From the IMG/VR virus record IMGVR_UViG_3300037805_000894: a stretch of DNA of 64,000 nt. One strand, given 5' to 3'. A program made the translations under genes and the position numbers. Below, piece after piece: positions 1 to 64,000 of this stretch (its first letter is position 1; each line of letters begins with the position of its first letter). Under the pieces are notes generated by a model. It was given only the letters and a program-made list of their open reading frames with translations. It was not told the DNA's origin and did not search any database. This DNA is from a virus.

Positions 1-23
1 AGGAAGAAAGTTTAATATTACAA

Positions 24-590
24 ATGTGTGGAGATAATCCTAATTTTATGGATCTAGGAGAGATCTCTGGAGAGCAGGGAAGAGAGGACTATCAACAAGG
101 GTGGCAATCCTTTTTTGGATCCTATTTCAAATCTAAATCTATTTTAGATGTTGGGGCTGGGCTAGGGCTTTCTAAAAAGAGGTTGGAGACTGGTGGTAAT
201 CAAGTAATGCTACAGGATATAGGGCCAGGGTTAGATGTTGATTTTGCTTGTTCAATTGAAAAGATAGAAGAAGTGTTTGATGTCGTAACATGCTTTGATG
301 TGATCGAGCATGTTTATGAGGATACTAAATTTCTAGAGTCTCTATATAATCTAAGTAAAGATGGAGTTGTTCTTACTACACCTAATTATAACGTATCTAG
401 ATGTTCCAATAAATTTCATATTAGAGAGTATACTCCAAATGGGTTGATACAGCTCGCTAGAGATTTAACGGATGATAAGATTTACATGTGGAGTTCAATT
501 GATCCTCATGGGGGCAGTCCAGTAGAACATACAGAAGAATCTTTTAACTTAAGTATGGATCCTGTACTATCTATCTATATTACTAAGTAG
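24..590 (+). CDS. class I SAM-dependent methyltransferase
   Basis: ILDVGAGLG motif I; FDVVTCFDVIEHV; LTTPN. Confidence 0.85.
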   Translation: MCGDNPNFMDLGEISGEQGREDYQQGWQSFFGSYFKSKSILDVGAGLGLSKKRLETGGNQVMLQDIGPGLDVDFACSIEKIEEVFDVVTCFDVIEHVYEDTKFLESLYNLSKDGVVLTTPNYNVSRCSNKFHIREYTPNGLIQLARDLTDDKIYMWSSIDPHGGSPVEHTEESFNLSMDPVLSIYITK

Positions 591-1119
591 TACCTTGTAC
601 GTGTCATGACCTATTACTTCTTTGATTATATGAAAGTATTTAGACAAGATGGTTTTCCATTCCTTTGGTTGCCATACTGTAAGGTGTAGGTTTCCTCCTT
701 CTAGATCTAATATACCAGAAGGTCTCGTACTAATGTTAAAAAGAGAATAGCTTAGACGATAGTTTAGAGGTGTTTAATAGACATTCTTCTACTACTTCTG
801 GAGGAAGATGCTCTAGTACATCTACTGATATCACTAATTCAAACTTATCGTCTTTAAATAAATTTAAAGAATGAAAGCCTCCTATATGGAAGGTCGCGTC
901 TTTCCTTCTTCTCTTAGCTAGTTCTATAGCGCTTTTAGAAATATCAATACCGGTGTAGTCAGTAAACCGATGTGAAAACTCACCGCAGCCACAGCCTATA
1001 TCTAATACCTTTAAATTTCTATCTAGATTAAATACATCTAAAGAGTTGGAAGGAGTTCCAGCGTACCCTCTATCCCATACTTTATCGTACTTGTCTGCTT
1101 CTTCTTCGTACCATTTCAT
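567..1119 (-). pseudogene. SAM methyltransferase split by a +1 frameshift near 740-775
   Basis: 736..1119 has VLDIGCGCG and DVLEHL; the +1 frame continues FNISTRPSG...NLHLTVWQPKEW to a stop at 567. Confidence 0.65.
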
Positions 1120-1800
1120 TTAAATAATCTCCTCATCAAGAATTCGTGTAATCACTAGTCCATCTCTTGTATCTAGATGGAAGCTAGATAGAGAATTATC
1201 ATAGTACCTAGCGTCATGATCAAAGTACTTTATAGCTTCTATAACTAGATCGTGCATCCCGTTCATCCATAGTATTAAGCATTTTTCCTCCAAGATGTCT
1301 TCCATTAAAGGGAGGGCTCTACCAAGTCCACTTTTACGCGGTCCATCAACTACGACAAAATCATACTTACCTGTTACCTTTTTATAGCGCGAGGTAACAC
1401 GCTCCCCCTCCCAGGGTTTAGATAAGAGCATGTCATGTTTATTGCGGTATTCCTCAGCAACATCAAGATCAGCATGTAAGGGTTGTTTGAACTTAGCCTC
1501 TAACTGCACCTTTTCTTCTATCGTGGAGACGATCTCAGTGGTGACTCCCTCCTTGTATACTCCAGCTTTTTTTTGAACATGTTGTAGAATAGCTTCATGT
1601 TCTTCTACAATATGAACTTTGGCATAGTTCTGGTAAGCATACATTGATCCTATAATGGAAGCATTAGACGCTCCTAAGAATAAAATAGACTTAGGAGAGC
1701 TAAGCTCCATTAGAGTATACATAGTAGTCACACTATCATTAGAGGGTGACCATGGATCCGCAGATAAATTTAATTCAGTTAAGAAGGCGCTTGAATGCAT
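1120..1800 (-). CDS. divergent methyltransferase-like protein
   Basis: SILFLGA, KVHIVEEH and YDFVVVDGP resemble class I MTase motifs. Confidence 0.55.
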   Translation of the reverse strand: MHSSAFLTELNLSADPWSPSNDSVTTMYTLMELSSPKSILFLGASNASIIGSMYAYQNYAKVHIVEEHEAILQHVQKKAGVYKEGVTTEIVSTIEEKVQLEAKFKQPLHADLDVAEEYRNKHDMLLSKPWEGERVTSRYKKVTGKYDFVVVDGPRKSGLGRALPLMEDILEEKCLILWMNGMHDLVIEAIKYFDHDARYYDNSLSSFHLDTRDGLVITRILDEEII

Positions 1801-2101
1801 CCATTAAGTATAACAGAGTTAAGCATTCAGGACTACCATATATAACGTTATTAAAAGGACACAAGCCAGGTCACCATTATTAGTGACCCAGCCGTCTATT
1901 TTATCATATAATTTTAAGAGTATTTTACTCAAAACATTTTATAACGAGCCAAAGAAAGGGAGTCCGAAAACTACACCTAGGACATATCCTAAAACAAGTC
2001 CAGTAATGAAGGGGGCGTTTTTAACACCTAGATCTTTTACAGTATTTTTGAAAGTTGACATGGGTACATTATACATGCTCCCTATAGAGTCAAAAAAAGA
2101 A

Positions 2102-2521
2102 TTAAAGCTTTTTTAGGCTTCCATCTATGTAAGCTTCTAACTTTTTAATCCTTGAATAGAAGGCTTCGCCTTTATTTCGGCGTTTAAGCGTGTATAGGAA
2201 AGAACCCAAGAAGAATAGGGATATGCCTATTATTACCAAGATACCTAAATCATAAATCTGTCCTATGATCCCTTTCTCAGCAGTATTCACTACCGAATGG
2301 ATATCACCCATAGTCAAGGCTTTTATTTGCTCTTCCTTCTCTTGTATCTCATCCTCCTGAAGATAGAGGTCAACCGCCGCTATCCCCGCCCCAACCCCAA
2401 CAGCTATTCCAGGAGGACCCGCAAGAGCGCCTGCACCTCCTCCAACGAGCGCTCCACCAGTTCTCAGCAGCGTGGAACATGAAGTGAACGCTAATATAGT
2501 TATAAGTAGGAAGTTTTTCAT
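2102..2521 (-). CDS. putative lipoprotein/membrane protein (possible lysis gene)
   Basis: signal peptide with FTSC lipobox-like Cys, glycine zipper, C-terminal TM helix. Confidence 0.55.
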   Translation of the reverse strand: MKNFLLITILAFTSCSTLLRTGGALVGGGAGALAGPPGIAVGVGAGIAAVDLYLQEDEIQEKEEQIKALTMGDIHSVVNTAEKGIIGQIYDLGILVIIGISLFFLGSFLYTLKRRNKGEAFYSRIKKLEAYIDGSLKKL

Positions 2522-2907
2522 TTTTTGTCTATTTTGGATACAACATCCTCAGCTATTGTATCCGTTAAAGCTTTCGCTGCGGATATATCATTAAAAGCAC
2601 ACGGACGACTTCCTACAATTCTGTTTACCCCTACTTCAACACGATCTTCTCTTTCTTTAATTTGCTCAAGAAGCCTCTCTTGTCGTTTAGCTGTAATGCT
2701 TAGTTCTTCTATTATTTCTGTTAACTTGTCTATAGTAGCTTTATTAGCCTGCTGACATTCTCTAATAGCTTTGTTTACAGTCCGTGACGTCACTTGCCAT
2801 AAACCCATGACTGTTACTATCACAGAACCGAGCACTTCTAAACCAAAAACCCACAAGGGGACATCTGGTGCCGTTTCCTGAATTAATGATACAATTGAAT
2901 TTAACAA
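2518..2907 (-). CDS. single-TM coiled-coil protein (holin/spanin-like)
   Basis: hydrophobic N-terminal helix then coiled coil; 4-nt overlap with next gene. Confidence 0.45.
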   Translation of the reverse strand: MLNSIVSLIQETAPDVPLWVFGLEVLGSVIVTVMGLWQVTSRTVNKAIRECQQANKATIDKLTEIIEELSITAKRQERLLEQIKEREDRVEVGVNRIVGSRPCAFNDISAAKALTDTIAEDVVSKIDKK

Positions 2908-2910
2908 AAT

Positions 2911-2945
2911 AAAAAGTCCTAACCTATTTATATTATAGGTTAGGA
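2911..2945 (-). terminator. intrinsic terminator-like hairpin
   Basis: TCCTAACCTAT/ATAGGTTAGGA 11-bp stem with T tract on the minus strand. Confidence 0.55.
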
Positions 2946-2975
2946 TATATCATAACGAAAATATGCTTTCATTTT

Positions 2976-3335
2976 TTAGTTAAAGTCAGCTACGCCGCTC
3001 TCGGATATGGCTATTAGATTTGGATCTATTTCCTCGTCTAATAAGCATATTTCATACTCATTATAGAGTTTTAAAATCTGCTGTGCTCGATACACAATGA
3101 TTTGCATCTGTGCTCTATTCAATTCTAGTGCGGCGCGCACCGTAGAACGACGCGCTTGCTTAATCGAGTCTAAGCTCATATAATGAGGATTCATAGTTTC
3201 TTTTGTGTTACGTAGTAAGCCTAAGCCGACCATGCGTTTCTCTTCATTTGGGTTATTAATAATTTTAAAACCAATCATTAGAAAGTCGGTATTGGGGTCT
3301 TCATACACTTTCGGTGTTTCAATTTTATGTGTCAT
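2976..3335 (-). CDS. hypothetical protein
   Basis: 119-aa ORF directly downstream of a promoter motif. Confidence 0.6.
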   Translation of the reverse strand: MTHKIETPKVYEDPNTDFLMIGFKIINNPNEEKRMVGLGLLRNTKETMNPHYMSLDSIKQARRSTVRAALELNRAQMQIIVYRAQQILKLYNEYEICLLDEEIDPNLIAISESGVADFN

Positions 3336-3341
3336 AAAATA

Positions 3342-3367
3342 TTATACCTTGAAGAGTTACATTTTTA
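3342..3367 (-). promoter_or_regulatory. class B promoter motif TAAAAATGTA-N9-GGTATAA
   Basis: motif recurs at 16143-16167 and 31696-31722; TATAAT 5 nt before ATG 3335. Confidence 0.6.
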
Positions 3368-3380
3368 ATAACTAAATTAT

Positions 3381-4118
3381 ATGTCAAAAAAACCAGAATT
3401 AAGAGTCGGTGTCCTTAGCGATATCCATGTCCCCTTCCAAGATAAAAAAGCAACCAAGATGGCTTTAGAGTATTTAGAAAATTCTAATCTGGATAAACTA
3501 GTCTTGTTAGGAGATATAGCAGATTTTCTTGCAGTAAGTCGCTATGGTAAATCGCTACACCGCCGAGCTAGTTTAAATGATGAGTTAGAGCAGACAAAAG
3601 ATTTCCTTGCTGACGTAAGAGATAGGTTCCCAAAAACAGATATCATCTATACAAAAGGAAATCATGAAGATCGCTGGGACAGGTATGTAACGGATCGAGC
3701 CCCTGAGTTTGGGGAGTTAGGCATTTTGCGCCTTCCTAAAGTTTTAGAGCTTAAGAAGATGGGGATAAAGTGGGAGAAAGATAAGTTTTGTTTAAATGGT
3801 ATGATTTTTTACCATGGGGATGGACGCTGTTCTAGAAACGCTGGATATACAGCCACGGCTTGGATGAATCACTTTATGAAGTCCTGCATAATAGGACACA
3901 TACATAGATCCGCTGTTATTTATAAACGATATGGTACAGGGCAAACAATGGTAGGCGTTGAGAATCCCTGCCTCTGCGAATTAGATCCAGAATATGATAA
4001 AGGAGGTACATGTAACTGGCAGCATGGTGGCACCTTATTATTAATGAATACAGGGAGTCATATTAATACCCCCTATCCGTTCCGTATTGAGGGGAATAAG
4101 ATTTACGGCACGATATGA
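3381..4118 (+). CDS. calcineurin-like metallophosphoesterase
   Basis: SDIH, LGDIAD, GNHE, YHG, GHIH motifs. Confidence 0.9.
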   Translation: MSKKPELRVGVLSDIHVPFQDKKATKMALEYLENSNLDKLVLLGDIADFLAVSRYGKSLHRRASLNDELEQTKDFLADVRDRFPKTDIIYTKGNHEDRWDRYVTDRAPEFGELGILRLPKVLELKKMGIKWEKDKFCLNGMIFYHGDGRCSRNAGYTATAWMNHFMKSCIIGHIHRSAVIYKRYGTGQTMVGVENPCLCELDPEYDKGGTCNWQHGGTLLLMNTGSHINTPYPFRIEGNKIYGTI

Positions 4119-4423
4119 AAAAAATAAAGAGCATACGAATTTTAGGCGTAGATATCCCTATCGTTGTCTGCTCTACGAAAGAAAAGAATAATTTAGAACC
4201 TAATACATGGGGGGAGTATGATTCTAAAAAACTAGAGATAAGAGTCGAATCCTCCCTTGCGGATGATCACAAAAAAATAGTTATATTACATGAAGCAATC
4301 CACTGCATCGATGATTTTTTAGATCTAAACCTATCTCATCGTGCAGTGTATGCCCTATCCCAATGTTTTTTTGCCCTCTTAAAAGAGAACAGTAAATTTA
4401 TTGAATGGATATATGGAAAGTAA
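4115..4423 (+). CDS. small HExxH zincin-like metallopeptidase
   Basis: WGEY...ILHEAIH. Confidence 0.7.
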   Translation: MKKIKSIRILGVDIPIVVCSTKEKNNLEPNTWGEYDSKKLEIRVESSLADDHKKIVILHEAIHCIDDFLDLNLSHRAVYALSQCFFALLKENSKFIEWIYGK

Positions 4424-5102
4424 ACTTCACTTTATCTAAGAACGGGAGGCGGTGGCCCTGTGACATAAGCGTAGCGCATAGTTACACGGGCTCCGCCTAT
4501 TCCCGGCTTTCGTTTGAGCACGTGTCCTTACTGGTCACGTTGAGGTGGAAACCACCTCTGTTTTATGAAGTAAATGTCTTTATTAAACCTCTGCCGGCGA
4601 AACTCGATCCGAAATCTCCAGGGTAAGAATTACCTGGGAATTTCGGATCGCTGTGACGCCTGTAAGAGTGTTTATTTTTTTCTACTGCTATTACAGTACA
4701 TTGTTAAGGAACCCTTAACTAAGTTAACATTTTTTTAATTCACTTTACCTCTTCAGCAGCCTTGCTCGCCGGCAGCCTACTGTAAGTTGGCGCCGCTAGC
4801 TTACATGAGGCTGCCGGCGAGCAAGGCTGCTGATGTGTTTGATTACATCCAAGCTGGCTTATCTTATGAAAAGGAAACCTTTTCTGTTTTATGAATTATT
4901 CTTCTCTACTTATTAGGCTTATTGAGTTTTTGCCTTTTTGGGTCTGCTCAAAGTACCTTTACATTACCGGAAAGTGTAACACCTTCTATTTTTTAGAGAA
5001 GCGAACCTTTAATAGTTTCAATAGTCCTTACTATTGCAAACTATGTTTATTTTTACACTATGGTAAATTTAGTGATATGGAAACCATATCTAAAGTAGTA
5101 CG
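4424..5102 (-). ncRNA. tandem array of four retron-like structured ncRNA units
   Basis: units 4424-4571, 4572-4732, 4736-4898, ~5002(or 4953)-5102; each has a terminal IR, CTTTA, a long hairpin, GTTTR, a 17-nt G-N4-GG-AAM-CC-N4-C hairpin and a 7-nt T-N4-TA spacer (plus-strand reading). Confidence 0.8.
4753..4833. repeat. perfect 26-bp inverted repeat (long hairpin of unit 3)
   Basis: TCAGCAGCCTTGCTCGCCGGCAGCCT 4753-4778 and its reverse complement 4808-4833. Confidence 0.95.
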
Positions 5103-5106
5103 AGTT

Positions 5107-5116
5107 TTTTATACCT
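5107..5116 (-). promoter_or_regulatory. -10 box AGGTATAAAA driving the array
   Basis: identical 10-mer upstream of the RT (16141-16149 region plus flank) and at ~20237-20246; predicted start site ~5102 coincides with the array edge. Confidence 0.55.
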
Positions 5117-5190
5117 GCTCTTTCGGCGTTATTTAGATGATTTAGTCTTTTTACTACTTTTTGCTAGAATACCTTTACTAGGTTTTATTT

Positions 5191-8100
5191 ATGACTGATA
5201 GAATTAATACGTTTAAAACATCAATTGAAAAGGCCTTAACCTCTTCAATAAAAGGTATTCCAGTAGGCACAGGAAGAACACTAACACTAACCAATATAAT
5301 TATTGATGATCCAGACAGGTCCCTTAAAGCTGAACTAAAAGCGCGTCTAGCAGGACAAACCCATGGGAGCGCTATAAAAGGTCGTTTTATATTAAAAGAT
5401 ACTATTAATAATAAAGAAGAGAAGGTTACTAAACGGCTTTTTAAATTACCCATAAAAACAAATCGCGGGACTTATATATGGAATGGAAATGAGATTGTCA
5501 TAAAAAATCAATATCGTAGAAAGCCAGGTGTTTACGTCTCCCAAAATCAAGCAGGCGCTTACGGCGCTTCCTTCAATATGGCAGCGGGTAATTCACAGTT
5601 TGATCAGAGAGTAGCTGTTGAGTTAGTACCAGAGACAGGTAAATTCCTATTTAAAATAAAAGATTCTAAGTTTAGTTTATTTGCGCTAATAAAAGCCTTT
5701 AATGTCTCTGATAGCCAACTTAAAACGGCGATGGGAGATAAGCTTTTTAGAGTTAACTATACAGATAATTTAAATAGTGAGCTTAAAAAAATAGCTAAAC
5801 GATTAACAGGAAAAACCTATTCATCCTTCGTTGAAGCCTCGGAAGATATACGTGAGAAATTCACAGGTATCTCTTTTGAGGGAGGCTCTAATGAAATTAC
5901 GTTAGGCAAAGGATATGATAAAGTTTCACCTTCTTTCTGGTTGGCTTTAACTGCTAAGCTAAGAAAAACTGCAGCGGGTATTCAAAAACCAGACGATGTT
6001 AATGCTTCTTACTTTAGAGAATATCTAACACCAGAAGATAATATAGTAGAATCTATCACTGCAGCTACTTCTAAGTTTGTTACTAGAGTACGAAGAAGAG
6101 GGGGTAAAAAAGATTTAAAAAGCATTCTTTCAGCTAGTAAATTTGAAAAGCCTATTTATGATCTTTTTTCTAGTAGCTCTCTAAAAGAGTACACAGACCA
6201 AACTAACCCGCTTGACTGGATTTCAGGCGAAGACGCATTAACCGTATTCGGACCAGGCGGGATTAGTCAAGCGCGAGCTGTAAGTGATGATATGCGCACA
6301 TTACAACCAACGCTACATGGCATCGCTGATCCACTAGCCTCCCCTGAATCAGCCGATAAAATCGGTGTGGTGCTTCATAGGACAGTAGGCTCGGCCATAA
6401 AAGGTGGTGTTCCTCATATAAAAGTAGTTGATAGAGCGAACAAAGCTACGACCATCTCCTCTTATGCTTTTGCCAATACAGTAATTGGTATAGGTGATCC
6501 TGCAAATAAAGGAAGTATTAGCGGATTCAAGAACGGGATTGCTCAGCAGATAAAAGCGTCCACTGCTAAATATTTTATGAAACCAGAGAGCCTATTTAGT
6601 AAAGTATCTAATATGATCCCCATGCTCGGTTCAACCTATGGGGTAAGAGCTAATGTAGGGAATAAACAATATACGCAATCATTACCTCTTAAATATAGAG
6701 AGGCGCCTTTAGTAACTACACAGTATGAGCAGACGCATAGCAATAAAGGGAGTAGAGATTTCCCTAGCGTAGATATGCAAGGTAATATTATTGCTATCGA
6801 ATCAGGTACTATTCAAGCAGTGAGGCAAGACAAGATAGTCCTAAAAAGTCTTAACGGGACTTTGTTAGATCATGAATATCCTTCTGATTTTCCGCTTAAT
6901 ACTGAATCGTTTATGGATACAAATGTAATAGTAAAAGCAGGAGATAGTGTAAAGAAAGGGCAACGCTTAGCTGATTCAGTTTTTTCTAAAGACGGGAAAC
7001 TGGCTTTAGGTACTAATCTTAAAACAGGGTTCTTAGCCTATAAAGGTTATAATTTCGAAGATGGGTTCGTGGTCAGTGAGGGAGCGGCAAAGAAGCTAAC
7101 ATCCCTACATTTACTAGAATTCGAAGTTGAAAAAGGAAAAGATGTTGTAATAGGAAAAGGTTCATATGTTTCACTCTTCCCAGGGTCGGCTTCAATAACG
7201 AATCTCGCAAACTACGATGATAATGGTTTAATTAAAGAAGGCACTATAGTTGAATATGGTATTCCGCTTATATTAGCTTATGAAAAACGCGAGTTAACAC
7301 CAGCACAAGCCGCTATATCTACTCTAAATAAAAAAATATCTCAATTACTAGCTCCTCGCGATATAAGCCCTATTTATAACAAAAATGTACCTGGGGTTGT
7401 TACACGGGTTTATCAAGACAATAAACATAATAAAGTTTTTGTTAAAACAGAAGAACCCGCTGTAGAGGGGGATAAAATGGCTACACGCTATGGCGGTAAA
7501 GGGATTATCACTAAGATTGTAGCTGATGCCCAGATGCCAGTGGGCGCGGATGGGAGTCCCTTAGAAGTTCTCTTCAATCCGCATGGCATACCAAGTCGAA
7601 TGAATCCATCCCAGATGATAGAAAGTTCCTTGGGTAAAATAGCAAAAAAAGAGGGGAAGATATACGCTTTAAAGCAGTTCGACGAGAGGGGGCATGTAAA
7701 TATAGCTAAGCAAGAACAAGCCCGTTCAGGGATTCACGACGAAGAAACGGTAACTGACCCAGAAACAGGAAAAACCATGACGAATGTTCATGTTGGTCAG
7801 CTTTATTTTAATAAACTCAAGCATAGTGTAAGAAAGAAGATTAAAGCAGGTGAGACCGGTTATTACGATGTTCAATACGAGCAGCCAAAGAAGACTGAAA
7901 CAAATGGAACTAGGGCTATTGATGGCCTCTCCTTTTATAGTTTATTGGCAGGCGGAGCAAGAAAGAATCTCGCCGAGATGGCGAATATAAAAGGTACAAA
8001 AAACGATGAGTTTTGGAGAGCTATGCATTCCGGAATGCCGCTACCTAATCCAAAAGTCCCTGCTATGCAAGATAACTTTTTATCTTCTTTGCAAGCTTTA

Positions 8101-11100
8101 GGTTTAAACACTTTTAAGACAAAGGATTCATTAGCACTCACGCCTTCTACCACAGAAGATATTCTTAAGCAGAGCAACGGAGAGATCCGTGAAGCTAAAT
8201 TTATGCGTTCACGCGATATGAAACCAGAGGTGGGCGGTTTTTATGACCCTGCGCTAACTGGAGGTGATGCGGGAACAAAATGGACACACATCTCTTTAGC
8301 TGAGCCTATACCTAATCCGATTTTTGAAAGAGCAATCACAAAAACATTGGGTATCACAACAAAAGTTTTCAATGCGATTCTAAAAGGAAAAACTAAAGTA
8401 TCGGAGGATGGCACTATATCTAAAGATGGTGTTCTTTTTGGAGGGAAGGCTATTGCTACTATGCTTGATGCTATAAATATAGATAAGCAGTTAAAAGAAT
8501 TAAGAGCACAAGGAAAACAACAGGGTTTAGATAAAGAATGGGGGGATTTAAATAATACTAATACAAAAATACGCTTCTTATCTAACATTAAAGTATTAGG
8601 GAAAAAACCTTCTGAGTTGTATGTACTAAACGCTTTCCCTATTCTGCCTCCTAAATTCAGGCAGATGACTATTTTGCCAACTGGTACAGTACAAAATCCA
8701 CCTATAAACGAGCTTTATCAGTCTCTAAAATTAGAAAGCGACGGATTGAAGAATTTAAAAGCTCTAGATTTTTACGATGACGAAACAGTAGGTACACGTA
8801 TTGAGCAACTATACAAGCACGCAGGTGCAGTGTTTGGTACAACAGACCCTGTATCTTTCCAGCTAAAACAGCGTGCATCTGAGAAAGGTATCTTACGTCA
8901 GCTAGCCCCTAAATCAGGAGGTAAGTTAGGTGTAATACAACAGAAGATGATGCGGAAAAAACAGGACATAAGTGGTGGTTCTACTATTACAGTAGACCCC
9001 AACTTGCCGTTAGATCATGTAGGCGTTCCAGAAGACATGGCTTTCAAGATCATGAAACCATTCATAACTAGAAAAATGGTGCAAAATGGGTACACACCCA
9101 TTAAAGCTTTGGAGGCCATAAAAGATAGAACACCAGTAGCGCGTCACCAGCTCGACGAAGTAATGAAAGAACGTCCCGTAATGGTTAACCGACACCCCTC
9201 TTTACATAAGTTTAATTTTATGTCGCAGTGGGGTCGAGTTGTCCCAGGGCAGGCTATCATGCTTAACCCCCTAGTAATCCATGGCTTTAATGCTGATTTT
9301 GATGGGGATTCCATGATAGGCGATATTTGGCTAAGTGCCCCTGGCGAGTATAATATTGATAATGGCGACAGTATTGTAAAAACAAAACTGTGTATTACTA
9401 CCAATATTGCAGATATACCTCACGGAGATCTCATAGAAAGAAAAGCTAATAAAGAGATATACTCTGTGCCTAAAGGAATGACTGTTCCTGCTATAGCACC
9501 TGATGGTACGATAGAGTTAAAAGAAGTTACTAAATTTCATAAACATAAAGGCTGCGAAGAATGGGAGGTAAAACTTACTGGCGACATTACTTTAAATGTT
9601 AGTGATAACCACAGTTTGGTTTGTTTTAATCCCGAGTTAAATATAGTTGAGAAAACAAAACCAGCCGACGCTTCTTTTCTATGTGTCCCTCGTCTTTTTG
9701 ATATTGAGTATGCTAATCCAAATAAGTTTGAGGGCGTATCTAATAGCCGCTCAGAACAAGAAAGACTGCATTTAATATCTAGTCTAGGTTTCTTTACTGG
9801 CTCTACGCGCAATAATAAAAAACGTGTCGGGGGATACACTTTTAGCAATTCTACTTTCCTAGAAGGTAGAGCTAGGCTAGTTAATGAGTATAAAGAGGCT
9901 CATTTTGATACACAAGGCCGCTTCATTAGTCCTTTTATTTTAAACTGGATAGACTCTAACGTCTACTTGAATGATGAGTTAAGGCTCCCTTCTTTTTTAA
10001 TAGGTGTTTCTAAAAAAGAAAGAGAAGCCTTTGTGTCTGGCCTAATTGAAGCCTCTATCATGCTTAATAAAGATTCTTTTGCTATAAGAGAAACAAAGAA
10101 CAAAGCCTTCTTAGATGACATAGCAAAGCTGGTCCAGTCCGTTGGCGTAGATGGTACATTCACTTCGAAGAAAATTAAAAACTGCTCTATCTATAGCTTA
10201 GAGTTTAAACAATTAGATGTAAAGAATTTTTACCTGAAGAATGCGCACTATTTCTCTGCTCTAAGCCGGGCCTTCTTGGATGATAGCAAGCTACTAAGTA
10301 TATCTTTAAAGGCACACGATTTTATCCCTGTACCTACTTTTGTAAGTATGCTCATTCTTGAAACTACCCGATTTAGAATAGATTCAAAAATGAAAGCTAA
10401 TAAATTACGCTATGCTTATTCATTAAAATCTTATAGCGATTGGATAGAACTCGGCTATGAGCCATGGACTCGTGCAGCTTTCAATTTCTTTTTATCACAT
10501 ATGACAGATGAGGAGCTGGAAGTTTTACCTAGGGAATATATGAAATTAGTACAGAACAAAGCCGTTAGATGGGGCTTAATTACTTCTTCCAGAAAGACAG
10601 GGCGCACTATTGATATGTATGATATCACCGTTAAGGATTACAAAAACTTTGCTACTGATTATGGTTATTTTGTATGGGACACAATGAATATGCATGTTCC
10701 AGTTACAGAAGGTGCACGACTTGAAGCAGCTAGAAAGCTGATGCCAAGCAACTCTTTGTTCGGTCCTGATCGCAATATCTTGCCAATGCCTTCTAACGAG
10801 GCTGTCCTCGGTCTTTATATATTGAGTAAAAAAGGAAAGAGCTCACAGAAAACGTACACAAATCTAAGTGCAGCAGAGGCTTCTTTCCTAAAAAACGAGA
10901 TAACTTTAAACGATGAAGTAACTATACAAGGTAAAAAAGTAAGCTTAGGTTGGGCTATTTTATACAAGAATATTCCAGCTAAATATCATTCCATTATAAA
11001 AGGGAAAAGTCTGGATAAAGGCGTTATTCAAGACTTAATTAAAGCTATATATAAAGAGAGTGCATCAAAAGCTGCCGATCTTTTAAACACCTTAAAAGAC

Positions 11101-12573
11101 TTAGGAAATAAGTATGTATACCTTGCTGGCTTTAGTATATCTTTAAATGATATTACTACACCAAAGGCTTTAGATAAGCAGGTCGCATCTCTAGTAGATG
11201 TATACGGTAAAGATAATAAGTACGCAGATAACTTAGACAAGGGTATGGCTAAAACTCAAAAAACCTTTAAAAGTTTTTTCGATAAGAATCGCCTTTATGA
11301 TATGAAGAGATCTGGTGCAAAAGGGAAATGGAGTAATCTGACGCAGATGCTATACACGCCTGGCTTCATGGAAGGAGTAGCTGGACAGGGTTTACAAGAC
11401 AACTCTCTATCTACTGGTTATGCTCAAGGTATGAATGCTTCTGATTATATAAATACTCAGTTTGCAGCTAGAAGCGGAATGATTTCTAAAGTAAGAGGCG
11501 TTGCTAAAGGAGGGGAGCTAAGCAAGGATGAAGTACATGCTGGAATGGAGCTTGTTATAACTGAAAAAGACTGTTTGACAACAAAAGGCATCAGCTTGTC
11601 TCGCACAGACCCTTTCATAATAGGGCGTTTTCTAGTGGATGGTTCTTCTCCTATTGATGAGGTATATTTAAAAACACACAAGAAAAAGATGTTCCTGGTA
11701 CGCTCGCCATTAACATGCGAAGCGGTACAAGGTATTTGCGTAAAATGTCACGGTCTAAATGATCAGTTTAGATTACCAACTATAGGAGACCATGTTGGCG
11801 CGGAAGCTGCTCAAGTAACTAGTGAAAGTATTACACAAGGTTTAATGCGTGTTTTTCACTCAGGAAAGGGTTCAGAAGAAGGAGGGCCTAAGACCTTAGC
11901 ACGAGATGCAAACAACCTATTTGGTAAGATACCTAATAGTTTTTTTAATGAAGCTCCTGTGGCCGAGTCTACAGGTTTTGTAACCAAAGTAGAGAAAGCG
12001 TTAGGTGGGGGCTGGGACATACACGTAGATGATAGAAAATATCATGCTACAGATATAGTTAATCCTTTGGTTAAAAAGGATCAACGCGTGGAACGAGGAC
12101 AGGCACTCACTACAGGATTAAGGCATCCTAGAAAAGTACTTGAAGTAGAAGGCTTATTAGGGGCAAGAAAGTACTTGACAAATAGCATGCGGAACCTGTA
12201 TTCTTCTAATGGAATTTCCTTAAACCCCATACACTTCGAAGTCTTAAGTCGCTCCCTGACTGAGCATGCGCGTGTAATAGATCCAGGAACTTCTCTTAAG
12301 TATGAGCCAGGTGATATGGAGAAAATAGCAGTATTAGATAAATTAAACAAAAATGGCGCCCTCATAAAATATGCGGCACGCTTAGAGGGGGCTAATAGAG
12401 TACCCTTGTTACGTAATGATTTCTTGGCACAATCTGCAAGAAGAGAAGCTAGAACAGCTATTCCAGAGGCGGCTATAAAAGGCTCAGTTGCCAAAATACG
12501 CAGCATCAACCCTATAAACTCTTGGCTTTTAGGTGATTTTAAGGATAAGCCAGGTACAAAAGGTGAATTCTAG
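5191..12573 (+). CDS. rpoBC: fused DNA-directed RNA polymerase beta-beta' subunit, intein-containing
   Basis: beta: GYNFEDG, GDKMATRYGGKG, NPHGIPSRMN, LYFNKLKH; beta': NRHPSLH, NADFDGD, SGAKG, RSPLTC...CVKC, HFEV. Confidence 0.95.
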   Translation: MTDRINTFKTSIEKALTSSIKGIPVGTGRTLTLTNIIIDDPDRSLKAELKARLAGQTHGSAIKGRFILKDTINNKEEKVTKRLFKLPIKTNRGTYIWNGNEIVIKNQYRRKPGVYVSQNQAGAYGASFNMAAGNSQFDQRVAVELVPETGKFLFKIKDSKFSLFALIKAFNVSDSQLKTAMGDKLFRVNYTDNLNSELKKIAKRLTGKTYSSFVEASEDIREKFTGISFEGGSNEITLGKGYDKVSPSFWLALTAKLRKTAAGIQKPDDVNASYFREYLTPEDNIVESITAATSKFVTRVRRRGGKKDLKSILSASKFEKPIYDLFSSSSLKEYTDQTNPLDWISGEDALTVFGPGGISQARAVSDDMRTLQPTLHGIADPLASPESADKIGVVLHRTVGSAIKGGVPHIKVVDRANKATTISSYAFANTVIGIGDPANKGSISGFKNGIAQQIKASTAKYFMKPESLFSKVSNMIPMLGSTYGVRANVGNKQYTQSLPLKYREAPLVTTQYEQTHSNKGSRDFPSVDMQGNIIAIESGTIQAVRQDKIVLKSLNGTLLDHEYPSDFPLNTESFMDTNVIVKAGDSVKKGQRLADSVFSKDGKLALGTNLKTGFLAYKGYNFEDGFVVSEGAAKKLTSLHLLEFEVEKGKDVVIGKGSYVSLFPGSASITNLANYDDNGLIKEGTIVEYGIPLILAYEKRELTPAQAAISTLNKKISQLLAPRDISPIYNKNVPGVVTRVYQDNKHNKVFVKTEEPAVEGDKMATRYGGKGIITKIVADAQMPVGADGSPLEVLFNPHGIPSRMNPSQMIESSLGKIAKKEGKIYALKQFDERGHVNIAKQEQARSGIHDEETVTDPETGKTMTNVHVGQLYFNKLKHSVRKKIKAGETGYYDVQYEQPKKTETNGTRAIDGLSFYSLLAGGARKNLAEMANIKGTKNDEFWRAMHSGMPLPNPKVPAMQDNFLSSLQALGLNTFKTKDSLALTPSTTEDILKQSNGEIREAKFMRSRDMKPEVGGFYDPALTGGDAGTKWTHISLAEPIPNPIFERAITKTLGITTKVFNAILKGKTKVSEDGTISKDGVLFGGKAIATMLDAINIDKQLKELRAQGKQQGLDKEWGDLNNTNTKIRFLSNIKVLGKKPSELYVLNAFPILPPKFRQMTILPTGTVQNPPINELYQSLKLESDGLKNLKALDFYDDETVGTRIEQLYKHAGAVFGTTDPVSFQLKQRASEKGILRQLAPKSGGKLGVIQQKMMRKKQDISGGSTITVDPNLPLDHVGVPEDMAFKIMKPFITRKMVQNGYTPIKALEAIKDRTPVARHQLDEVMKERPVMVNRHPSLHKFNFMSQWGRVVPGQAIMLNPLVIHGFNADFDGDSMIGDIWLSAPGEYNIDNGDSIVKTKLCITTNIADIPHGDLIERKANKEIYSVPKGMTVPAIAPDGTIELKEVTKFHKHKGCEEWEVKLTGDITLNVSDNHSLVCFNPELNIVEKTKPADASFLCVPRLFDIEYANPNKFEGVSNSRSEQERLHLISSLGFFTGSTRNNKKRVGGYTFSNSTFLEGRARLVNEYKEAHFDTQGRFISPFILNWIDSNVYLNDELRLPSFLIGVSKKEREAFVSGLIEASIMLNKDSFAIRETKNKAFLDDIAKLVQSVGVDGTFTSKKIKNCSIYSLEFKQLDVKNFYLKNAHYFSALSRAFLDDSKLLSISLKAHDFIPVPTFVSMLILETTRFRIDSKMKANKLRYAYSLKSYSDWIELGYEPWTRAAFNFFLSHMTDEELEVLPREYMKLVQNKAVRWGLITSSRKTGRTIDMYDITVKDYKNFATDYGYFVWDTMNMHVPVTEGARLEAARKLMPSNSLFGPDRNILPMPSNEAVLGLYILSKKGKSSQKTYTNLSAAEASFLKNEITLNDEVTIQGKKVSLGWAILYKNIPAKYHSIIKGKSLDKGVIQDLIKAIYKESASKAADLLNTLKDLGNKYVYLAGFSISLNDITTPKALDKQVASLVDVYGKDNKYADNLDKGMAKTQKTFKSFFDKNRLYDMKRSGAKGKWSNLTQMLYTPGFMEGVAGQGLQDNSLSTGYAQGMNASDYINTQFAARSGMISKVRGVAKGGELSKDEVHAGMELVITEKDCLTTKGISLSRTDPFIIGRFLVDGSSPIDEVYLKTHKKKMFLVRSPLTCEAVQGICVKCHGLNDQFRLPTIGDHVGAEAAQVTSESITQGLMRVFHSGKGSEEGGPKTLARDANNLFGKIPNSFFNEAPVAESTGFVTKVEKALGGGWDIHVDDRKYHATDIVNPLVKKDQRVERGQALTTGLRHPRKVLEVEGLLGARKYLTNSMRNLYSSNGISLNPIHFEVLSRSLTEHARVIDPGTSLKYEPGDMEKIAVLDKLNKNGALIKYAARLEGANRVPLLRNDFLAQSARREARTAIPEAAIKGSVAKIRSINPINSWLLGDFKDKPGTKGEF
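9310..10680 (+). mobile_element. 457-aa intein with degenerate LAGLIDADG-like domain
   Basis: splits NADFDGD|TMNMHVP; Ser1, block B VSDNHSL, AFVSGLIEAS, block F MYDITV..KNFA, ends FVWD, Thr+1. Confidence 0.85.
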
Positions 12574-13254
12574 ATGGAAGTTATACTGTGTGATAAAGGC
12601 TCGATGGGTATTGCAGCAAAGAATACCTACGAGAGTCTCTTAAAATGTGTGGGAAGAGCTTTTTGGTTTGTTCTTCTTCCTGAAACCTATGACTCTTACC
12701 TAGAGGCTAAGAAATGGACTACAGAAGAATCTAGAGTTATTGTGTGTAACCCAAAAGTTTTTGCTGGCGGTTATTTAAACCGTAATAAGATATACGAGTT
12801 ATACCCTAAAGCCGACTGGGTAACCAGAATCGCTCCAGGGACTATAATAACTGAAGATTATTTTTCTTACCTTCAGCAACATCGAAGGGATAAAACTATA
12901 GGCGCTATAGGGGCAATTGGGTATTTTATACATGGTAATTGGGAGAGTATAGATGGAAACGAAGTCCCCTCCCGACATTTAGCTCATGTATTAGATGATT
13001 GTCTTTGGTCTTGGCGCGTGGACAGTTATAGATACGAACCTCCATTTAATAATGTATGTTTAGGTCAATATGATCATCAAATGCATCTGCATTCTTTAGG
13101 TTTAAATTGCTTGACTGCGCCTTCTTCTGCTATACAATTTAAGGTAGAAGATGCAAACTATGATGAATCTACGTTATATGCTATAAAATTTTTAGCTTCC
13201 AAATGGAATACTAAAGTAGATTTACTTCGTGTTAAAGAGATTCTTCCAAATTAA
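12574..13254 (+). CDS. hypothetical protein, possibly degenerate GT-A glycosyltransferase
   Basis: 226-aa ORF abutting rpoBC; weak GT2-like layout. Confidence 0.45.
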   Translation: MEVILCDKGSMGIAAKNTYESLLKCVGRAFWFVLLPETYDSYLEAKKWTTEESRVIVCNPKVFAGGYLNRNKIYELYPKADWVTRIAPGTIITEDYFSYLQQHRRDKTIGAIGAIGYFIHGNWESIDGNEVPSRHLAHVLDDCLWSWRVDSYRYEPPFNNVCLGQYDHQMHLHSLGLNCLTAPSSAIQFKVEDANYDESTLYAIKFLASKWNTKVDLLRVKEILPN

Positions 13255-13258
13255 AATA

Positions 13259-13585
13259 ATGTCCATCATCCCTTTTACTTTAATCAGTTTCGGCGTTACA
13301 GCTATAATAACTAAAGGCAGTATTTTTGAAGGCTTCAGGCGCTTTTGGTATGAAAAGTTACGAGGCTTTAAACCCTGGAGATCGTTACATACCTTTTTTA
13401 ACTGTCCCTTATGCGTGGGTTTCTGGGCAGGTTTAATAGTAAGCTTATGCGGACAAGGCATAACCGGGAATTTCTTTTTCGATGGCTGTATAGCATCGGG
13501 CACAAGTTGGTTTATAATGTTATTAGAATACTTCCTTATTAAACCCACTAATGGTAAAGGGTGTAAAGGATGTGGTGGTAAATAA
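13259..13585 (+). CDS. DUF1360-like membrane protein
   Basis: FNCPLCVGFWAG motif with TM helices; likely start at ATG 13259. Confidence 0.65.
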   Translation: MSIIPFTLISFGVTAIITKGSIFEGFRRFWYEKLRGFKPWRSLHTFFNCPLCVGFWAGLIVSLCGQGITGNFFFDGCIASGTSWFIMLLEYFLIKPTNGKGCKGCGGK

Positions 13586-13977
13586 TGACTATTAGAAATA
13601 TTAATGATTTAACAGGTAATGCAAAACCTACCTTATGTGCTTCTTTTTCTTTAGAGACAAATGGAAGTGTCCCAATAGCAAATTCTATTATAGTTGCCCC
13701 CTCATCAGCTAGTAAAAGAATATTACTTTTGGGGTGGACTATAACTTGCTTTGCTGGCGCCTCAAGCACGACTGGAGATTTCAGGTTTACTGATGGCGAG
13801 GATACAGGATCAAATGATCTTTTAAAAGGAATGCATATGGGTACTACTCCAGTTGTAAATTCTTTATCGTTAAGTAATCCTATTGTACTAACAAAAGGAG
13901 CCACCCTTATGTTACAGGCTACTGAAAGCAGTGGGCAGTTTTTCATATCAGGCACTGCTTACTATATAGAGCTTTAA
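13585..13977 (+). CDS. hypothetical beta-rich protein (possibly virion)
   Basis: resembles the C-terminal domain of 28558..29274 (IIVAPSSASKRILLLGW vs LIAAPGAGSKVVIYGY). Confidence 0.55.
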   Translation: MTIRNINDLTGNAKPTLCASFSLETNGSVPIANSIIVAPSSASKRILLLGWTITCFAGASSTTGDFRFTDGEDTGSNDLLKGMHMGTTPVVNSLSLSNPIVLTKGATLMLQATESSGQFFISGTAYYIEL

Positions 13978-14321
13978 TGACGCATTCCCAACACGGCTTA
14001 AGCAAAAAAACTATTGCTTATGTATATAAACGAGCTTGTAATAGATGTGAGCATTGTTTCTCAAAAAAAAGATTAGAGGTGCATCATATTGTTACACGAG
14101 GTAGAGGGCGTGGGTGGCGTTATTTAAATAACGCTGTTAATCTGGCTCTACTTTGTAATGTATGTCATCGAATTGTACATGACAAAGCAGAGGAAGATTA
14201 TCAAAAGTGGTTAATGTCTGTTCCCCCAAACGATTGCACGAGGTGCGGAGCCGAGTGGAGGGTAGACAGCGAGGAAAGGAAGATAGCTTGTTCAAGCTGT
14301 AGTTTTGACTGGGAATTTTAA
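13977..14321 (+). CDS. HNH endonuclease
   Basis: CEHC...LEVHHI...NLALLCNVCHR..H. Confidence 0.85.
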   Translation: MTHSQHGLSKKTIAYVYKRACNRCEHCFSKKRLEVHHIVTRGRGRGWRYLNNAVNLALLCNVCHRIVHDKAEEDYQKWLMSVPPNDCTRCGAEWRVDSEERKIACSSCSFDWEF

Positions 14322-14977
14322 GCCTTTTCGATTATACTTTTTATAGGTTCTTCTATATCTAAACCTTTTTCTACTGGAATATAATCTTTTTCTTTTATAG
14401 TACTTATGTTTTGTATACCTTGTACCTCTTGTTCTCTATTAAGTTCATCTAGTTTAATCCTCGTATAAAAACTGTAAGCTATTTCTTCTATTAATAGGTG
14501 CATATCTTTTTCTACTGGATCAGATAAAAAGATTTCATCTTTTCCTTCTGTTATCTGCATGGATGTTTTATAAGGAAATTTTAAAGATCCCCTAGTTTTA
14601 AATAAAATAACCTTTGCGGTATTAGTGTAACAACGAAATTCAAAAGGGTTTAAGTAAGCAAATATAGTACTGGATAGATTTATACTTCGGGGTAAGAAAG
14701 ATCTTGTAGCAGAGGCCGTTTCAAGGATCTCTTTTAATCTCCCAATAGAGGGGTTAGATTTTTCAGGTAACCTTGATGCATAAAGAGGTCGTATCATTCC
14801 ACAGGTAAAACAAAGTATTTTATAATATTTAGGCATATTAATCAGTAAAGCATTTCCCTCCTCATCTAGTATCCTCTTTCTTGCCAAGCCCTTTAATTTT
14901 TCGTCAGAGCTTACCTTTCTTTCTATGTATTTGTCTAGACACTCTATTTGAAACTCAATAAGCGCTTGGTAGTTCAT
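14318..14977 (-). CDS. RT-coupled hypothetical protein
   Basis: 219 aa; start overlaps the RT 3' end by 23 nt; no recognised motif. Confidence 0.7.
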   Translation of the reverse strand: MNYQALIEFQIECLDKYIERKVSSDEKLKGLARKRILDEEGNALLINMPKYYKILCFTCGMIRPLYASRLPEKSNPSIGRLKEILETASATRSFLPRSINLSSTIFAYLNPFEFRCYTNTAKVILFKTRGSLKFPYKTSMQITEGKDEIFLSDPVEKDMHLLIEEIAYSFYTRIKLDELNREQEVQGIQNISTIKEKDYIPVEKGLDIEEPIKSIIEKA

Positions 14978-16136
14978 GTGTTAATTTATTTTTAGTATCG
15001 GTAAAAGAGATGAGTATTTTTGCATTAGGCGCCTTAGATAGATCTTTTTCTCGTATCAGTTTCATACATTTCCGTAGACGGTTATGAGAACGAGGGTCTA
15101 CGTATAGAGCATAGATTACGGACGAAACCAAACTTTGAGGAATATCTTCCCAGCGTCCCTGTGCAAACTGAAACAAGCCAGCTCTTAGGTTATTAAGATA
15201 ATATCTACTGCACTTAAGGCGCTTAGAAGCATTTAAACCTAAAATAGGCATTTTTCTATTACTCATTGTAGAAGAGACGCTATCTTTACGATAATTTATA
15301 TCAAACTGCTTCTTAAGGAAAAAAGTCTTACTGCGTGTAGTTAAGGCAGTAGCTATGTCCTTAAGTAGAGAAGAAGGTATATCTTCCACACCGCGAACTA
15401 AGATATAAATATTGTCCACGTATCTCATATAAGAAGCACGCAAAACCTCGCTTACTTCCTTTTTCTCATAAATAGCAGTTATTTTCGCTGCCTTTACAGG
15501 TCCAATTAAATTCGATAGATAGCTACTACCGCTTTTATATATAATAGGCATGTCGTACCTATGCTCAAACTCGTAATCTAATGGAAGGTTAAAATGCTGA
15601 GACATATTCCCTGGGTTAAGTAGTACCGTCTCTGTTCTCTTAGTCCAAGTATTAAATGTATTGAGTAGGGCCATTATCTTAAGATCTGTTTCCAGTAAAC
15701 ACATATTAGAGATATCTTGTGATAGCGGGCTCCCTTGCGACAGTACTTCAATGCTATTCCCTATTGAGACAAAAGCCTGGTCTAAGTGAGGCATTAAGTT
15801 AGAAAAAGCTGAGTTCTTAAGTTTTGCTTTAGTAATAAAATGATAAAAATTAGTTAGATCGAACCCGCACAAGATACTATTAGGTTTAGATTCATCCTCT
15901 TTTAAGAAACGCCGTAATAGAGAGATCATGTTAGGATTACCATACGGGTAACCATGCACAGTGTTATATAGAGAGACTTTACGGTTATTTCGGTCTAATA
16001 AAGGAACCGCCTTATAAAAAGATCGTATATAGCCTAAAGCTTCTTTGTGTTTGCTAATATCTGCAAACTCATGTATGATTCTGAAACCTTTGGAATTTTG
16101 TTTCGGTATGATATGCGACTTGTAACGTTCTGTCAT
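14955..16136 (-). CDS. retron-like reverse transcriptase (YVDN)
   Basis: IPKQNSKGFRII, VHGY, FDLTNFYHFIT, LSQGSPLSQDISN, YMRYVDNIYI, FDINYRKD, ILGL follow RT domains 1-7. Confidence 0.85.
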   Translation of the reverse strand: MTERYKSHIIPKQNSKGFRIIHEFADISKHKEALGYIRSFYKAVPLLDRNNRKVSLYNTVHGYPYGNPNMISLLRRFLKEDESKPNSILCGFDLTNFYHFITKAKLKNSAFSNLMPHLDQAFVSIGNSIEVLSQGSPLSQDISNMCLLETDLKIMALLNTFNTWTKRTETVLLNPGNMSQHFNLPLDYEFEHRYDMPIIYKSGSSYLSNLIGPVKAAKITAIYEKKEVSEVLRASYMRYVDNIYILVRGVEDIPSSLLKDIATALTTRSKTFFLKKQFDINYRKDSVSSTMSNRKMPILGLNASKRLKCSRYYLNNLRAGLFQFAQGRWEDIPQSLVSSVIYALYVDPRSHNRLRKCMKLIREKDLSKAPNAKILISFTDTKNKLTHELPSAY

Positions 16137-16140
16137 ACGG

Positions 16141-16167
16141 TTTTATACCTAGTTATATACATTTTTA
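16141..16167 (-). promoter_or_regulatory. class B promoter of the RT, TAAAAATGTA-N8-GGTATAAAA
   Basis: TATAAA 5 nt before RT ATG; motif recurs elsewhere. Confidence 0.6.
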
Positions 16168-16169
16168 AA

Positions 16170-17372
16170 ATGCCCCGTCTTACTAATTTTACTGCTCCTG
16201 CTCCTTTTTCTGGTCCTAAATGGGCAAAACTATGGCATGGGAAGATAAAAGGTGCTGAGCCTATTATAAAAAATGGTATCCCACAGAGTGTATATAGTGG
16301 ATTGTTTACAGTTGTATTAGAGGATGCTACGGAGTTAAATAACATCCCGATGATGCCCGGCTCGTATGATCCGAAAACAAATGCAGGCTTTATTCGGCTG
16401 TTTAACAGAGACGAAGAGGTTTTAGTAGGGGAAACAATGCATGGGCTTATCTATATTTTAGGTTCTGTTTTATCTGCACTTACTGATGCAACAGCTAACC
16501 TCCCTGTTGTTGGGGGGTTCAATCGCCCTATGTCACCAGGTGAGGTTGTTATAGGAGGGCCGCGTGTTAAAATGCCAGAGCGGTCGTCGTTTATTTTCTT
16601 AGATAAATCAGGCGGGATAGAGCTCAAAGCGAATAGCAGTCATATAAAAGTTGAGGGGGAAACGAATTCCATAGAAGTAGAAACTTGGAGATACAGCCTA
16701 TTCACTGAAAGTGGTCATGAAACATGGGGACCTCATCCCTTAATTGGTAATGCTGCGCCGCCAGGGGTACCAAGACCAGGACAATATACACGCCTTGTAA
16801 GAGCCAAGGCTAGTGATAATTGGGGACAGTTTGTATATACAGAGCAGGGAAATTTAGGTATGTCCAGTTTGGAGATAGAAGCAAATCCGATTACTCCTAT
16901 TCATTTACAAAATTTCAATAATACAGCAGCAATAATAGCAACTAAGTCTGGTGGTTATTCTATCATGTCAGGGCTACCAGGACCAGAGATGGCGAATGCA
17001 CGTCAACCAGTGACTGCATTACAGGCTTTAAAATTAACAGCTCCCTTAAGTTTTGATCTAGAACCCTTAACGCAGATGGCTACATTACAAGCTCCTATTG
17101 TTTCCATGAAAGGAGGTCTAACTGGCACAGAAGGAACAGTAATGATTAATGCCAGCACTATTCTTGTTGCAGCGACAAGTACAGTAGTGCTGAATAGCGG
17201 AGGTACTGTGGCGATATCGGCCTCAGATGTTAAAATACAGTGTCCCAATACTACTTTTATGGGTAATGTGACGATAGCTGGTAATTTAACCGTTCAAGGC
17301 ATGACTACCGCTACGGCAGGTTTAAATTCTTCTGGTACTATAGTGGGAGCGGCTTGCTTACCAGAATACTAA
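16170..17372 (+). CDS. baseplate spike (gp5/gpV-like) protein
   Basis: N-terminal OB-like region and C-terminal beta-repeats FMGNVTIAGNLTVQG; likely start ATG 16170. Confidence 0.55.
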   Translation: MPRLTNFTAPAPFSGPKWAKLWHGKIKGAEPIIKNGIPQSVYSGLFTVVLEDATELNNIPMMPGSYDPKTNAGFIRLFNRDEEVLVGETMHGLIYILGSVLSALTDATANLPVVGGFNRPMSPGEVVIGGPRVKMPERSSFIFLDKSGGIELKANSSHIKVEGETNSIEVETWRYSLFTESGHETWGPHPLIGNAAPPGVPRPGQYTRLVRAKASDNWGQFVYTEQGNLGMSSLEIEANPITPIHLQNFNNTAAIIATKSGGYSIMSGLPGPEMANARQPVTALQALKLTAPLSFDLEPLTQMATLQAPIVSMKGGLTGTEGTVMINASTILVAATSTVVLNSGGTVAISASDVKIQCPNTTFMGNVTIAGNLTVQGMTTATAGLNSSGTIVGAACLPEY

Positions 17373-17387
17373 CAAATACTAGAAAAA

Positions 17388-19244
17388 ATGAAAAGACAAT
17401 TAGGAAATGACCATAATTTTTGGCCTCAGCAGATTTTAGAGTTTATCTACTCTGACTACCCTTTCATAGCTGATTATATGCAGGGCATTAAGTTCAAAAC
17501 GGTTGATCCGAGTTCGGGCACCGCCATGGGTGGTATTATGTTAGAGAATAAATCAACCGGCATGAGCGCTGTTATACCGCTAGTAATATCTGAGTTCTCT
17601 CTGAGCAATCTAGATGTTTTCATTGTCGATGACACGCAATACATTCCATTAACTATAACACGCTTAACTGAATATTTAGGAAAATCTATGGGGAAACTTA
17701 AACCCAAGAGAAAAGGTAGAGGAGACATGCCGGTAAAAACGAGCCCTCCAGGAAAGAAATCTAATAATAATATAAGAAAAACAGCAAGCCTTTTTAAAGC
17801 GGGGGCTAAAAAAGCAGGTATCGGACCAGGAATGCTTAAAATTATTCTCGATTCTATGGGCAAGAAAGAAGACAACCTAATTGCCAAGAGAATAAAATCG
17901 CTCCTAAAAGATATTCCATATAGAGCTTTATGGATTTTTTATTCCTCAAACCACAAAGGCTGGATAGCGCTGGCTAGCGATGATAGATTTAATATTACTA
18001 AGATAGAAGGCCGCGAGAAGATCCTCGAAGAGCTTTCCAAATACGACGTAAATCTGGCCCAAGAGATGGATAGGAGCGATAATATCTTTATCTCAAGAGA
18101 GGACAGAAAACCTTTCATAGCCGAAGATTTTATGGAGGCCCCAAAGCCTTTAACTGCATCAGGCATGTCTTCGGTTATTACGAGTAAAAATAACACGCTG
18201 ATAGGCTATCATGTAGAAACCGTAACGGATTTATTAGCAAGGCCTTTAGGCTTTTCTATGTGGTATAATGGAGAAGACTATACCATTGGGGAAGGTTTCT
18301 CAGGTTACTACTTAAGAGATTCGCATGCCCCTCGCGTTACCACTATAGAGAAACATAAGCAGTATTGTTTTAGCTTTACAGAAGGAGCTGAGCAGCGTTG
18401 CACTGCACCTTTTACAGCTTTAGAAAAACCATCTGTTGTCAACAAGGGTTTAGTTTTTAAAGCTAAAACACACTTCGGGAAGGAAATTACTATTAAGTAT
18501 TCCAAAGAAGTTGACGCGCCTTTTTCAAATCTAGGGGATGTTGCGGAAGATATGGAAGGAGAAGTAATTTATTACATACCAACAAGTTATAAATTAAATA
18601 AGGTTGGCAACAACAAGATTAGCCTTACCTATTTAACAGATAAATCCTTTGCTTCCGTATTGGCGGATAATCTAGGCTACTCAATTAAGATAAAAGGTTT
18701 TAATGCAGAGGGTGTACCGCATTATTATATTAAAGGTAAAGTAGCTGAGAAACTAGTAACACTGGATGACAAAGATTTTGATGCTAACTTTGGGAAGTAT
18801 GCAACCGATGAGAATGCTTTAATTTGGTACTTAATCAATTTAGGTTTTTCTGAAGGAACCTCTAGAGCTATCATAGCTTCAGTTTGGCAACACAATGGAG
18901 AGGTTACTATAGGAAACGTTTCTCCCTTTAAAGACACAAAGATTAATCTTAATGTACCTCATGAGTTAGTTAGTTTAGCAGAAGATAAACTCATACCTGA
19001 TTCTTCGGTCGAGGCCATGCTTGGTCTCAACTTTATAAATGATCTAGATGTATTAGATGCGCTAGTTTATGTAGAGGATATTAAACAGTTAGAATCTATA
19101 TTAGCGAAGCTTCTTTTTCAAGTTCGCCTAGGTGTACCTTTGGCGGATGAAGTAAACGTTACAAGAGCTTTAGACTATGTTAGCAAAGTCATAGACGATC
19201 TAGAGATAGCAAAAGCAACGCTAGGGAAAAAGGTTAAGAAGTAA
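17388..19244 (+). CDS. hypothetical structural protein
   Basis: 618-aa ORF in morphogenesis context; contains KTAS. Confidence 0.7.
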   Translation: MKRQLGNDHNFWPQQILEFIYSDYPFIADYMQGIKFKTVDPSSGTAMGGIMLENKSTGMSAVIPLVISEFSLSNLDVFIVDDTQYIPLTITRLTEYLGKSMGKLKPKRKGRGDMPVKTSPPGKKSNNNIRKTASLFKAGAKKAGIGPGMLKIILDSMGKKEDNLIAKRIKSLLKDIPYRALWIFYSSNHKGWIALASDDRFNITKIEGREKILEELSKYDVNLAQEMDRSDNIFISREDRKPFIAEDFMEAPKPLTASGMSSVITSKNNTLIGYHVETVTDLLARPLGFSMWYNGEDYTIGEGFSGYYLRDSHAPRVTTIEKHKQYCFSFTEGAEQRCTAPFTALEKPSVVNKGLVFKAKTHFGKEITIKYSKEVDAPFSNLGDVAEDMEGEVIYYIPTSYKLNKVGNNKISLTYLTDKSFASVLADNLGYSIKIKGFNAEGVPHYYIKGKVAEKLVTLDDKDFDANFGKYATDENALIWYLINLGFSEGTSRAIIASVWQHNGEVTIGNVSPFKDTKINLNVPHELVSLAEDKLIPDSSVEAMLGLNFINDLDVLDALVYVEDIKQLESILAKLLFQVRLGVPLADEVNVTRALDYVSKVIDDLEIAKATLGKKVKK

Positions 19245-19633
19245 TGCCAGGACCGAAACACACGTGTAGGTTTATGTTCGATGATGGCGATAGGTGTGAT
19301 AAGCCAGTCTTCGGGCGACAGGACTACTGCGTGGAGCATTACAACGAAGTCATTCTCGGCGAGGATGTCCCAGAGGAGCAGGGTGCGCCTAGCTATGCCT
19401 TAGATTCCATCCCACCAACGGTAAATTCTTTAGAACAGGTTAGGGATGTAATGGGTATAATGATCCCTCAATTAATTTGGGGGAATGTGAATCCCAAGTT
19501 AATGACAGCTCTTACTAGCGCTTGTCTTGCGCAGGCTAAGATTATAGAACTTACAGATATTGAGAGTAAGCTCAAAGAGCTAGAAGCTTTAACGGATACC
19601 GATGTTAGGTATTCTCTTATTTTAGATGATTAA
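19244..19633 (+). CDS. possible terminase small subunit
   Basis: N-terminal C..C..CxxH finger, C-terminal DIESKLKELE coil, upstream of terL. Confidence 0.4.
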   Translation: MPGPKHTCRFMFDDGDRCDKPVFGRQDYCVEHYNEVILGEDVPEEQGAPSYALDSIPPTVNSLEQVRDVMGIMIPQLIWGNVNPKLMTALTSACLAQAKIIELTDIESKLKELEALTDTDVRYSLILDD

Positions 19634-19867
19634 ATGGCTACATATGATAGGTACCATAAAAGGTTAGCTCGTCTACTTTCAAAAGTAAAAGAGAGTAGGG
19701 GCCTTATGGATCTTTCGTATGATAAAGATAAGTTAAAAAATCCTACTAAAAAAGAGAATATAGAATATATTTATGCTATGTTGAGTGAAAATAAAATTAA
19801 GGTACAATTAGAGAAACAAACTGAGGTTTTCTCTGACTTAGTGGACCTCAATATAGAAGTAGAATAA
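19634..19867 (+). CDS. hypothetical protein
   Basis: tightly packed 77-aa ORF. Confidence 0.55.
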   Translation: MATYDRYHKRLARLLSKVKESRGLMDLSYDKDKLKNPTKKENIEYIYAMLSENKIKVQLEKQTEVFSDLVDLNIEVE

Positions 19868-20070
19868 TGCGTCATATTACTAGATTATTTCCTAAAACAA
19901 AACAAGGCAAAGACGATCTCTTAAAAGGTCTCTTATTGCTAAGCGTGTTGACGGCTATCACGCTACCTAAGCTGAAGAAGAGTGAGTATGATGAGCTATT
20001 GGAAGAGCACCATCGTCGGTACAACAAGCGCCCCATTTATACAAAAAAATGGATACAAAACCTACTATAA
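19867..20070 (+). CDS. small membrane protein
   Basis: one hydrophobic segment; 1-nt overlap. Confidence 0.5.
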   Translation: MRHITRLFPKTKQGKDDLLKGLLLLSVLTAITLPKLKKSEYDELLEEHHRRYNKRPIYTKKWIQNLL

Positions 20071-20289
20071 AAAAGAGAAGTAGGAACTAGAGGGGTTTGC
20101 GCCCCCTTCTTTACGTAGTCTACTACATCTTAATTCATAAGTCTGCAGCTCTATGCATTTGATGCAACGTAACGCTTTGACACACATAAGCTATAGTCCC
20201 ATCCTCTTTTTGTATCTAGATTCTCTCTAGATATAGTTTTATACCTTATTTGGTCTTTAGTTTTTAGTCTTTTTTGTTATACTATAAAG

Positions 20290-21159
20290 GTGAAAATCGC
20301 CTGTGTTACTAGTCCTCTAAATGATATGCACACGGCTAATATCATTGAAGGTTTTGTGGAGCTAGGTCATGAGGTGGATAGAAAACCAGTGCCCTCTAAG
20401 GTTTATAATTTACTGATTGAACATGCCAATAGAGGGGTAGACTCAAATTTAACTGCAGCTATTAGCCTTACAAATGATCTCTGCCCTATCTATATAAACG
20501 GAGAGGACTTTTTCGATAACCACCCCTATAACCAAGAATGGGGTTGTTTCAGGTACCCAGAAAAGTATAAGCTTTATTTTAGAAGAGAAGTGCTTCCTTG
20601 GAACAGGCGACTGTCACATGAGTTTCCTCTGCCTTTCGGTTTATATTCTAACTACTTAAAACACTATAATGAACAAAAAGAAGATTTATGTATTTTCCCC
20701 TCTGCGGGGGAGTATCCTAATAGACGAGAAATCATTCGTTACATAAAGGAATTCAATCTACCTATTAAAGTAGGCAGGGTTGGTAAATTTAGGCATTCAG
20801 TTACGGTGCAAGGTTCCGATGATTATTATAAGCATTTAAATAGAGCCAAAGTTATTATCTCGTCTATAGGGTGGGGGCAAGATACTGCTCGTTTCTGGGA
20901 AGCACTCTCTACAGGCGCTTGTGTTATATCTGAGCAATTAGATCTAGAGATGGCTCATCCTTTTACTCATATGGAGAACGTTATCTTCTTTACACACCCT
21001 TCAGAACTTGTAGATATTTTTAATAACTTAGATTCAATAGATATAGAAACTATAGGTAAAAAAGGGCGGGAGCATGCTCTTAAATATCACATGACCAGGA
21101 ACAGAGCTAAATTTGTTATAGACAAGGCTTTAGAGTACTCTTTAGTAAATGACATCTAA
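20290..21159 (+). CDS. GT-B glycosyltransferase (CgeB/Glyco_trans_1_2-like)
   Basis: YYKHLNRAKVII...RFWEALSTGACVISE...KKGREHALKYH. Confidence 0.8.
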   Translation: MKIACVTSPLNDMHTANIIEGFVELGHEVDRKPVPSKVYNLLIEHANRGVDSNLTAAISLTNDLCPIYINGEDFFDNHPYNQEWGCFRYPEKYKLYFRREVLPWNRRLSHEFPLPFGLYSNYLKHYNEQKEDLCIFPSAGEYPNRREIIRYIKEFNLPIKVGRVGKFRHSVTVQGSDDYYKHLNRAKVIISSIGWGQDTARFWEALSTGACVISEQLDLEMAHPFTHMENVIFFTHPSELVDIFNNLDSIDIETIGKKGREHALKYHMTRNRAKFVIDKALEYSLVNDI

Positions 21160-22699
21160 ACCTGTTGTCTCTATAAAACCAAGCGAACTCGTTGAGAGCT
21201 CCTTCTATATCGATATGGAGTTTCCATTTTCGTTTAAGGGTAGAGATTATCTTAAGCCTGTTTACGATAATCAAGATAATATTATGGTATTGTATTTTGG
21301 AAGGCAGTCTGAAAAATCTACTACTATAGCTAATAAGATTATTTTAAACAGTATTACAAAAAGAAGATTTAGGACTCTTTATGTAACACCAGCCGATGCA
21401 CAAACAAAAGAGTTTTCAATAGATAAGTTAGATCCGAAATTAAAATATTCACCATTAATACAAAACCACTTTTGGGGAAAAATTCCAGTAGTAGATAATG
21501 TGTATTCAAAAGAATTAAGAAATGGGTCTCGTATTGTGTTAAAATCGGCATATAAAAATGCTGACCGTATCCGAGGCATATCGGCAGATTATCTCTGTGT
21601 AGATGAAGTACAACATATTAATCCTGATTTTCTACCCGTCATGGAAGAGTGCATTTCTCACTCGCCTTTCAAGGGAAGATTATATGCAGGCACACCAGAT
21701 GTAGCTCAGGATGCTTTAGATCAGGTATGGAAGTTTTCTGATCAAACAGAGTTTATATTTAAATGTAAGAATGGGCATTGGGTCCGGCAAGATCATGACA
21801 TCGTAAATTTTGTAGAAGTAGATGGCATTCACTGTAAAACATGTGGAGTTATTCTAGACAGAAGCCAGGGTGAATGGGTAACTGCTCATGAGGGCGGTAA
21901 ATATAAAGGATATAGAACTAGCCAGTTAATGGTTCCTTGGTTAACCACAGAAGATATTCTAGATAAGCAAGAGCGTTATGCTCCCAAGCGTTTTTTGAAT
22001 GAGGTAATAGCTCTTCCTTATGAATCCATGGGTGCACCTGTCACAGAGAAACACATACGGAAATGTTGCGACGATAAGTTTCAAATGCTTAAAGGAGGCG
22101 TAATTCCACAGGGTGTGCAAGCTCCTATCTATGCAGGTATTGATTGGGGTACAGGCTTAAAATCCTACACAGTATTAACTTTTGTTGCTCACATAGGTGG
22201 CAAATGGACCATGTTGCGTTCAAAAAGATTCTCGGGAGTAGAAGCTGATGCCAATAGACAGATGGAGTTAATTCTAGAAGAGCTGCATCGTTTTAGACCT
22301 AAGGCTGTTTCTTGTGATTGGGGTTTTGGGCACTTACAGAATGCACAAATAAAGCTTAAATATACGCACGGAGAAGTGCGTACTGTATTTTCGTCTGTAG
22401 GAGCTGCTCCTATTATTCTAGATGCTACTGGGCGCTATGTTATCAATCGCTCAAATATGATGTCGAGAGTATTTAACATGATTTTAGAGGAGCGGATAAG
22501 GTTTCCGCGTTTCGAGGATTTCGGTACTTTTGCAAAAGATATCTTATCCATTAAAGCAGAAGATCCAGATGAAGCTGGCGTGCAAAAAACACAGTTAAAG
22601 TATGTCCATGTAGCTCCCGACGATTTTTTCCATTCATTAATGTATGGCTTGATCGCGGGGGAGATTGCTACAGGGAACTTAATTATAGATGCTATTTAG
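21149..22699 (+). CDS. terL: terminase large subunit
   Basis: GRQSEKST Walker A, RGISAD..VDEVQ Walker B, GTP, GIDWG nuclease, PDDFFHS. Confidence 0.9.
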   Translation: MTSKPVVSIKPSELVESSFYIDMEFPFSFKGRDYLKPVYDNQDNIMVLYFGRQSEKSTTIANKIILNSITKRRFRTLYVTPADAQTKEFSIDKLDPKLKYSPLIQNHFWGKIPVVDNVYSKELRNGSRIVLKSAYKNADRIRGISADYLCVDEVQHINPDFLPVMEECISHSPFKGRLYAGTPDVAQDALDQVWKFSDQTEFIFKCKNGHWVRQDHDIVNFVEVDGIHCKTCGVILDRSQGEWVTAHEGGKYKGYRTSQLMVPWLTTEDILDKQERYAPKRFLNEVIALPYESMGAPVTEKHIRKCCDDKFQMLKGGVIPQGVQAPIYAGIDWGTGLKSYTVLTFVAHIGGKWTMLRSKRFSGVEADANRQMELILEELHRFRPKAVSCDWGFGHLQNAQIKLKYTHGEVRTVFSSVGAAPIILDATGRYVINRSNMMSRVFNMILEERIRFPRFEDFGTFAKDILSIKAEDPDEAGVQKTQLKYVHVAPDDFFHSLMYGLIAGEIATGNLIIDAI

Positions 22700-22961
22700 G
22701 TTTCTTAGCCGGTTTATTGACTAATAACGTAGTGATATTATCAGGTTTTTTCTTTACACGTCTTTTCTTTTTAGCTTTCTTGCAAGGCGTTTTTTCAACC
22801 TCCTCTTCAATACTAGCTTCAAAAGTTACCCCTTTGTTGCGGCAAACGAGGCATATAAATACACCATTAAAGTGTCCTTCTGTTTTTGTATAAGCGGTAA
22901 ATGTACCAAATTCTTGGCAGTGGGAGCAGCGTACAGCGCATACGACTCTAGATTTATTCAT
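22692..22961 (-). CDS. zinc-ribbon protein
   Basis: CSHC and CLVC, basic tail. Confidence 0.55.
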   Translation of the reverse strand: MNKSRVVCAVRCSHCQEFGTFTAYTKTEGHFNGVFICLVCRNKGVTFEASIEEEVEKTPCKKAKKKRRVKKKPDNITTLLVNKPAKKPK

Positions 22962-23346
22962 TTTTAATCCTTTCTATGTTTTTCCACACAAGACCCCATT
23001 GAAAAGATATCTCTCTGAGATCTTTCATGGCGAGTTTTTCTAATTTTTTTAAAGATATTTCTAAAGCTTTTGTTGGCTTATGTTTCATTGAACGTCTCAT
23101 TTTATTATCTTCTCTATCACAGGTTTTACACCAACAACCGAGACCTCCTTCCCTTCTATTATCCTTTCGCATAGCGGATTCAGGTACTAAGTCTCCACAA
23201 CGTGTACATTGTTTACTAATCTCAAATAAAGCTATATATTTTAAACGTTCAGCGGCTTGTAGACCGTGATCCTCCAAACCTCCTGCGTATGTTTCTAGCA
23301 TCTCTTTAAGCAGCTCGTTCTCTTCATACAATGTAAGTTCTTTCAT
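22954..23346 (-). CDS. CxxC zinc-finger protein
   Basis: KQCTRC...GLGCWCKTC. Confidence 0.6.
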   Translation of the reverse strand: MKELTLYEENELLKEMLETYAGGLEDHGLQAAERLKYIALFEISKQCTRCGDLVPESAMRKDNRREGGLGCWCKTCDREDNKMRRSMKHKPTKALEISLKKLEKLAMKDLREISFQWGLVWKNIERIKNE

Positions 23347-23373
23347 GTTTTCAGTATAACAGGTTATTTATGT

Positions 23374-23410
23374 AAAAGAAAGAGCTTACCGCTGTATAGC
23401 AGTAAGCTCA
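23374..23410 (-). terminator. terminator downstream of tRNA-Gly
   Basis: GAGCTTAC/GTAAGCTC stem with T tract. Confidence 0.6.
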
Positions 23411-23413
23411 TTT

Positions 23414-23487
23414 TGGAGCGTCTAGGGGGAATTGAACCCCCGTGACCAGCTTGGAAGGCTGGAGCTTTACCTCTAAGCTATAGACGC
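23414..23487 (-). tRNA. tRNA-Gly(TCC)
   Basis: GCGTCTA acceptor, CCAGC-CTTCCAA-GCTGG, GTTCAATTC, encoded CCA. Confidence 0.92.
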
Positions 23488-23805
23488 GAAAAGCTCTTTA
23501 CGTGCAAAGAACTTTTTAAGAGCCCTTAAAGGTATACCGGCTGCTTCTACTAGCTCATCAGTACTAGGACCTCTCCCTAATGCCTCCGTAAGCTTATCTT
23601 GAATAGGACCCAAATAAGTAAGATCTCTCTTACAGCCCTTTCTTACTATATTTTGTACAGAATATGTTTTTTTATCTTTACCTTTCCAGGAGTTTGTTTT
23701 AACCCTGAAAAGAAGCTCCGGGTATTTTTCTTGTAGTAATGTTGTGAGCTTTTCAGCATCACGCAAACTTTTTACAGTTTTCCAGTTTTTGAATTTAGTT
23801 TTCAT
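23473..23805 (-). CDS. small basic protein with sigma region-3-like HTH
   Basis: LTEALGRGPSTDELVEAAGI; 3' end overlaps the tRNA-Gly 5' end. Confidence 0.5.
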   Translation of the reverse strand: MKTKFKNWKTVKSLRDAEKLTTLLQEKYPELLFRVKTNSWKGKDKKTYSVQNIVRKGCKRDLTYLGPIQDKLTEALGRGPSTDELVEAAGIPLRALKKFFARKELFASIA

Positions 23806-23891
23806 TAAGAGTTGGTGAGATTAGGGCTCCCACCAGGCCCGTCCTAAGTCACTGTTTTTCGCAAGAGCTAAGGTACAATGACAACCTTGTT

Positions 23892-24605
23892 TTAGAGATG
23901 CTTTAGTTTTTTCCTGCCTGCTTTACGATACTCAAGCCACAGTTCCAGACCTTTTATTAGTCTAGCTCGACACTCGAAACATAGCAAATAAGCCTCGTTT
24001 AATGACGCTTGTGTTTTAGGGTTAGCCCAAGAGCGTGTTTTAATTTTATTGATACGTTCACCTTTAGGCACATGGGAAGGTTGATAGAAGCTAAGTAAAT
24101 CTTTTGAGGCACAGCACTCACACCTACATCCTTTTTGATTCCTAGCCCGTAGCATAAAAAGAACTGCTCTGTCTTTACTTCTATCAGAGTGGCATTTTTT
24201 ACATCCCGCTGCAGGGGTAGTTCTATCCGAGCGAACATAGAACTCGGTGACAACCTTTAGACGTTTACATATATAGCATTTCCTATGCTGAACACCTTTC
24301 ATAACAGGGTTTTTTCTTTTCTGATCTGGCATACAGGCATAACAGTTCTTACGATTCATAGGCCAATAATATTCTGTTCCTTCTTTATCTTTCCTTAGTC
24401 TCTTGCCACGCTCTAGTTCAAAAACGTGTCCACATTTTTTACATGTTTTAATTACCTGTTTCCTGTGGACTCTTTTTTGTTTAGGGGAACATTTAAAACA
24501 ACGCGTTCTGTTATCAGAGACTCGTAGATAAATTTTACCTTCAGGGCTTTTAACCTCGGTTAGATTATGAAATAGTTTAGCGCATTTTGTGCAAGTTTGA
24601 ATCAT
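23892..24605 (-). CDS. Cys-rich multi-zinc-finger, HNH-like protein
   Basis: about eight CxxC pairs, C-terminal LLCFEC. Confidence 0.55.
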   Translation of the reverse strand: MIQTCTKCAKLFHNLTEVKSPEGKIYLRVSDNRTRCFKCSPKQKRVHRKQVIKTCKKCGHVFELERGKRLRKDKEGTEYYWPMNRKNCYACMPDQKRKNPVMKGVQHRKCYICKRLKVVTEFYVRSDRTTPAAGCKKCHSDRSKDRAVLFMLRARNQKGCRCECCASKDLLSFYQPSHVPKGERINKIKTRSWANPKTQASLNEAYLLCFECRARLIKGLELWLEYRKAGRKKLKHL

Positions 24606-24681
24606 GGGATTAAGTGAGGCTTAGGCTGCAGAAACGAAGTGAGTAGGAGGTCTTAAAACTTTTGTCGTCGCATTCCGATAC

Positions 24682-25455
24682 TTATATCTCTATTACCAGT
24701 TCTGGGTTGAACCCTTTATTATTTTCATGTGGATAGCCTCGAGGATTCATTACAACCCTACACCCATGTAATTCTGTATCTACAGTATGATGGGAGTGAC
24801 CACATATCCATAACTTAGCTTTAGACATAATTTCATCACAGTCAGAAGCAAAGGAACCATTTAAAGGGGAGTCTTTATATGCATCTGCCACCAAGTGTCT
24901 AGAAGGCATATGATGAGTAACAATAATATCTTTATAGCTTGCATCTGCTCTTTCTACAGTCCATTTAAGGTAGGTTTTACATACGTCATGAACCTCAATA
25001 CATTTATCTATTGTAAAAGACGCTTCATCAAATTTTATATTTCCAGTAAAATCATTCAAACAGAATTTAGCGGTAGTTACTTGCAGAGGATCTTTATTAT
25101 AGAAATCGGTCCATAAGGTAGAACCAGTTATGCGGCATAGCTCCTTACTTTCCGAATCGGTTATGAGATCACTAGAGTTATGTAAAATACGGATGTTATT
25201 CTTAGAAACATTATACTTACGCACACTTTCAAATAAATCACTTAATGTGTAAAGTAAATCCCCACCATAATACTCATGATTACCCATAATATAAAAGACT
25301 TTTTTATACCTAGGTGCAGCTTCAAATAGCATATCTAAGGCGCCAGTACCTACCCCACAGTCTCCTGCTAGTATTAAGTAATCAGCATCTACTATAGGGA
25401 TCACGAAGGGCGAAAACTCTACATGAAGATCAGAAAGTATGTGTAATTTAATCAT
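24682..25455 (-). CDS. metallophosphoesterase
   Basis: SDLH, AGD, GNHEYY, VTHH, GHSH, NPRGY. Confidence 0.9.
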   Translation of the reverse strand: MIKLHILSDLHVEFSPFVIPIVDADYLILAGDCGVGTGALDMLFEAAPRYKKVFYIMGNHEYYGGDLLYTLSDLFESVRKYNVSKNNIRILHNSSDLITDSESKELCRITGSTLWTDFYNKDPLQVTTAKFCLNDFTGNIKFDEASFTIDKCIEVHDVCKTYLKWTVERADASYKDIIVTHHMPSRHLVADAYKDSPLNGSFASDCDEIMSKAKLWICGHSHHTVDTELHGCRVVMNPRGYPHENNKGFNPELVIEI

Positions 25456-25473
25456 TTAAAAACTCCTCCAAGA

Positions 25474-25743
25474 TTAGGCGTAGTCAAAGTCATCAGGGGT
25501 AAGGGTGGGGTGGTCAAAGGCCTGCATCATCCGGATTAGATCCCCTTCAAGATCGTCTCTATCAAAAGCGTTAAATGTCCCTGCGTCAGTGCCCTTAGTG
25601 GTATGCGAACAAGGCTGTCCATCTTTATCAAAGAGTACCATTTCGATACTCCAGATATCCGGAGCGTGGTTAAAAACACGATAAGACCAATAAGAAGATT
25701 CATTGGTCTTATCTGTATGGTTTCGGGTATCAGAACTAGTCAT
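25474..25743 (-). CDS. hypothetical phage protein
   Basis: WSYRV...LIRMMQAFDHPTL; 4-nt overlap. Confidence 0.6.
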   Translation of the reverse strand: MTSSDTRNHTDKTNESSYWSYRVFNHAPDIWSIEMVLFDKDGQPCSHTTKGTDAGTFNAFDRDDLEGDLIRMMQAFDHPTLTPDDFDYA

Positions 25744-26117
25744 TTTTCGTATGACCCTTTTCCAGGGATCACGTTTCTTACTCCCCCCGTAGGCTCTTCA
25801 GTATCTCCAAAAGAACGAGGGATTATGTGTATGTGAAAATGAGGCACAGTTTTACCTGCCGCTTCACCTTCGTTAAAGCCTATATTGAATCCGTCAGCAT
25901 CGGCTTGCTGTAAGGTAGCCATTTCTATCACATAACCAAGTTGATGGAGCTCATCCTGATCGAGTGCATAGAAAGATTCTATGTGTCTATCTGACACTAC
26001 CAGCTTATGTCCGGGTGTAACTGGATATGCATCTTCTAAGATATAGAAATCACGCACTTTAAGTACGTAGTCTTTATTTTTTATTTTCTCACAAAAGGGG
26101 CAATTTTCTTTACGCAT
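25740..26117 (-). CDS. HIT family hydrolase
   Basis: CPFC, YPVTPGH, GKTVPHFHIHIIPR. Confidence 0.92.
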   Translation of the reverse strand: MRKENCPFCEKIKNKDYVLKVRDFYILEDAYPVTPGHKLVVSDRHIESFYALDQDELHQLGYVIEMATLQQADADGFNIGFNEGEAAGKTVPHFHIHIIPRSFGDTEEPTGGVRNVIPGKGSYEK

Positions 26118-26130
26118 GTTTAAAAAGGCT

Positions 26131-26206
26131 TGGTAGGGCTGATGGGATTCGAACCCATACTGGACGGATTTTAAGTCCGATGTCTCTGCCGTTGGACTAC
26201 AACCCC
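26131..26206 (-). tRNA. tRNA-Leu(TAA), short variable loop
   Basis: CGGA-CTTAAAA-TCCG, GTTCGAATC, CCA. Confidence 0.9.
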
Positions 26207-26213
26207 GTGTTTA

Positions 26214-26290
26214 TGGCACACCCATCAGGATTCGAACCTGAACTCATCCGATTAGAAGTCGGAGGCATTATCCAGTTATGCTATGGGTGC
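26214..26290 (-). tRNA. tRNA-Arg(TCT)
   Basis: TCCGA-CTTCTAA-TCGGA, GTTCGAATC, CCA. Confidence 0.92.
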
Positions 26291-26363
26291 ATGAACTAAA
26301 AGCATACATAAAACCAAATGGTTTTTCAATTAGTTCTTAGTACTATTTATTCCTAGAAATTGT

Positions 26364-26594
26364 CTATTCTTCAGTCCTGTATGTATCTAAATACATGAGA
26401 CTTCGACGCAATCTATCCCTGAAGACTTTAGGACCGCCCGGCGTATCCGAGCGTACGAACATTAAATGCTCATTGGGTGTTTCAGCCCATGTGAGCTCAG
26501 TGAATAGCTGTTTAGCTTCGTCTACTATGTCCAGTAAGTAGAGGTATTCCAGAAGAGGAATCTCCATGAGTTCACGTTCAGGGGAATCGTCCAT
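26364..26594 (-). CDS. hypothetical protein
   Basis: packed small ORF. Confidence 0.5.
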   Translation of the reverse strand: MDDSPERELMEIPLLEYLYLLDIVDEAKQLFTELTWAETPNEHLMFVRSDTPGGPKVFRDRLRRSLMYLDTYRTEE

Positions 26595-26595
26595 T

Positions 26596-26823
26596 TTATT
26601 TTATTCTTTTTATAAGTTCACTTGCTAACTGGGCTCGTCTAGCGAGCTCACTAGCAGCGGCATTACCTATCTCCATACCAAGCTGATCAACATTGCTGCT
26701 TAAACCTATAACAGTTAATTTATATAAAAATTCAGCGTCTGCCATTTTGATAGTATCTTGAGTCTCAATAAAGGAAGTATCATTATTCTGCAATAACTGT
26801 TCCATTGTTATAGTTTCTTCCAT
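26596..26823 (-). CDS. hypothetical protein
   Basis: packed small ORF. Confidence 0.5.
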   Translation of the reverse strand: MEETITMEQLLQNNDTSFIETQDTIKMADAEFLYKLTVIGLSSNVDQLGMEIGNAAASELARRAQLASELIKRIK

Positions 26824-26999
26824 AATTTCACCTCACTAATTTTAATATCATAGAGTATCCTCTCATTCTGGGGTAATCTGTTTAAATAGTCTAGTTTATA
26901 TTTGACAGCATCTTCTTTTAAGGCTAAACCACACAAAACTTTATTTTCACCTGATTTTTTATTTACTAGGGTTAATACATTTAAGGGTTCTGGTTGCAT
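26808..26999 (-). CDS. hypothetical protein
   Basis: packed small ORF. Confidence 0.45.
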   Translation of the reverse strand: MQPEPLNVLTLVNKKSGENKVLCGLALKEDAVKYKLDYLNRLPQNERILYDIKISEVKLWKKL

Positions 27000-27409
27000 T
27001 GTTCAGTTATTATATTTGCTTTTTCCAGCAGACACAAGCCTCTATCTTCTCTATATTTTTCTGCATATACTACTCGAATTATACCACTCTGTATTATTAG
27101 CTTAGCGCATTCAAAACACGGGGATAAGGTTACATATAAAGTAGCGCCTTCAGATGAAAGTGTGGCTTTAGCTAGTTTAAGGATAGCATTAGATTCAGCA
27201 TGTAAGACTTCTGGCTTCGTTACAAGTTCTTTCTCTAGGACAAACTCACATTGGTTGTTAAACCCGGCAGGAGTGCCATTAAAACCATCACTGATAATAG
27301 CACCGTCCTTAACAATTAAAGCACCTACTTTTTTTCTCTCGGCTCTAGATAATTTACTCCATCTAATAGCCATATCCATATAAGCATGATCAAGTGTCGT
27401 TTGCTGCAT
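26981..27409 (-). CDS. dCMP deaminase
   Basis: VGALIV..GFNGTP, HAESNA, SPCFECAK. Confidence 0.92.
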   Translation of the reverse strand: MQQTTLDHAYMDMAIRWSKLSRAERKKVGALIVKDGAIISDGFNGTPAGFNNQCEFVLEKELVTKPEVLHAESNAILKLAKATLSSEGATLYVTLSPCFECAKLIIQSGIIRVVYAEKYREDRGLCLLEKANIITEQCNQNP

Positions 27410-27575
27410 TTTCGTTCATTAGTTTCATAAAAGCTCTTAACCGCTCCTTATTTTTTTTCCAATCTACTTCGTCTTTAAAATTATCAAAAGCTGTATTCAT
27501 TTTTTCTTTTTCCCACACCATAAGCATTTCATTTAAAAGGGCTAGGAATTTTTCAGTTTCGTCTATCGGTATCAT
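27390..27575 (-). CDS. hypothetical protein
   Basis: packed small ORF. Confidence 0.45.
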   Translation of the reverse strand: MIPIDETEKFLALLNEMLMVWEKEKMNTAFDNFKDEVDWKKNKERLRAFMKLMNENAANDT

Positions 27576-27783
27576 TTGGTAGTGTGTCTTCAGGGCCTTT
27601 GTACTTACGTTTAGCTATTACAGGAACAACGCAGTTGCAAGAAACTGTATTTAAAGGCTTCTCCGTTGTATGTACACTGGAACAACTGATGATGAGGTAC
27701 AACAATATATAGCTTATTACAGTTATTGCTATTAAAAGGAGAAAGTTTTTTATTTTAGTTTTGTTCATGATAAAAAGAAACAC
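27553..27783 (-). CDS. small membrane/lipoprotein
   Basis: hydrophobic N-terminus followed by ISCS. Confidence 0.45.
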   Translation of the reverse strand: MFLFIMNKTKIKNFLLLIAITVISYILLYLIISCSSVHTTEKPLNTVSCNCVVPVIAKRKYKGPEDTLPNDTDRRN

Positions 27784-27830
27784 AGGACCTAGAGAATACT
27801 AAGTCCTGTGTCCTTAAGGGGATTACACTT

Positions 27831-28124
27831 TTATTCCGTTTTTTCTTCGGAAGTTTCCCCAGCAATGACTTCTGGCAAGTCTAGCTCATTTTCTGACTCC
27901 TCCATAAGTTCAAAAACACATCCTTCAGGCAAAGCTTGCGGAGGAAGGAACTTTATATCTGTAATAGATAGTTTTTCTTTTTCTGCATTTTCTGGACTTG
28001 CTATAGGTTTTCCCGTAAAAGAACCTATAGTGCCGTTAGAGAAGTAAATAAGAACCGTTTGGAATTTTTCAGGTTCAGGGAGTTTTAGTTCTGGTGGTGA
28101 ACTTTCTTGCGTAGGCTTCATCAT
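27831..28124 (-). CDS. hypothetical protein
   Basis: acidic ORF; start uncertain. Confidence 0.5.
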   Translation of the reverse strand: MMKPTQESSPPELKLPEPEKFQTVLIYFSNGTIGSFTGKPIASPENAEKEKLSITDIKFLPPQALPEGCVFELMEESENELDLPEVIAGETSEEKTE

Positions 28125-28491
28125 GGTGTTCTTTACAACGGGTTTTATCATTATTTCGCGAACCTTCACTGCCACATATCTCACAGGTATGCAAGGAAGT
28201 AGTTACTAATTCACTAAGTAGTTTTTCTATATGCTCATTAATTAGAGACATATAGATACGTAAGCAGCCATGTTTACTTATGACATGCATCGCATAGTTA
28301 TTGCGTCTTTCTTTTTTTGGCATTTTCTTAAGCAGGCGCTCAGTCTTAATAGATGCTTCTTTGAGAAGTGCAAACCAACCATCTCCACATTCGAAACCTC
28401 TATACATGAGGGATCGAGTAGGAGGTAGGTGAACACCTCGATACAGGATAGGGTTAGCTTCTATAATCTCTCTTTCTAAATGTTTCTTCAT
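28075..28491 (-). CDS. conserved phage hypothetical protein
   Basis: GFECGDGWF...KHGCLRIY...TCEICG. Confidence 0.7.
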   Translation of the reverse strand: MKKHLEREIIEANPILYRGVHLPPTRSLMYRGFECGDGWFALLKEASIKTERLLKKMPKKERRNNYAMHVISKHGCLRIYMSLINEHIEKLLSELVTTSLHTCEICGSEGSRNNDKTRCKEHHDEAYARKFTTRTKTP

Positions 28492-28557
28492 TTTCCTATA
28501 AGGGTTACAAGAGAAGGGTTAGTAAGAAAGGATTATAGAATAGCGTTAACTCAAAAG

Positions 28558-29274
28558 TCAAATACTTTCTACACGGTAATATAATACGCCTGTTAAATAA
28601 ACTTGTGTAGAGGTCTCTGTTATAGTCATGTTGCACGCAGTATTTTCGCTGAGGTCTACCCCGTGGGTGAAAGATATACACGTGGAAGTTGGGACATTCC
28701 CAAGTACAACACCATAACCTTTGTAGTCAGAGTTCGCTGCATTTCCATTAGAGATAACCCACGACCCTGAAGAGCCCGCACCAGTGCCCTGTGCAACTAC
28801 CTGATACCCGTAGATAACAACTTTACTTCCAGCCCCAGGTGCTGCAATGAGAGTGTCGTTTGTTACAGGGTTTGCTCCATTGGTTGCGTAATCCAAAGTT
28901 ACTGTGCTTAAGTTCTTATCACTAGGGAGATTATCAACTGAAATCGAGCCGTCAACAGTCTGTGTGACGGGAAATGTAACATTAGCGTCTACAGAACCAT
29001 CTACAGTTTGTGTAGCAGGAAAGTTATCTACTGAAATCGAGCCGTCAACAGTCTGTGTGACGGGAAATGTAACATTAGCGTCTACAGAACCATCTACAGT
29101 TTGTGTAGCAGGAAAGTTATCTACTGAAATCGAGCCGTCAACAGTCTGTGTGACGGGAAATGTAACATTAGCGTCTACAGAACCATCTACAGTTTGTGTA
29201 GCAGGAAAGTTATCTACTGATACATGAGTATCATCTTGAGGTGGGTTAGGATAAGTAGAGGATGAATAAGTCAT
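28558..29274 (-). CDS. repeat-containing fibre-like protein
   Basis: three 31-aa repeats then a beta-rich domain. Confidence 0.75.
   Translation of the reverse strand: MTYSSSTYPNPPQDDTHVSVDNFPATQTVDGSVDANVTFPVTQTVDGSISVDNFPATQTVDGSVDANVTFPVTQTVDGSISVDNFPATQTVDGSVDANVTFPVTQTVDGSISVDNLPSDKNLSTVTLDYATNGANPVTNDTLIAAPGAGSKVVIYGYQVVAQGTGAGSSGSWVISNGNAANSDYKGYGVVLGNVPTSTCISFTHGVDLSENTACNMTITETSTQVYLTGVLYYRVESI
28937..29220. repeat. 3 x 93-nt perfect intragenic tandem repeat
   Basis: ACTGAAATCGAGCC... starts at 28937, 29030, 29123. Confidence 0.95.
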
Positions 29275-29396
29275 TACTTGATTATACTTAGGATCTATTT
29301 AAACAAAAAATAGCCCAAACATTACTGCTTAGGCTATCCTAGATGCCGGTTCTTATTCGGGTCAGCTTATCTTACGATTAAGTCCATCTAGTTATT

Positions 29397-29473
29397 TGGT
29401 AGGGGTGGGAGGACTTGAACCCCCGACTTTAGCTATATAAGAACCACACTCTAACCACCTGAGTTACACCCCC
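29397..29473 (-). tRNA. tRNA-Ile(TAT)
   Basis: GGGGGTG acceptor, TGGTT-CTTATAT-AGCTA, GTTCAAGTC, ACCA. Confidence 0.85.
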
Positions 29474-29481
29474 AAAGATAG

Positions 29482-29558
29482 TGGTAGGCCCCCTCGGACT
29501 TGAACCGAGACTCAACAAATTATGAGTTTGCTGCTTTAACCAATTAAGCTAAGGGCCT
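29482..29558 (-). tRNA. tRNA-CAT, probably Ile2 (lysidine type)
   Basis: AGGCCCTTAGCTTAATTGGTTAAAGCA, GCAAA-CTCATAA-TTTGT, ACCA; lacks the initiator GGG/CCC anticodon stem. Confidence 0.85.
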
Positions 29559-29564
29559 TCACTA

Positions 29565-29780
29565 TTAATATTCGTATTCTTCAGCCTCTTCCGGTGCTAA
29601 AGGCTCTCCACAATCTTCAACTCTTACGATAGCATAGTGCTGTACACTATCGGAGAGTTCTTGGAGCGCTGTTTCAATCTCACCATAATCTGAACTACGG
29701 GCTGCTTCCTCCCATTCATCACCTATTGTGGAGTAAGATATTAATAAAAGGAAATCACTTTCTTCTGCGTATTGTGCCAT
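29565..29780 (-). CDS. small acidic protein
   Basis: 71-aa acidic ORF downstream of recA. Confidence 0.55.
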   Translation of the reverse strand: MAQYAEESDFLLLISYSTIGDEWEEAARSSDYGEIETALQELSDSVQHYAIVRVEDCGEPLAPEEAEEYEY

Positions 29781-29811
29781 GTGTAAGTTTTACCAAAGAT
29801 ATTTTTTAAAA

Positions 29812-30810
29812 TCAAGCCTTATCTTCAACTTTATCCCATATTTCTTTAAACATTTCAGGGTTATCCTCTAAAAGTTTGCCTACAGCAAGGGCGCCTTGTC
29901 CTAGTTGTATCTGCTCCTTATCTGTTTTATTATAGAAAAGCCATGAACCTTTCTTAGTAAAGATGCCTCTCGCCAAGGCGTTTTCCACAAGGTCACTTTC
30001 TTTAGAGAAGCCTGTACCAAAGAAAAGTTCGTACTCTGCTTTTCTAAAAGGAGGTGCAGTTTTATTTTTAACAACATGCATCTCGGCTCTCATTCCTATA
30101 GGCTCCCCCTCTTTCTCAATAAACTTACGCTTTTTAACGCGCATACGCATTGCTGAGTAAAATTTCATAGCTCTTCCGCCAGGCGTAGTTTCAGGTGAGC
30201 CAAACATAACACCGATTTTTTCACGGATCTGATTAATAAAAATGATTGAGCACTTAGATTCATCTAACTTTTTTACAATCATAGGGCAGAACTGTGACAG
30301 CGCTCTTGCTAACAGACCAATATGCGCATCCCCTACATCCCCCTCTACTACAGCACGAGGAACTAATGCCGGGATACTATCTACAACAATGACACCCATA
30401 TTTTCTACATCTAGCATCTCAAGACATATATCTAGCGCCTCCTCTCCATACTGAGGTTGCACTAATACAAACTTATCGGGGTCTGTACTCAAACCCACCT
30501 GTTTAGCGAAGTCATAGTTAAAACCGATTTCAGCATCAATGTAGCATACAAGCTTGCCCTGTGCTTGTGCTTGAGCAGCAAAATGCATTGCCATAGATGT
30601 TTTCCCTGAAGACTCTGGCCCAAACATTTCTACGATCTTCCCTAGAGGAAGACCCCCACCGGTAGCGTAATCAATAGAAAATAAGCCCGAGGGTATACGC
30701 TCTACTTCATCGCAATTAGTGCTATCGGTAAAATGCTGAGCACCGTGTTTATTTTTTAATGTATCTAGCTTATCATGTAAGCTGCTTTTCTTCTTTTTAC
30801 GTATAGCCAT
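29812..30810 (-). CDS. recA: recombinase A
   Basis: GPESSGKT, YIDAE, VVDSIPALVP, FINQIREKIGVMFGSPETTPGGRAMKFYS, KNKTAPPF. Confidence 0.97.
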   Translation of the reverse strand: MAIRKKKKSSLHDKLDTLKNKHGAQHFTDSTNCDEVERIPSGLFSIDYATGGGLPLGKIVEMFGPESSGKTSMAMHFAAQAQAQGKLVCYIDAEIGFNYDFAKQVGLSTDPDKFVLVQPQYGEEALDICLEMLDVENMGVIVVDSIPALVPRAVVEGDVGDAHIGLLARALSQFCPMIVKKLDESKCSIIFINQIREKIGVMFGSPETTPGGRAMKFYSAMRMRVKKRKFIEKEGEPIGMRAEMHVVKNKTAPPFRKAEYELFFGTGFSKESDLVENALARGIFTKKGSWLFYNKTDKEQIQLGQGALAVGKLLEDNPEMFKEIWDKVEDKA

Positions 30811-30825
30811 AGTAGATAGTTTAGC

Positions 30826-30866
30826 AAAAAAAGAGAGCTATGTATATACACAGCTCTCTTTTTTTT
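30826..30866. terminator. bidirectional terminator
   Basis: A7-GAGAGCT...AGCTCTC-T8. Confidence 0.7.
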
Positions 30867-30867
30867 A

Positions 30868-31650
30868 CTATTTCAACGGCTTAAAGCGTTTACGCCACTT
30901 TCCTGAAGCGGCATTATAAGAAGCTATAAGCTCAATAGCGCTCCTTCGCGTGCGATTCCTTTCCGGCTGAGCTACACCGGGAGGCAATGTCAGCAAACCA
31001 TAATGTATATGGTTACAGCCAACACACTGCGCCTTATCAAAGGACGCCTCGATAGCGCCCTTCAACGTCTCCGAGGAGAAGTTTACTAGGCGCTTCTCCT
31101 CCGTGGCTAAGCAACCTTCTCGGAGCTGCTGCTCCAAGTTGTTGACGTCAGCTTTGAAGAACCGCCACTCCTTAGGGACCTCTCGGCGCCACACTCCCCT
31201 CAACCCGGCCGCCTTGGCTTTTGGATCCCACTTTTCTCCTGTGCACTCTTCTGCCATACCATCACCACCGATAAAATCGGCGTGACTTCTAACGATGTAC
31301 ACTGGCTCGTTTCGGACCCTGTACCACAACGCAGCCCCAAAGGCTTTGGGGTTTCGGGCGCTAGACCCAGCCACCGGCGCCCCCTCCGACGTGCAAAGTA
31401 CTTGCGCCGCGCCTTCTATAACTTTAAAGCCTCCGTGCTCGCGCACGCGGCCTTGAAGCGTGAGGTGAGTGTCACTGAATAACCTCTTCAGTAACTCTTT
31501 ATTAAAAAAGCGAAGCCGCTCTACTTCTATAGAGCATCGCTTTTTGAGGTTATAGAAATGTTCCCCCAGTACGGGGTCAATCGCTGTTATGGCCTCGAAA
31601 GGCTTGTGAAGTATTACTTCACAAACCGGTAGTTTGTTTTGTTTACCCAT
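30868..31650 (-). CDS. hypothetical protein, GC-rich
   Basis: 260-aa ORF with GGAG SD; C-terminal CVGCNHIHY. Confidence 0.7.
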   Translation of the reverse strand: MGKQNKLPVCEVILHKPFEAITAIDPVLGEHFYNLKKRCSIEVERLRFFNKELLKRLFSDTHLTLQGRVREHGGFKVIEGAAQVLCTSEGAPVAGSSARNPKAFGAALWYRVRNEPVYIVRSHADFIGGDGMAEECTGEKWDPKAKAAGLRGVWRREVPKEWRFFKADVNNLEQQLREGCLATEEKRLVNFSSETLKGAIEASFDKAQCVGCNHIHYGLLTLPPGVAQPERNRTRRSAIELIASYNAASGKWRKRFKPLK

Positions 31651-31695
31651 TTGTTTTTCTCCGTTTTTGTTAAACTAGGATGTTTAGATATAATT

Positions 31696-31722
31696 TTATA
31701 CCATTTAATAGGTACATTTTTT
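31696..31722 (-). promoter_or_regulatory. class B promoter AAAAAATGTA-N10-GGTATAA
   Basis: third copy of the motif. Confidence 0.55.
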
Positions 31723-31754
31723 ATTTCACAAACCTTTGGTACAATAAATACGTT

Positions 31755-32585
31755 ATGACTGATAGATTACAATTAATAGCAGACGATGTAGCGGCTGATT
31801 TTTTGGCTGGGTTAGATACTTTACATAATCTAACTAAGAAAGTTTCAGAAGATAGTTCCTTACAAAGCTATGAGATAGAACGTGTTGCACAGTTGGTTAA
31901 TAAAGAAGTACAAATTAGAATGTACTCAGAAAATGGACCAAAAGGGGCCTTTGAGTTTGACATGGTAGACCCATCTCAAATATCGATAGAAGCTAATTCT
32001 GAATTTGAGGATGCCTCTACAGTAAAGAGAGCCTCTTCCACATGGACGTACGAGAGAAAGTTTGCCGATAAGGAGGAGACCTTTAGCGGAAATAATCAAT
32101 TTAGCGGCGATTTTTTAATAGAGTCAAAAGAGCGTCTAGAGTTAGACTTAAGCGAATTAGAGGATTCGATCAATAAGACATCTCAAGATATAGAAGACGG
32201 TTATAATAAAGTTTATAGCATCATAAAAGAGGCTTTACTATCCGAAGATGTGTCTGCTCCTGAGATAGTCGCGTACATTAAGCAAGAAGAACCTGCTCTA
32301 GCAAAAACAGCAGCATACATTACATGTGCTTGCTGTAACTCAATAGCGGGTAGAGACATAGCTGATCAAGCAGCTTTGCCAGACAGTATGCTTATGTATT
32401 CTGAGCCTATTCCAGTAGACAAGTTTCAAGGAGGCCGTTCCATGGTTAAAGAATTAAATACCCTGGTGAGGCAGCATGATCGCATGGAAGTGCAGAATGA
32501 AGGTTATATGAAAATCAGAGAATCTATTCGATATGTTGTTGAAGGTATTAACTCTCACCTCAGGGGGGAGATAGAGGTTGATTAA
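31755..32585 (+). CDS. head-operon hypothetical protein
   Basis: likely start 31755 after TGGTACAAT; KxA motifs. Confidence 0.7.
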   Translation: MTDRLQLIADDVAADFLAGLDTLHNLTKKVSEDSSLQSYEIERVAQLVNKEVQIRMYSENGPKGAFEFDMVDPSQISIEANSEFEDASTVKRASSTWTYERKFADKEETFSGNNQFSGDFLIESKERLELDLSELEDSINKTSQDIEDGYNKVYSIIKEALLSEDVSAPEIVAYIKQEEPALAKTAAYITCACCNSIAGRDIADQAALPDSMLMYSEPIPVDKFQGGRSMVKELNTLVRQHDRMEVQNEGYMKIRESIRYVVEGINSHLRGEIEVD

Positions 32586-33006
32586 TTTAAAGACTGAGCT
32601 ATTAAAAACAGCTCATCGAAATATAGAAGAGGCTTTAGAAAAAGAAGCTTTCTTTCTAGGCGCTGCCGCAAAAACAGTAGGTAAAGGCATCGGGAAAGTT
32701 TTTGGCCGATCCGCTGGTGTATCAGCCAGAAGAGTTGTACATAACGCAGGACGAGTTATAAGTAAAGCGGGCACTGCAGCGTCCGGTAAAATGTTTGGCC
32801 GCGCAGCTCCTGCGGTTAATTGGGCCGCACGAACTACTTACAAAACAGGCGTTAAAGTGGCTAAAACTCTTCCAGGGACTATAAAAAGCGTAGGAAAGGG
32901 AAGCGTCAAAGTAGGTAAAGTCGCGCTATCTAAACCAGGCTGGATTGCGGGTGGAGCCATCAGCGGCGCCGTTTCGTCCAAAGCATGGAAAACACCTAAT
33001 TTTTAA
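32578..33006 (+). CDS. basic Gly/Ala-rich internal head protein
   Basis: acidic leader ending EKEA, then basic Gly/Ala-rich sequence. Confidence 0.6.
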   Translation: MINLKTELLKTAHRNIEEALEKEAFFLGAAAKTVGKGIGKVFGRSAGVSARRVVHNAGRVISKAGTAASGKMFGRAAPAVNWAARTTYKTGVKVAKTLPGTIKSVGKGSVKVGKVALSKPGWIAGGAISGAVSSKAWKTPNF

Positions 33007-33007
33007 A

Positions 33008-33601
33008 ATGAAAAATTTAGAACACACTATTTTAATAAGTACCTCAGAAGGTATTAGTAAAGAAGCTACAAAAGCGTCACAGCTTAGTTCTCTTTTTGAT
33101 AAGCTATATAAACCGGCTATTGTAATAGGAGCGGCTTTAGGCGTGGGTGGAGGTATAGGCACCTCTATAACCAGAGCGATAGCGCAGCACTCTGTCCTTA
33201 AGAAGCTTAAACAGTCTTATCCAGAAAATCAGCATAAATTGCTAGCGGAAGTCTATGGAACTTTGCTGCATACAGCACCTCATATGGCAAGTAATTATTT
33301 AATAGCTAAAACAATTATAGATCAAAAAATGGATCACATAGAGCAAATGCATGGTAGCCACCCTAAAGGTATTCAGCTACCATTAACATCGGTAGAACAG
33401 GCCATCTCTATGGAGAAAGGAACACCAATGGCGCCAGCTAGAAGCACAGGTAACCCATTAATAAATCTAGGCGATGCTTTAGTAGATAAGGCAAAACTGT
33501 TATCTGAGCAACATATGAAAGAAGATGCTCATAATCAAAAGTACGCCTCTGATCCGATAGAAGACAATTCATTTGAAACCTTTCTTGAAGGACTCTTATA
33601 A
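33008..33601 (+). CDS. head-operon hypothetical protein
   Basis: likely start 33008; SKEA and KYAS motifs; Gly-rich hydrophobic segment. Confidence 0.6.
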   Translation: MKNLEHTILISTSEGISKEATKASQLSSLFDKLYKPAIVIGAALGVGGGIGTSITRAIAQHSVLKKLKQSYPENQHKLLAEVYGTLLHTAPHMASNYLIAKTIIDQKMDHIEQMHGSHPKGIQLPLTSVEQAISMEKGTPMAPARSTGNPLINLGDALVDKAKLLSEQHMKEDAHNQKYASDPIEDNSFETFLEGLL

Positions 33602-35319
33602 TGTCAGTAAAAAAAGATTTACCTAGCCAAGAAACAACCAAGGCATCTTCTAATCCGCAGGTTGACCTTTTTTTACGTAATCTAATTCCAGACAAACGCG
33701 CTGTATACTTACATATACCAGCAGTTGTAGCAGGGGAGTTGTATGGACCAAATAATTGGGGTGATTATTTTCCAGAAGAGTCTTTAAAGAAGACATATAA
33801 AAGTTTTTATAATGCAAAAGTATATCGAAGGCATAAGAATAAAGACCCACGCAAATCTTTAGGTGACGTTGTGCTTGCTTCATATAATCCTAAGATGCGG
33901 CGCGTTGAGTTGGTTATTAAAGTATATAGAGATTTAGCTCCCGATATAGCGGAAAAAGCTGATGCTGGGCAACCAGTGGGGTTCTCTATGGGGTGTCGCG
34001 TGCCGTACGAAGAATGTAGTGTATGTAGCCAGAAAGTCTTCAAAACCGCTGATAGATGCGAACATATGAAGCATCACATGAATCAAGAGGTAGAGGGTAA
34101 GTTATGCTATGCCATTAATAGATATCCTGATTTCTTTGACATTTCTGAAACACCTAATCCAGCAGATAAAACAGTTTGGTCTATCAAAAAGGTGGCCTCA
34201 GAAGAGATTGTAGACGACCATATACATGAGCTTTCAGAAGAAGAGTTAGTGGAAGGCTTCCTAGCTTGCTCTGATTTATATTTCACTCCGAGAGAAAAGC
34301 TATTTAAGCAAGCAAGCCTAACAGATCTAAAGAAGTTTGCTGCGGGAGGCCTGAACGAAGCCATGGCTAGTAGTTTTATAAATGGCTTCTGTTTTACACC
34401 AAAAGAGTTTCAATATATTGCCCTATCACAAGAAAATGAAAAATTAGCTGAGACTCTATATAAAGAAGGTTCTTCTTTTGAGGGACTTAATAGGTTCCTC
34501 CAAACACCTACTATAGAGTTCTATGATATAGCGGATGAGCTCATTTCTGTATTAGAAAAAACAGCTACAACTGAGAATACCCAAGACGCTGTTAGTGACG
34601 TATTACTAAACCGTAACCCTCTTAGATCTAGTGAAGGAGCCTTAAAAACTGTCGCTAGACAAATTAGCAAGGAAATGGCTAATATAGCCGAGTTAGGTGA
34701 GACTAGGTTAACAAGTTTAGATGTTAAGGTTCCTAAAGATATAGAAAAGTTTCCAGCTGTTTTAGCTCTTTTATTACGCGCAGGTTTACTTTATGGGGGA
34801 TACAGAGCAGCAGCCGCTAAGATCCCATCTGGTGTTATAAAAAACCTTCTTAATATACAACCAGCTAAAGTATTAGGGGCTATTGGTGGTTATGAATTAG
34901 CCAAGCATACTATGAGAGGTGAGAAAGTTGCTTCTTATTATAATATAGAAAAGCATGCAAAGTGGTTAAAGCATGGCTTGGTAGGCTTAGGAGCTTCTTA
35001 TGGCTTATCCGCAGAGGCATATCGTCGCCAGCATCAAGGGAAAAAAATCCCTGGCGCGTTACGTTTTGTGGCGGAAAATCCCTTAATCAGTACAATAGGT
35101 TTAGGTTTAGTGTCGAGTAGAGTAGGAAAATTGTTGTCAAAGACAAAAGGTATACAGAAAAAAGCCTCTGAAAATGCTTTAACAATTGACAATACTAATA
35201 GTTGTGTACAATATAACAACTTATGTGATGTATTCTCGAACGCTACCGTTGTAGTCGATCAGGAATTAATCTCTTTAGCTGACGAGCAATTAAGCTCTGT
35301 CAACAAACTTTTTAGGTAA
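33601..35319 (+). CDS. prohead (capsid maturation) protease with C-terminal extension
   Basis: NNWGDYF, RRHKNKDP...GDV, FSMGCRV, FFDIS...PAD; upstream of the capsid gene. Confidence 0.7.
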   Translation: MSVKKDLPSQETTKASSNPQVDLFLRNLIPDKRAVYLHIPAVVAGELYGPNNWGDYFPEESLKKTYKSFYNAKVYRRHKNKDPRKSLGDVVLASYNPKMRRVELVIKVYRDLAPDIAEKADAGQPVGFSMGCRVPYEECSVCSQKVFKTADRCEHMKHHMNQEVEGKLCYAINRYPDFFDISETPNPADKTVWSIKKVASEEIVDDHIHELSEEELVEGFLACSDLYFTPREKLFKQASLTDLKKFAAGGLNEAMASSFINGFCFTPKEFQYIALSQENEKLAETLYKEGSSFEGLNRFLQTPTIEFYDIADELISVLEKTATTENTQDAVSDVLLNRNPLRSSEGALKTVARQISKEMANIAELGETRLTSLDVKVPKDIEKFPAVLALLLRAGLLYGGYRAAAAKIPSGVIKNLLNIQPAKVLGAIGGYELAKHTMRGEKVASYYNIEKHAKWLKHGLVGLGASYGLSAEAYRRQHQGKKIPGALRFVAENPLISTIGLGLVSSRVGKLLSKTKGIQKKASENALTIDNTNSCVQYNNLCDVFSNATVVVDQELISLADEQLSSVNKLFR

Positions 35320-35345
35320 AACTTTTAACAAAGGAAAAAAATAAA

Positions 35346-35936
35346 ATGGGTAATTTTGACATGAATGCTTTTCTTGATCAGCTAAACGCTGTCAAGGAGT
35401 CTATGAAAGAAGCAACCACCCCTGAAGAGTCAGCCCTTATTACGCAAGCTGCCGCAACAGCCGAAGCCCCTGGGGGCCCAGCTGTTGCTGCTAATGAACT
35501 AGAAGCTACCATGGCAGGTCAATCTGCCGGACAAGCTGCCGTTCAAGAGCACGCTGCCGCTATTGCTGATGAGAACGCTGACATAAATACTCAAATGGGT
35601 GATACACAATTGGATGCTAGGGTACAGTTAGAGCGTAAGCTCGAGAGACTAGCGGGACAACAGCTTCAAGCGCAAGCTGAGGCCGAAACCGCTATCGATA
35701 CTGCTGCCGCCGCTCCTACCAACGCTGTTAATATGGCGAAGGGAGCAGAGTACGGAGAAGAGGACCACCTCGTTTCTTTACTTGCAGGAATACACGAAAC
35801 CCTATCTAAGGAAGCGTCCGAAGAAGATCGTGATGAAGTTATGAAAGTCGCTAGTGAGGCCATTCAATATGGCCGCATTATGGCTCTAGGCTTTGTTGAT
35901 GGCCTGCGCGACCAGATGACCGAAGACGAGGTATAG
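35346..35936 (+). CDS. scaffold-like acidic protein
   Basis: Ala/Glu-rich; KEAS, KVAS. Confidence 0.6.
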   Translation: MGNFDMNAFLDQLNAVKESMKEATTPEESALITQAAATAEAPGGPAVAANELEATMAGQSAGQAAVQEHAAAIADENADINTQMGDTQLDARVQLERKLERLAGQQLQAQAEAETAIDTAAAAPTNAVNMAKGAEYGEEDHLVSLLAGIHETLSKEASEEDRDEVMKVASEAIQYGRIMALGFVDGLRDQMTEDEV

Positions 35937-35940
35937 TGAG

Positions 35941-36300
35941 ATGGATAGCCAAAATTCTGCTTCGCTTTTAAGTGACTTGACTGATGATGAAGTCCAAACA
36001 CTAGATACTTATATTGATAAGTGTGCTGAGGAAGGCGTTGAGCCTACTTTAGTAGGTTTGGTCATGGAGTCTGAAAAGTTCGCTGAAGAAGTGAATGGAG
36101 CCTACTCGTTAGGTCAGCAATTGGCGCGTACATCTTTTACATTAGCTGAACAAGTTTCAGAACACTCAGATATCCCACATACGCTAATAAAAAGTGCCTC
36201 CGGTCGTTATGAAGATGCCGACCTAGCACTTAATTTAGCTGAAATGGCGCAGGCAGCTTATCAAACAGCTCTTGCACTGAGTGAGCAAACAAATGAGTAA
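35941..36300 (+). CDS. scaffold-like hypothetical protein
   Basis: acidic; KxA motifs. Confidence 0.6.
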   Translation: MDSQNSASLLSDLTDDEVQTLDTYIDKCAEEGVEPTLVGLVMESEKFAEEVNGAYSLGQQLARTSFTLAEQVSEHSDIPHTLIKSASGRYEDADLALNLAEMAQAAYQTALALSEQTNE

Positions 36301-36682
36301 TTACGTAGAACTAGATCAAGCTTTTTCGCTTCTTAAGGAAGCGGAAGATGTAATTCGTACGCTCACTCAAGAGCGCAATGGTCTTCGTAATGAAAAAGGA
36401 CAACTAATGAATAAATTAGCTGAAAGTATCAACATATTAAAGTTTGCTGAGATCGTCGATGAGATGATTGAAAGCGGCATTGTTGATATAACGTCTAAGC
36501 AGGATAAATTGGAAGAACTTGTATCATCGGGACATTCTCCAGATGTTTACAAAGAAGCAATGAGTCTTGCGCCAACTTTAAATACTTTAGGTCATTTGGA
36601 CAGTGCCTCTGAAGATAACTCTAGTCAAGGCAACCCTCTCGAAAGGGCTATCTTTAACTATGTCCAAAATAAAACACATTAA
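36293..36682 (+). CDS. scaffold-like coiled-coil protein
   Basis: coiled coil; likely start 36293. Confidence 0.6.
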   Translation: MSNYVELDQAFSLLKEAEDVIRTLTQERNGLRNEKGQLMNKLAESINILKFAEIVDEMIESGIVDITSKQDKLEELVSSGHSPDVYKEAMSLAPTLNTLGHLDSASEDNSSQGNPLERAIFNYVQNKTH

Positions 36683-36708
36683 ATTTCTAACAATTAGGAA
36701 AAAATAAC

Positions 36709-37215
36709 ATGGCAAAAATTTCTGGCAATTTTGGTTCCCAGCAGACTGGCAATGGTGTTGTTGAGCTTCTTTCTCCGTTGGGACTGGTGTGGCGTAGAGC
36801 TATCGAATGGGGCGGCACGACTGCTCTCGGTAGTGATGGTGTTAGTATTACCTTTGACAATTCTAATCTTCCTATGGAAGGTCATGTTGTTAAAGTAGAT
36901 ACTGATGGCAAAGCCGCAGCAGTTGCAGCAGGCGAGACGGATGCAAACCTCTCCCTTGGCGTAGTCTGGACTGGCTATGATCAGCACGATTCTGGTGCTA
37001 TCGACACTATCACAATGATTGATGGTGGATACTTTTTATTCGATGTTGACGCATCTTTAGTTGAGGCCGCAGTAGCGGGTCAAGCTCTCTATTGGTCCGC
37101 ATCTGTCAATCAGTTCACTGACGATGCCACCGGCGCATACGCTGTTGGTGTTTGTGAACAAACAGGCATGTCGCGAGGCGGCAAAACCTTTACCCGCATT
37201 AAGTGGACCCGTTAA
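36709..37215 (+). CDS. head decoration/cement protein
   Basis: directly upstream of the MCP; AGQALYW...AVGVC beta pattern. Confidence 0.6.
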   Translation: MAKISGNFGSQQTGNGVVELLSPLGLVWRRAIEWGGTTALGSDGVSITFDNSNLPMEGHVVKVDTDGKAAAVAAGETDANLSLGVVWTGYDQHDSGAIDTITMIDGGYFLFDVDASLVEAAVAGQALYWSASVNQFTDDATGAYAVGVCEQTGMSRGGKTFTRIKWTR

Positions 37216-37233
37216 TTTAGGAGAATATAAAAA

Positions 37234-38241
37234 ATGGAAAAAATTAGTCAAGAAGTACTTAATTCTGCATTCTCTGAAATGCTCGATTCTGATGAAGGCG
37301 CAGAGGCTCTCCGCAGCGCAGGCGCATCTTACATTCGTATGAAACTCCGTGAGGAGTCTTTTACGCGTAAGATTCTACCTGCAGAGCGTTGCACCAAGCA
37401 CGATCTTCAAAGAAACGTTAAAAACGATAGTTTGGTAAAAATTGTAGATATCGAGCCTAACTCGACTGCAGTTTCTATCGACTTCCGTGGTGAAACTCCA
37501 ATGACCTTCGTCGAAGGCGGTCGTTACGAGATTCCTTTCTTTCTTATCTCTACTCCTGAGTATAGTAAGACAGAAGAGGAGCTTCTCGCATACGAGATGC
37601 CCGTCGTCGAAATCGTTGAGCGTAACTCGGTCAAGGATATTCAAACTGTTGAGGACGAAACATTCCTCAAGTATGTAAACGCTGCTCTTTTGGAGAGCGA
37701 TCAGTGGTTGGGTGTGGTCGATGCCGCAAATGCTGACTCTACACTTCCGCTACAATCTGCTCGTTATTTGACACGCGCAATGCGTACATTGGAAGAAGGC
37801 AACCAGCTTGTTTCTGATTGTTTGTTGATGTCGAAGTCTACTTACCTAGATCTCTTGGGTCTCCCAGCAGAACAAGTAGGTACAGATCTTCGCTCTGAAA
37901 CTTTCAAAGATGGCTTTATTTATGGTAACGTTTTAGGCAAAAAGCTTATTGTTACTATTAAAGAAGACTTAGTTCCTTACGGTGCTATTTTGGTTTTCGC
38001 TGCTCCTGAGTTCCTTGGTAATTTCTATGTCCTTGGTAATACCAAGTTCTGGATTGACAAGCGTGCAAACGTTGTCTCTTGGAAAACATGGGAAAATATC
38101 GGTATTGGTATTGGTAACATTAAAGGCATGGGTGGCATCTTCTGGGATGGCGCATATGCAAAAGGAGGTTTCTCCTTAGCCGATAATGCAGCTGCTGTAA
38201 TTGCTGCAGCAAATGAGGTACTAGAAGGAGATATTGCCTAG
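37234..38241 (+). CDS. major capsid protein
   Basis: 335 aa, YIRMKLREESFTRKILP, SD GGAG, optimised codons, strong terminator after. Confidence 0.8.
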   Translation: MEKISQEVLNSAFSEMLDSDEGAEALRSAGASYIRMKLREESFTRKILPAERCTKHDLQRNVKNDSLVKIVDIEPNSTAVSIDFRGETPMTFVEGGRYEIPFFLISTPEYSKTEEELLAYEMPVVEIVERNSVKDIQTVEDETFLKYVNAALLESDQWLGVVDAANADSTLPLQSARYLTRAMRTLEEGNQLVSDCLLMSKSTYLDLLGLPAEQVGTDLRSETFKDGFIYGNVLGKKLIVTIKEDLVPYGAILVFAAPEFLGNFYVLGNTKFWIDKRANVVSWKTWENIGIGIGNIKGMGGIFWDGAYAKGGFSLADNAAAVIAAANEVLEGDIA

Positions 38242-38261
38242 GTTAGGCAGTACCCTTTGAC

Positions 38262-38303
38262 GAATGTAGGGGAAATTGTTAAAATTTCCCCTACATTCAT
38301 TTT
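38262..38303 (+). terminator. intrinsic terminator after the MCP
   Basis: 16-bp stem GAATGTAGGGGAAATT/AATTTCCCCTACATTC plus T tract. Confidence 0.8.
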
Positions 38304-38320
38304 ATATAGGATGCTACATC

Positions 38321-38755
38321 ATGAGAATTAAAAACATAACTAAAACCAAGATTTTATTAAACTTATCTAGAAAAGTTTGGCTTCGTTCAGGAGCAGAATT
38401 AACTATTAATTCAGCTCAGCTTCGTCGCTGTAAAATGTACCAAGATAGAGGTCTTATTAAGATCTTAGGTGCAGAAGGTGCAAAACTAATAGCAGTTGAT
38501 AGTAAAGCTATTAAAGAGGAGGTCGTGGAAGTACCTATCATAGAAGAACCTGTAGTAGAGAGAGAAGTAATAGAGGCGCCTCCAGTAGAAGAAGCTATTG
38601 AGATTGAACCGGCACTAGAAGAGTCTGTTTCGGACGAAGGGAATGACTTAGGAGAGAAAAGCTATAAAGAATTAAAAGAGATAGCCACTGAACTAGGCGT
38701 AGCAGGTAAAGGCAAGAAAGGTTTAATCGAAGCAATTAAGAATTACGAAGAATAA
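38321..38755 (+). CDS. protein with C-terminal Rho-N/HeH-like domain
   Basis: KSYKELKEIATELGV..KGKKGLIEAI. Confidence 0.6.
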   Translation: MRIKNITKTKILLNLSRKVWLRSGAELTINSAQLRRCKMYQDRGLIKILGAEGAKLIAVDSKAIKEEVVEVPIIEEPVVEREVIEAPPVEEAIEIEPALEESVSDEGNDLGEKSYKELKEIATELGVAGKGKKGLIEAIKNYEE

Positions 38756-41700
38756 TGAAACGAAGCGAATTTGTTCAATTCATGCGTCGTCATATGCAGG
38801 ATACTCCTGAAGCGAACGCCTTATTGTCGGGACATGAATTAACAGATGCTTCGATAGAAAGCTGTATAAGAATGGCAGAGATGGAGTATAATATGACTCC
38901 TCCTGTTATCACTGGCTTTACTATAGAAAATCATCCCGCAGTAGGTTTGTTAATCTATGGCACAATGATTGAAATGCTAATGTCAGCGGGTATCCTTAAT
39001 TCTAGGAATAGGTTAAATTATAATGCTGGCGGAGTTCAGGTAAACGTAAGTGATAAAGCTGGTGAATATAGTAATTGGATTAGTCTATTATTAAATAGGT
39101 ATAATCAATTAAAACTCCAACATAAGCAGGCTCTAAATATGAACAGAGCTTACGGTTCGGTAGGAAGCGAATATGGGAACGCCTTTAATTATGGTGATCT
39201 AACCACAGGCGTGGGTGTAGCACCTTGGCCAGGCGATAAACCAGGAAGCAGCGGAGGTACTGAACCAGCCCCAGAGGAGGGCGTAGAAACCTATCTACTA
39301 GCTAATGATACGTATGAGTGGTCTTTCTCAAAACAGCTAGGAGTAGACGGTGTAGGACCTTATTTACAGTTTGATCATGTTTTAAATAAAGAGACTGGTC
39401 ATAAAGTAGACATGTCAGCATCGCCCATATGGCAAATGGACTTAAAGTTGGATTTAACTGATAATGAAAATCCTACGACGTACGCCATACCTTTTTCTTT
39501 GCACGCTAGCGGTAATGGTGAATTAGTATATGCACCAGAGCCTCTAAAATTCACCGACGGACAAGATTACGTTTCTGTAGATAGTAGTGAACCAGGCAAG
39601 CTTGTTTTAAAATGGACCAAGTTTACATATGATTCTATAAAACAACCTAAGATATACGAAGGCGCTAAAGGTGGTTTATTTACGGTTGAGGTTTTGGTAG
39701 AATTAGAAAAAGGCGTATTGGAGATGTCAGTACGCACGGATATCACAGTGGACGAAGCGGGTTTGTCGTGTCCTACAGCATTACAAAGTATTAGATTCCC
39801 TTACCTAAGTATGCCTAACTTTAGTGGAAAGTCGCATGCCTATACTACCACTACTGGAGGAGAGCTTGTAATAGAGCCTGTAAGAGCTAATATTTTCGTA
39901 GGAGATACGGATATGAGTGATAGAACTGCTGGAGGCTCTGGTTTATATCCAGGAGATACAGCAACGACAATGCAGGCTTGGTTTGACGAGGATAATAAGT
40001 ACGGAGTGCTTGGTTATGACCTAGATCCGTACGATTCTGTTAGAAATATTATAAATACATCTGTTAAGGCAAACGATAATTGGTTTACTTATAATAGATT
40101 ATGGTGTCAATTGGAAGGGGATGATTTTAGACCTGTCCACAGAAGAAGAGGCGCGTACACTAGATCATGGAACACAGCTACTAATTTTTTCACTGATATA
40201 AATGGAAATCCTTACGGCTTTAAGCATAAATGTGTATTATTTGAAGGCGATGAAACGGAAGCGGCTTATATATTTAGAAAAGACTATATTGAAACCTTTA
40301 ATATTCCTACAGTATATGATAATCAAGATATTCCAGAGGACCATAAAGAGTCTCCTCTTTCTTTATGGTTAATAGATAATGCAATTGATAATAAAGCTGA
40401 AAACAGTACCCTGACGTACGGAACAGGCTGTGATATGTACGATGTTGTTTCCGGCTCAGTTAACTATTTTAGAGCTGAGTCTTTAGAGCTGCATGATCCT
40501 ATAGAGATAAATGTTTTATCTTTAACAACAAACGGCTGGATGACGCCGACCGCCGAGACCTATCCATGCGGAGCTTTTTTTGGCGCCAGTAACCAAGTTG
40601 GGTACCTTACAGAGGCAGAGAATATAGCTGAGGGCTACGAGAGACCTATGGTAGACAGAATGCGTAAAGGCATAGTACCTTTTCTACAGGGTCTTCACGA
40701 TGACGCCTCGTTAGGAGAGATTGCGGTGGCAGGCAACCAGGATACGGGACGTATTGTAGAGAATACTATATATAGCTCAACTAACTGGGGCGGCGCAGGC
40801 AACTCGCCTGTCCCCTTTCATTTTTCTGACGCCGCTAACGAGTACCCTAGACGTAATTTAAGCAGGATTAACGTTAATCATTCTATTTATGATTATAGCG
40901 GACTTGTCACTCATAAAAAAGACAATCAAAGCAGAGGATGTGCAGGATCTGCTTGGTTAGCTGATATGTATATTAGAGAAGCTAAAGTGATTATTGATGC
41001 TTTTGAAGGGACTGTAAATTATATTAAATTCACAGGTTCTTCTTCTCACCCAGTAAGGTGTATTGCTCCTTTATTAAAAGATACAGAGATAGGTACACCG
41101 AAAGTATGTGTAGGTGTTTTAAATAACGCGTCTATAGTAAAGAAGCAAACATCTTTATGGATAAATGATATAGAATTAAAAGCAGGTGTAGCCTGGGCTG
41201 CAGGGGCTACTGAACGAGCTACAGCGGAAAACATTAAAGAGGCTATAATAGAAGCAGGTTTCTATGCCTACACTGAAGATGTCCCCGCCATAGGCCAGAT
41301 TATTATTGAATTAGATTTGTATGACAAAGTAAAATTAACCTTACCTGCATTTACAGCAGATAGAACTTTACGCGCCCTGAATCTTAGTCACACGCCTTTA
41401 AAGGCTTTATATAATAGTAAATACCCTTCACAGAATATTTATTGCGAGAATGGGGTAGTCTTAACTTTCGACCACCCTATGTATGAAGCGCCGCCACTTG
41501 GTAGGCTTACCATTCATGGAGTAGAAAGCCCTCTACTTACACAGATAAATGCTCAACCAGATAAATGGAGAGAGTTTTCTTTCGGCTATGCCGATTTAGA
41601 ACCTTTAGACGAGACCATAACATGGCATACGGACAAGACAATAAATGCCAGTTCTTTTGTTAGTGCCATAAATACAGTAGATGCTGTATCCAGTACAGCA

Positions 41701-42984
41701 ATTATTGCTTCCGCAATCGATACTACTTCAGTAAAGCTACAATCTAATTTTCTTGCTCCTGATGGCTCTATCGAGAGGGGCTCAAAAACGCGCATATCTT
41801 TAAACGCTTTTTCAGACTATGTTTATGTAAGCGAGTTAGAGGCACTACCCGAAGGAAATATTGTAGCGGAAAATCATGTACACCCTACGGGATCTAGTTC
41901 ATATTTCCTAGAAAAAACAGGAGCGGCTATGAGGGAACTTCAAGCTTATGGTAAAAGTATAGCTAGCAATGGCTCTTTTTACTGCGGAACTGAGCGTAAT
42001 AATATGAAGGTGGGGCAATATGGGCAGGGAGAAAATGAACATCACAATATGCACCCTAATGCACTATTCCTACATAATTTTAGAATAGGCGCAGCGGAAA
42101 GTACTAAGCGAGAGAACTGGCTATCTCAGTATGTAATTCCTTACTCAACAAGAACTAATGTCTTACCGCATACACAGAAATCAGCTCCCCGAGCTTTCGG
42201 AACTATGGATACATGGTTTCGGGGAGCCTTAGTGAGGTTAGAGACAGAATTAGGTCAGCTGCCTCCTGAGCTGCAAAACGAAGACTCTATTGATAAGATG
42301 TCTCTCCAGTTCATGGCGTACGCGCAGCTATATTTTTTAATCTACGAAGCAGCTCCTCCGAGTGTCTTTCTATGCTGGGATGAGTATAATGATATATTAA
42401 GGGATAATACGATAACATATGAAGGACGCCTTATGGGAGACCCACGTTTTGACTCCTATCCGGGAAGCCCTTCGCTAGAGGCTAAAGGAGAACAGCTGCA
42501 GGCCTTTTTTAGAACACTAGTAGACATTTTCAAGGCCTACAGAAAAGAACTTCATACAAGCTTCACAATGAGCGGCAATCCTACTAAAGATTTCTGCACT
42601 TCCCCTAACGATTTTAACTACTGGTTTCAAGGACAAGACAATACTTATAGCCAGCGCTTAAGATCTTTGAGTGAATTAGGCCTTACTAATGTTATAGGCG
42701 CTTTTAGGAAGATAGAGGATGGCACCAATACTCTCACTGACAATGCAGGCTTGATCTTCGTAGGGAATTATTCTTTCGATGATAACCCAGAGGTAAATTT
42801 AAAGCTAGATTTAAAGCGATATTTACACATTACGGATGAAAACGCCTCCTTTAGTTTAACGGAGTATGATAAGGATAAAAATCAAATAGGTGAAAGTGAA
42901 ATTATCCAAGGGCTAGTTCCTTATATAAAGACTATATCAGTAGACTCCTTTGAGATAAGAATCTTTAAAGTACATAAAATTTAA
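38755..42984 (+). CDS. head-tail connector-like N-domain fused to a ~1240-aa appendage domain
   Basis: N-terminal ~140 aa with SRNRLNYNAGGVQVNVSDK, P/G linker, body paralogous to 43032..47204. Confidence 0.65.
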   Translation: MKRSEFVQFMRRHMQDTPEANALLSGHELTDASIESCIRMAEMEYNMTPPVITGFTIENHPAVGLLIYGTMIEMLMSAGILNSRNRLNYNAGGVQVNVSDKAGEYSNWISLLLNRYNQLKLQHKQALNMNRAYGSVGSEYGNAFNYGDLTTGVGVAPWPGDKPGSSGGTEPAPEEGVETYLLANDTYEWSFSKQLGVDGVGPYLQFDHVLNKETGHKVDMSASPIWQMDLKLDLTDNENPTTYAIPFSLHASGNGELVYAPEPLKFTDGQDYVSVDSSEPGKLVLKWTKFTYDSIKQPKIYEGAKGGLFTVEVLVELEKGVLEMSVRTDITVDEAGLSCPTALQSIRFPYLSMPNFSGKSHAYTTTTGGELVIEPVRANIFVGDTDMSDRTAGGSGLYPGDTATTMQAWFDEDNKYGVLGYDLDPYDSVRNIINTSVKANDNWFTYNRLWCQLEGDDFRPVHRRRGAYTRSWNTATNFFTDINGNPYGFKHKCVLFEGDETEAAYIFRKDYIETFNIPTVYDNQDIPEDHKESPLSLWLIDNAIDNKAENSTLTYGTGCDMYDVVSGSVNYFRAESLELHDPIEINVLSLTTNGWMTPTAETYPCGAFFGASNQVGYLTEAENIAEGYERPMVDRMRKGIVPFLQGLHDDASLGEIAVAGNQDTGRIVENTIYSSTNWGGAGNSPVPFHFSDAANEYPRRNLSRINVNHSIYDYSGLVTHKKDNQSRGCAGSAWLADMYIREAKVIIDAFEGTVNYIKFTGSSSHPVRCIAPLLKDTEIGTPKVCVGVLNNASIVKKQTSLWINDIELKAGVAWAAGATERATAENIKEAIIEAGFYAYTEDVPAIGQIIIELDLYDKVKLTLPAFTADRTLRALNLSHTPLKALYNSKYPSQNIYCENGVVLTFDHPMYEAPPLGRLTIHGVESPLLTQINAQPDKWREFSFGYADLEPLDETITWHTDKTINASSFVSAINTVDAVSSTAIIASAIDTTSVKLQSNFLAPDGSIERGSKTRISLNAFSDYVYVSELEALPEGNIVAENHVHPTGSSSYFLEKTGAAMRELQAYGKSIASNGSFYCGTERNNMKVGQYGQGENEHHNMHPNALFLHNFRIGAAESTKRENWLSQYVIPYSTRTNVLPHTQKSAPRAFGTMDTWFRGALVRLETELGQLPPELQNEDSIDKMSLQFMAYAQLYFLIYEAAPPSVFLCWDEYNDILRDNTITYEGRLMGDPRFDSYPGSPSLEAKGEQLQAFFRTLVDIFKAYRKELHTSFTMSGNPTKDFCTSPNDFNYWFQGQDNTYSQRLRSLSELGLTNVIGAFRKIEDGTNTLTDNAGLIFVGNYSFDDNPEVNLKLDLKRYLHITDENASFSLTEYDKDKNQIGESEIIQGLVPYIKTISVDSFEIRIFKVHKI

Positions 42985-43031
42985 GTGTAGTTAGTTGTTA
43001 AAACATAATAAAAGAATACAATTAGTTTATT

Positions 43032-46000
43032 ATGGATAAGACAGCATGGCTAGCTTTAATAAACACGTATATAGATAATGATGCTATATTGAAGGACCTT
43101 TTACAGGATAAAAACCCAAGCGACGATGCTATTGATGTCTGTATAAAGAAAGCTAAGAAAGCTTATATAATTTTAAATCCTCTTGTTGCTGGTAATAGCG
43201 AGGAGAACGCTGGTACAGGTTTAATAATATACAGAGCCCTTATAGAACTTTTACAGGTTGAGTCTTTTATTGAAAAAGACGAAGAGGATAGATTCATTAC
43301 AAGCACCTCGTTAGAAGAGCGAGCAAGTGCAGGATGGGTTGATACTTTAATCTATCGTTACTATAAGATGCAAGAACAGCATAGTAGACAAATAAACATT
43401 GTGGCTACAACAGGTCGCGTTGGTAGTGAATATGGATCATATTTGGATTTTAATAATAAGGCAGGCTTTTCTAGAAGTGCTACCCATACAGCCGTATCAT
43501 TAGGCACTATACATAGCGGAGGGGTGGATAAAAGTACACATATCTACATACTGAGTAACTCTAAATTCAAGTGGGTTTTTTCAAAACAAGCCGCAGCTCA
43601 TGGAATAGGTCCTTATCTCCAATTTGATTATATACTAAATAAAGAGACCGGACATGAGATAGACATGTCAGCATCGCCCATATGGCAAATGGACTTAAAG
43701 TTAAATCTAGCTTTAACTGCTATGGCTACTAAGATAGCTATCCCTTATTCAACTTATGAGGATCATACAGGTATTCTTACAGAAGCAGCAGCTCCTTTAA
43801 AATTTACAGACGGACAAGATTACGTTTCTATAGATGATAGTCAAAACGATAAGCTTATTTTAAAATGGACGGATTTTACATACGCTTCTATAGCTGATGC
43901 GGTTAATGCATACGACACTAAACCACCTGGAGGCCTCTTTACGGTTGAAGTAACAGTTGAAATAAACGATGACGCTCTAGATATGTCGCTAAAGAGTGAG
44001 ATTAATGTAGATGGCAACAACAAGGATTGTTTTTCTACTTTACAGAGTATCAGGTTTCCTTACTTGCAGGTGCCAGAGCTAGGCCCTTCCCCCAGAGCAT
44101 ATACAGCCTTCGCTGGTGGTGAGATTCTCCTGGATCCTATAGGAAATTTTATGTATCTTACTGACCCAGAGAGTACGGGTAGAAATAAAGCTGGTTCCCA
44201 GTTCCCAGGGGATCAGGCTGTATCTTTACAGTCATGGTATGATGACACGAATAAATTTGGCATCATGTTATATAATTTAGATCCTAAACACGCTTTAAAA
44301 AGGATAATAAGTACTAATGTAAAAGACTCACCTAAATGGATTATGTATGAGCGTTCTTTTTGTAATCTAGATGAGGAGGATTTTAGGACTGGAAGAAGAC
44401 GCAATTTATATACTAAATCCTTCGATACCGCTGTAAATTTTTACACAGATAGCACTGGCGCTACTTATGGGTTTAAACATAAATTACAACTCTTTGAAGG
44501 AGATGAAGTAGAATCATGCCTAATATATAGAACTAAAATATATAATGCTCTTTCTTTAGTAACTCCTTATAGTAATCCAGCAACACCTGATGCGAGCAAG
44601 GAGATACCTTTATCTGTTTGGATCATAGACGACCCAACTGATAACACTGAGGCAAATGAGGTTCTCTATGCTTCTTCAGATACTTTATACACAGTTTTAA
44701 ATAATGTGATTAACTATTACAGAGGAGGTTCGTTAGAGCTAACAGATCCTATAGAAGTAGCTCCCTTAACGTGTGCAGTAAGTCCCTGGTCAGTACCCAC
44801 CAATGAGTCTCTGCCAGCGGTGGCTTTTGTTGGTGCGACGGGTCAAATAGGATATGCCACAGAAGCAGAAAACCTAGCTAATGGGATCCCAAACCCTTTA
44901 TTGGATAGAGTAAGGAAAGGCTTAGTGCAATTTTTAAAAGACATGCACGCTGATACTACGTTAGGTCATATACACATAGTAAGCAACCAAGATACGGGAC
45001 GTATTGTAGAAAACACTGTAGTAAGTAAGGACATACTTGGCGATTCCACTCACCCCGATCCGTATAGACCCGCAAGATGGTCTAACGAATATCCATTAAG
45101 AACTTTAGATAATTTATATGTATATGCGTCGATTTATGATAAGAATGGCACTTTAACAAAAAAAGGTAATTCTCAGAGTAGTGTGTGTCCAGGTTCTCTG
45201 TGGATAGATGAATATATTAGAGAAGCTAAAGTAATTATCGATGTTTTTGAAGGCACTATGAACTATATAAAATTAACAGGAGCTAGTTCAGCATTAATAG
45301 ACTGCTTTGCTCCTGCTATAGAAGGTGTTTTTGCTAATGTAAGTAAAGTTGTTCTAGGTGTATTACATAATTATTGTCTTAAAGATGCTTTGACTAGTCT
45401 TCAAATAAAAGATACAATCTTAACCGCTGGAACAGAATGGTTTATTGGAACGACTGAAGGTGAAACAGCAGAAAGTTTAAAAGAGGCTGTGCTAAATGCT
45501 GGATATTTTGCATTTATTGATACCGCAACTATAGATGTACCACAAGTTATAATAGAGTTAGAGTATGGGGATATAGTAAAATTGACACTTCCCCCTTTAA
45601 CAATATCCGAAAATTACAGAGGTTTATTATTAAGCAATCAGATAAGTGAAACCAGTTATGGTCTAAGCAGCGACTATTTAAAACAAGCTGTATATTGTGA
45701 AAAAAACGTAACACTTACTTTTGATCATCCAGATGATATTCCTAGTCCAAGAGGTACTATGACTATAAATGGTATCCAAAGCGCTAATACATCTATATCC
45801 GATATTAATAATCAACCAGATAAATGGAGACCCTATAAGTTTAGTTATAAAACTGTAGATGGGTCTACACTAATATGGCAGGACACAAAGGCTTTAAACG
45901 CCATGCAGCTGGCTAACGAGCTTAATACATTAGATGTAGTATCAAGTACAGCTATACAGGCTTCTGCTAGCGGTGAAAAAGTTTTATTACAATCTAATTT

Positions 46001-47204
46001 TATTGATAATGCAGAAATAGTACATGGTTCTAAAACACGCATAGATATAGAATGTTTTGAAGATCGTGCATATATCAGTGAATTAGAGGCTCTTCCAGAG
46101 AAGAGAAGACCGCACCCTGGTACACATACTCATCCTATTGGATCTAGCTCTTTCTCAGGTGAAGCTATAAAAGCAGCTCAGACAGAGATACAACTATATG
46201 GACAAGCAGCGGCCCTAAATGGCAGTTTTTATTCAGGAACTGAGCGCAATAATATGCTTACCTCTATTTTTGGTCAAGGAGAGAATGAGCATCATAATAT
46301 GTATCCTATAGTAGATGCCGTACACTTTATAAGGTCTTTAGAGACGGACAGAGCACACTGGATAAATACGCTAGTAGTTCCTTATTCTTCTCGTTGTAAC
46401 ATATTGGCTCATGTACAGAAGGGCGCTCCTAGATCCTATGGGACTTTTTATGCTAGGTTTCTTACCGCATTAGTTAAATACACGAATGAAGTAGGAGTAG
46501 CGAATTTACCAACAGAATTAACGGATGATGCGGCCATGAAACGCATGACAGTTACTTACATGACTTATGCGCAGCTGTTCTTCCTTACCTTTGATGCAGC
46601 ACCTCCCACAGTATATCATTGCGCTGATACACTTAATGATGCTATAAAAGGACGTATATATGAAGGAAGGCTAGACGGAGATCCCGAATACGACGCTTAT
46701 CCAGGTTCATTAGGACTACATGCTGATGCTATATCTTTCCAAGCTTTTATAAGATTACTAGCTGAATACTACAAAGCTTATAGAGAAGAATTGCAAACGA
46801 GTTTTGATATAGGAGGAAATCCTTTAAAAGGTTTTATAACCACCCCCTATGAGTTGATTCAGTGGTTTGCTGTTAGAGATAACCATTATGGGTTTAATTT
46901 AAAAAGCGCTTCTGCTTTTGGTTTATCTAATATTCTGGGTAGTTTCCGTTTAAATGACAATAAAGAAGGTTTAATTATAGTAGGAAATTACTCTTTTATT
47001 GATAATCCGGACGTTAATATTAACATTAATTTTAAGAAGCACATGCAAGAGGATGATATAACATCAGCTTTTACTATTACAGAATATGATAAAGAAAAAG
47101 TGCAGGTTGGGTTAGGGGAGATACAAGACTGGACAGAGGAATACACAAAAAATATCTCATTGGATGCTTTATCAATTCGTATTTTTAAAGTAGTTAAAAT
47201 ATGA
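43032..47204 (+). CDS. tandem paralogue of 38755..42984
   Basis: shared GPYLQFD, DMSASPIWQMDLKL, LQSIRFPYL, NQDTGRIVENT, GTERNNM, GQGENEHHNM. Confidence 0.8.
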   Translation: MDKTAWLALINTYIDNDAILKDLLQDKNPSDDAIDVCIKKAKKAYIILNPLVAGNSEENAGTGLIIYRALIELLQVESFIEKDEEDRFITSTSLEERASAGWVDTLIYRYYKMQEQHSRQINIVATTGRVGSEYGSYLDFNNKAGFSRSATHTAVSLGTIHSGGVDKSTHIYILSNSKFKWVFSKQAAAHGIGPYLQFDYILNKETGHEIDMSASPIWQMDLKLNLALTAMATKIAIPYSTYEDHTGILTEAAAPLKFTDGQDYVSIDDSQNDKLILKWTDFTYASIADAVNAYDTKPPGGLFTVEVTVEINDDALDMSLKSEINVDGNNKDCFSTLQSIRFPYLQVPELGPSPRAYTAFAGGEILLDPIGNFMYLTDPESTGRNKAGSQFPGDQAVSLQSWYDDTNKFGIMLYNLDPKHALKRIISTNVKDSPKWIMYERSFCNLDEEDFRTGRRRNLYTKSFDTAVNFYTDSTGATYGFKHKLQLFEGDEVESCLIYRTKIYNALSLVTPYSNPATPDASKEIPLSVWIIDDPTDNTEANEVLYASSDTLYTVLNNVINYYRGGSLELTDPIEVAPLTCAVSPWSVPTNESLPAVAFVGATGQIGYATEAENLANGIPNPLLDRVRKGLVQFLKDMHADTTLGHIHIVSNQDTGRIVENTVVSKDILGDSTHPDPYRPARWSNEYPLRTLDNLYVYASIYDKNGTLTKKGNSQSSVCPGSLWIDEYIREAKVIIDVFEGTMNYIKLTGASSALIDCFAPAIEGVFANVSKVVLGVLHNYCLKDALTSLQIKDTILTAGTEWFIGTTEGETAESLKEAVLNAGYFAFIDTATIDVPQVIIELEYGDIVKLTLPPLTISENYRGLLLSNQISETSYGLSSDYLKQAVYCEKNVTLTFDHPDDIPSPRGTMTINGIQSANTSISDINNQPDKWRPYKFSYKTVDGSTLIWQDTKALNAMQLANELNTLDVVSSTAIQASASGEKVLLQSNFIDNAEIVHGSKTRIDIECFEDRAYISELEALPEKRRPHPGTHTHPIGSSSFSGEAIKAAQTEIQLYGQAAALNGSFYSGTERNNMLTSIFGQGENEHHNMYPIVDAVHFIRSLETDRAHWINTLVVPYSSRCNILAHVQKGAPRSYGTFYARFLTALVKYTNEVGVANLPTELTDDAAMKRMTVTYMTYAQLFFLTFDAAPPTVYHCADTLNDAIKGRIYEGRLDGDPEYDAYPGSLGLHADAISFQAFIRLLAEYYKAYREELQTSFDIGGNPLKGFITTPYELIQWFAVRDNHYGFNLKSASAFGLSNILGSFRLNDNKEGLIIVGNYSFIDNPDVNININFKKHMQEDDITSAFTITEYDKEKVQVGLGEIQDWTEEYTKNISLDALSIRIFKVVKI

Positions 47205-47308
47205 ACTTAAAGCAGTTTTTGCCTTATTACCACAACAAGGTAAAATTGTTATACAGATGACCGTTAAACATCTATAAATATTTAACCTAACGTTAACAAA
47301 ATAATACG

Positions 47309-47542
47309 ATGCACGAAAAGCTACAGAACTTTTTAGATTTACTTACTCCAGAGCAAATGGATAAATTTGCTACTGCATTAGAAGAAGTAGAGCGCGATAT
47401 GGCTTATACCCAAATAGCTATCGAAACAGACACATCGGTTGATACAGTGAAATCAGCCGAGCTACTTCAAGACTTAACAATGGAAGGCTTCTTTGACGGC
47501 CTTCAAGATATAGCTAACTCAGATATAGAGGAGCTTAACTAA
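47309..47542 (+). CDS. small acidic head-associated protein
   Basis: KFA, KSA motifs; MEGFFDGL resembles ALGFVDGL of 35346. Confidence 0.6.
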   Translation: MHEKLQNFLDLLTPEQMDKFATALEEVERDMAYTQIAIETDTSVDTVKSAELLQDLTMEGFFDGLQDIANSDIEELN

Positions 47543-49287
47543 TGGATTACGAACAACTACTTTCAGAACTCACAGAGCAGGAGACTATTCTTCTTGCTGA
47601 ACTAATTGAAAAAGAAGCTACGCTCTCAGAGCTTATATCTGTCATCTCCGAAGAAGAGACCATGAACCTTTTTACTATGTTTGAAAATGAAACTGGTAAA
47701 GAAGCAAGCTCTTACGAAGAGGTCTTTTCACAGTTAACAGAAGAAGATATAGACATAATTCAGGAAAGAATAGCCGGGCTTGGGGAGCGTCTAATTCAAA
47801 GTGGACAAGACGGCGGCGGCTCACAGGTGAGGGGGGCTGGCTACGGCGCGGCGATGGGGGCAGCCGCTGGCATTGCTGCAGGGGCGCAGCTAGCTTTAAC
47901 GCAGAAACAAGGAGGAGTCGGAGCTGAGGCCTCTAGACGTCTAAAGAAAGTAATCCCTAGCCTGCGAGGTAAAAGTAAAGGTAAAGTAGGTGCAGTTATG
48001 GCAGCAGGGGCAATAGGTGCTGGTCTCATAGGAGGCTTAGGTGTTGGAGCTCCTATAGGAGCAGCATTCGGCTCGGTGAGAGGACTCTTAGCCAACAAAA
48101 AGCAACATGCAGCTAACATGCAGTCGAAGCAGAAAAAAGAGAAGAAAGCAAAACCTTTGATGGCTAAAGAAGCTGGTCAACAAAATGCCGCAGCACTAGG
48201 GGCGTTGGTTCCTATTTTATCAGGCCTAGGAGCAGAAAAAGGAAAAGGTTGGGCAACAACAATAGGCGCCATGCTTGGTGGGGTAGGAGGCCACCTTGCT
48301 GGCAACACTCTTGCCTACGCTGCTGCCAGTCCAAGAGCACAGAAACCGATTCGTATGTTACTTGGTATGGCAGGCGGAGCCGGAGGAGCCGCTCTAGGGC
48401 ATGGAAAAGATAAGAAGAAAGAAAACGCAGAAGAAAAAGAGAAGAAAGCGGAAGCTTTGGTACCCTTTGTCACCGAAGCAGAATTCAGCGATCTAGTTGA
48501 TATCTTCGAGAATGAAAACCAGAAGAGCGCAGAGAATTTTACGGACGTGTTCTCTATGCTTTCCGAAGAAGACGCTAATGTAATAGGTGATAGAATTTAT
48601 CAATATATGGAGGAGGAAGAGACTCACTCTGAGAAAATAGCGGAGCAATTAAACCCCCTTGCAGATTCCTTAACGGAAGAAATTTATGCAGAGATGCAGA
48701 AAGATGCGGGTTTTAAAGATACTCTAGTCGCAGGTTCACAAAAAGCGTTAAGTCATGTAGGTAGAAATGCAGGTGTTTATGGCTTAGGTGCTTTAGCAGG
48801 GTCTGGTTTCTGGAACCAACATCGCTTGAATAAAAAATCACGTAAAGTGCAAGAAAACCTCGCGCAAATGATAGCCGCAGAAACTACAGCAGATATTGCA
48901 ACAGATCAGGTTTTTGATAAGCGTGATCGTTTTATTATAGGCCGGCAGCAGAGGACAATGGGACAAGTTCAGGAAAACAGAGCCGCCGTCATAACCTTAG
49001 CAAATCTGTTGAAGAAGCAAGGCGTTACACCGGAAAAAGTAAAGAATGCTTCTATGGAAAAAGAGGCTTTTGGTGGTCTCGCCGCTAAAGCAATGAAAGG
49101 CCTCGGTAAAGCTAAAAAAGCTGTTACTTCAGCAGGCCAAGGTTCAGTGAAGACTTGGAAAGAAGCTACGCAAAAGGGTACTGTCACAGGTTATGCTAAA
49201 GCCTCTCGCACTCTCGCTCGCAAGCGTATAGCTAAAGGAGCTGGCTTTATGGCAGGAGGAGCAGCCGTTAAGACAGCTGTTAGTTAA
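47542..49287 (+). CDS. putative internal/ejection polyprotein
   Basis: alternating acidic blocks and Gly/Ala-rich hydrophobic blocks separated by KxA. Confidence 0.65.
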   Translation: MDYEQLLSELTEQETILLAELIEKEATLSELISVISEEETMNLFTMFENETGKEASSYEEVFSQLTEEDIDIIQERIAGLGERLIQSGQDGGGSQVRGAGYGAAMGAAAGIAAGAQLALTQKQGGVGAEASRRLKKVIPSLRGKSKGKVGAVMAAGAIGAGLIGGLGVGAPIGAAFGSVRGLLANKKQHAANMQSKQKKEKKAKPLMAKEAGQQNAAALGALVPILSGLGAEKGKGWATTIGAMLGGVGGHLAGNTLAYAAASPRAQKPIRMLLGMAGGAGGAALGHGKDKKKENAEEKEKKAEALVPFVTEAEFSDLVDIFENENQKSAENFTDVFSMLSEEDANVIGDRIYQYMEEEETHSEKIAEQLNPLADSLTEEIYAEMQKDAGFKDTLVAGSQKALSHVGRNAGVYGLGALAGSGFWNQHRLNKKSRKVQENLAQMIAAETTADIATDQVFDKRDRFIIGRQQRTMGQVQENRAAVITLANLLKKQGVTPEKVKNASMEKEAFGGLAAKAMKGLGKAKKAVTSAGQGSVKTWKEATQKGTVTGYAKASRTLARKRIAKGAGFMAGGAAVKTAVS

Positions 49288-49303
49288 TGAGGAGAAAAAT
49301 TGC

Positions 49304-50197
49304 TTGCTTATAGAAATCTCTGTACGGTGGCTCACAACGAAAACAGTAGCCTTAGAATGGAAGCTAAAAGGTTCTCTGACAGAAAATTCTTATTTAATAG
49401 TACAAAGATCCGATAGCCCCAAAGAAGGTTTTATAGATATATCAACTCCAGTTAATTTAACTGGAGTTGCTTCTTTTGTAGATATAGCTCCGCCAGGTAG
49501 TAGCGAGCTGAAGGTTTATTACTATCGGCTACAACTAAGAAATATACTAGATGATGAAGTGTTAAACACCTCAGCTATTATGCATCCTAGGCGCGATAGA
49601 CCTAAAATTGCACTAGAAATTGTTAGAAGAAACGATTTACTTTTAAAAAGGTTTGTTGGTTTAAGGGCTTATCTAATGACAAAAAGCACTTCCGGCTCTC
49701 GCTGTCCTTCGTGCTGGGATACTATAAAAGAAAGGCGCACCAAAAGCCATTGCTCTTCTTGCGGAGATACTGGATGGGATAAAGGGCTTTCTACACCTTT
49801 ACCTCTTTTTGTTTCATCTAGCGCCTCTTTAGAATCAAAAACGGTATCCGTTTTAGGTACGGATGAGAATATACAAAGACAATTGTGGACCACTAACTAT
49901 CCACTGATAAAGCCAGGGGATATTTTAGTTCTTGACGCCAAAGAAATTTATAGAGTAGAGACGGTTAACTTAACCAATTTTAGAGAGACGGTAGTTAGTC
50001 AACAATTAGGTGTTTCTTTAATGGAGAAGGACAGAGAATATAATAATATACCTTTGCCTGATTTCGATGAATTCTCTGCTTTAGATTTGATACATAGACA
50101 ATATGGGGGCATAAGCACAGGAGAACATTTTGACTATAAAGATATAGAACATAAGAATAAGAATTTTTCAATTTATAAAGAAGGAACAGAGCAATGA
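49304..50197 (+). CDS. neck/head-closure protein
   Basis: Fn3-like N-terminus, RCPSCWD...CSSCGDTG, PLIKPGDIL; position. Confidence 0.6.
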   Translation: MLIEISVRWLTTKTVALEWKLKGSLTENSYLIVQRSDSPKEGFIDISTPVNLTGVASFVDIAPPGSSELKVYYYRLQLRNILDDEVLNTSAIMHPRRDRPKIALEIVRRNDLLLKRFVGLRAYLMTKSTSGSRCPSCWDTIKERRTKSHCSSCGDTGWDKGLSTPLPLFVSSSASLESKTVSVLGTDENIQRQLWTTNYPLIKPGDILVLDAKEIYRVETVNLTNFRETVVSQQLGVSLMEKDREYNNIPLPDFDEFSALDLIHRQYGGISTGEHFDYKDIEHKNKNFSIYKEGTEQ

Positions 50198-50508
50198 AAA
50201 AAATAAAAATCGTAGATAAAGCTGAACCAGTCTTCAACTCAATAGATTTTGATAACATATTAACACATACTCTATCAGAAGAAGTCAATAAAGAGCTAAG
50301 CAAAACATATGGGGATAGGATTCATATTGAAGTAACAAAGCCGGGCGCTTTTTATATTGACATAGATCAAAAAGGAAGTCGTATAAAAATGGAGAAGCTA
50401 GAACAAGAAGTTTACCAGCTGCTTTTATCTATATATGGGGATGCGTATCAAAAAGCTAAAAGTAAATTAGCTATATTAGAAGGTGTAGGAGTAAGGAACG
50501 TTGAGTGA
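50194..50508 (+). CDS. hypothetical neck-region protein
   Basis: 4-nt overlap; position. Confidence 0.55.
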   Translation: MKKIKIVDKAEPVFNSIDFDNILTHTLSEEVNKELSKTYGDRIHIEVTKPGAFYIDIDQKGSRIKMEKLEQEVYQLLLSIYGDAYQKAKSKLAILEGVGVRNVE

Positions 50509-51070
50509 GCTTGCCCCAAAGCGTCCTATAAATGAGACAAAGGACACTTTATTACTGTGCCTAAAAACTTTTTTCAGCACTCATGATGAGTATAAATGGT
50601 CAGCTAATGCTGCGGAATCAAAAATAGATATAAGTGATGCATTTCCTATAGATAAAGATAATACTGAGCAATATCCTTTAATTGTGTTGCAAAGATTTGA
50701 TTTTGGTTGGCGAAGTAGACATTTAAATCAAACAGCTTATAATAATTTACAGGATAAACATACTGGGTTAGATTTGTTAAATGGTTCTTTTGCCTGCCTT
50801 TGTACATCAACAGTGGGTTTGGAAGCCGAAAGAATAGCCGAGGATGTTTTTCTGTTCTTTACTAGATTTAGATCTATAATATCTAGCAAAGATTTGTTTG
50901 ACATTAAAGATCTTACCATTGGAACTGAGCAAGTAAGAAAAGCTAGTTCAGATACCGATATTGTTACTGTCCCTGTTCGCATTGCGGTAACAGCTGAAGA
51001 TAGTTGGGTTGTACAGGAGAAAGGTTTCTTGTTCGAAGACTTATCAATTCGCTTAAAAACAATAATTTAA
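50501..51070 (+). CDS. tail terminator/completion protein
   Basis: YPLIVLQR; directly upstream of the sheath. Confidence 0.5.
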   Translation: MSELAPKRPINETKDTLLLCLKTFFSTHDEYKWSANAAESKIDISDAFPIDKDNTEQYPLIVLQRFDFGWRSRHLNQTAYNNLQDKHTGLDLLNGSFACLCTSTVGLEAERIAEDVFLFFTRFRSIISSKDLFDIKDLTIGTEQVRKASSDTDIVTVPVRIAVTAEDSWVVQEKGFLFEDLSIRLKTII

Positions 51071-51082
51071 TATAATAATATC

Positions 51083-53443
51083 ATGGCCGGCAGATTAGAT
51101 AAACCAGGTGTAGATGTCTTTCAGATTCTTGAGAATCGGAAGCCAACTGCTTTTCGTCCCGTATTAGTTCCTGTAATAGTAGGGACTCATAAGAATATAC
51201 AATACAATCAACCTTTAGTATACCACTACGCGGGAAACGCTGAGGTAGGGACGATCCCTACAGGTAATTCAGCTATTGTACAGCAAACTTTTGAAAATTC
51301 GTCTGACATATCCGTCTTTATAGATACTGATAGAGGTTTGGTGAAGCTCACCGAAACAGATGATTATGCAGTAGAGTTGGATGGCGCGCTTGGGGTAGAG
51401 AACAAGGTAACTTTGCAAGCAAAACTCCTTTTAACTAAAAAGTTAATTGATGACAGAATTGCTTCCAGCATTACTTTAAATACCTTAAATGGAGTAAACT
51501 ATATTACGATCGAAGATGCGGGGGCTGCTTTCCCTTCATTGGGTGTGATGCCTGGTGATAAGGTGACTATTGATTTTTCGACCTCTTCCCTAAATGACTC
51601 AGCCGATTTCACAGTAGATTTAGTAGTCTCTGTTGTTGATAACCCTTCAGTAATAAAATGTACTTTTACAGACAACAACGCTCTCTGGACAGATGAAATT
51701 AACATAGCATATGATATAGACACCCCAGAGATGCGGGGTGAAGGGACACCGACAACGATCGATACTGGAGCGACCCTAGACGTAACAGTGAGTTACGTTA
51801 TATCGCAAAGTGCGCTGAAGATTGATACTGGCGCTACAACCCTTTTTGCCGAGGGCAGGGACTGGCTAGGAGCTACTTTAGTTTTTGATACTACCTCATA
51901 TTCAATTGAAAATCTTGTGACATACAGTATGGATGATACGATAGTAATTGGACAACGTGTTACAGATACTATAGCTTACGGCCTATTTGAAAACAAAGAA
52001 GCACCTTTTGCCTCTGAGTGGGTTGGAAATGATGTAGTTAGTTTATCTAGTTATACTTATGGCACGTATCAAGGTGTGGCGGGTCAAGTGTACACTTCAT
52101 ATAACGAAGCCACTGTTATAAACGATGTAAATAAAGTCGTTGAAATTAATGGTGTTCAAGATATTAAAGATAACTTTGGTACTTTAGAGCCTGAGAATCC
52201 TCTTGGCTACCATGCCCTTATGGGGGCTATTGCCACAGATAGAACCTTCTTTGCTGTAAGAGCTGCCTCAGATGATGTAGAAGGTTTTGAAGTCGCTCTG
52301 GATAGTTTAAAGCTGCAAGAAGATGCTTACTTTATTGTACCTGCTTCGCAAGATGATAACGTAATCTCCTTATGTCAAACACACGTAGATTTTATGAGTG
52401 ACCCTTATCAAAAAGGAGAACGTGTTGCCTTAGTGAGCAAAACTATCCCTGAGTATGATATCATAGAATCTCCTGTAACGAACGGGGCTATAACAGTACC
52501 AAACCCAGCAGATGCCACTACAACCGTCACTTACGGAGAGAATTTAGAGGACGCTCGTCCTGGACATATTTTAAGAGTGGAAGATAATCAAATACAGCTT
52601 CTAGACGGAACTTATATTGATAATTTAAAAAATAAGCTAGTTATCTTAGACGTAATAGGCGCTACTAGTCTTAAAGTAGCTGGCCAAATTGCAAAAATCG
52701 ACGGCGCAGCTGTTGATGGTAGTGAGGCTATGACTTGGGCTGTTACTACGCCAACGTATCAAAAAGGCGAGAAAGCTAGAATAGCAGCTGAAAAAGCAGC
52801 TTCTTTCGACAATAAGCGAGTTGTTAATATCTACCCCGATATAGTAGAGGCTTCAGTTACGCGTACTGTACAAGAAGCTCCTCACTATGCCGCAGTGGAA
52901 GAATCAGGGTTGGAAGATGTAAACGCTTCTGTAGCTGCCTTCTGTGTAGCTTGTCACGCCTCAGCTCTTCAACCTGTACAACCACAAACAAATATCACGG
53001 TTCCAGGTATAGCAAGCGCAGTGGGAAGTAACGATGAATTATCAGCTGATAATCTCGATGTTATAAGTGGCGGTGGCAATTGGATTTTGATGAACAAGGC
53101 GGGCAGCGTTAGCACTCGGCATCAATTAACTACGGCAGTTAGCGATGTGACTTTGAGGGAATTTTCTGTTGTGAAATCTATTGATTATGCAGCAAAAGTT
53201 TTCCGTAATTATCTAAACCCTCTAGTAGGTAAATCGATCATTACTGATTCCTTTATCAAGAAAGTTGTCTGGCCTACCGCTAGTGCTGCTTTACATGCGC
53301 TTACAGATGGCGGACAATTATCTGCAAAATCCTCCGTGATGAGTATTTATCAAAATGAGGACGATCCAACAAGAATTACGCTAGAGATAGATGTGGTTCC
53401 TCTCTATCCAGCTAACTATTTCTCAGTGAAGCTGTTCATCTAA
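51083..53443 (+). CDS. contractile tail sheath protein
   Basis: PGVDVFQ N-terminus; RHQLTT...REFSVVKSIDY; DPTRI...VPLYPANY. Confidence 0.88.
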   Translation: MAGRLDKPGVDVFQILENRKPTAFRPVLVPVIVGTHKNIQYNQPLVYHYAGNAEVGTIPTGNSAIVQQTFENSSDISVFIDTDRGLVKLTETDDYAVELDGALGVENKVTLQAKLLLTKKLIDDRIASSITLNTLNGVNYITIEDAGAAFPSLGVMPGDKVTIDFSTSSLNDSADFTVDLVVSVVDNPSVIKCTFTDNNALWTDEINIAYDIDTPEMRGEGTPTTIDTGATLDVTVSYVISQSALKIDTGATTLFAEGRDWLGATLVFDTTSYSIENLVTYSMDDTIVIGQRVTDTIAYGLFENKEAPFASEWVGNDVVSLSSYTYGTYQGVAGQVYTSYNEATVINDVNKVVEINGVQDIKDNFGTLEPENPLGYHALMGAIATDRTFFAVRAASDDVEGFEVALDSLKLQEDAYFIVPASQDDNVISLCQTHVDFMSDPYQKGERVALVSKTIPEYDIIESPVTNGAITVPNPADATTTVTYGENLEDARPGHILRVEDNQIQLLDGTYIDNLKNKLVILDVIGATSLKVAGQIAKIDGAAVDGSEAMTWAVTTPTYQKGEKARIAAEKAASFDNKRVVNIYPDIVEASVTRTVQEAPHYAAVEESGLEDVNASVAAFCVACHASALQPVQPQTNITVPGIASAVGSNDELSADNLDVISGGGNWILMNKAGSVSTRHQLTTAVSDVTLREFSVVKSIDYAAKVFRNYLNPLVGKSIITDSFIKKVVWPTASAALHALTDGGQLSAKSSVMSIYQNEDDPTRITLEIDVVPLYPANYFSVKLFI

Positions 53444-53453
53444 GGAAAAATTT

Positions 53454-54209
53454 ATGACAACATTCGATTTCGAAAACAATCAAGTTCAAAAAGAACTCAC
53501 AGGCGCTAGCTTTATAAAAAGTGAAAGTACTCTCATAGCTGCAGGCCCCCCTTTCTTGGACGATTTTGGTGCATACAATGTGGCATCTGGTTTAGCTGGC
53601 ACTTCTGATTCAGGGCTTGAAACCACAGATTATGACCCAAAGAAGTTTGGTTCTGCAAGCATAAGTGGCATACCTGTTTTTCCTATGGGTGTAATTGAGA
53701 ATGCTAATATATCCCAAACAAAATCTTTAAGACGCTTTGCCGAGATAGGAAGTAAGCGTTTTCATTTTATTACTGGGCATACAATGTCTCAAATGAGTAT
53801 TGCTCGTGTTCTTTTCCACGGCCCCTCTTTGCTGAGAGTCTTATACGCTTATATGGGATCTAAAGCTTTTGAAGGCATTGGCGGAGGCACGATTACAGAA
53901 CTCTTGAGTGGCGCAGATAAATTTGGGCAGAATGATATAGAGATTCTTTCCTCTCCAGGCTATAAAGATTTTTTTATTAACCTTGACTCTAGCCTATTCG
54001 ATATTCCATTTGGTTTAATGTTCTATATGGAAGATTCAAAGAAAACCCCTTATGGCGCTTTCTATTGCACTGAGTGTTACATTAATGCACACCAGTTTAA
54101 TATTGGCGCTTCTTCAGATGTTATTGGAGAAGCAGTAACAATCCAGTTTGACAGAGCTCTTCCAATAGGGATTGGAGACACTGGGCAAACGACAAATCCA
54201 CAAGGTTAA
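53454..54209 (+). CDS. tail tube protein
   Basis: follows the sheath; EIGS, EAVTIQFDR. Confidence 0.7.
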   Translation: MTTFDFENNQVQKELTGASFIKSESTLIAAGPPFLDDFGAYNVASGLAGTSDSGLETTDYDPKKFGSASISGIPVFPMGVIENANISQTKSLRRFAEIGSKRFHFITGHTMSQMSIARVLFHGPSLLRVLYAYMGSKAFEGIGGGTITELLSGADKFGQNDIEILSSPGYKDFFINLDSSLFDIPFGLMFYMEDSKKTPYGAFYCTECYINAHQFNIGASSDVIGEAVTIQFDRALPIGIGDTGQTTNPQG

Positions 54210-54223
54210 ATTTTACTTATAAT

Positions 54224-54733
54224 TTAAAGTCGAGCAATTTTAAGTTGTTCGACTTTATCTTTTTTCATTTTATTTATAGCTATAAGCTCTGCTTGATTAA
54301 TAGTTGCCTCCATCCTTACCTGTAACCCTGTGACAATAAAATTAGCAAAGCGGTGAGGTTGTGTATTACTGGATAAAGAAAGTACGAATATAACATGCCC
54401 AGGAAACCATTTATCCAAATAATAGCTTTTTGCATCTTTTTCTATTAAGCTTTTAGTGTATGCTTCAGTGTCTATGATAAAATCAAAAAGAGGTTCTCTA
54501 GCTGGGGTAGCTCTTTTTAATCTTATACACAAAGACATGAATTCACCATAGTCGCAATAATTACAAAAAAAGTCATCCGTTTCAATTGATGACGTGTATA
54601 TATTAGGTGTAATATTTAAGTCCGGCTCTATACCCAGATCTAGTAAGTTAAACCCCGATGGGATCTCGTTCTCGTTCATATGATGCATTAGCGCTTTGAC
54701 CAGTTTCAACCTGGAGCATAAAGTTCTGTGCAT
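54224..54733 (-). CDS. hypothetical protein (last gene of the Ubl cassette)
   Basis: overlaps ThiF 3' end; start uncertain. Confidence 0.55.
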   Translation of the reverse strand: MHRTLCSRLKLVKALMHHMNENEIPSGFNLLDLGIEPDLNITPNIYTSSIETDDFFCNYCDYGEFMSLCIRLKRATPAREPLFDFIIDTEAYTKSLIEKDAKSYYLDKWFPGHVIFVLSLSSNTQPHRFANFIVTGLQVRMEATINQAELIAINKMKKDKVEQLKIARL

Positions 54734-55361
54734 CTAGTACAACATTGAAAGGGTTCACGTTACCTACCAAGACATTTCGAACAGAGCTACAGACTAAACC
54801 AGCTGTGAGCAATATTGTATACGAAATAGCCTGTGCGGCACAAGAAGTTTTATGAGGTTTTACCTCTAAACTCTCTGCGTAAGAAGCTAAGCGGAAATCA
54901 CTTGTGACATCTACGTTGTACAGAGAGATCACATTACCGCCCATACGCGCATCAATGAGGTAACCAGCATTCACCATGAAACCGGACGTGAAGAGCTCCT
55001 TACGAGCTGCTAACGAGTCTGTAGCGAATATCACAAGACTATTCTTAGGTAAGATAGTTTGTGGAGTGGCTTTCTCTTTATTGATACTAATCTCAATCCC
55101 TTCAGGACTGAATTGCTTAGCTATGCGATAAGCCGCTTCGACTTTACTTTCACCAATATCTGTATTCATGTAGAATTGGTTAGGTATATTATGAGGCTCT
55201 ACATAGTCGTGATCAAACACTGTAATATCTGAAATGCCCATTTTTGCGAGGCCCATTAGTACGCCAGAGCCAATCCCTCCTACCCCTATAAGAACGACTG
55301 GTGTGTCCTTATAGAGAAAGGGGTTGAATAAGGCAGCTTGTCTTTTAAAGTCTCCTCTCAT
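54648..55361 (-). CDS. ThiF/E1-like activating enzyme
   Basis: IGVGGIGS, DHDYVEPHNIPNQ, KVEA, ATDS..AR, IDARMG, candidate catalytic Cys KTSCAAQ. Confidence 0.92.
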   Translation of the reverse strand: MRGDFKRQAALFNPFLYKDTPVVLIGVGGIGSGVLMGLAKMGISDITVFDHDYVEPHNIPNQFYMNTDIGESKVEAAYRIAKQFSPEGIEISINKEKATPQTILPKNSLVIFATDSLAARKELFTSGFMVNAGYLIDARMGGNVISLYNVDVTSDFRLASYAESLEVKPHKTSCAAQAISYTILLTAGLVCSSVRNVLVGNVNPFNVVLDAQNFMLQVETGQSANASYERERDPIGV

Positions 55362-56443
55362 GGTTTTACGCAGTATGTACTGCCAGCGTTAAGGTTGTAG
55401 CGATTCTTCATTAAGTTTAATATGTTTACAGCTGTGTCACTTTTCAACACCTTTGCTGGATCATGGGAGTTTACAGCAGCCGTAGAGCCGAACATCTTTA
55501 CTACACTAACAAGTTCCCAGATAATGGTAGGCTTAAGTTTTTCAAGAGTTGATACCTTAAGAAGTGCAGTAAACAAGTTCATAAGCTCTTTATGCCTATC
55601 TTTTAGTTCATTATTTTCATAATTTAGTGCGAAGATTAGAAATGCTATGTCTTTAATAGCTTTAGGTTTGCTATGCGCTGTCAGAAGTATCCGACACATA
55701 TCTTTCAATTCTGGATGAGCTTTTATTACAAGGTTGGGCAGTCCATAAGCCTTTACAGTGCCTATTGCTCCCTTAGTAGACGTGCTTCCATAATAAGAAC
55801 CTTGGCCTCCATAATAAGAAGAACCTACCCCTCCAAAATAGGGAGTCCCAGTTTTTTGATATGAAACCTTCTTTGTTTGCACTTTCTCATCAACATCTTT
55901 TTGAAGGTCCTCGAAAGACGCTTTGTAGTCTATCTTAACTACAACATTATCAATTGTCATCCTATAGGGCTTAAAGAAATCTACCCTACCTAAAATATCA
56001 TTTCCTCGATTAAGCACTAAACTCACTAAGTAATGACTATTAGCTAATCCATTAATACCACCCTCATCCGTGGAAGACCAGAAGGTTTTCATAGTATGGT
56101 GTGAGTGGCAGAAAGCCCTCATCTTAGGCATGATATCCATTAAGGCTTCTTCCTTCCCATGCTTTTCAATAAGCTCTGGCAATAAATTAGAAACCATTTC
56201 TGCATCAGCCTCGACTGATGAGGCGGTCACTTCTTGCTCCGGAACGTATATTTCCGTGATATTGAAGACATTACCTGTCTTCTCTACTGTGCCAAACCAC
56301 GCCACCTCAGCGTCTACGTTATCAACAAGGAACCGCATGCGTTGGTATACATATGCACTTAATACAATGGAGAGTTCAGCTCCTTTTCCAGAGAACCTCA
56401 TTGAGGTCTCTTTCTCCGCTTCTTTTGTTAGTTCTTTTGTCAT
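55358..56443 (-). CDS. JAB/MPN+ metalloprotease
   Basis: AEVAWFG Glu; PEQEVT; HSHHTMKTFWSSTD. Confidence 0.88.
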   Translation of the reverse strand: MTKELTKEAEKETSMRFSGKGAELSIVLSAYVYQRMRFLVDNVDAEVAWFGTVEKTGNVFNITEIYVPEQEVTASSVEADAEMVSNLLPELIEKHGKEEALMDIMPKMRAFCHSHHTMKTFWSSTDEGGINGLANSHYLVSLVLNRGNDILGRVDFFKPYRMTIDNVVVKIDYKASFEDLQKDVDEKVQTKKVSYQKTGTPYFGGVGSSYYGGQGSYYGSTSTKGAIGTVKAYGLPNLVIKAHPELKDMCRILLTAHSKPKAIKDIAFLIFALNYENNELKDRHKELMNLFTALLKVSTLEKLKPTIIWELVSVVKMFGSTAAVNSHDPAKVLKSDTAVNILNLMKNRYNLNAGSTYCVKP

Positions 56444-56454
56444 TTTGTTCCTGT

Positions 56455-56492
56455 AAAAAGAAAGAGAGAGATATATTAATATCTCTCTCTTA
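56455..56492. terminator. palindromic terminator between Ubl and JAB
   Basis: AAGAGAGAGATAT/ATATCTCTCTCTT with T tract on the minus strand. Confidence 0.6.
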
Positions 56493-56503
56493 CATTAAAT
56501 GGA

Positions 56504-56713
56504 TTATAGGCCAGCTTCTACGTTAGGAATAAGCTGAACCTGATCCCCAGGCTGCATCACATAGTCGTTATCTACACGACTATTGTTTACCTTTACGGTA
56601 ACGCTCTTACTTACATTCCGAGTGCTAATTAAAGCACCTAGAGTTAATTGCTCTTGAAAGGGGACAGTATCAGTGCCCTCTCCCATTTCAACTACGAAAA
56701 TTGGGTCAGTCAT
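56504..56713 (-). CDS. ubiquitin-like (ThiS/MoaD beta-grasp) protein
   Basis: 69 aa; VKVNN...MQPGDQVQLIPNVEAG-L. Confidence 0.85.
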   Translation of the reverse strand: MTDPIFVVEMGEGTDTVPFQEQLTLGALISTRNVSKSVTVKVNNSRVDNDYVMQPGDQVQLIPNVEAGL

Positions 56714-56717
56714 TTTT

Positions 56718-58403
56718 TTATGGGTTTTCCCCTAGAATCGGGGTGGTTACTAGTAGATCTACCAGAGTTCTAGTTTCAGGGAGAATTTCTTTTTCATCTT
56801 CAACCTCTTCTGGTTCTACTATCTTATACCCTAGATCGGCGCAAGTTTTAGCTAAGTCTATAGCTATTTTTTCCTCGCCACTTACTAGTAAGTCCTTATG
56901 TATTTTCTCCATATCAAGATTGCTTCCTCTTTCCAATAGACACTCCAAAAACGCTTTATTGGAAAGGCCTATTTTTGTATTTCCACTTATATATGCTATA
57001 AAATTCTTCTCGCTAATGTTTGTACTGAAGAGTAAAAGATTTGCAATATTTATAAAGACAGAAAAAGGGTTTATATTCTCTAGTAACATACCTACCAAAG
57101 CAGGCACAGAGTGGAAGTTGCCCCTTAAAATTTCTTTCTTAATTAAAGCTTCATACTCACCTAAACAGAGTATCCCGGTGGTTGCTACATGCGGATGCAA
57201 ATACATCTCGGAGTCAAAGCTATTTATGGTTACACTGCCTTTTTCAAGATAAGCAGCAATTACACTATCCTTATGGGAAGGCTGTGGGGACAAGCGTAAA
57301 GAGATTTGTAAGTCTTCTGCGTCGCTCGCCTGCAAGCGGACATGCAAGAGAAAATCTCCTACAAGAATACCATTATCATATGTCACCGTATTGTTAGAGT
57401 AAATATGTATATCCGGCATACTGAAAAGTAATGTAATTGACATATTTCCAGTTTTTACTGTGTTAATAAAATCAAGTAATTCTTGCTTAGGCCCATTAAA
57501 CCCACATGCTAGAGTAGGAGCAGTAATAGTGACCGGTGAATAGAGACAGTGCTTAGAAGTAGTGGGAGTATTAATAACCCCTATTTGGTTACGTCTGATT
57601 ATAATATCCTCTAAAGGATATTGTAGGGTATTAAGTCTCTCTACCTTAGCGCGAGTACTTAAGCGCTCAAGTAACCTCTCCATCAGAGAAGAGGAGTTAT
57701 CAGAAAGAAGCTTAAGCATATGAGGGAGAGTATAGTGAGTAGGCGCTGGCTGCATAGTAGAGACGTTTTCCATTATGTCTTCTATTTTAGCAGAGAAATC
57801 GCCTCCTTTCCTACACGCATCTTGAAGATGTTTCTCTAACGGTACATCTTCTAGACTCGCAATTTCGTCTTCTTCTATCTTGAAATAGAATTTATCCCCC
57901 ACTCGATGCAAGAAGTCTAGAATATTAAATGCATGTCCCTCACGCGCTCCAAACTGGAAGGAGGGCTGAAATCGAAAGGAGGCGCCGCTTGGACTTATCT
58001 TATATATAATACGAAGTAAGCTACAATTTCTTCGTATATAGTATGAGTAAGGATTTATTATTAAGTAATTATGTCCCTGTAGAGAGTTTATTGACGCTTG
58101 CTGACACCATGCTGTAAAAGCTGAATGAGAAAAATGGAAGGAGTCGCCTTCTATCAGCTCTGTTTTATTTATGTGGCTCAAATAAAAAGGTCTGTCTTTA
58201 TTCTCTAAGCTAACTGACACAGGTGTGTCAATATTCCTAGCAAGGCTTATGCGCTTAGTGGTAAGTTGTCCTGCTCTAGACATAAACTCAATACCTGCAG
58301 CTCTAGAGAGTAAGGTAGTAAGAGCATTTAAGTCTACGTTGTGCTTATCTATAAAGAGCCTGCTTTTATCGAGGAGCTCACTGGAAGGTTTTTTTCTCAT
58401 CAT
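56718..58403 (-). CDS. protein with prokaryotic E2-like domain
   Basis: GDFLLHV...LHPHVATTGILCLGEY...LLENINP. Confidence 0.7.
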   Translation of the reverse strand: MMRKKPSSELLDKSRLFIDKHNVDLNALTTLLSRAAGIEFMSRAGQLTTKRISLARNIDTPVSVSLENKDRPFYLSHINKTELIEGDSFHFSHSAFTAWCQQASINSLQGHNYLIINPYSYYIRRNCSLLRIIYKISPSGASFRFQPSFQFGAREGHAFNILDFLHRVGDKFYFKIEEDEIASLEDVPLEKHLQDACRKGGDFSAKIEDIMENVSTMQPAPTHYTLPHMLKLLSDNSSSLMERLLERLSTRAKVERLNTLQYPLEDIIIRRNQIGVINTPTTSKHCLYSPVTITAPTLACGFNGPKQELLDFINTVKTGNMSITLLFSMPDIHIYSNNTVTYDNGILVGDFLLHVRLQASDAEDLQISLRLSPQPSHKDSVIAAYLEKGSVTINSFDSEMYLHPHVATTGILCLGEYEALIKKEILRGNFHSVPALVGMLLENINPFSVFINIANLLLFSTNISEKNFIAYISGNTKIGLSNKAFLECLLERGSNLDMEKIHKDLLVSGEEKIAIDLAKTCADLGYKIVEPEEVEDEKEILPETRTLVDLLVTTPILGENP

Positions 58404-59260
58404 TTTAATTTCATTCCTAATTCTAGTTCACACTGAGTAACGTATTGACAACTATTACCACATTGCCATGTGTTAAAGTTATGGTTAAACAGTGAAGGGT
58501 CTTTTATGGCCATTGTTAAGTATTTAACAGCCCAGTCTAATTTACGAGCCATGAATTTATGCTGATCATCAGTGATGAAATCAGTAAACTGAGCTATCTC
58601 TGGGTCATCTCTTTTTTTCAAGAGACATACATCATATCGTGTTTCTCGGATTTCTTGTCCTTGCAGACTCATCATGTAAGAATAAACTACAAGTTGCCAA
58701 AGTTTCTCTGTACCACTCCAACGCCTCCATGTAGTTTTATTATCTACAATAACTTGACTGCCGTCTTTATTTTCCAGTAGGTCAATGTAACCTTTAAACT
58801 TAAGCCCAGGTGTAAACTCATGATATATTTCAATCTGGGTTCCTTCTGGTTCGACTTTAGTTAATATTTTATCTCTGAATATTTTTAAGCCTTTAGTGCA
58901 GGCAGTTAAGACCTTTCCTTGTTGCGCTTTAATGTCTTGCCCAGGAATCCAAGAGGCCTCATCCTTGCGATGTTCGAACTCTTCCTTTACATGATCTTGT
59001 AATACATCTAAAGGTTCATCTTTTCCAGTTGCTTTTTTCTGGTCATAATGGAAGTTAAGCGTTTCATCAAAAGCTGAACCTGTAATCATCTTCCAGTTGG
59101 GTGAAGACTTAATGCCTTTAATATAGCGATAGTAAAAAGCTTTGGGACACCTTTCTAATAAGCCAATAGAGGAATAAGAGAGATGCTCTATAGGAAAAGA
59201 AACGCCCTTCTCCGAAGAAAAGGGCGTCTCGTTATTAGCGGACTGATCGTTAAATTTCAT
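58400..59260 (-). CDS. PD-(D/E)xK RecB/Cas4-like exonuclease
   Basis: HLSYSS...CP..FYYRY, GYIDL, IVDNKT, QLVVYS, C-terminal Cys triad. Confidence 0.88.
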   Translation of the reverse strand: MKFNDQSANNETPFSSEKGVSFPIEHLSYSSIGLLERCPKAFYYRYIKGIKSSPNWKMITGSAFDETLNFHYDQKKATGKDEPLDVLQDHVKEEFEHRKDEASWIPGQDIKAQQGKVLTACTKGLKIFRDKILTKVEPEGTQIEIYHEFTPGLKFKGYIDLLENKDGSQVIVDNKTTWRRWSGTEKLWQLVVYSYMMSLQGQEIRETRYDVCLLKKRDDPEIAQFTDFITDDQHKFMARKLDWAVKYLTMAIKDPSLFNHNFNTWQCGNSCQYVTQCELELGMKLK

Positions 59261-59661
59261 TAGAAAGGTACATCATTCGCTGCCGTAGCCATAGGAGGCT
59301 CGTCGTTGGTCTCTAGCACCAAACTTCCCGCAGCGTGCGTTTCCACATTAGTGTAAGTTTTACCATTATTGGTATTGACTTTTTTCGTTACTTTCAGATC
59401 CAGCTTTTTGCCAATAGCATCATCTGTATCAAAGTCTCCAACGAGGCCGAGCGCATCGCCGAAGATACGGATTTTCCAGCCTGTTTTATCAGTATTCCAG
59501 AACTGGGTTACAGTACCTATTGTAGTACTAAATGTAACTTTAATTTCGTAGATACCTTCTGAGTTCATCTCACCTGTACAGGCTTTGACGCTTGCGGAGA
59601 AATCTCCTTGTGGGTGATTATTACCACCACTATTTTGTAATTCTGAGCTTGGGATTTTCAT
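59260..59661 (-). CDS. putative single-stranded DNA-binding protein
   Basis: OB-like, ends ANDVPF; replication context. Confidence 0.7.
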   Translation of the reverse strand: MKIPSSELQNSGGNNHPQGDFSASVKACTGEMNSEGIYEIKVTFSTTIGTVTQFWNTDKTGWKIRIFGDALGLVGDFDTDDAIGKKLDLKVTKKVNTNNGKTYTNVETHAAGSLVLETNDEPPMATAANDVPF

Positions 59662-59663
59662 TT

Positions 59664-60428
59664 CTAGTAAGTTTTTTTGATTGATTTTGAGATTAGACGT
59701 TGTACCCCGTCTTTAATTAATCTAAGTGTGCTCTCCCTTGCGGAAAAGGGTACGTTTTTTAATAGATGGTTAATCTTAGTTATAACCGCAGCCTGTATGT
59801 AATGCGGAATGATCGTACTATCAACACCTGTTAAGTTTAGTTTTTCAACACTGCCGCAATGTGGGCAAAAGGTTTCTGCTAGTTTATCAATTCGTTCTAC
59901 ATAGGACCTACCTTCTCTTATGTGCTTAATTTTTCTAGATAGGTCTTCCTTTGTTATACCTGTTGGTTCTCTTGTTTTAATAGCACGTATTATTACTTCT
60001 TTAGGTATGTTGATAGCATCAGAGAAAGTGTCGTAGAAAGTATCTTCTACGCTTGTTCCTACAAATAACCGCTTCCAAATATTTTCAAGGTATTTAACGG
60101 TCTTAGTCATCTCCTTAGCCCCAAAGTTAGACTCATTAACGTAGTCTCTAAAGATACGTTTCACGTCATTAAGGGCTTCTTTTTTACCTCCTATTACCAG
60201 TATCTGTAAATGAGAGTGTCCCATTTTTTTAGCGGCAGATACGATATTACTATCATCCGTAATAACATAATAACTTTCGAATGCATAAGCACGTGGGCTC
60301 AATATCATTTTATTAGTTTTAGCATAGCTAACAAGGGAGGCGATGTTAGGTCCCCTCCCCTTAATGTAGCGCGCTATATCAATGCCTATTTTAAGGCGTT
60401 CTAGTTTAAAGTCTTGATTCATATCCAT
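59664..60428 (-). CDS. hypothetical protein (degenerate ParB-like N-terminus, CPHCG)
   Basis: YYVITD...AAKKMG...I; CPHC. Confidence 0.5.
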   Translation of the reverse strand: MDMNQDFKLERLKIGIDIARYIKGRGPNIASLVSYAKTNKMILSPRAYAFESYYVITDDSNIVSAAKKMGHSHLQILVIGGKKEALNDVKRIFRDYVNESNFGAKEMTKTVKYLENIWKRLFVGTSVEDTFYDTFSDAINIPKEVIIRAIKTREPTGITKEDLSRKIKHIREGRSYVERIDKLAETFCPHCGSVEKLNLTGVDSTIIPHYIQAAVITKINHLLKNVPFSARESTLRLIKDGVQRLISKSIKKTY

Positions 60429-62364
60429 CAGTTAATTCTCGGAATTGCATTGTTTCGGGTTCGAATTCTAAGTAGGCGTCTATGTTACTAGCGCCGCGTC
60501 TGTTTTTCAATATCCTTACTACGAATTCTTTCATTCCTTCTGCAGCGCCTGGACGCCAGCTTCCTAGCACCACATCAGCGGCTTCTTCCGTCTGCCCGGA
60601 ATCCCTACCTGCACTCATATCTACAGCGGCGCTTGCATCCTCAATTGAACGGTTAACCTGATGTAAGTAGAAGATAACTATATCGTGTCTTTTAGCCATA
60701 GATTTTAAACCTTTAGCGAGCTCACTAATATGTTCATAACTAGTAGCCTTGGTTTGTGAGACTCGTCCTAAATAATCGACAAACACAACCTTGATACCAA
60801 AAGCCTCCTTAGCTTTGTAGATGTATTGCTCGATAGAGTCAATAGATGCGCTATCTTCGTCAGCAGTGATCACAGAACTGAAAGCATTACCCATTTTAGA
60901 TATAATGGTGTCTGTCATCTCCTCACGGCTAATACCTTCATTTAGGAATTGCACCATCATGCGTTCTAAGACCGCAGAAGTTGTATTGGAGGCCATTTGA
61001 AAGCCACGTTCAGCTACATCCGCATCGGACATCTCAAGTGACAGGAACAGGGTAGGTATATTTTGTTTACTCATGTTATTCATAACATGCATAGCAAAGG
61101 ATGTTTTACCGCTACCGCTCTTAGCCATATATTGAAGTACATGTCCGCCGTGTAACTTTAAGTTAGCGTCTAAAGTGGGGATACCTAAAGAAATTCCTTT
61201 TCCTTCAAAGAATCTATCTACGTAAGCACGCACAAGATCTTCTCTAGTTTTAAGGTTGCATTCTAAAGCTGATAGCTCTTCTTCGTTTTGGTTTTTGATT
61301 AACTTGCTATACAAGAAACATGTATTGCTGCAATGGGAAGCTAGAATATGATCATGACACCCATAATCCACATCATTCATCCAAGCGCTAGTTACCTTGG
61401 TTTCAATTTCTTGCATAGCCATAGGTGGATCATTTTTCTGGTTCCATGCAAGAAGCGTAGCTGTTGTAAGCTCTTGGGACATACCTTGTTTACGGAAATG
61501 GTCAGCAAGTCTAATAGCAACCTCATCTCGCTGCCCTTGCCCCACTCCATCAAGTAACCGAGCTATACACACCTTACCATTTTTAATTTGGTGGTTACTA
61601 TCTCTTAAAGCTTGCGCTGGAATAATAGCACGTGCTTTTGCTTCAGTTAATTGAGATTTCATGAAGAGATCCCTTAGCCCACTATTAGTGGTGGTTACAG
61701 CAGGTTTATGTAAATACATCCTAGCTTCGGAAGCTTTTTCATATATTTGCTCCATAGATAAAGACTTTAACTCTTGTCCAGTTAGTTGGGTCTTAAAGAA
61801 GTTAGTCTTACTATGTTGTGTATTGGGTAGCCTAAGTAAGCGTGTTTTGTCATAGATTAAATCTATACCTGCTTCTTTCTCAGAGGCGAGCCCAACTCCG
61901 CTATCTTTGGCCATTATTTGCGCTATCTGCTTAAACATAACGTTAAGCTTAGTTGAAGGCGTATAACCGAAAAGAGCATGGGGTATTAAGATATGAAATC
62001 CTTTAGCGCCTGAAAAGTAGATGTATACATCTTCATTCTTTACGTTTTTAGATTCTAGATAGTGCAAGAATTGAATCGTCTTAGTTCTGGCTTCATCAAC
62101 ATCACCGTGCGATGCATCTATATCAAGAGGAAAGAAATATGAAAAGTGCTCTCCCTTAAAACCTGAAACAGATCCGCGTTCCTCTACATGCGTTTTGAAG
62201 GTAATATCAAATTGAAATAGCCCACAATATACATCTTTACCTAACGAACTGGTTAAAGCTTGCTTATAAATATCCATATAATCGACGACGTTATTGCGAT
62301 AGACAACGCTACCACTAGCGAAGTCTGTGTATCTAAAAGTTTCAGCTAGTTCTTTGCTATTCAT
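60406..62364 (-). CDS. AEP primase-PriCT-DnaB helicase fusion
   Basis: LDID, FSGAKGFHI, RLPNT; GQRD..WNQKNDPP; AKSGSGKTS, VDYLG, HQVNR, RDSGQTEEAAD, KNRRG. Confidence 0.9.
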   Translation of the reverse strand: MNSKELAETFRYTDFASGSVVYRNNVVDYMDIYKQALTSSLGKDVYCGLFQFDITFKTHVEERGSVSGFKGEHFSYFFPLDIDASHGDVDEARTKTIQFLHYLESKNVKNEDVYIYFSGAKGFHILIPHALFGYTPSTKLNVMFKQIAQIMAKDSGVGLASEKEAGIDLIYDKTRLLRLPNTQHSKTNFFKTQLTGQELKSLSMEQIYEKASEARMYLHKPAVTTTNSGLRDLFMKSQLTEAKARAIIPAQALRDSNHQIKNGKVCIARLLDGVGQGQRDEVAIRLADHFRKQGMSQELTTATLLAWNQKNDPPMAMQEIETKVTSAWMNDVDYGCHDHILASHCSNTCFLYSKLIKNQNEEELSALECNLKTREDLVRAYVDRFFEGKGISLGIPTLDANLKLHGGHVLQYMAKSGSGKTSFAMHVMNNMSKQNIPTLFLSLEMSDADVAERGFQMASNTTSAVLERMMVQFLNEGISREEMTDTIISKMGNAFSSVITADEDSASIDSIEQYIYKAKEAFGIKVVFVDYLGRVSQTKATSYEHISELAKGLKSMAKRHDIVIFYLHQVNRSIEDASAAVDMSAGRDSGQTEEAADVVLGSWRPGAAEGMKEFVVRILKNRRGASNIDAYLEFEPETMQFRELTDGYESRL

Positions 62365-62926
62365 TTTCTTTGTATTCGGCTATGCGCATCTCGTGTTGAG
62401 ATTGTAGCAGAAGTAAAGGTACATTTTTGATAGATTTTTTATAACCATACCAAATCTGTCTCTTTTTATTTTCATACTTTGCTTTTTTAATTTTCTTTAA
62501 AGCATCCCATTCTAAACGAATCACTCTCAAGAAAGTGATTTCCTGCTTGACTTCTTTGTCCGTCCAAGTCTTAGTTATTTTAGCGGCTGGTCCATTTCTA
62601 GAAGAAAAAGCAGCTATGGCTTTATCTAAGCCAGTAATATCTAGATCATTAGCCCACGTAACGCTAGTTACTGCATGTTCGCTAGAGCCTATTGCTGTAT
62701 ATTTAGATGCATTGCTACAGAACTTAACTATAGATGGCACTAATAAACCTTGTAGTTTATCTTGTATTAATATCTCTGTAAAAAAGTTAAGTGAATCTAG
62801 TACAATCTCAACTCCATATTGTTTTTGTAGTCTTCTAACTATCCCATATAGATTTACGTCTTTTTCAATAGCATTACATTCAATTGCAAGTTCTATGAAC
62901 TTTTTTACGTCATCCGTATCTATCAT
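62357..62926 (-). CDS. hypothetical protein
   Basis: packed between the helicase and primase genes. Confidence 0.6.
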   Translation of the reverse strand: MIDTDDVKKFIELAIECNAIEKDVNLYGIVRRLQKQYGVEIVLDSLNFFTEILIQDKLQGLLVPSIVKFCSNASKYTAIGSSEHAVTSVTWANDLDITGLDKAIAAFSSRNGPAAKITKTWTDKEVKQEITFLRVIRLEWDALKKIKKAKYENKKRQIWYGYKKSIKNVPLLLLQSQHEMRIAEYKENE

Positions 62927-64000
62927 TTTTGTTTAGCTTCAAACAAGGAGTTAATTAAGTGCGCTGCCTTACCTTTACTATCTATTGCTACAGAGGGTGG
63001 TTTGCCCGTTAGTCTTTTAATTAAGTCTAATTGTTTCTTAGTAGCAGGCGCGCGTTTCCATGGGGCAGACCTTAAGTAGAGTTTAGTTTTATCATAATCA
63101 GCGATAATTTTATCGCCTCTTTTAAAACACTCCACTGGGTCTCCTGTATAAGGTTTATTCCATGGCTTTCTAGGTTCTTTCCTCCATAACTCCCAAGAAC
63201 CCATTGCATTAACTCTAATAGCTATTTTGCCTATACCAGCGGATTGAATTTGATACGAACCATCTGCTAATTTAGACCAGCTTAATTTTGTTTTCGAGGA
63301 TATAAATGAATCTATTCCTTGTTCATATATCTTCACCAAAACCTCCAGAATATCCATCCCTTGAAGCTTAGCGATAATATCATTAGCATCTATTGCATTA
63401 ACTGCGCGGGCTATATCATCTGGCGGAGCATAAGGATATTCTTCTTCGATCACCTCCTTAACAGCTTTCCATTCACCATATGTACATTGGCTCATAGGGA
63501 CATTAAGCACCCTATCCATGTGTACAGGAGGGTTTTTAGTTCTATCATATAGATCTAATAGAAGCATGTGGTCTTTTCCTTCTGCTAAACGCATACCTCT
63601 TCCTAGCATCTGCGTATAAAGAACAGGGGAACGTGTTGGACGCGCTATAATAATTACTTCTGTATCAGGTGCATCGAAACCTTCCGTTAAGACAGCGCAA
63701 TTAGTGATTACTCTAAGATGGCCCTTCTTAAACCTCTTAATAATATCCCTGCGTTCCTTCTTTGGGGTTGCTCCGGTTACAACTGCGGAAATGATTCCTG
63801 CATTATTAAATTCGTCGTTTAGGCTTATAGCATGTGCTACATCCACACAGAAAGCGACTGCTTTCTTGCCCTCCGCTAGATGCATATAGGTATTAACGAT
63901 CAATTGATTTCTTTCTGGTGTATTAACCGCCGCCGCTAGCTGTTTAACTGCATAATCACCAGCATGTGTTCTTACTTGGCTTAAATCAGTCTGTGTATGT
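62923..64000 (-). CDS. SF2 DEAD/DEAH helicase (5' part outside the window)
   Basis: AFCVDVAHA, VLTEGFDAP, ARPTRS..YTQMLGRG; frame open to the window edge. Confidence 0.9.
   Translation of the reverse strand, partial: HTQTDLSQVRTHAGDYAVKQLAAAVNTPERNQLIVNTYMHLAEGKKAVAFCVDVAHAISLNDEFNNAGIISAVVTGATPKKERRDIIKRFKKGHLRVITNCAVLTEGFDAPDTEVIIIARPTRSPVLYTQMLGRGMRLAEGKDHMLLLDLYDRTKNPPVHMDRVLNVPMSQCTYGEWKAVKEVIEEEYPYAPPDDIARAVNAIDANDIIAKLQGMDILEVLVKIYEQGIDSFISSKTKLSWSKLADGSYQIQSAGIGKIAIRVNAMGSWELWRKEPRKPWNKPYTGDPVECFKRGDKIIADYDKTKLYLRSAPWKRAPATKKQLDLIKRLTGKPPSVAIDSKGKAAHLINSLFEAKQK

Follow-up and report, generated by a model that had tools for sequence, protein, structure and literature searches.

Organization and Genomic Setting of the Cassette

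The DNA considered here (the window) is the whole stretch of 64,000 nucleotides of IMG/VR record IMGVR_UViG_3300037805_000894, which derives from an uncultured marine phage with a genome of 156 kb that is 93% complete. A cassette of separate genes in the order E2-Ubl-JAB-E1-ORF5 forms the end of a DNA-replication operon, and the start and stop codons of neighbouring cassette genes overlap or almost touch. The genes and associated features are the following:

54224-58403, minus strand: cassette of five tightly packed genes
56718..58403, minus strand: gene of the E2-like protein (561 aa), with a variable N-terminal half, a UBC-like C-terminal domain and an acidic tail
57012..57704, minus strand: predicted UBC-like domain, about residues 234-464, the range of the model aligned to UBE2E1, UBE2S, UbcH7, UbcH5 and Ubc9
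57159..57197, minus strand: putative E2 active-site motif HPHVATTGILCLG (H403 P404 H405 ... C413 ... G415), from sequence conservation
56745..56765, minus strand: LVDLLVT, a short C-terminal motif after the acidic linker, (L/Q)(V/I)(D/N)LL(V/I)(N/T) in 5/7 homologues
56504..56713, minus strand: Ubl gene (69 aa), a beta-grasp protein of the ThiS/MoaD/SAMP type ending VEAG-L
56452..56491, minus strand: terminator-like hairpin (13 bp) with a U tract, separating the Ubl gene from the JAB gene, dG -19.8 kcal/mol, z -4.2
55358..56443, minus strand: JAB/JAMM peptidase gene, with peptidase residues ~15-182, a Gly/Ser/Tyr-rich linker and a helical C-terminal domain (230-361)
56066..56107, minus strand: JAMM zinc-site motif HSHHTMKTFWSSTD, H-x-H-x7-S-x2-D, invariant in 11 homologues
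54648..55361, minus strand: gene of a minimal E1 (237 aa), a ThiF/MoeB-type adenylation domain
54840..54842, minus strand: codon of Cys174, putative catalytic Cys of the E1 crossover loop, invariant across the E1 orthologues of phages and bacteria
54224..54733, minus strand: ORF5 (~150 aa), conserved, no known fold, probable start 54688 or 54679
54225..54257, no strand assigned: 15-bp hairpin where the cassette converges with the plus-strand gene 53454-54209

A previous sequence-only reading had recognized an E2-like protein, a Ubl, a JAB and a ThiF/E1 in consecutive minus-strand genes within a replication operon, and had added ORF 54224 as a possible fifth component. All four genes are present where it placed them and each functional assignment survived comparison of structures, profiles or motifs, while ORF 54224 is real and conserved. 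The operonic context is also borne out, since the E2-like gene and the stop codon of the PD-(D/E)XK nuclease gene before it overlap, this nuclease gene in turn following SSB-like and primase-helicase genes.

The terminator suspected after the Ubl gene is supported by a hairpin and U tract of the same place and shape, with different sequence, in two other lineages (L001 and L003); it probably makes the E2 and Ubl transcripts exceed those of JAB, E1 and ORF5. The 15-bp hairpin at the other end of the cassette is a probable bidirectional terminator.

The E2-like Protein

The E2-like protein has no match in Pfam, NCBIfam, PHROG or PADLOC; in particular, the Pfam families UQ_con and Prok-E2_A-E gave none at E <= 0.1-1 for the protein of the window or for L001, L009, P0007 and P0008, and a six-frame search of the phage genome with UQ_con was negative. 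Only six homologues, all distant, were found among 1.8 billion representatives, and a structural lead in the Atlas connects the E2-like domain with a bacterial "E2 variant" cluster in which 15% of members carry Prok-E2_D.

Structure prediction of 56718..58403 had been proposed as a check of the E2 assignment, and the resulting AF2 model (m87dd7a547ab8) upholds it, with a UBC-like fold in the C-terminal half. The pLDDT is 70-88 over residues 320-530 and below 60 in the first helix and strands, the underlying alignment being shallow (7 sequences). In a wide VIA search, UBC E2 enzymes occupy all of ranks 1-10 among 48,161 structural comparisons (Z 7.0-7.5, rmsd 3.1-4.3 A, 117-134 residues aligned), with UEV, RWD and Cap2 folds among the lower-ranked matches. 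A Z of 7.5 (<8) falls in the range where VIA warns of common arrangements. The dependence of the E2 assignment on a shallow model, on this Z value and on no sequence match to an E2 family counts against conjugation. The support that the model gives to a UBC/E2 fold in the C-terminal half is of moderate strength.

The end-points of the structural alignment are consistent with C413 lying on the catalytic Cys of E2s, and the surrounding motif, HPHV-x3-G-x2-C-x-G, is invariant in 8/8 phage-type and 2/2 bacterial homologues; the formation of a thioester at this Cys is inferred only. The motif had been read as HPHV..G.LCLG, which is correct except for the gap between V and G, consisting of three residues and not two. 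In canonical E2s, the HPN...C motif has a spacing of 8 from its third residue to the Cys; the same spacing is found here, with His and not Asn as third residue. The best structural matches, eukaryotic UBC E2s such as UBE2D, UBE2E1 and UBE2S, share the HPx-x7-C-L spacing and a Gly three positions before the Cys, but the phage protein shows no detectable membership of their sequence family and differs by the His for Asn, by inserts between strands, by ~230 additional N-terminal and ~100 helical C-terminal residues, and by the acidic tail.

The N-terminal region, previously put at ~330 aa, is shorter: about 230 aa by structural alignment, position ~320 being instead the start of the confidently modelled part. 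The N-terminal half retains only 15-22% identity between phage orthologues, compared with 42-52% for the C-terminal tail, in which the LVDLLVT motif is unique within the proteome of the source phage. Over the same phages, the E2-like protein is only 26% identical, whereas identity is 64-74% for the Ubl and E1, as would be expected if target specificity resided in the E2. Probably the fast-evolving N-terminal half picks the targets, an untested inference.

The Ubl and the JAB/JAMM Peptidase

The Ubl matches ThiS in Pfam under the cut-off (E 6.5e-4), and its profile finds Pyrococcus furiosus SAMP2 as best match in the PDB (E 1.1e-5), in an alignment that ends exactly at Gly68, which is paired with the last Gly of SAMP2 and MoaD. 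These nearest relatives, the ThiS, MoaD and SAMP proteins, serve as sulfur carriers too, which counts against conjugation; sets of JAB, E1 and ThiS-like proteins without conjugation exist, as CysO/Mec and QbsE/QbsD.

The C-termini of phage orthologues (68-74% identical) are AGL or AGV, and bacterial orthologues end in GG-AR or in GG followed by >50 residues. Such variation after a conserved Gly marks a pro-Ubl that undergoes processing, as shown for BilA/BilC, and in Type II Bil the Gly97-Ala98 bond of the Ubl is cut by BilC (PMC10557695). The earlier proposal that removal of the single terminal Leu activates the Ubl finds backing in these ends and in the Bil precedent, so that cleavage of a single capping residue by the JAB is supported, the processing itself being inferred by analogy.

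The JAB is a true JAMM/MPN+ peptidase by its fold and complete catalytic motif, from which its activity is inferred. In fact, E46, H113, S114, H115, S123 and D126 are invariant over 11 homologues, 8/11 of which have a weak, sub-cut-off match to Pfam Prok-JAB, and the JAMM motif aligns to that of a Caldiarchaeum Rpn11 homologue. The model retrieves Rpn11 in Foldseek (E 1e-7) and, in VIA, Rpn11 (Z 13.6), Cap3 (11.0), BubCD (10.6) and BilC (8tyy, 10.2).

The E1, ORF5 and a Possible Sulfur Carrier

The E1 consists of a single ThiF domain (PF00899, E 2.2e-22, above cut-off; residues 19-207), and no second ThiF occurs in the 93%-complete phage genome. Its profile matches MoeB best (E 2e-12) and also Uba7, Uba6, MccB and ThiF; Cap2-type models are matched only over the Rossmann part, far under their cut-offs, and it is the only cassette protein matching PADLOC models, namely those of CBASS E1-E2. 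Invariant residues are R7, GxGGIGS, D50, K73, D115, R139 and C174. Asn61 replaces the near-universal Arg of the ATP-binding motif SNLxRQ in every member of this E1 subtype, so the adenylation chemistry may differ.

In L001, L002 and L003 the E1 gene is followed by an ORF5 orthologue (56-57% identical), with C57, C60, C69 and H113 invariant. Profile searches gave no family match for ORF5, and the Atlas, in which its record begins at M19, added no information on it.

The resemblance of the Ubl to ThiS, MoaD and SAMP2 and of the E1 to MoeB, together with the location among DNA-metabolism genes, would also suit a sulfur carrier: the E1 would adenylate the Ubl, host sulfur donors would convert it to a thiocarboxylate, and DNA, tRNA or a small molecule would be thio-modified during replication, the JAB merely maturing the carrier and the Cys of the 561-aa protein relaying a persulfide or using the thiocarboxylate. 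Sulfur transfer by sets of ThiS-like, JAB and E1 genes is established (Iyer et al. 2006, PMC1779556). However, searches for a sulfur-transfer or acceptor partner (rhodanese, cysteine desulfurase, ThiG, MoaE) gave no match among cassette or neighbouring proteins, and the E1 carries no rhodanese domain. The absence of sulfur-transfer genes noted earlier extends to the 156-kb genome, in whose available 93% neither PF00581 (rhodanese) nor PF00266 (cysteine desulfurase) was found, although host enzymes are not excluded. Moreover, the conserved partner is a predicted UBC-fold protein with HPH...C, missing from sulfur pathways, and the phage Ubl ends in AG-x and not in GG. Sulfur transfer has only a slight chance of being the explanation.

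Related Loci in Phages and Bacteria

Two Tara Oceans phage contigs have all five genes in the same order and a third has the last four, with protein identities to the Tara metagenome loci of 26-74%, and the four core genes also occur together in at least two bacterial MAGs; because of this recurrence, the cassette is far beyond chance. In Methylomirabilota MAGs (L006, L009) the relatives form an uncharacterised chromosomal operon of four genes, high in G+C, in the order E2-JAB-E1-Ubl. It shares with the phage the E2-like family (HPHV..G.PCLG), the JAB, a ThiS-like Ubl and the E1 subtype (EPHNIPNQ, DARMGG, conserved Cys), but its E2 has a coiled-coil-like N-terminus of about 250 aa, its Ubl ends in RGG plus a variable tail, its JAB has no C-terminal helical domain and ORF5 is not present.

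The earlier suggestions that the phage tags host or phage proteins or counters host Ubl defence are inference alone. In a role in conflict, as opposed to phage housekeeping, the same mechanism would serve as a Bil-like weapon of the phage, aimed at the structural proteins of rival phages, which it would tag (superinfection exclusion), or at host defence proteins, which it would disable. A bacterial Bil does tag a phage tail protein (10.1101/2023.09.04.556158), and the much faster evolution of the E2 N-terminus compared with the remaining cassette is a pattern typical of conflict interfaces. Nevertheless, translation of the cassette is coupled to that of core replication genes and its position is fixed in related phages, in contrast to typical accessory "moron" genes; the relatives in bacteria have housekeeping genes as neighbours and do not sit in defence islands; and there are no target data. 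Such a role is possible, if on balance unlikely.

Relationship to Known Ubl Systems

Bil operons (BilABCD, Types I/II; classes 6d/6c of Iyer et al. 2006) likewise have separate Ubl, E2, JAB and E1 genes and no E3. Their Ubl carries residues after the reactive Gly that are trimmed by the JAB, exactly one in E. aridi BilA, and their E2 is thought to choose targets (PMC10557695, 10.1101/2023.09.04.556158). The former comparison with "operons such as Bil" stands for these shared features, a JAB and a Ubl in which a few residues come after a conserved Gly, but membership in Bil was rejected. In particular, the Bil E1 is defined as IAD-AAD-CYS (PMC11601596), whereas the phage E1 is one 237-aa ThiF domain; Type II BilB has a His after the Cys (CEHH), whereas the phage E2 has HPH before the Cys, as in canonical E2s, and no invariant His after it, and bears a long N-terminal extension unlike Bil E2. 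The gene order also differs (Ubl-E2-DUB-E1 in Bil, E2-Ubl-JAB-E1-X here), and Bil sits in host defence islands while this cassette is encoded by a phage.

Bub (6E/DUF6527) and Type II CBASS with Cap2/Cap3 share the E1/E2/JAB logic (PMC11601596, PMC10097602). Bub forms Ser/Tyr oxyesters by means of fused proteins (Ubl-E2 or E2-E1), a DUF6527 serine protease and E1/E2 without catalytic Cys; it was rejected as no cassette protein matches DUF6527, both Cys are invariant and no gene is fused. Type II CBASS was rejected as well, its E2-E1 fusion (Cap2), found with a CD-NTase substrate and an effector, contrasting with separate genes and no CD-NTase adjoining the cassette. The cassette is not Bil, Bub or CBASS because the E1 architecture and E2 family differ and the E2 is without a curated-model match.

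Archaeal sampylation (SAMP1/2, UbaA, JAMM desampylase) resembles the phage system in its SAMP2-type Ubl, minimal single-domain E1 and JAMM partner, but it is cellular, lacks an E2 and employs SAMPs with a free GG end. Tagging of this kind would need the E1 alone, as UbaA with SAMPs, and the JAMM as a desampylase-type eraser, the 561-aa protein being either the main substrate or a UEV/RWD-like adaptor without catalytic activity. It would agree with SAMP2, whose structure is known in a complex with a JAMM (5lda), as best Ubl match, with the UbaA-like E1, with the weak match of a bacterial JAB to "desampylase" and with the UEV and RWD folds among the matches of the E2-like protein. What makes it improbable is the invariance of the Cys and HPH over homologues at 26% identity and below, which argues for catalysis and not for a pseudo-enzyme, and the retention of the E2-like gene beside the other three core genes in phages as well as bacteria.

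Proposed Pathway and Significance

A real phage-encoded E1-E2 pathway of Ubl conjugation, transcribed with the replication genes, is the favoured explanation and a reasonably probable one, reached in silico and without experiment. Intact catalytic signatures in all four components, as far as sequences and models can tell, lend it support. Every step is inferred from the anatomy of the cassette and from established E1/E2/JAMM chemistry. The 69-aa Ubl would be made as a pro-form with an Ala-Gly-Leu end, from which the JAMM peptidase would cut off Leu69 and expose Gly68; the minimal ThiF-type E1, probably homodimeric, would adenylate Gly68 and form a Ubl thioester on Cys174, and the Ubl would be handed on to Cys413, which lies in the UBC-like domain of the E2-like protein. 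This protein, which would be an E2/E3 hybrid like that suggested for BilB, would then put the Ubl on lysines of target proteins, be they from the phage, the host or a competing phage; its fast-diverging N-terminal half would select them, possibly with the help of ORF5, and the JAB may also be able to reverse the tags.

If this holds, the phage would own a complete ubiquitin-style kit of tag, activating enzyme, transfer enzyme and trimming protease, with targets as yet unidentified. No phage-borne Ubl cassette turned up in the papers searched, and tagging machinery of this type has so far been investigated in cells alone, in bacteria as a defence against phages.

Genomic Context of the Cassette

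The window corresponds to bases 60457-124456, read on the reverse strand, of a single 156,428-bp IMG/VR virus record, rated 93% complete, of a tailed phage whose genome includes a large terminase, a major head protein and a head protease. The G+C content is even (0.37-0.43) and the cassette is not distinct from its surroundings. No likeness to GenBank phages was found at the DNA level (megablast, 24 kb) and the E2-like, E1 and JAB proteins had no match in them by tblastn; scans of IMG/VR by two homologues of the E2-like protein (P0003 and P0005), the neighbouring nuclease and the JAB alignment also failed to find relatives. The cassette belongs to one tightly packed row of minus-strand genes that extends from 63.9 kb down to 54.2 kb.

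Features of the gene row
~63.9 kb, minus strand: helicase fragment at the start of the row
62357-62926, minus strand: unknown protein, 189 aa, no Pfam, NCBIfam or PHROGs match
60406-62364, minus strand: primase/DnaB-type helicase
59664-60428, minus strand: unknown protein, 254 aa, no Pfam, NCBIfam or PHROGs match
59260-59661, minus strand: SSB-like protein
58400-59260, minus strand: PD-(D/E)XK nuclease
56718-58403, minus strand: E2-like protein, 561 aa, its start overlapping the nuclease stop
56504-56713, minus strand: Ubl, 69 aa
55358-56443, minus strand: JAB, 361 aa
54648-55361, minus strand: E1, 237 aa
54224 to 54679, 54688 or 54733 (alternative starts), minus strand: ORF5, ~150 aa
54225-54257: hairpin closing the row against converging plus-strand genes

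The embedding of the cassette in a replication operon, claimed by the sequence-only reading, is thus confirmed by the primase-helicase, SSB-like and nuclease genes of the same packed row. The 189-aa and 254-aa proteins are both conserved members of this operon, and the 254-aa protein has a counterpart of 255 aa at the same place in Tara Oceans contigs.

Immediately 3' of the Ubl stop codon there is a hairpin of 13 bp with a U tract behind it (dG -19.8 kcal/mol, z -4.2), and hairpins of the same shape, with a U tract and different stem sequences, occupy the same spot in two related Tara Oceans loci (L001 and L003). The JAB gene starts just 18 nt past the hairpin, so that transcription has to pass through it to reach JAB, E1 and ORF5. 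Such an arrangement supports the idea of an excess of E2 and Ubl messages over those of the three later genes; of the earlier proposal that a terminator after the Ubl gene leads to excess Ubl, the structure itself is found in the window and in both loci, while termination has not been shown. An internal sigma28-like promoter (CTAAA-N16-GGTATAA, window 56824-56851, minus strand), placed 105 nt before the Ubl gene in the 3' end of the E2-like gene, was considered but is not supported: the -10-like GGTATAA corresponds to conserved Gly-Tyr-Lys codons, the -35-like part is missing in L001 and the heptamer does not exceed its chance frequency.

Related Cassettes in Marine Contigs and Methylomirabilota

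Four loci came out of a metagenome scan that used the JAB alignment. On two Tara Oceans contigs of 10 kb the order of the window is repeated, with a primase-helicase, a 255-aa protein, a 134-aa protein, a nuclease, an E2-like protein (575 aa), Ubl (71 aa), JAB (343 aa), E1 (239 aa) and ORF5 (146 aa); a third contig carries Ubl, JAB, E1 and ORF5. Identity to the window proteins is 68-74% for Ubl, 64-69% for E1, 56-57% for ORF5, 45-50% for JAB and 26% for the E2-like protein. ORF5 keeps C57, C60, C69 and H113; family, Atlas and structure searches gave no lead and its fold is not recognisable.

In a narrow search of 185,579 species genomes with patterns drawn from the E1 subtype, five loci came up, every one of them in a Methylomirabilota MAG. 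Two of these chromosomal loci (L009, 1552-4188; L006, 6267-9050) contain four genes in a row, in the order E2-like, JAB, E1 and Ubl.

Proteins of the Methylomirabilota operons
E2-like: 373 aa, ending in ...HPHVSDGRPCLGN... and two helices, with HPHV..G.PCLG
JAB: Prok-JAB match, E 1.9e-4
E1: EPHNIPNQ and DARMGG present
Ubl: ThiS family, over the Pfam cut-off

No curated family names the Methylomirabilota E2-like protein. Profile comparison aligned 96 columns of the phage and bacterial E2-like cores (E 0.0024) with a low hhalign probability, due to a template that consists of a single sequence; the shared core is also seen by local alignment. The bacterial operons are flanked by genes for a histidine kinase, a lipoprotein-like protein and isocitrate lyase; they are not in a prophage or in any evident defence island.

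Ubl, E1 and JAB

The phage Ubl scores just below the ThiS cut-off and also touches the TGS and MoaD models, all of them beta-grasp families. A profile of the phage and bacterial orthologues matches Pyrococcus furiosus SAMP2 over its full length (E 1.1e-5), as well as MoaD proteins, and the SAMP2 alignment stops exactly at Gly68, in agreement with the beta-grasp protein ending in VEAG-L that had been read from the sequence. Phage orthologues, which share 68-74% identity, end in VEAG-L or VEAG-V. The bacterial Ubls reach KIRGG, which resembles the LRGG of ubiquitin, and continue with AR in one MAG and with more than 50 residues in another. Type II Bil Ubls likewise show a conserved Gly with variable residues behind it, and BilC cuts them after the Gly, and the single extra residue of the window Ubl has its parallel in the E. 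aridi Type II Bil Ubl, which has one residue beyond the Gly (PMC10557695).

The E1 protein (237 aa) is a ThiF-family adenylation domain (PF00899, E 2.2e-22) whose profile matches MoeB (E 2e-12), Uba7, Uba6, MccB, TcdA, Uba5, UBA3 and ThiF, as anticipated for a ThiF/E1 gene. It is a single domain, without rhodanese, zinc Cys4 site or second adenylation domain. The N-terminal Arg (R7), the Gly loop, D50, K73, D115, R139 and Cys174, the last in the crossover-loop region, are invariant in phage and bacterial orthologues. Throughout the subtype, Asn replaces the Arg of the almost universal SNLxRQ motif (EPHNIPNQ).

An initial Pfam search with the window JAB protein gave no match, and its profile reached just E 0.15 to an Rpn11 homologue among PDB sequences. 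Its identity as a JAB peptidase, previously only claimed, is now supported by a complete JAMM signature (E...H-x-H-x7-S-x2-D), with E46, H113-S-H115, S123 and D126 invariant across 11 marine-metagenome homologues, eight of which match Prok-JAB weakly, and by the AF2 model (pLDDT ~70-88 within the domain), for which Foldseek found Rpn11 (E 1e-7), CSN5, BRCC36 and archaeal JAMM1 (E 1e-7 to 1e-5) and the exhaustive structural comparison, VIA, gave Z scores of 13.6 for Rpn11, 11.0 for Cap3, 10.6 for BubCD and 10.2 for the Bil DUB. Beyond the JAMM domain there are a Gly/Ser/Tyr-rich linker and a phage-specific helical domain of 130 aa, which has no informative match and is missing from the bacterial orthologue. 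The linker (window 55760-55870, minus strand; residues ~190-227) is of low complexity, varies in length among orthologues and is reminiscent of the Gly-rich linker in the TAPI tail-assembly Ubl proteins of lambda.

The E2-like Protein

No model in curated libraries matches the E2-like protein. Word-based searches for homologues, whether started from the one sequence or from a profile, recovered it alone, and its profile gave nothing useful against PDB sequences. An exhaustive HMMER pass over 1.8 billion representatives yielded only six relatives, in an alignment too divergent for search patterns. Among them identity is 14-22% in the first 320 residues as against 26-35% in residues 321-530, where H403, P404, H405, V406, G410, C413, G415 and P434 are invariant. 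The motif HPH-V-x3-G-x2-C-L-G has a spacing identical to that of the canonical E2 motif, HPN-x7-C-L.

Structure prediction of 56718..58403, proposed earlier as a check, gave a poor N-terminal half and a fair region at residues 320-530 (pLDDT 70-88). With low-confidence parts trimmed, VIA placed UBC enzymes at ranks 1-10 (UBE2E1, UBE2S, UbcH7, UbcH5c/b, Pex4, Ubc9, UbcH10 and Cdc34 among the top matches; Z 7.0-7.5, rmsd 3.1-4.3 Å, 117-134 residues, that is, most of each E2), and UEV, RWD and Cap2 structures ranked lower. The E2 fold is visible in this exhaustive trimmed search only, not in the Foldseek comparison of the full-length model with the PDB, which produced noise with TRPML channels on top. 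BilB and BubB are absent from the 50 structural matches listed, which excludes nothing. Model residues 238-452 align with UbcH5b 0-123 and residues 238-464 with UBE2S 6-147; the catalytic Cys is at position 85 in the former and 95 in the latter, and the ends of the aligned ranges, in place of a residue-level alignment, are compatible with a placement of C413 on it. Weak independent leads point the same way: in the Atlas, one structural neighbour bears the name 'E2 variant' and 29% of its members carry UQ_con, and Prok-E2_D occurs in 15% of the members of a feature neighbour. The C-terminal domain probably has the UBC fold and C413 is likely catalytic; neither is proven.

In the ranking against BFVD predicted viral structures, the E2 of CroV is third, below unnamed marine-virus proteins. 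The best matches (A0A516LAI7, A0A516LW79, A0A516ML27 and A0A7M1RZ27; E 1.7e-4 and weaker) are unnamed UniProt proteins of uncultured marine viruses and a crAss-like phage, and on the basis of such structure matches the fold may be wider in phages than sequence searches show.

The protein ends (window 56745-56765, minus strand) in an acidic linker and a motif, (L/Q)(V/I)(D/N)LL(V/I)(N/T), that looks like a docking peptide; this C-terminal part is its best-conserved stretch among phage homologues. A clamp-binding role for LVDLLV is no more than an idea: the search for a clamp gene in the phage came back empty, and the motif occurs in none of its other proteins.

Proposed Pathway and Comparison with Known Systems

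The simplest reading of these genes is a working conjugation cascade, in which JAB would trim the pro-Ubl, E1 would adenylate Gly68 and carry the Ubl as a thioester on Cys174, and the Ubl would be handed to Cys413 of the E2 and from there to targets that the divergent N-terminal half of this protein selects, perhaps together with ORF5. The same Ubl and E1 could instead form a sulfur-carrier system; against this, neither rhodanese nor cysteine desulfurase was found in the 93% complete genome (the sequence-only reading had noted no sulfur-transfer genes with the cassette), and a UBC-like partner is conserved. Tagging in the manner of SAMP, without an E2, is made less likely by the invariance of the HPH...C site. 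The role of a conjugation cascade remains open among the phage's own replication or assembly, host takeover and conflict with other phages: its constant position amid the replication genes speaks for a core function, the rapid evolution of the E2 N-terminus for a conflict interface.

The cassette resembles Bil in its proposed working, yet it lacks the hallmarks of Bil, a multidomain E1 and an E2 whose Cys is followed by a His. Nor does it show the defining features of Bub (oxyester chemistry, DUF6527, fusions) or of Type II CBASS (E2-E1 fusion, CD-NTase). The phage E2-like protein keeps the canonical HPx-x7-C, whereas the characterised bacterial E2s BilB and BubB have lost it. Phage Ubl-JAB pairs have been listed only in tail assembly (TAPI/TAPK), without E1 or E2 (Iyer et al. 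2006, PMC1779556), and the literature searched yielded no description of a phage with a complete E1-E2-Ubl-JAB set.

It is plausible, though a little less likely than not, that a marine tailed-phage lineage runs its own Ubl cascade in its replication programme, with a previously unmodelled E2 family that combines a eukaryote-type HPx...C with a fast-changing targeting domain of its own, as an E2/E3 hybrid, and tags host or viral proteins during infection. If true, this would be the first Ubl conjugation system of a virus of prokaryotes, with cellular relatives in Methylomirabilota. The E2-like protein is of evolutionary interest as a sequence-level orphan with the canonical HPx-x7-C layout and with Methylomirabilota relatives whose operons encode a ubiquitin-like ...RGG end. 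The questions raised are what a virus gains from tagging and whether the tags go to the phage's replisome or virion, to the defences of the host or to competing phages; with components that are small and can be separated, co-expression in E. coli offers a direct test of the pathway. Since 2023, prokaryotic Ubl conjugation (CBASS Cap2, Bil and Bub) has been seen as host anti-phage immunity; a complete cascade that belongs to a phage and forms part of its replication operon would reverse this picture.
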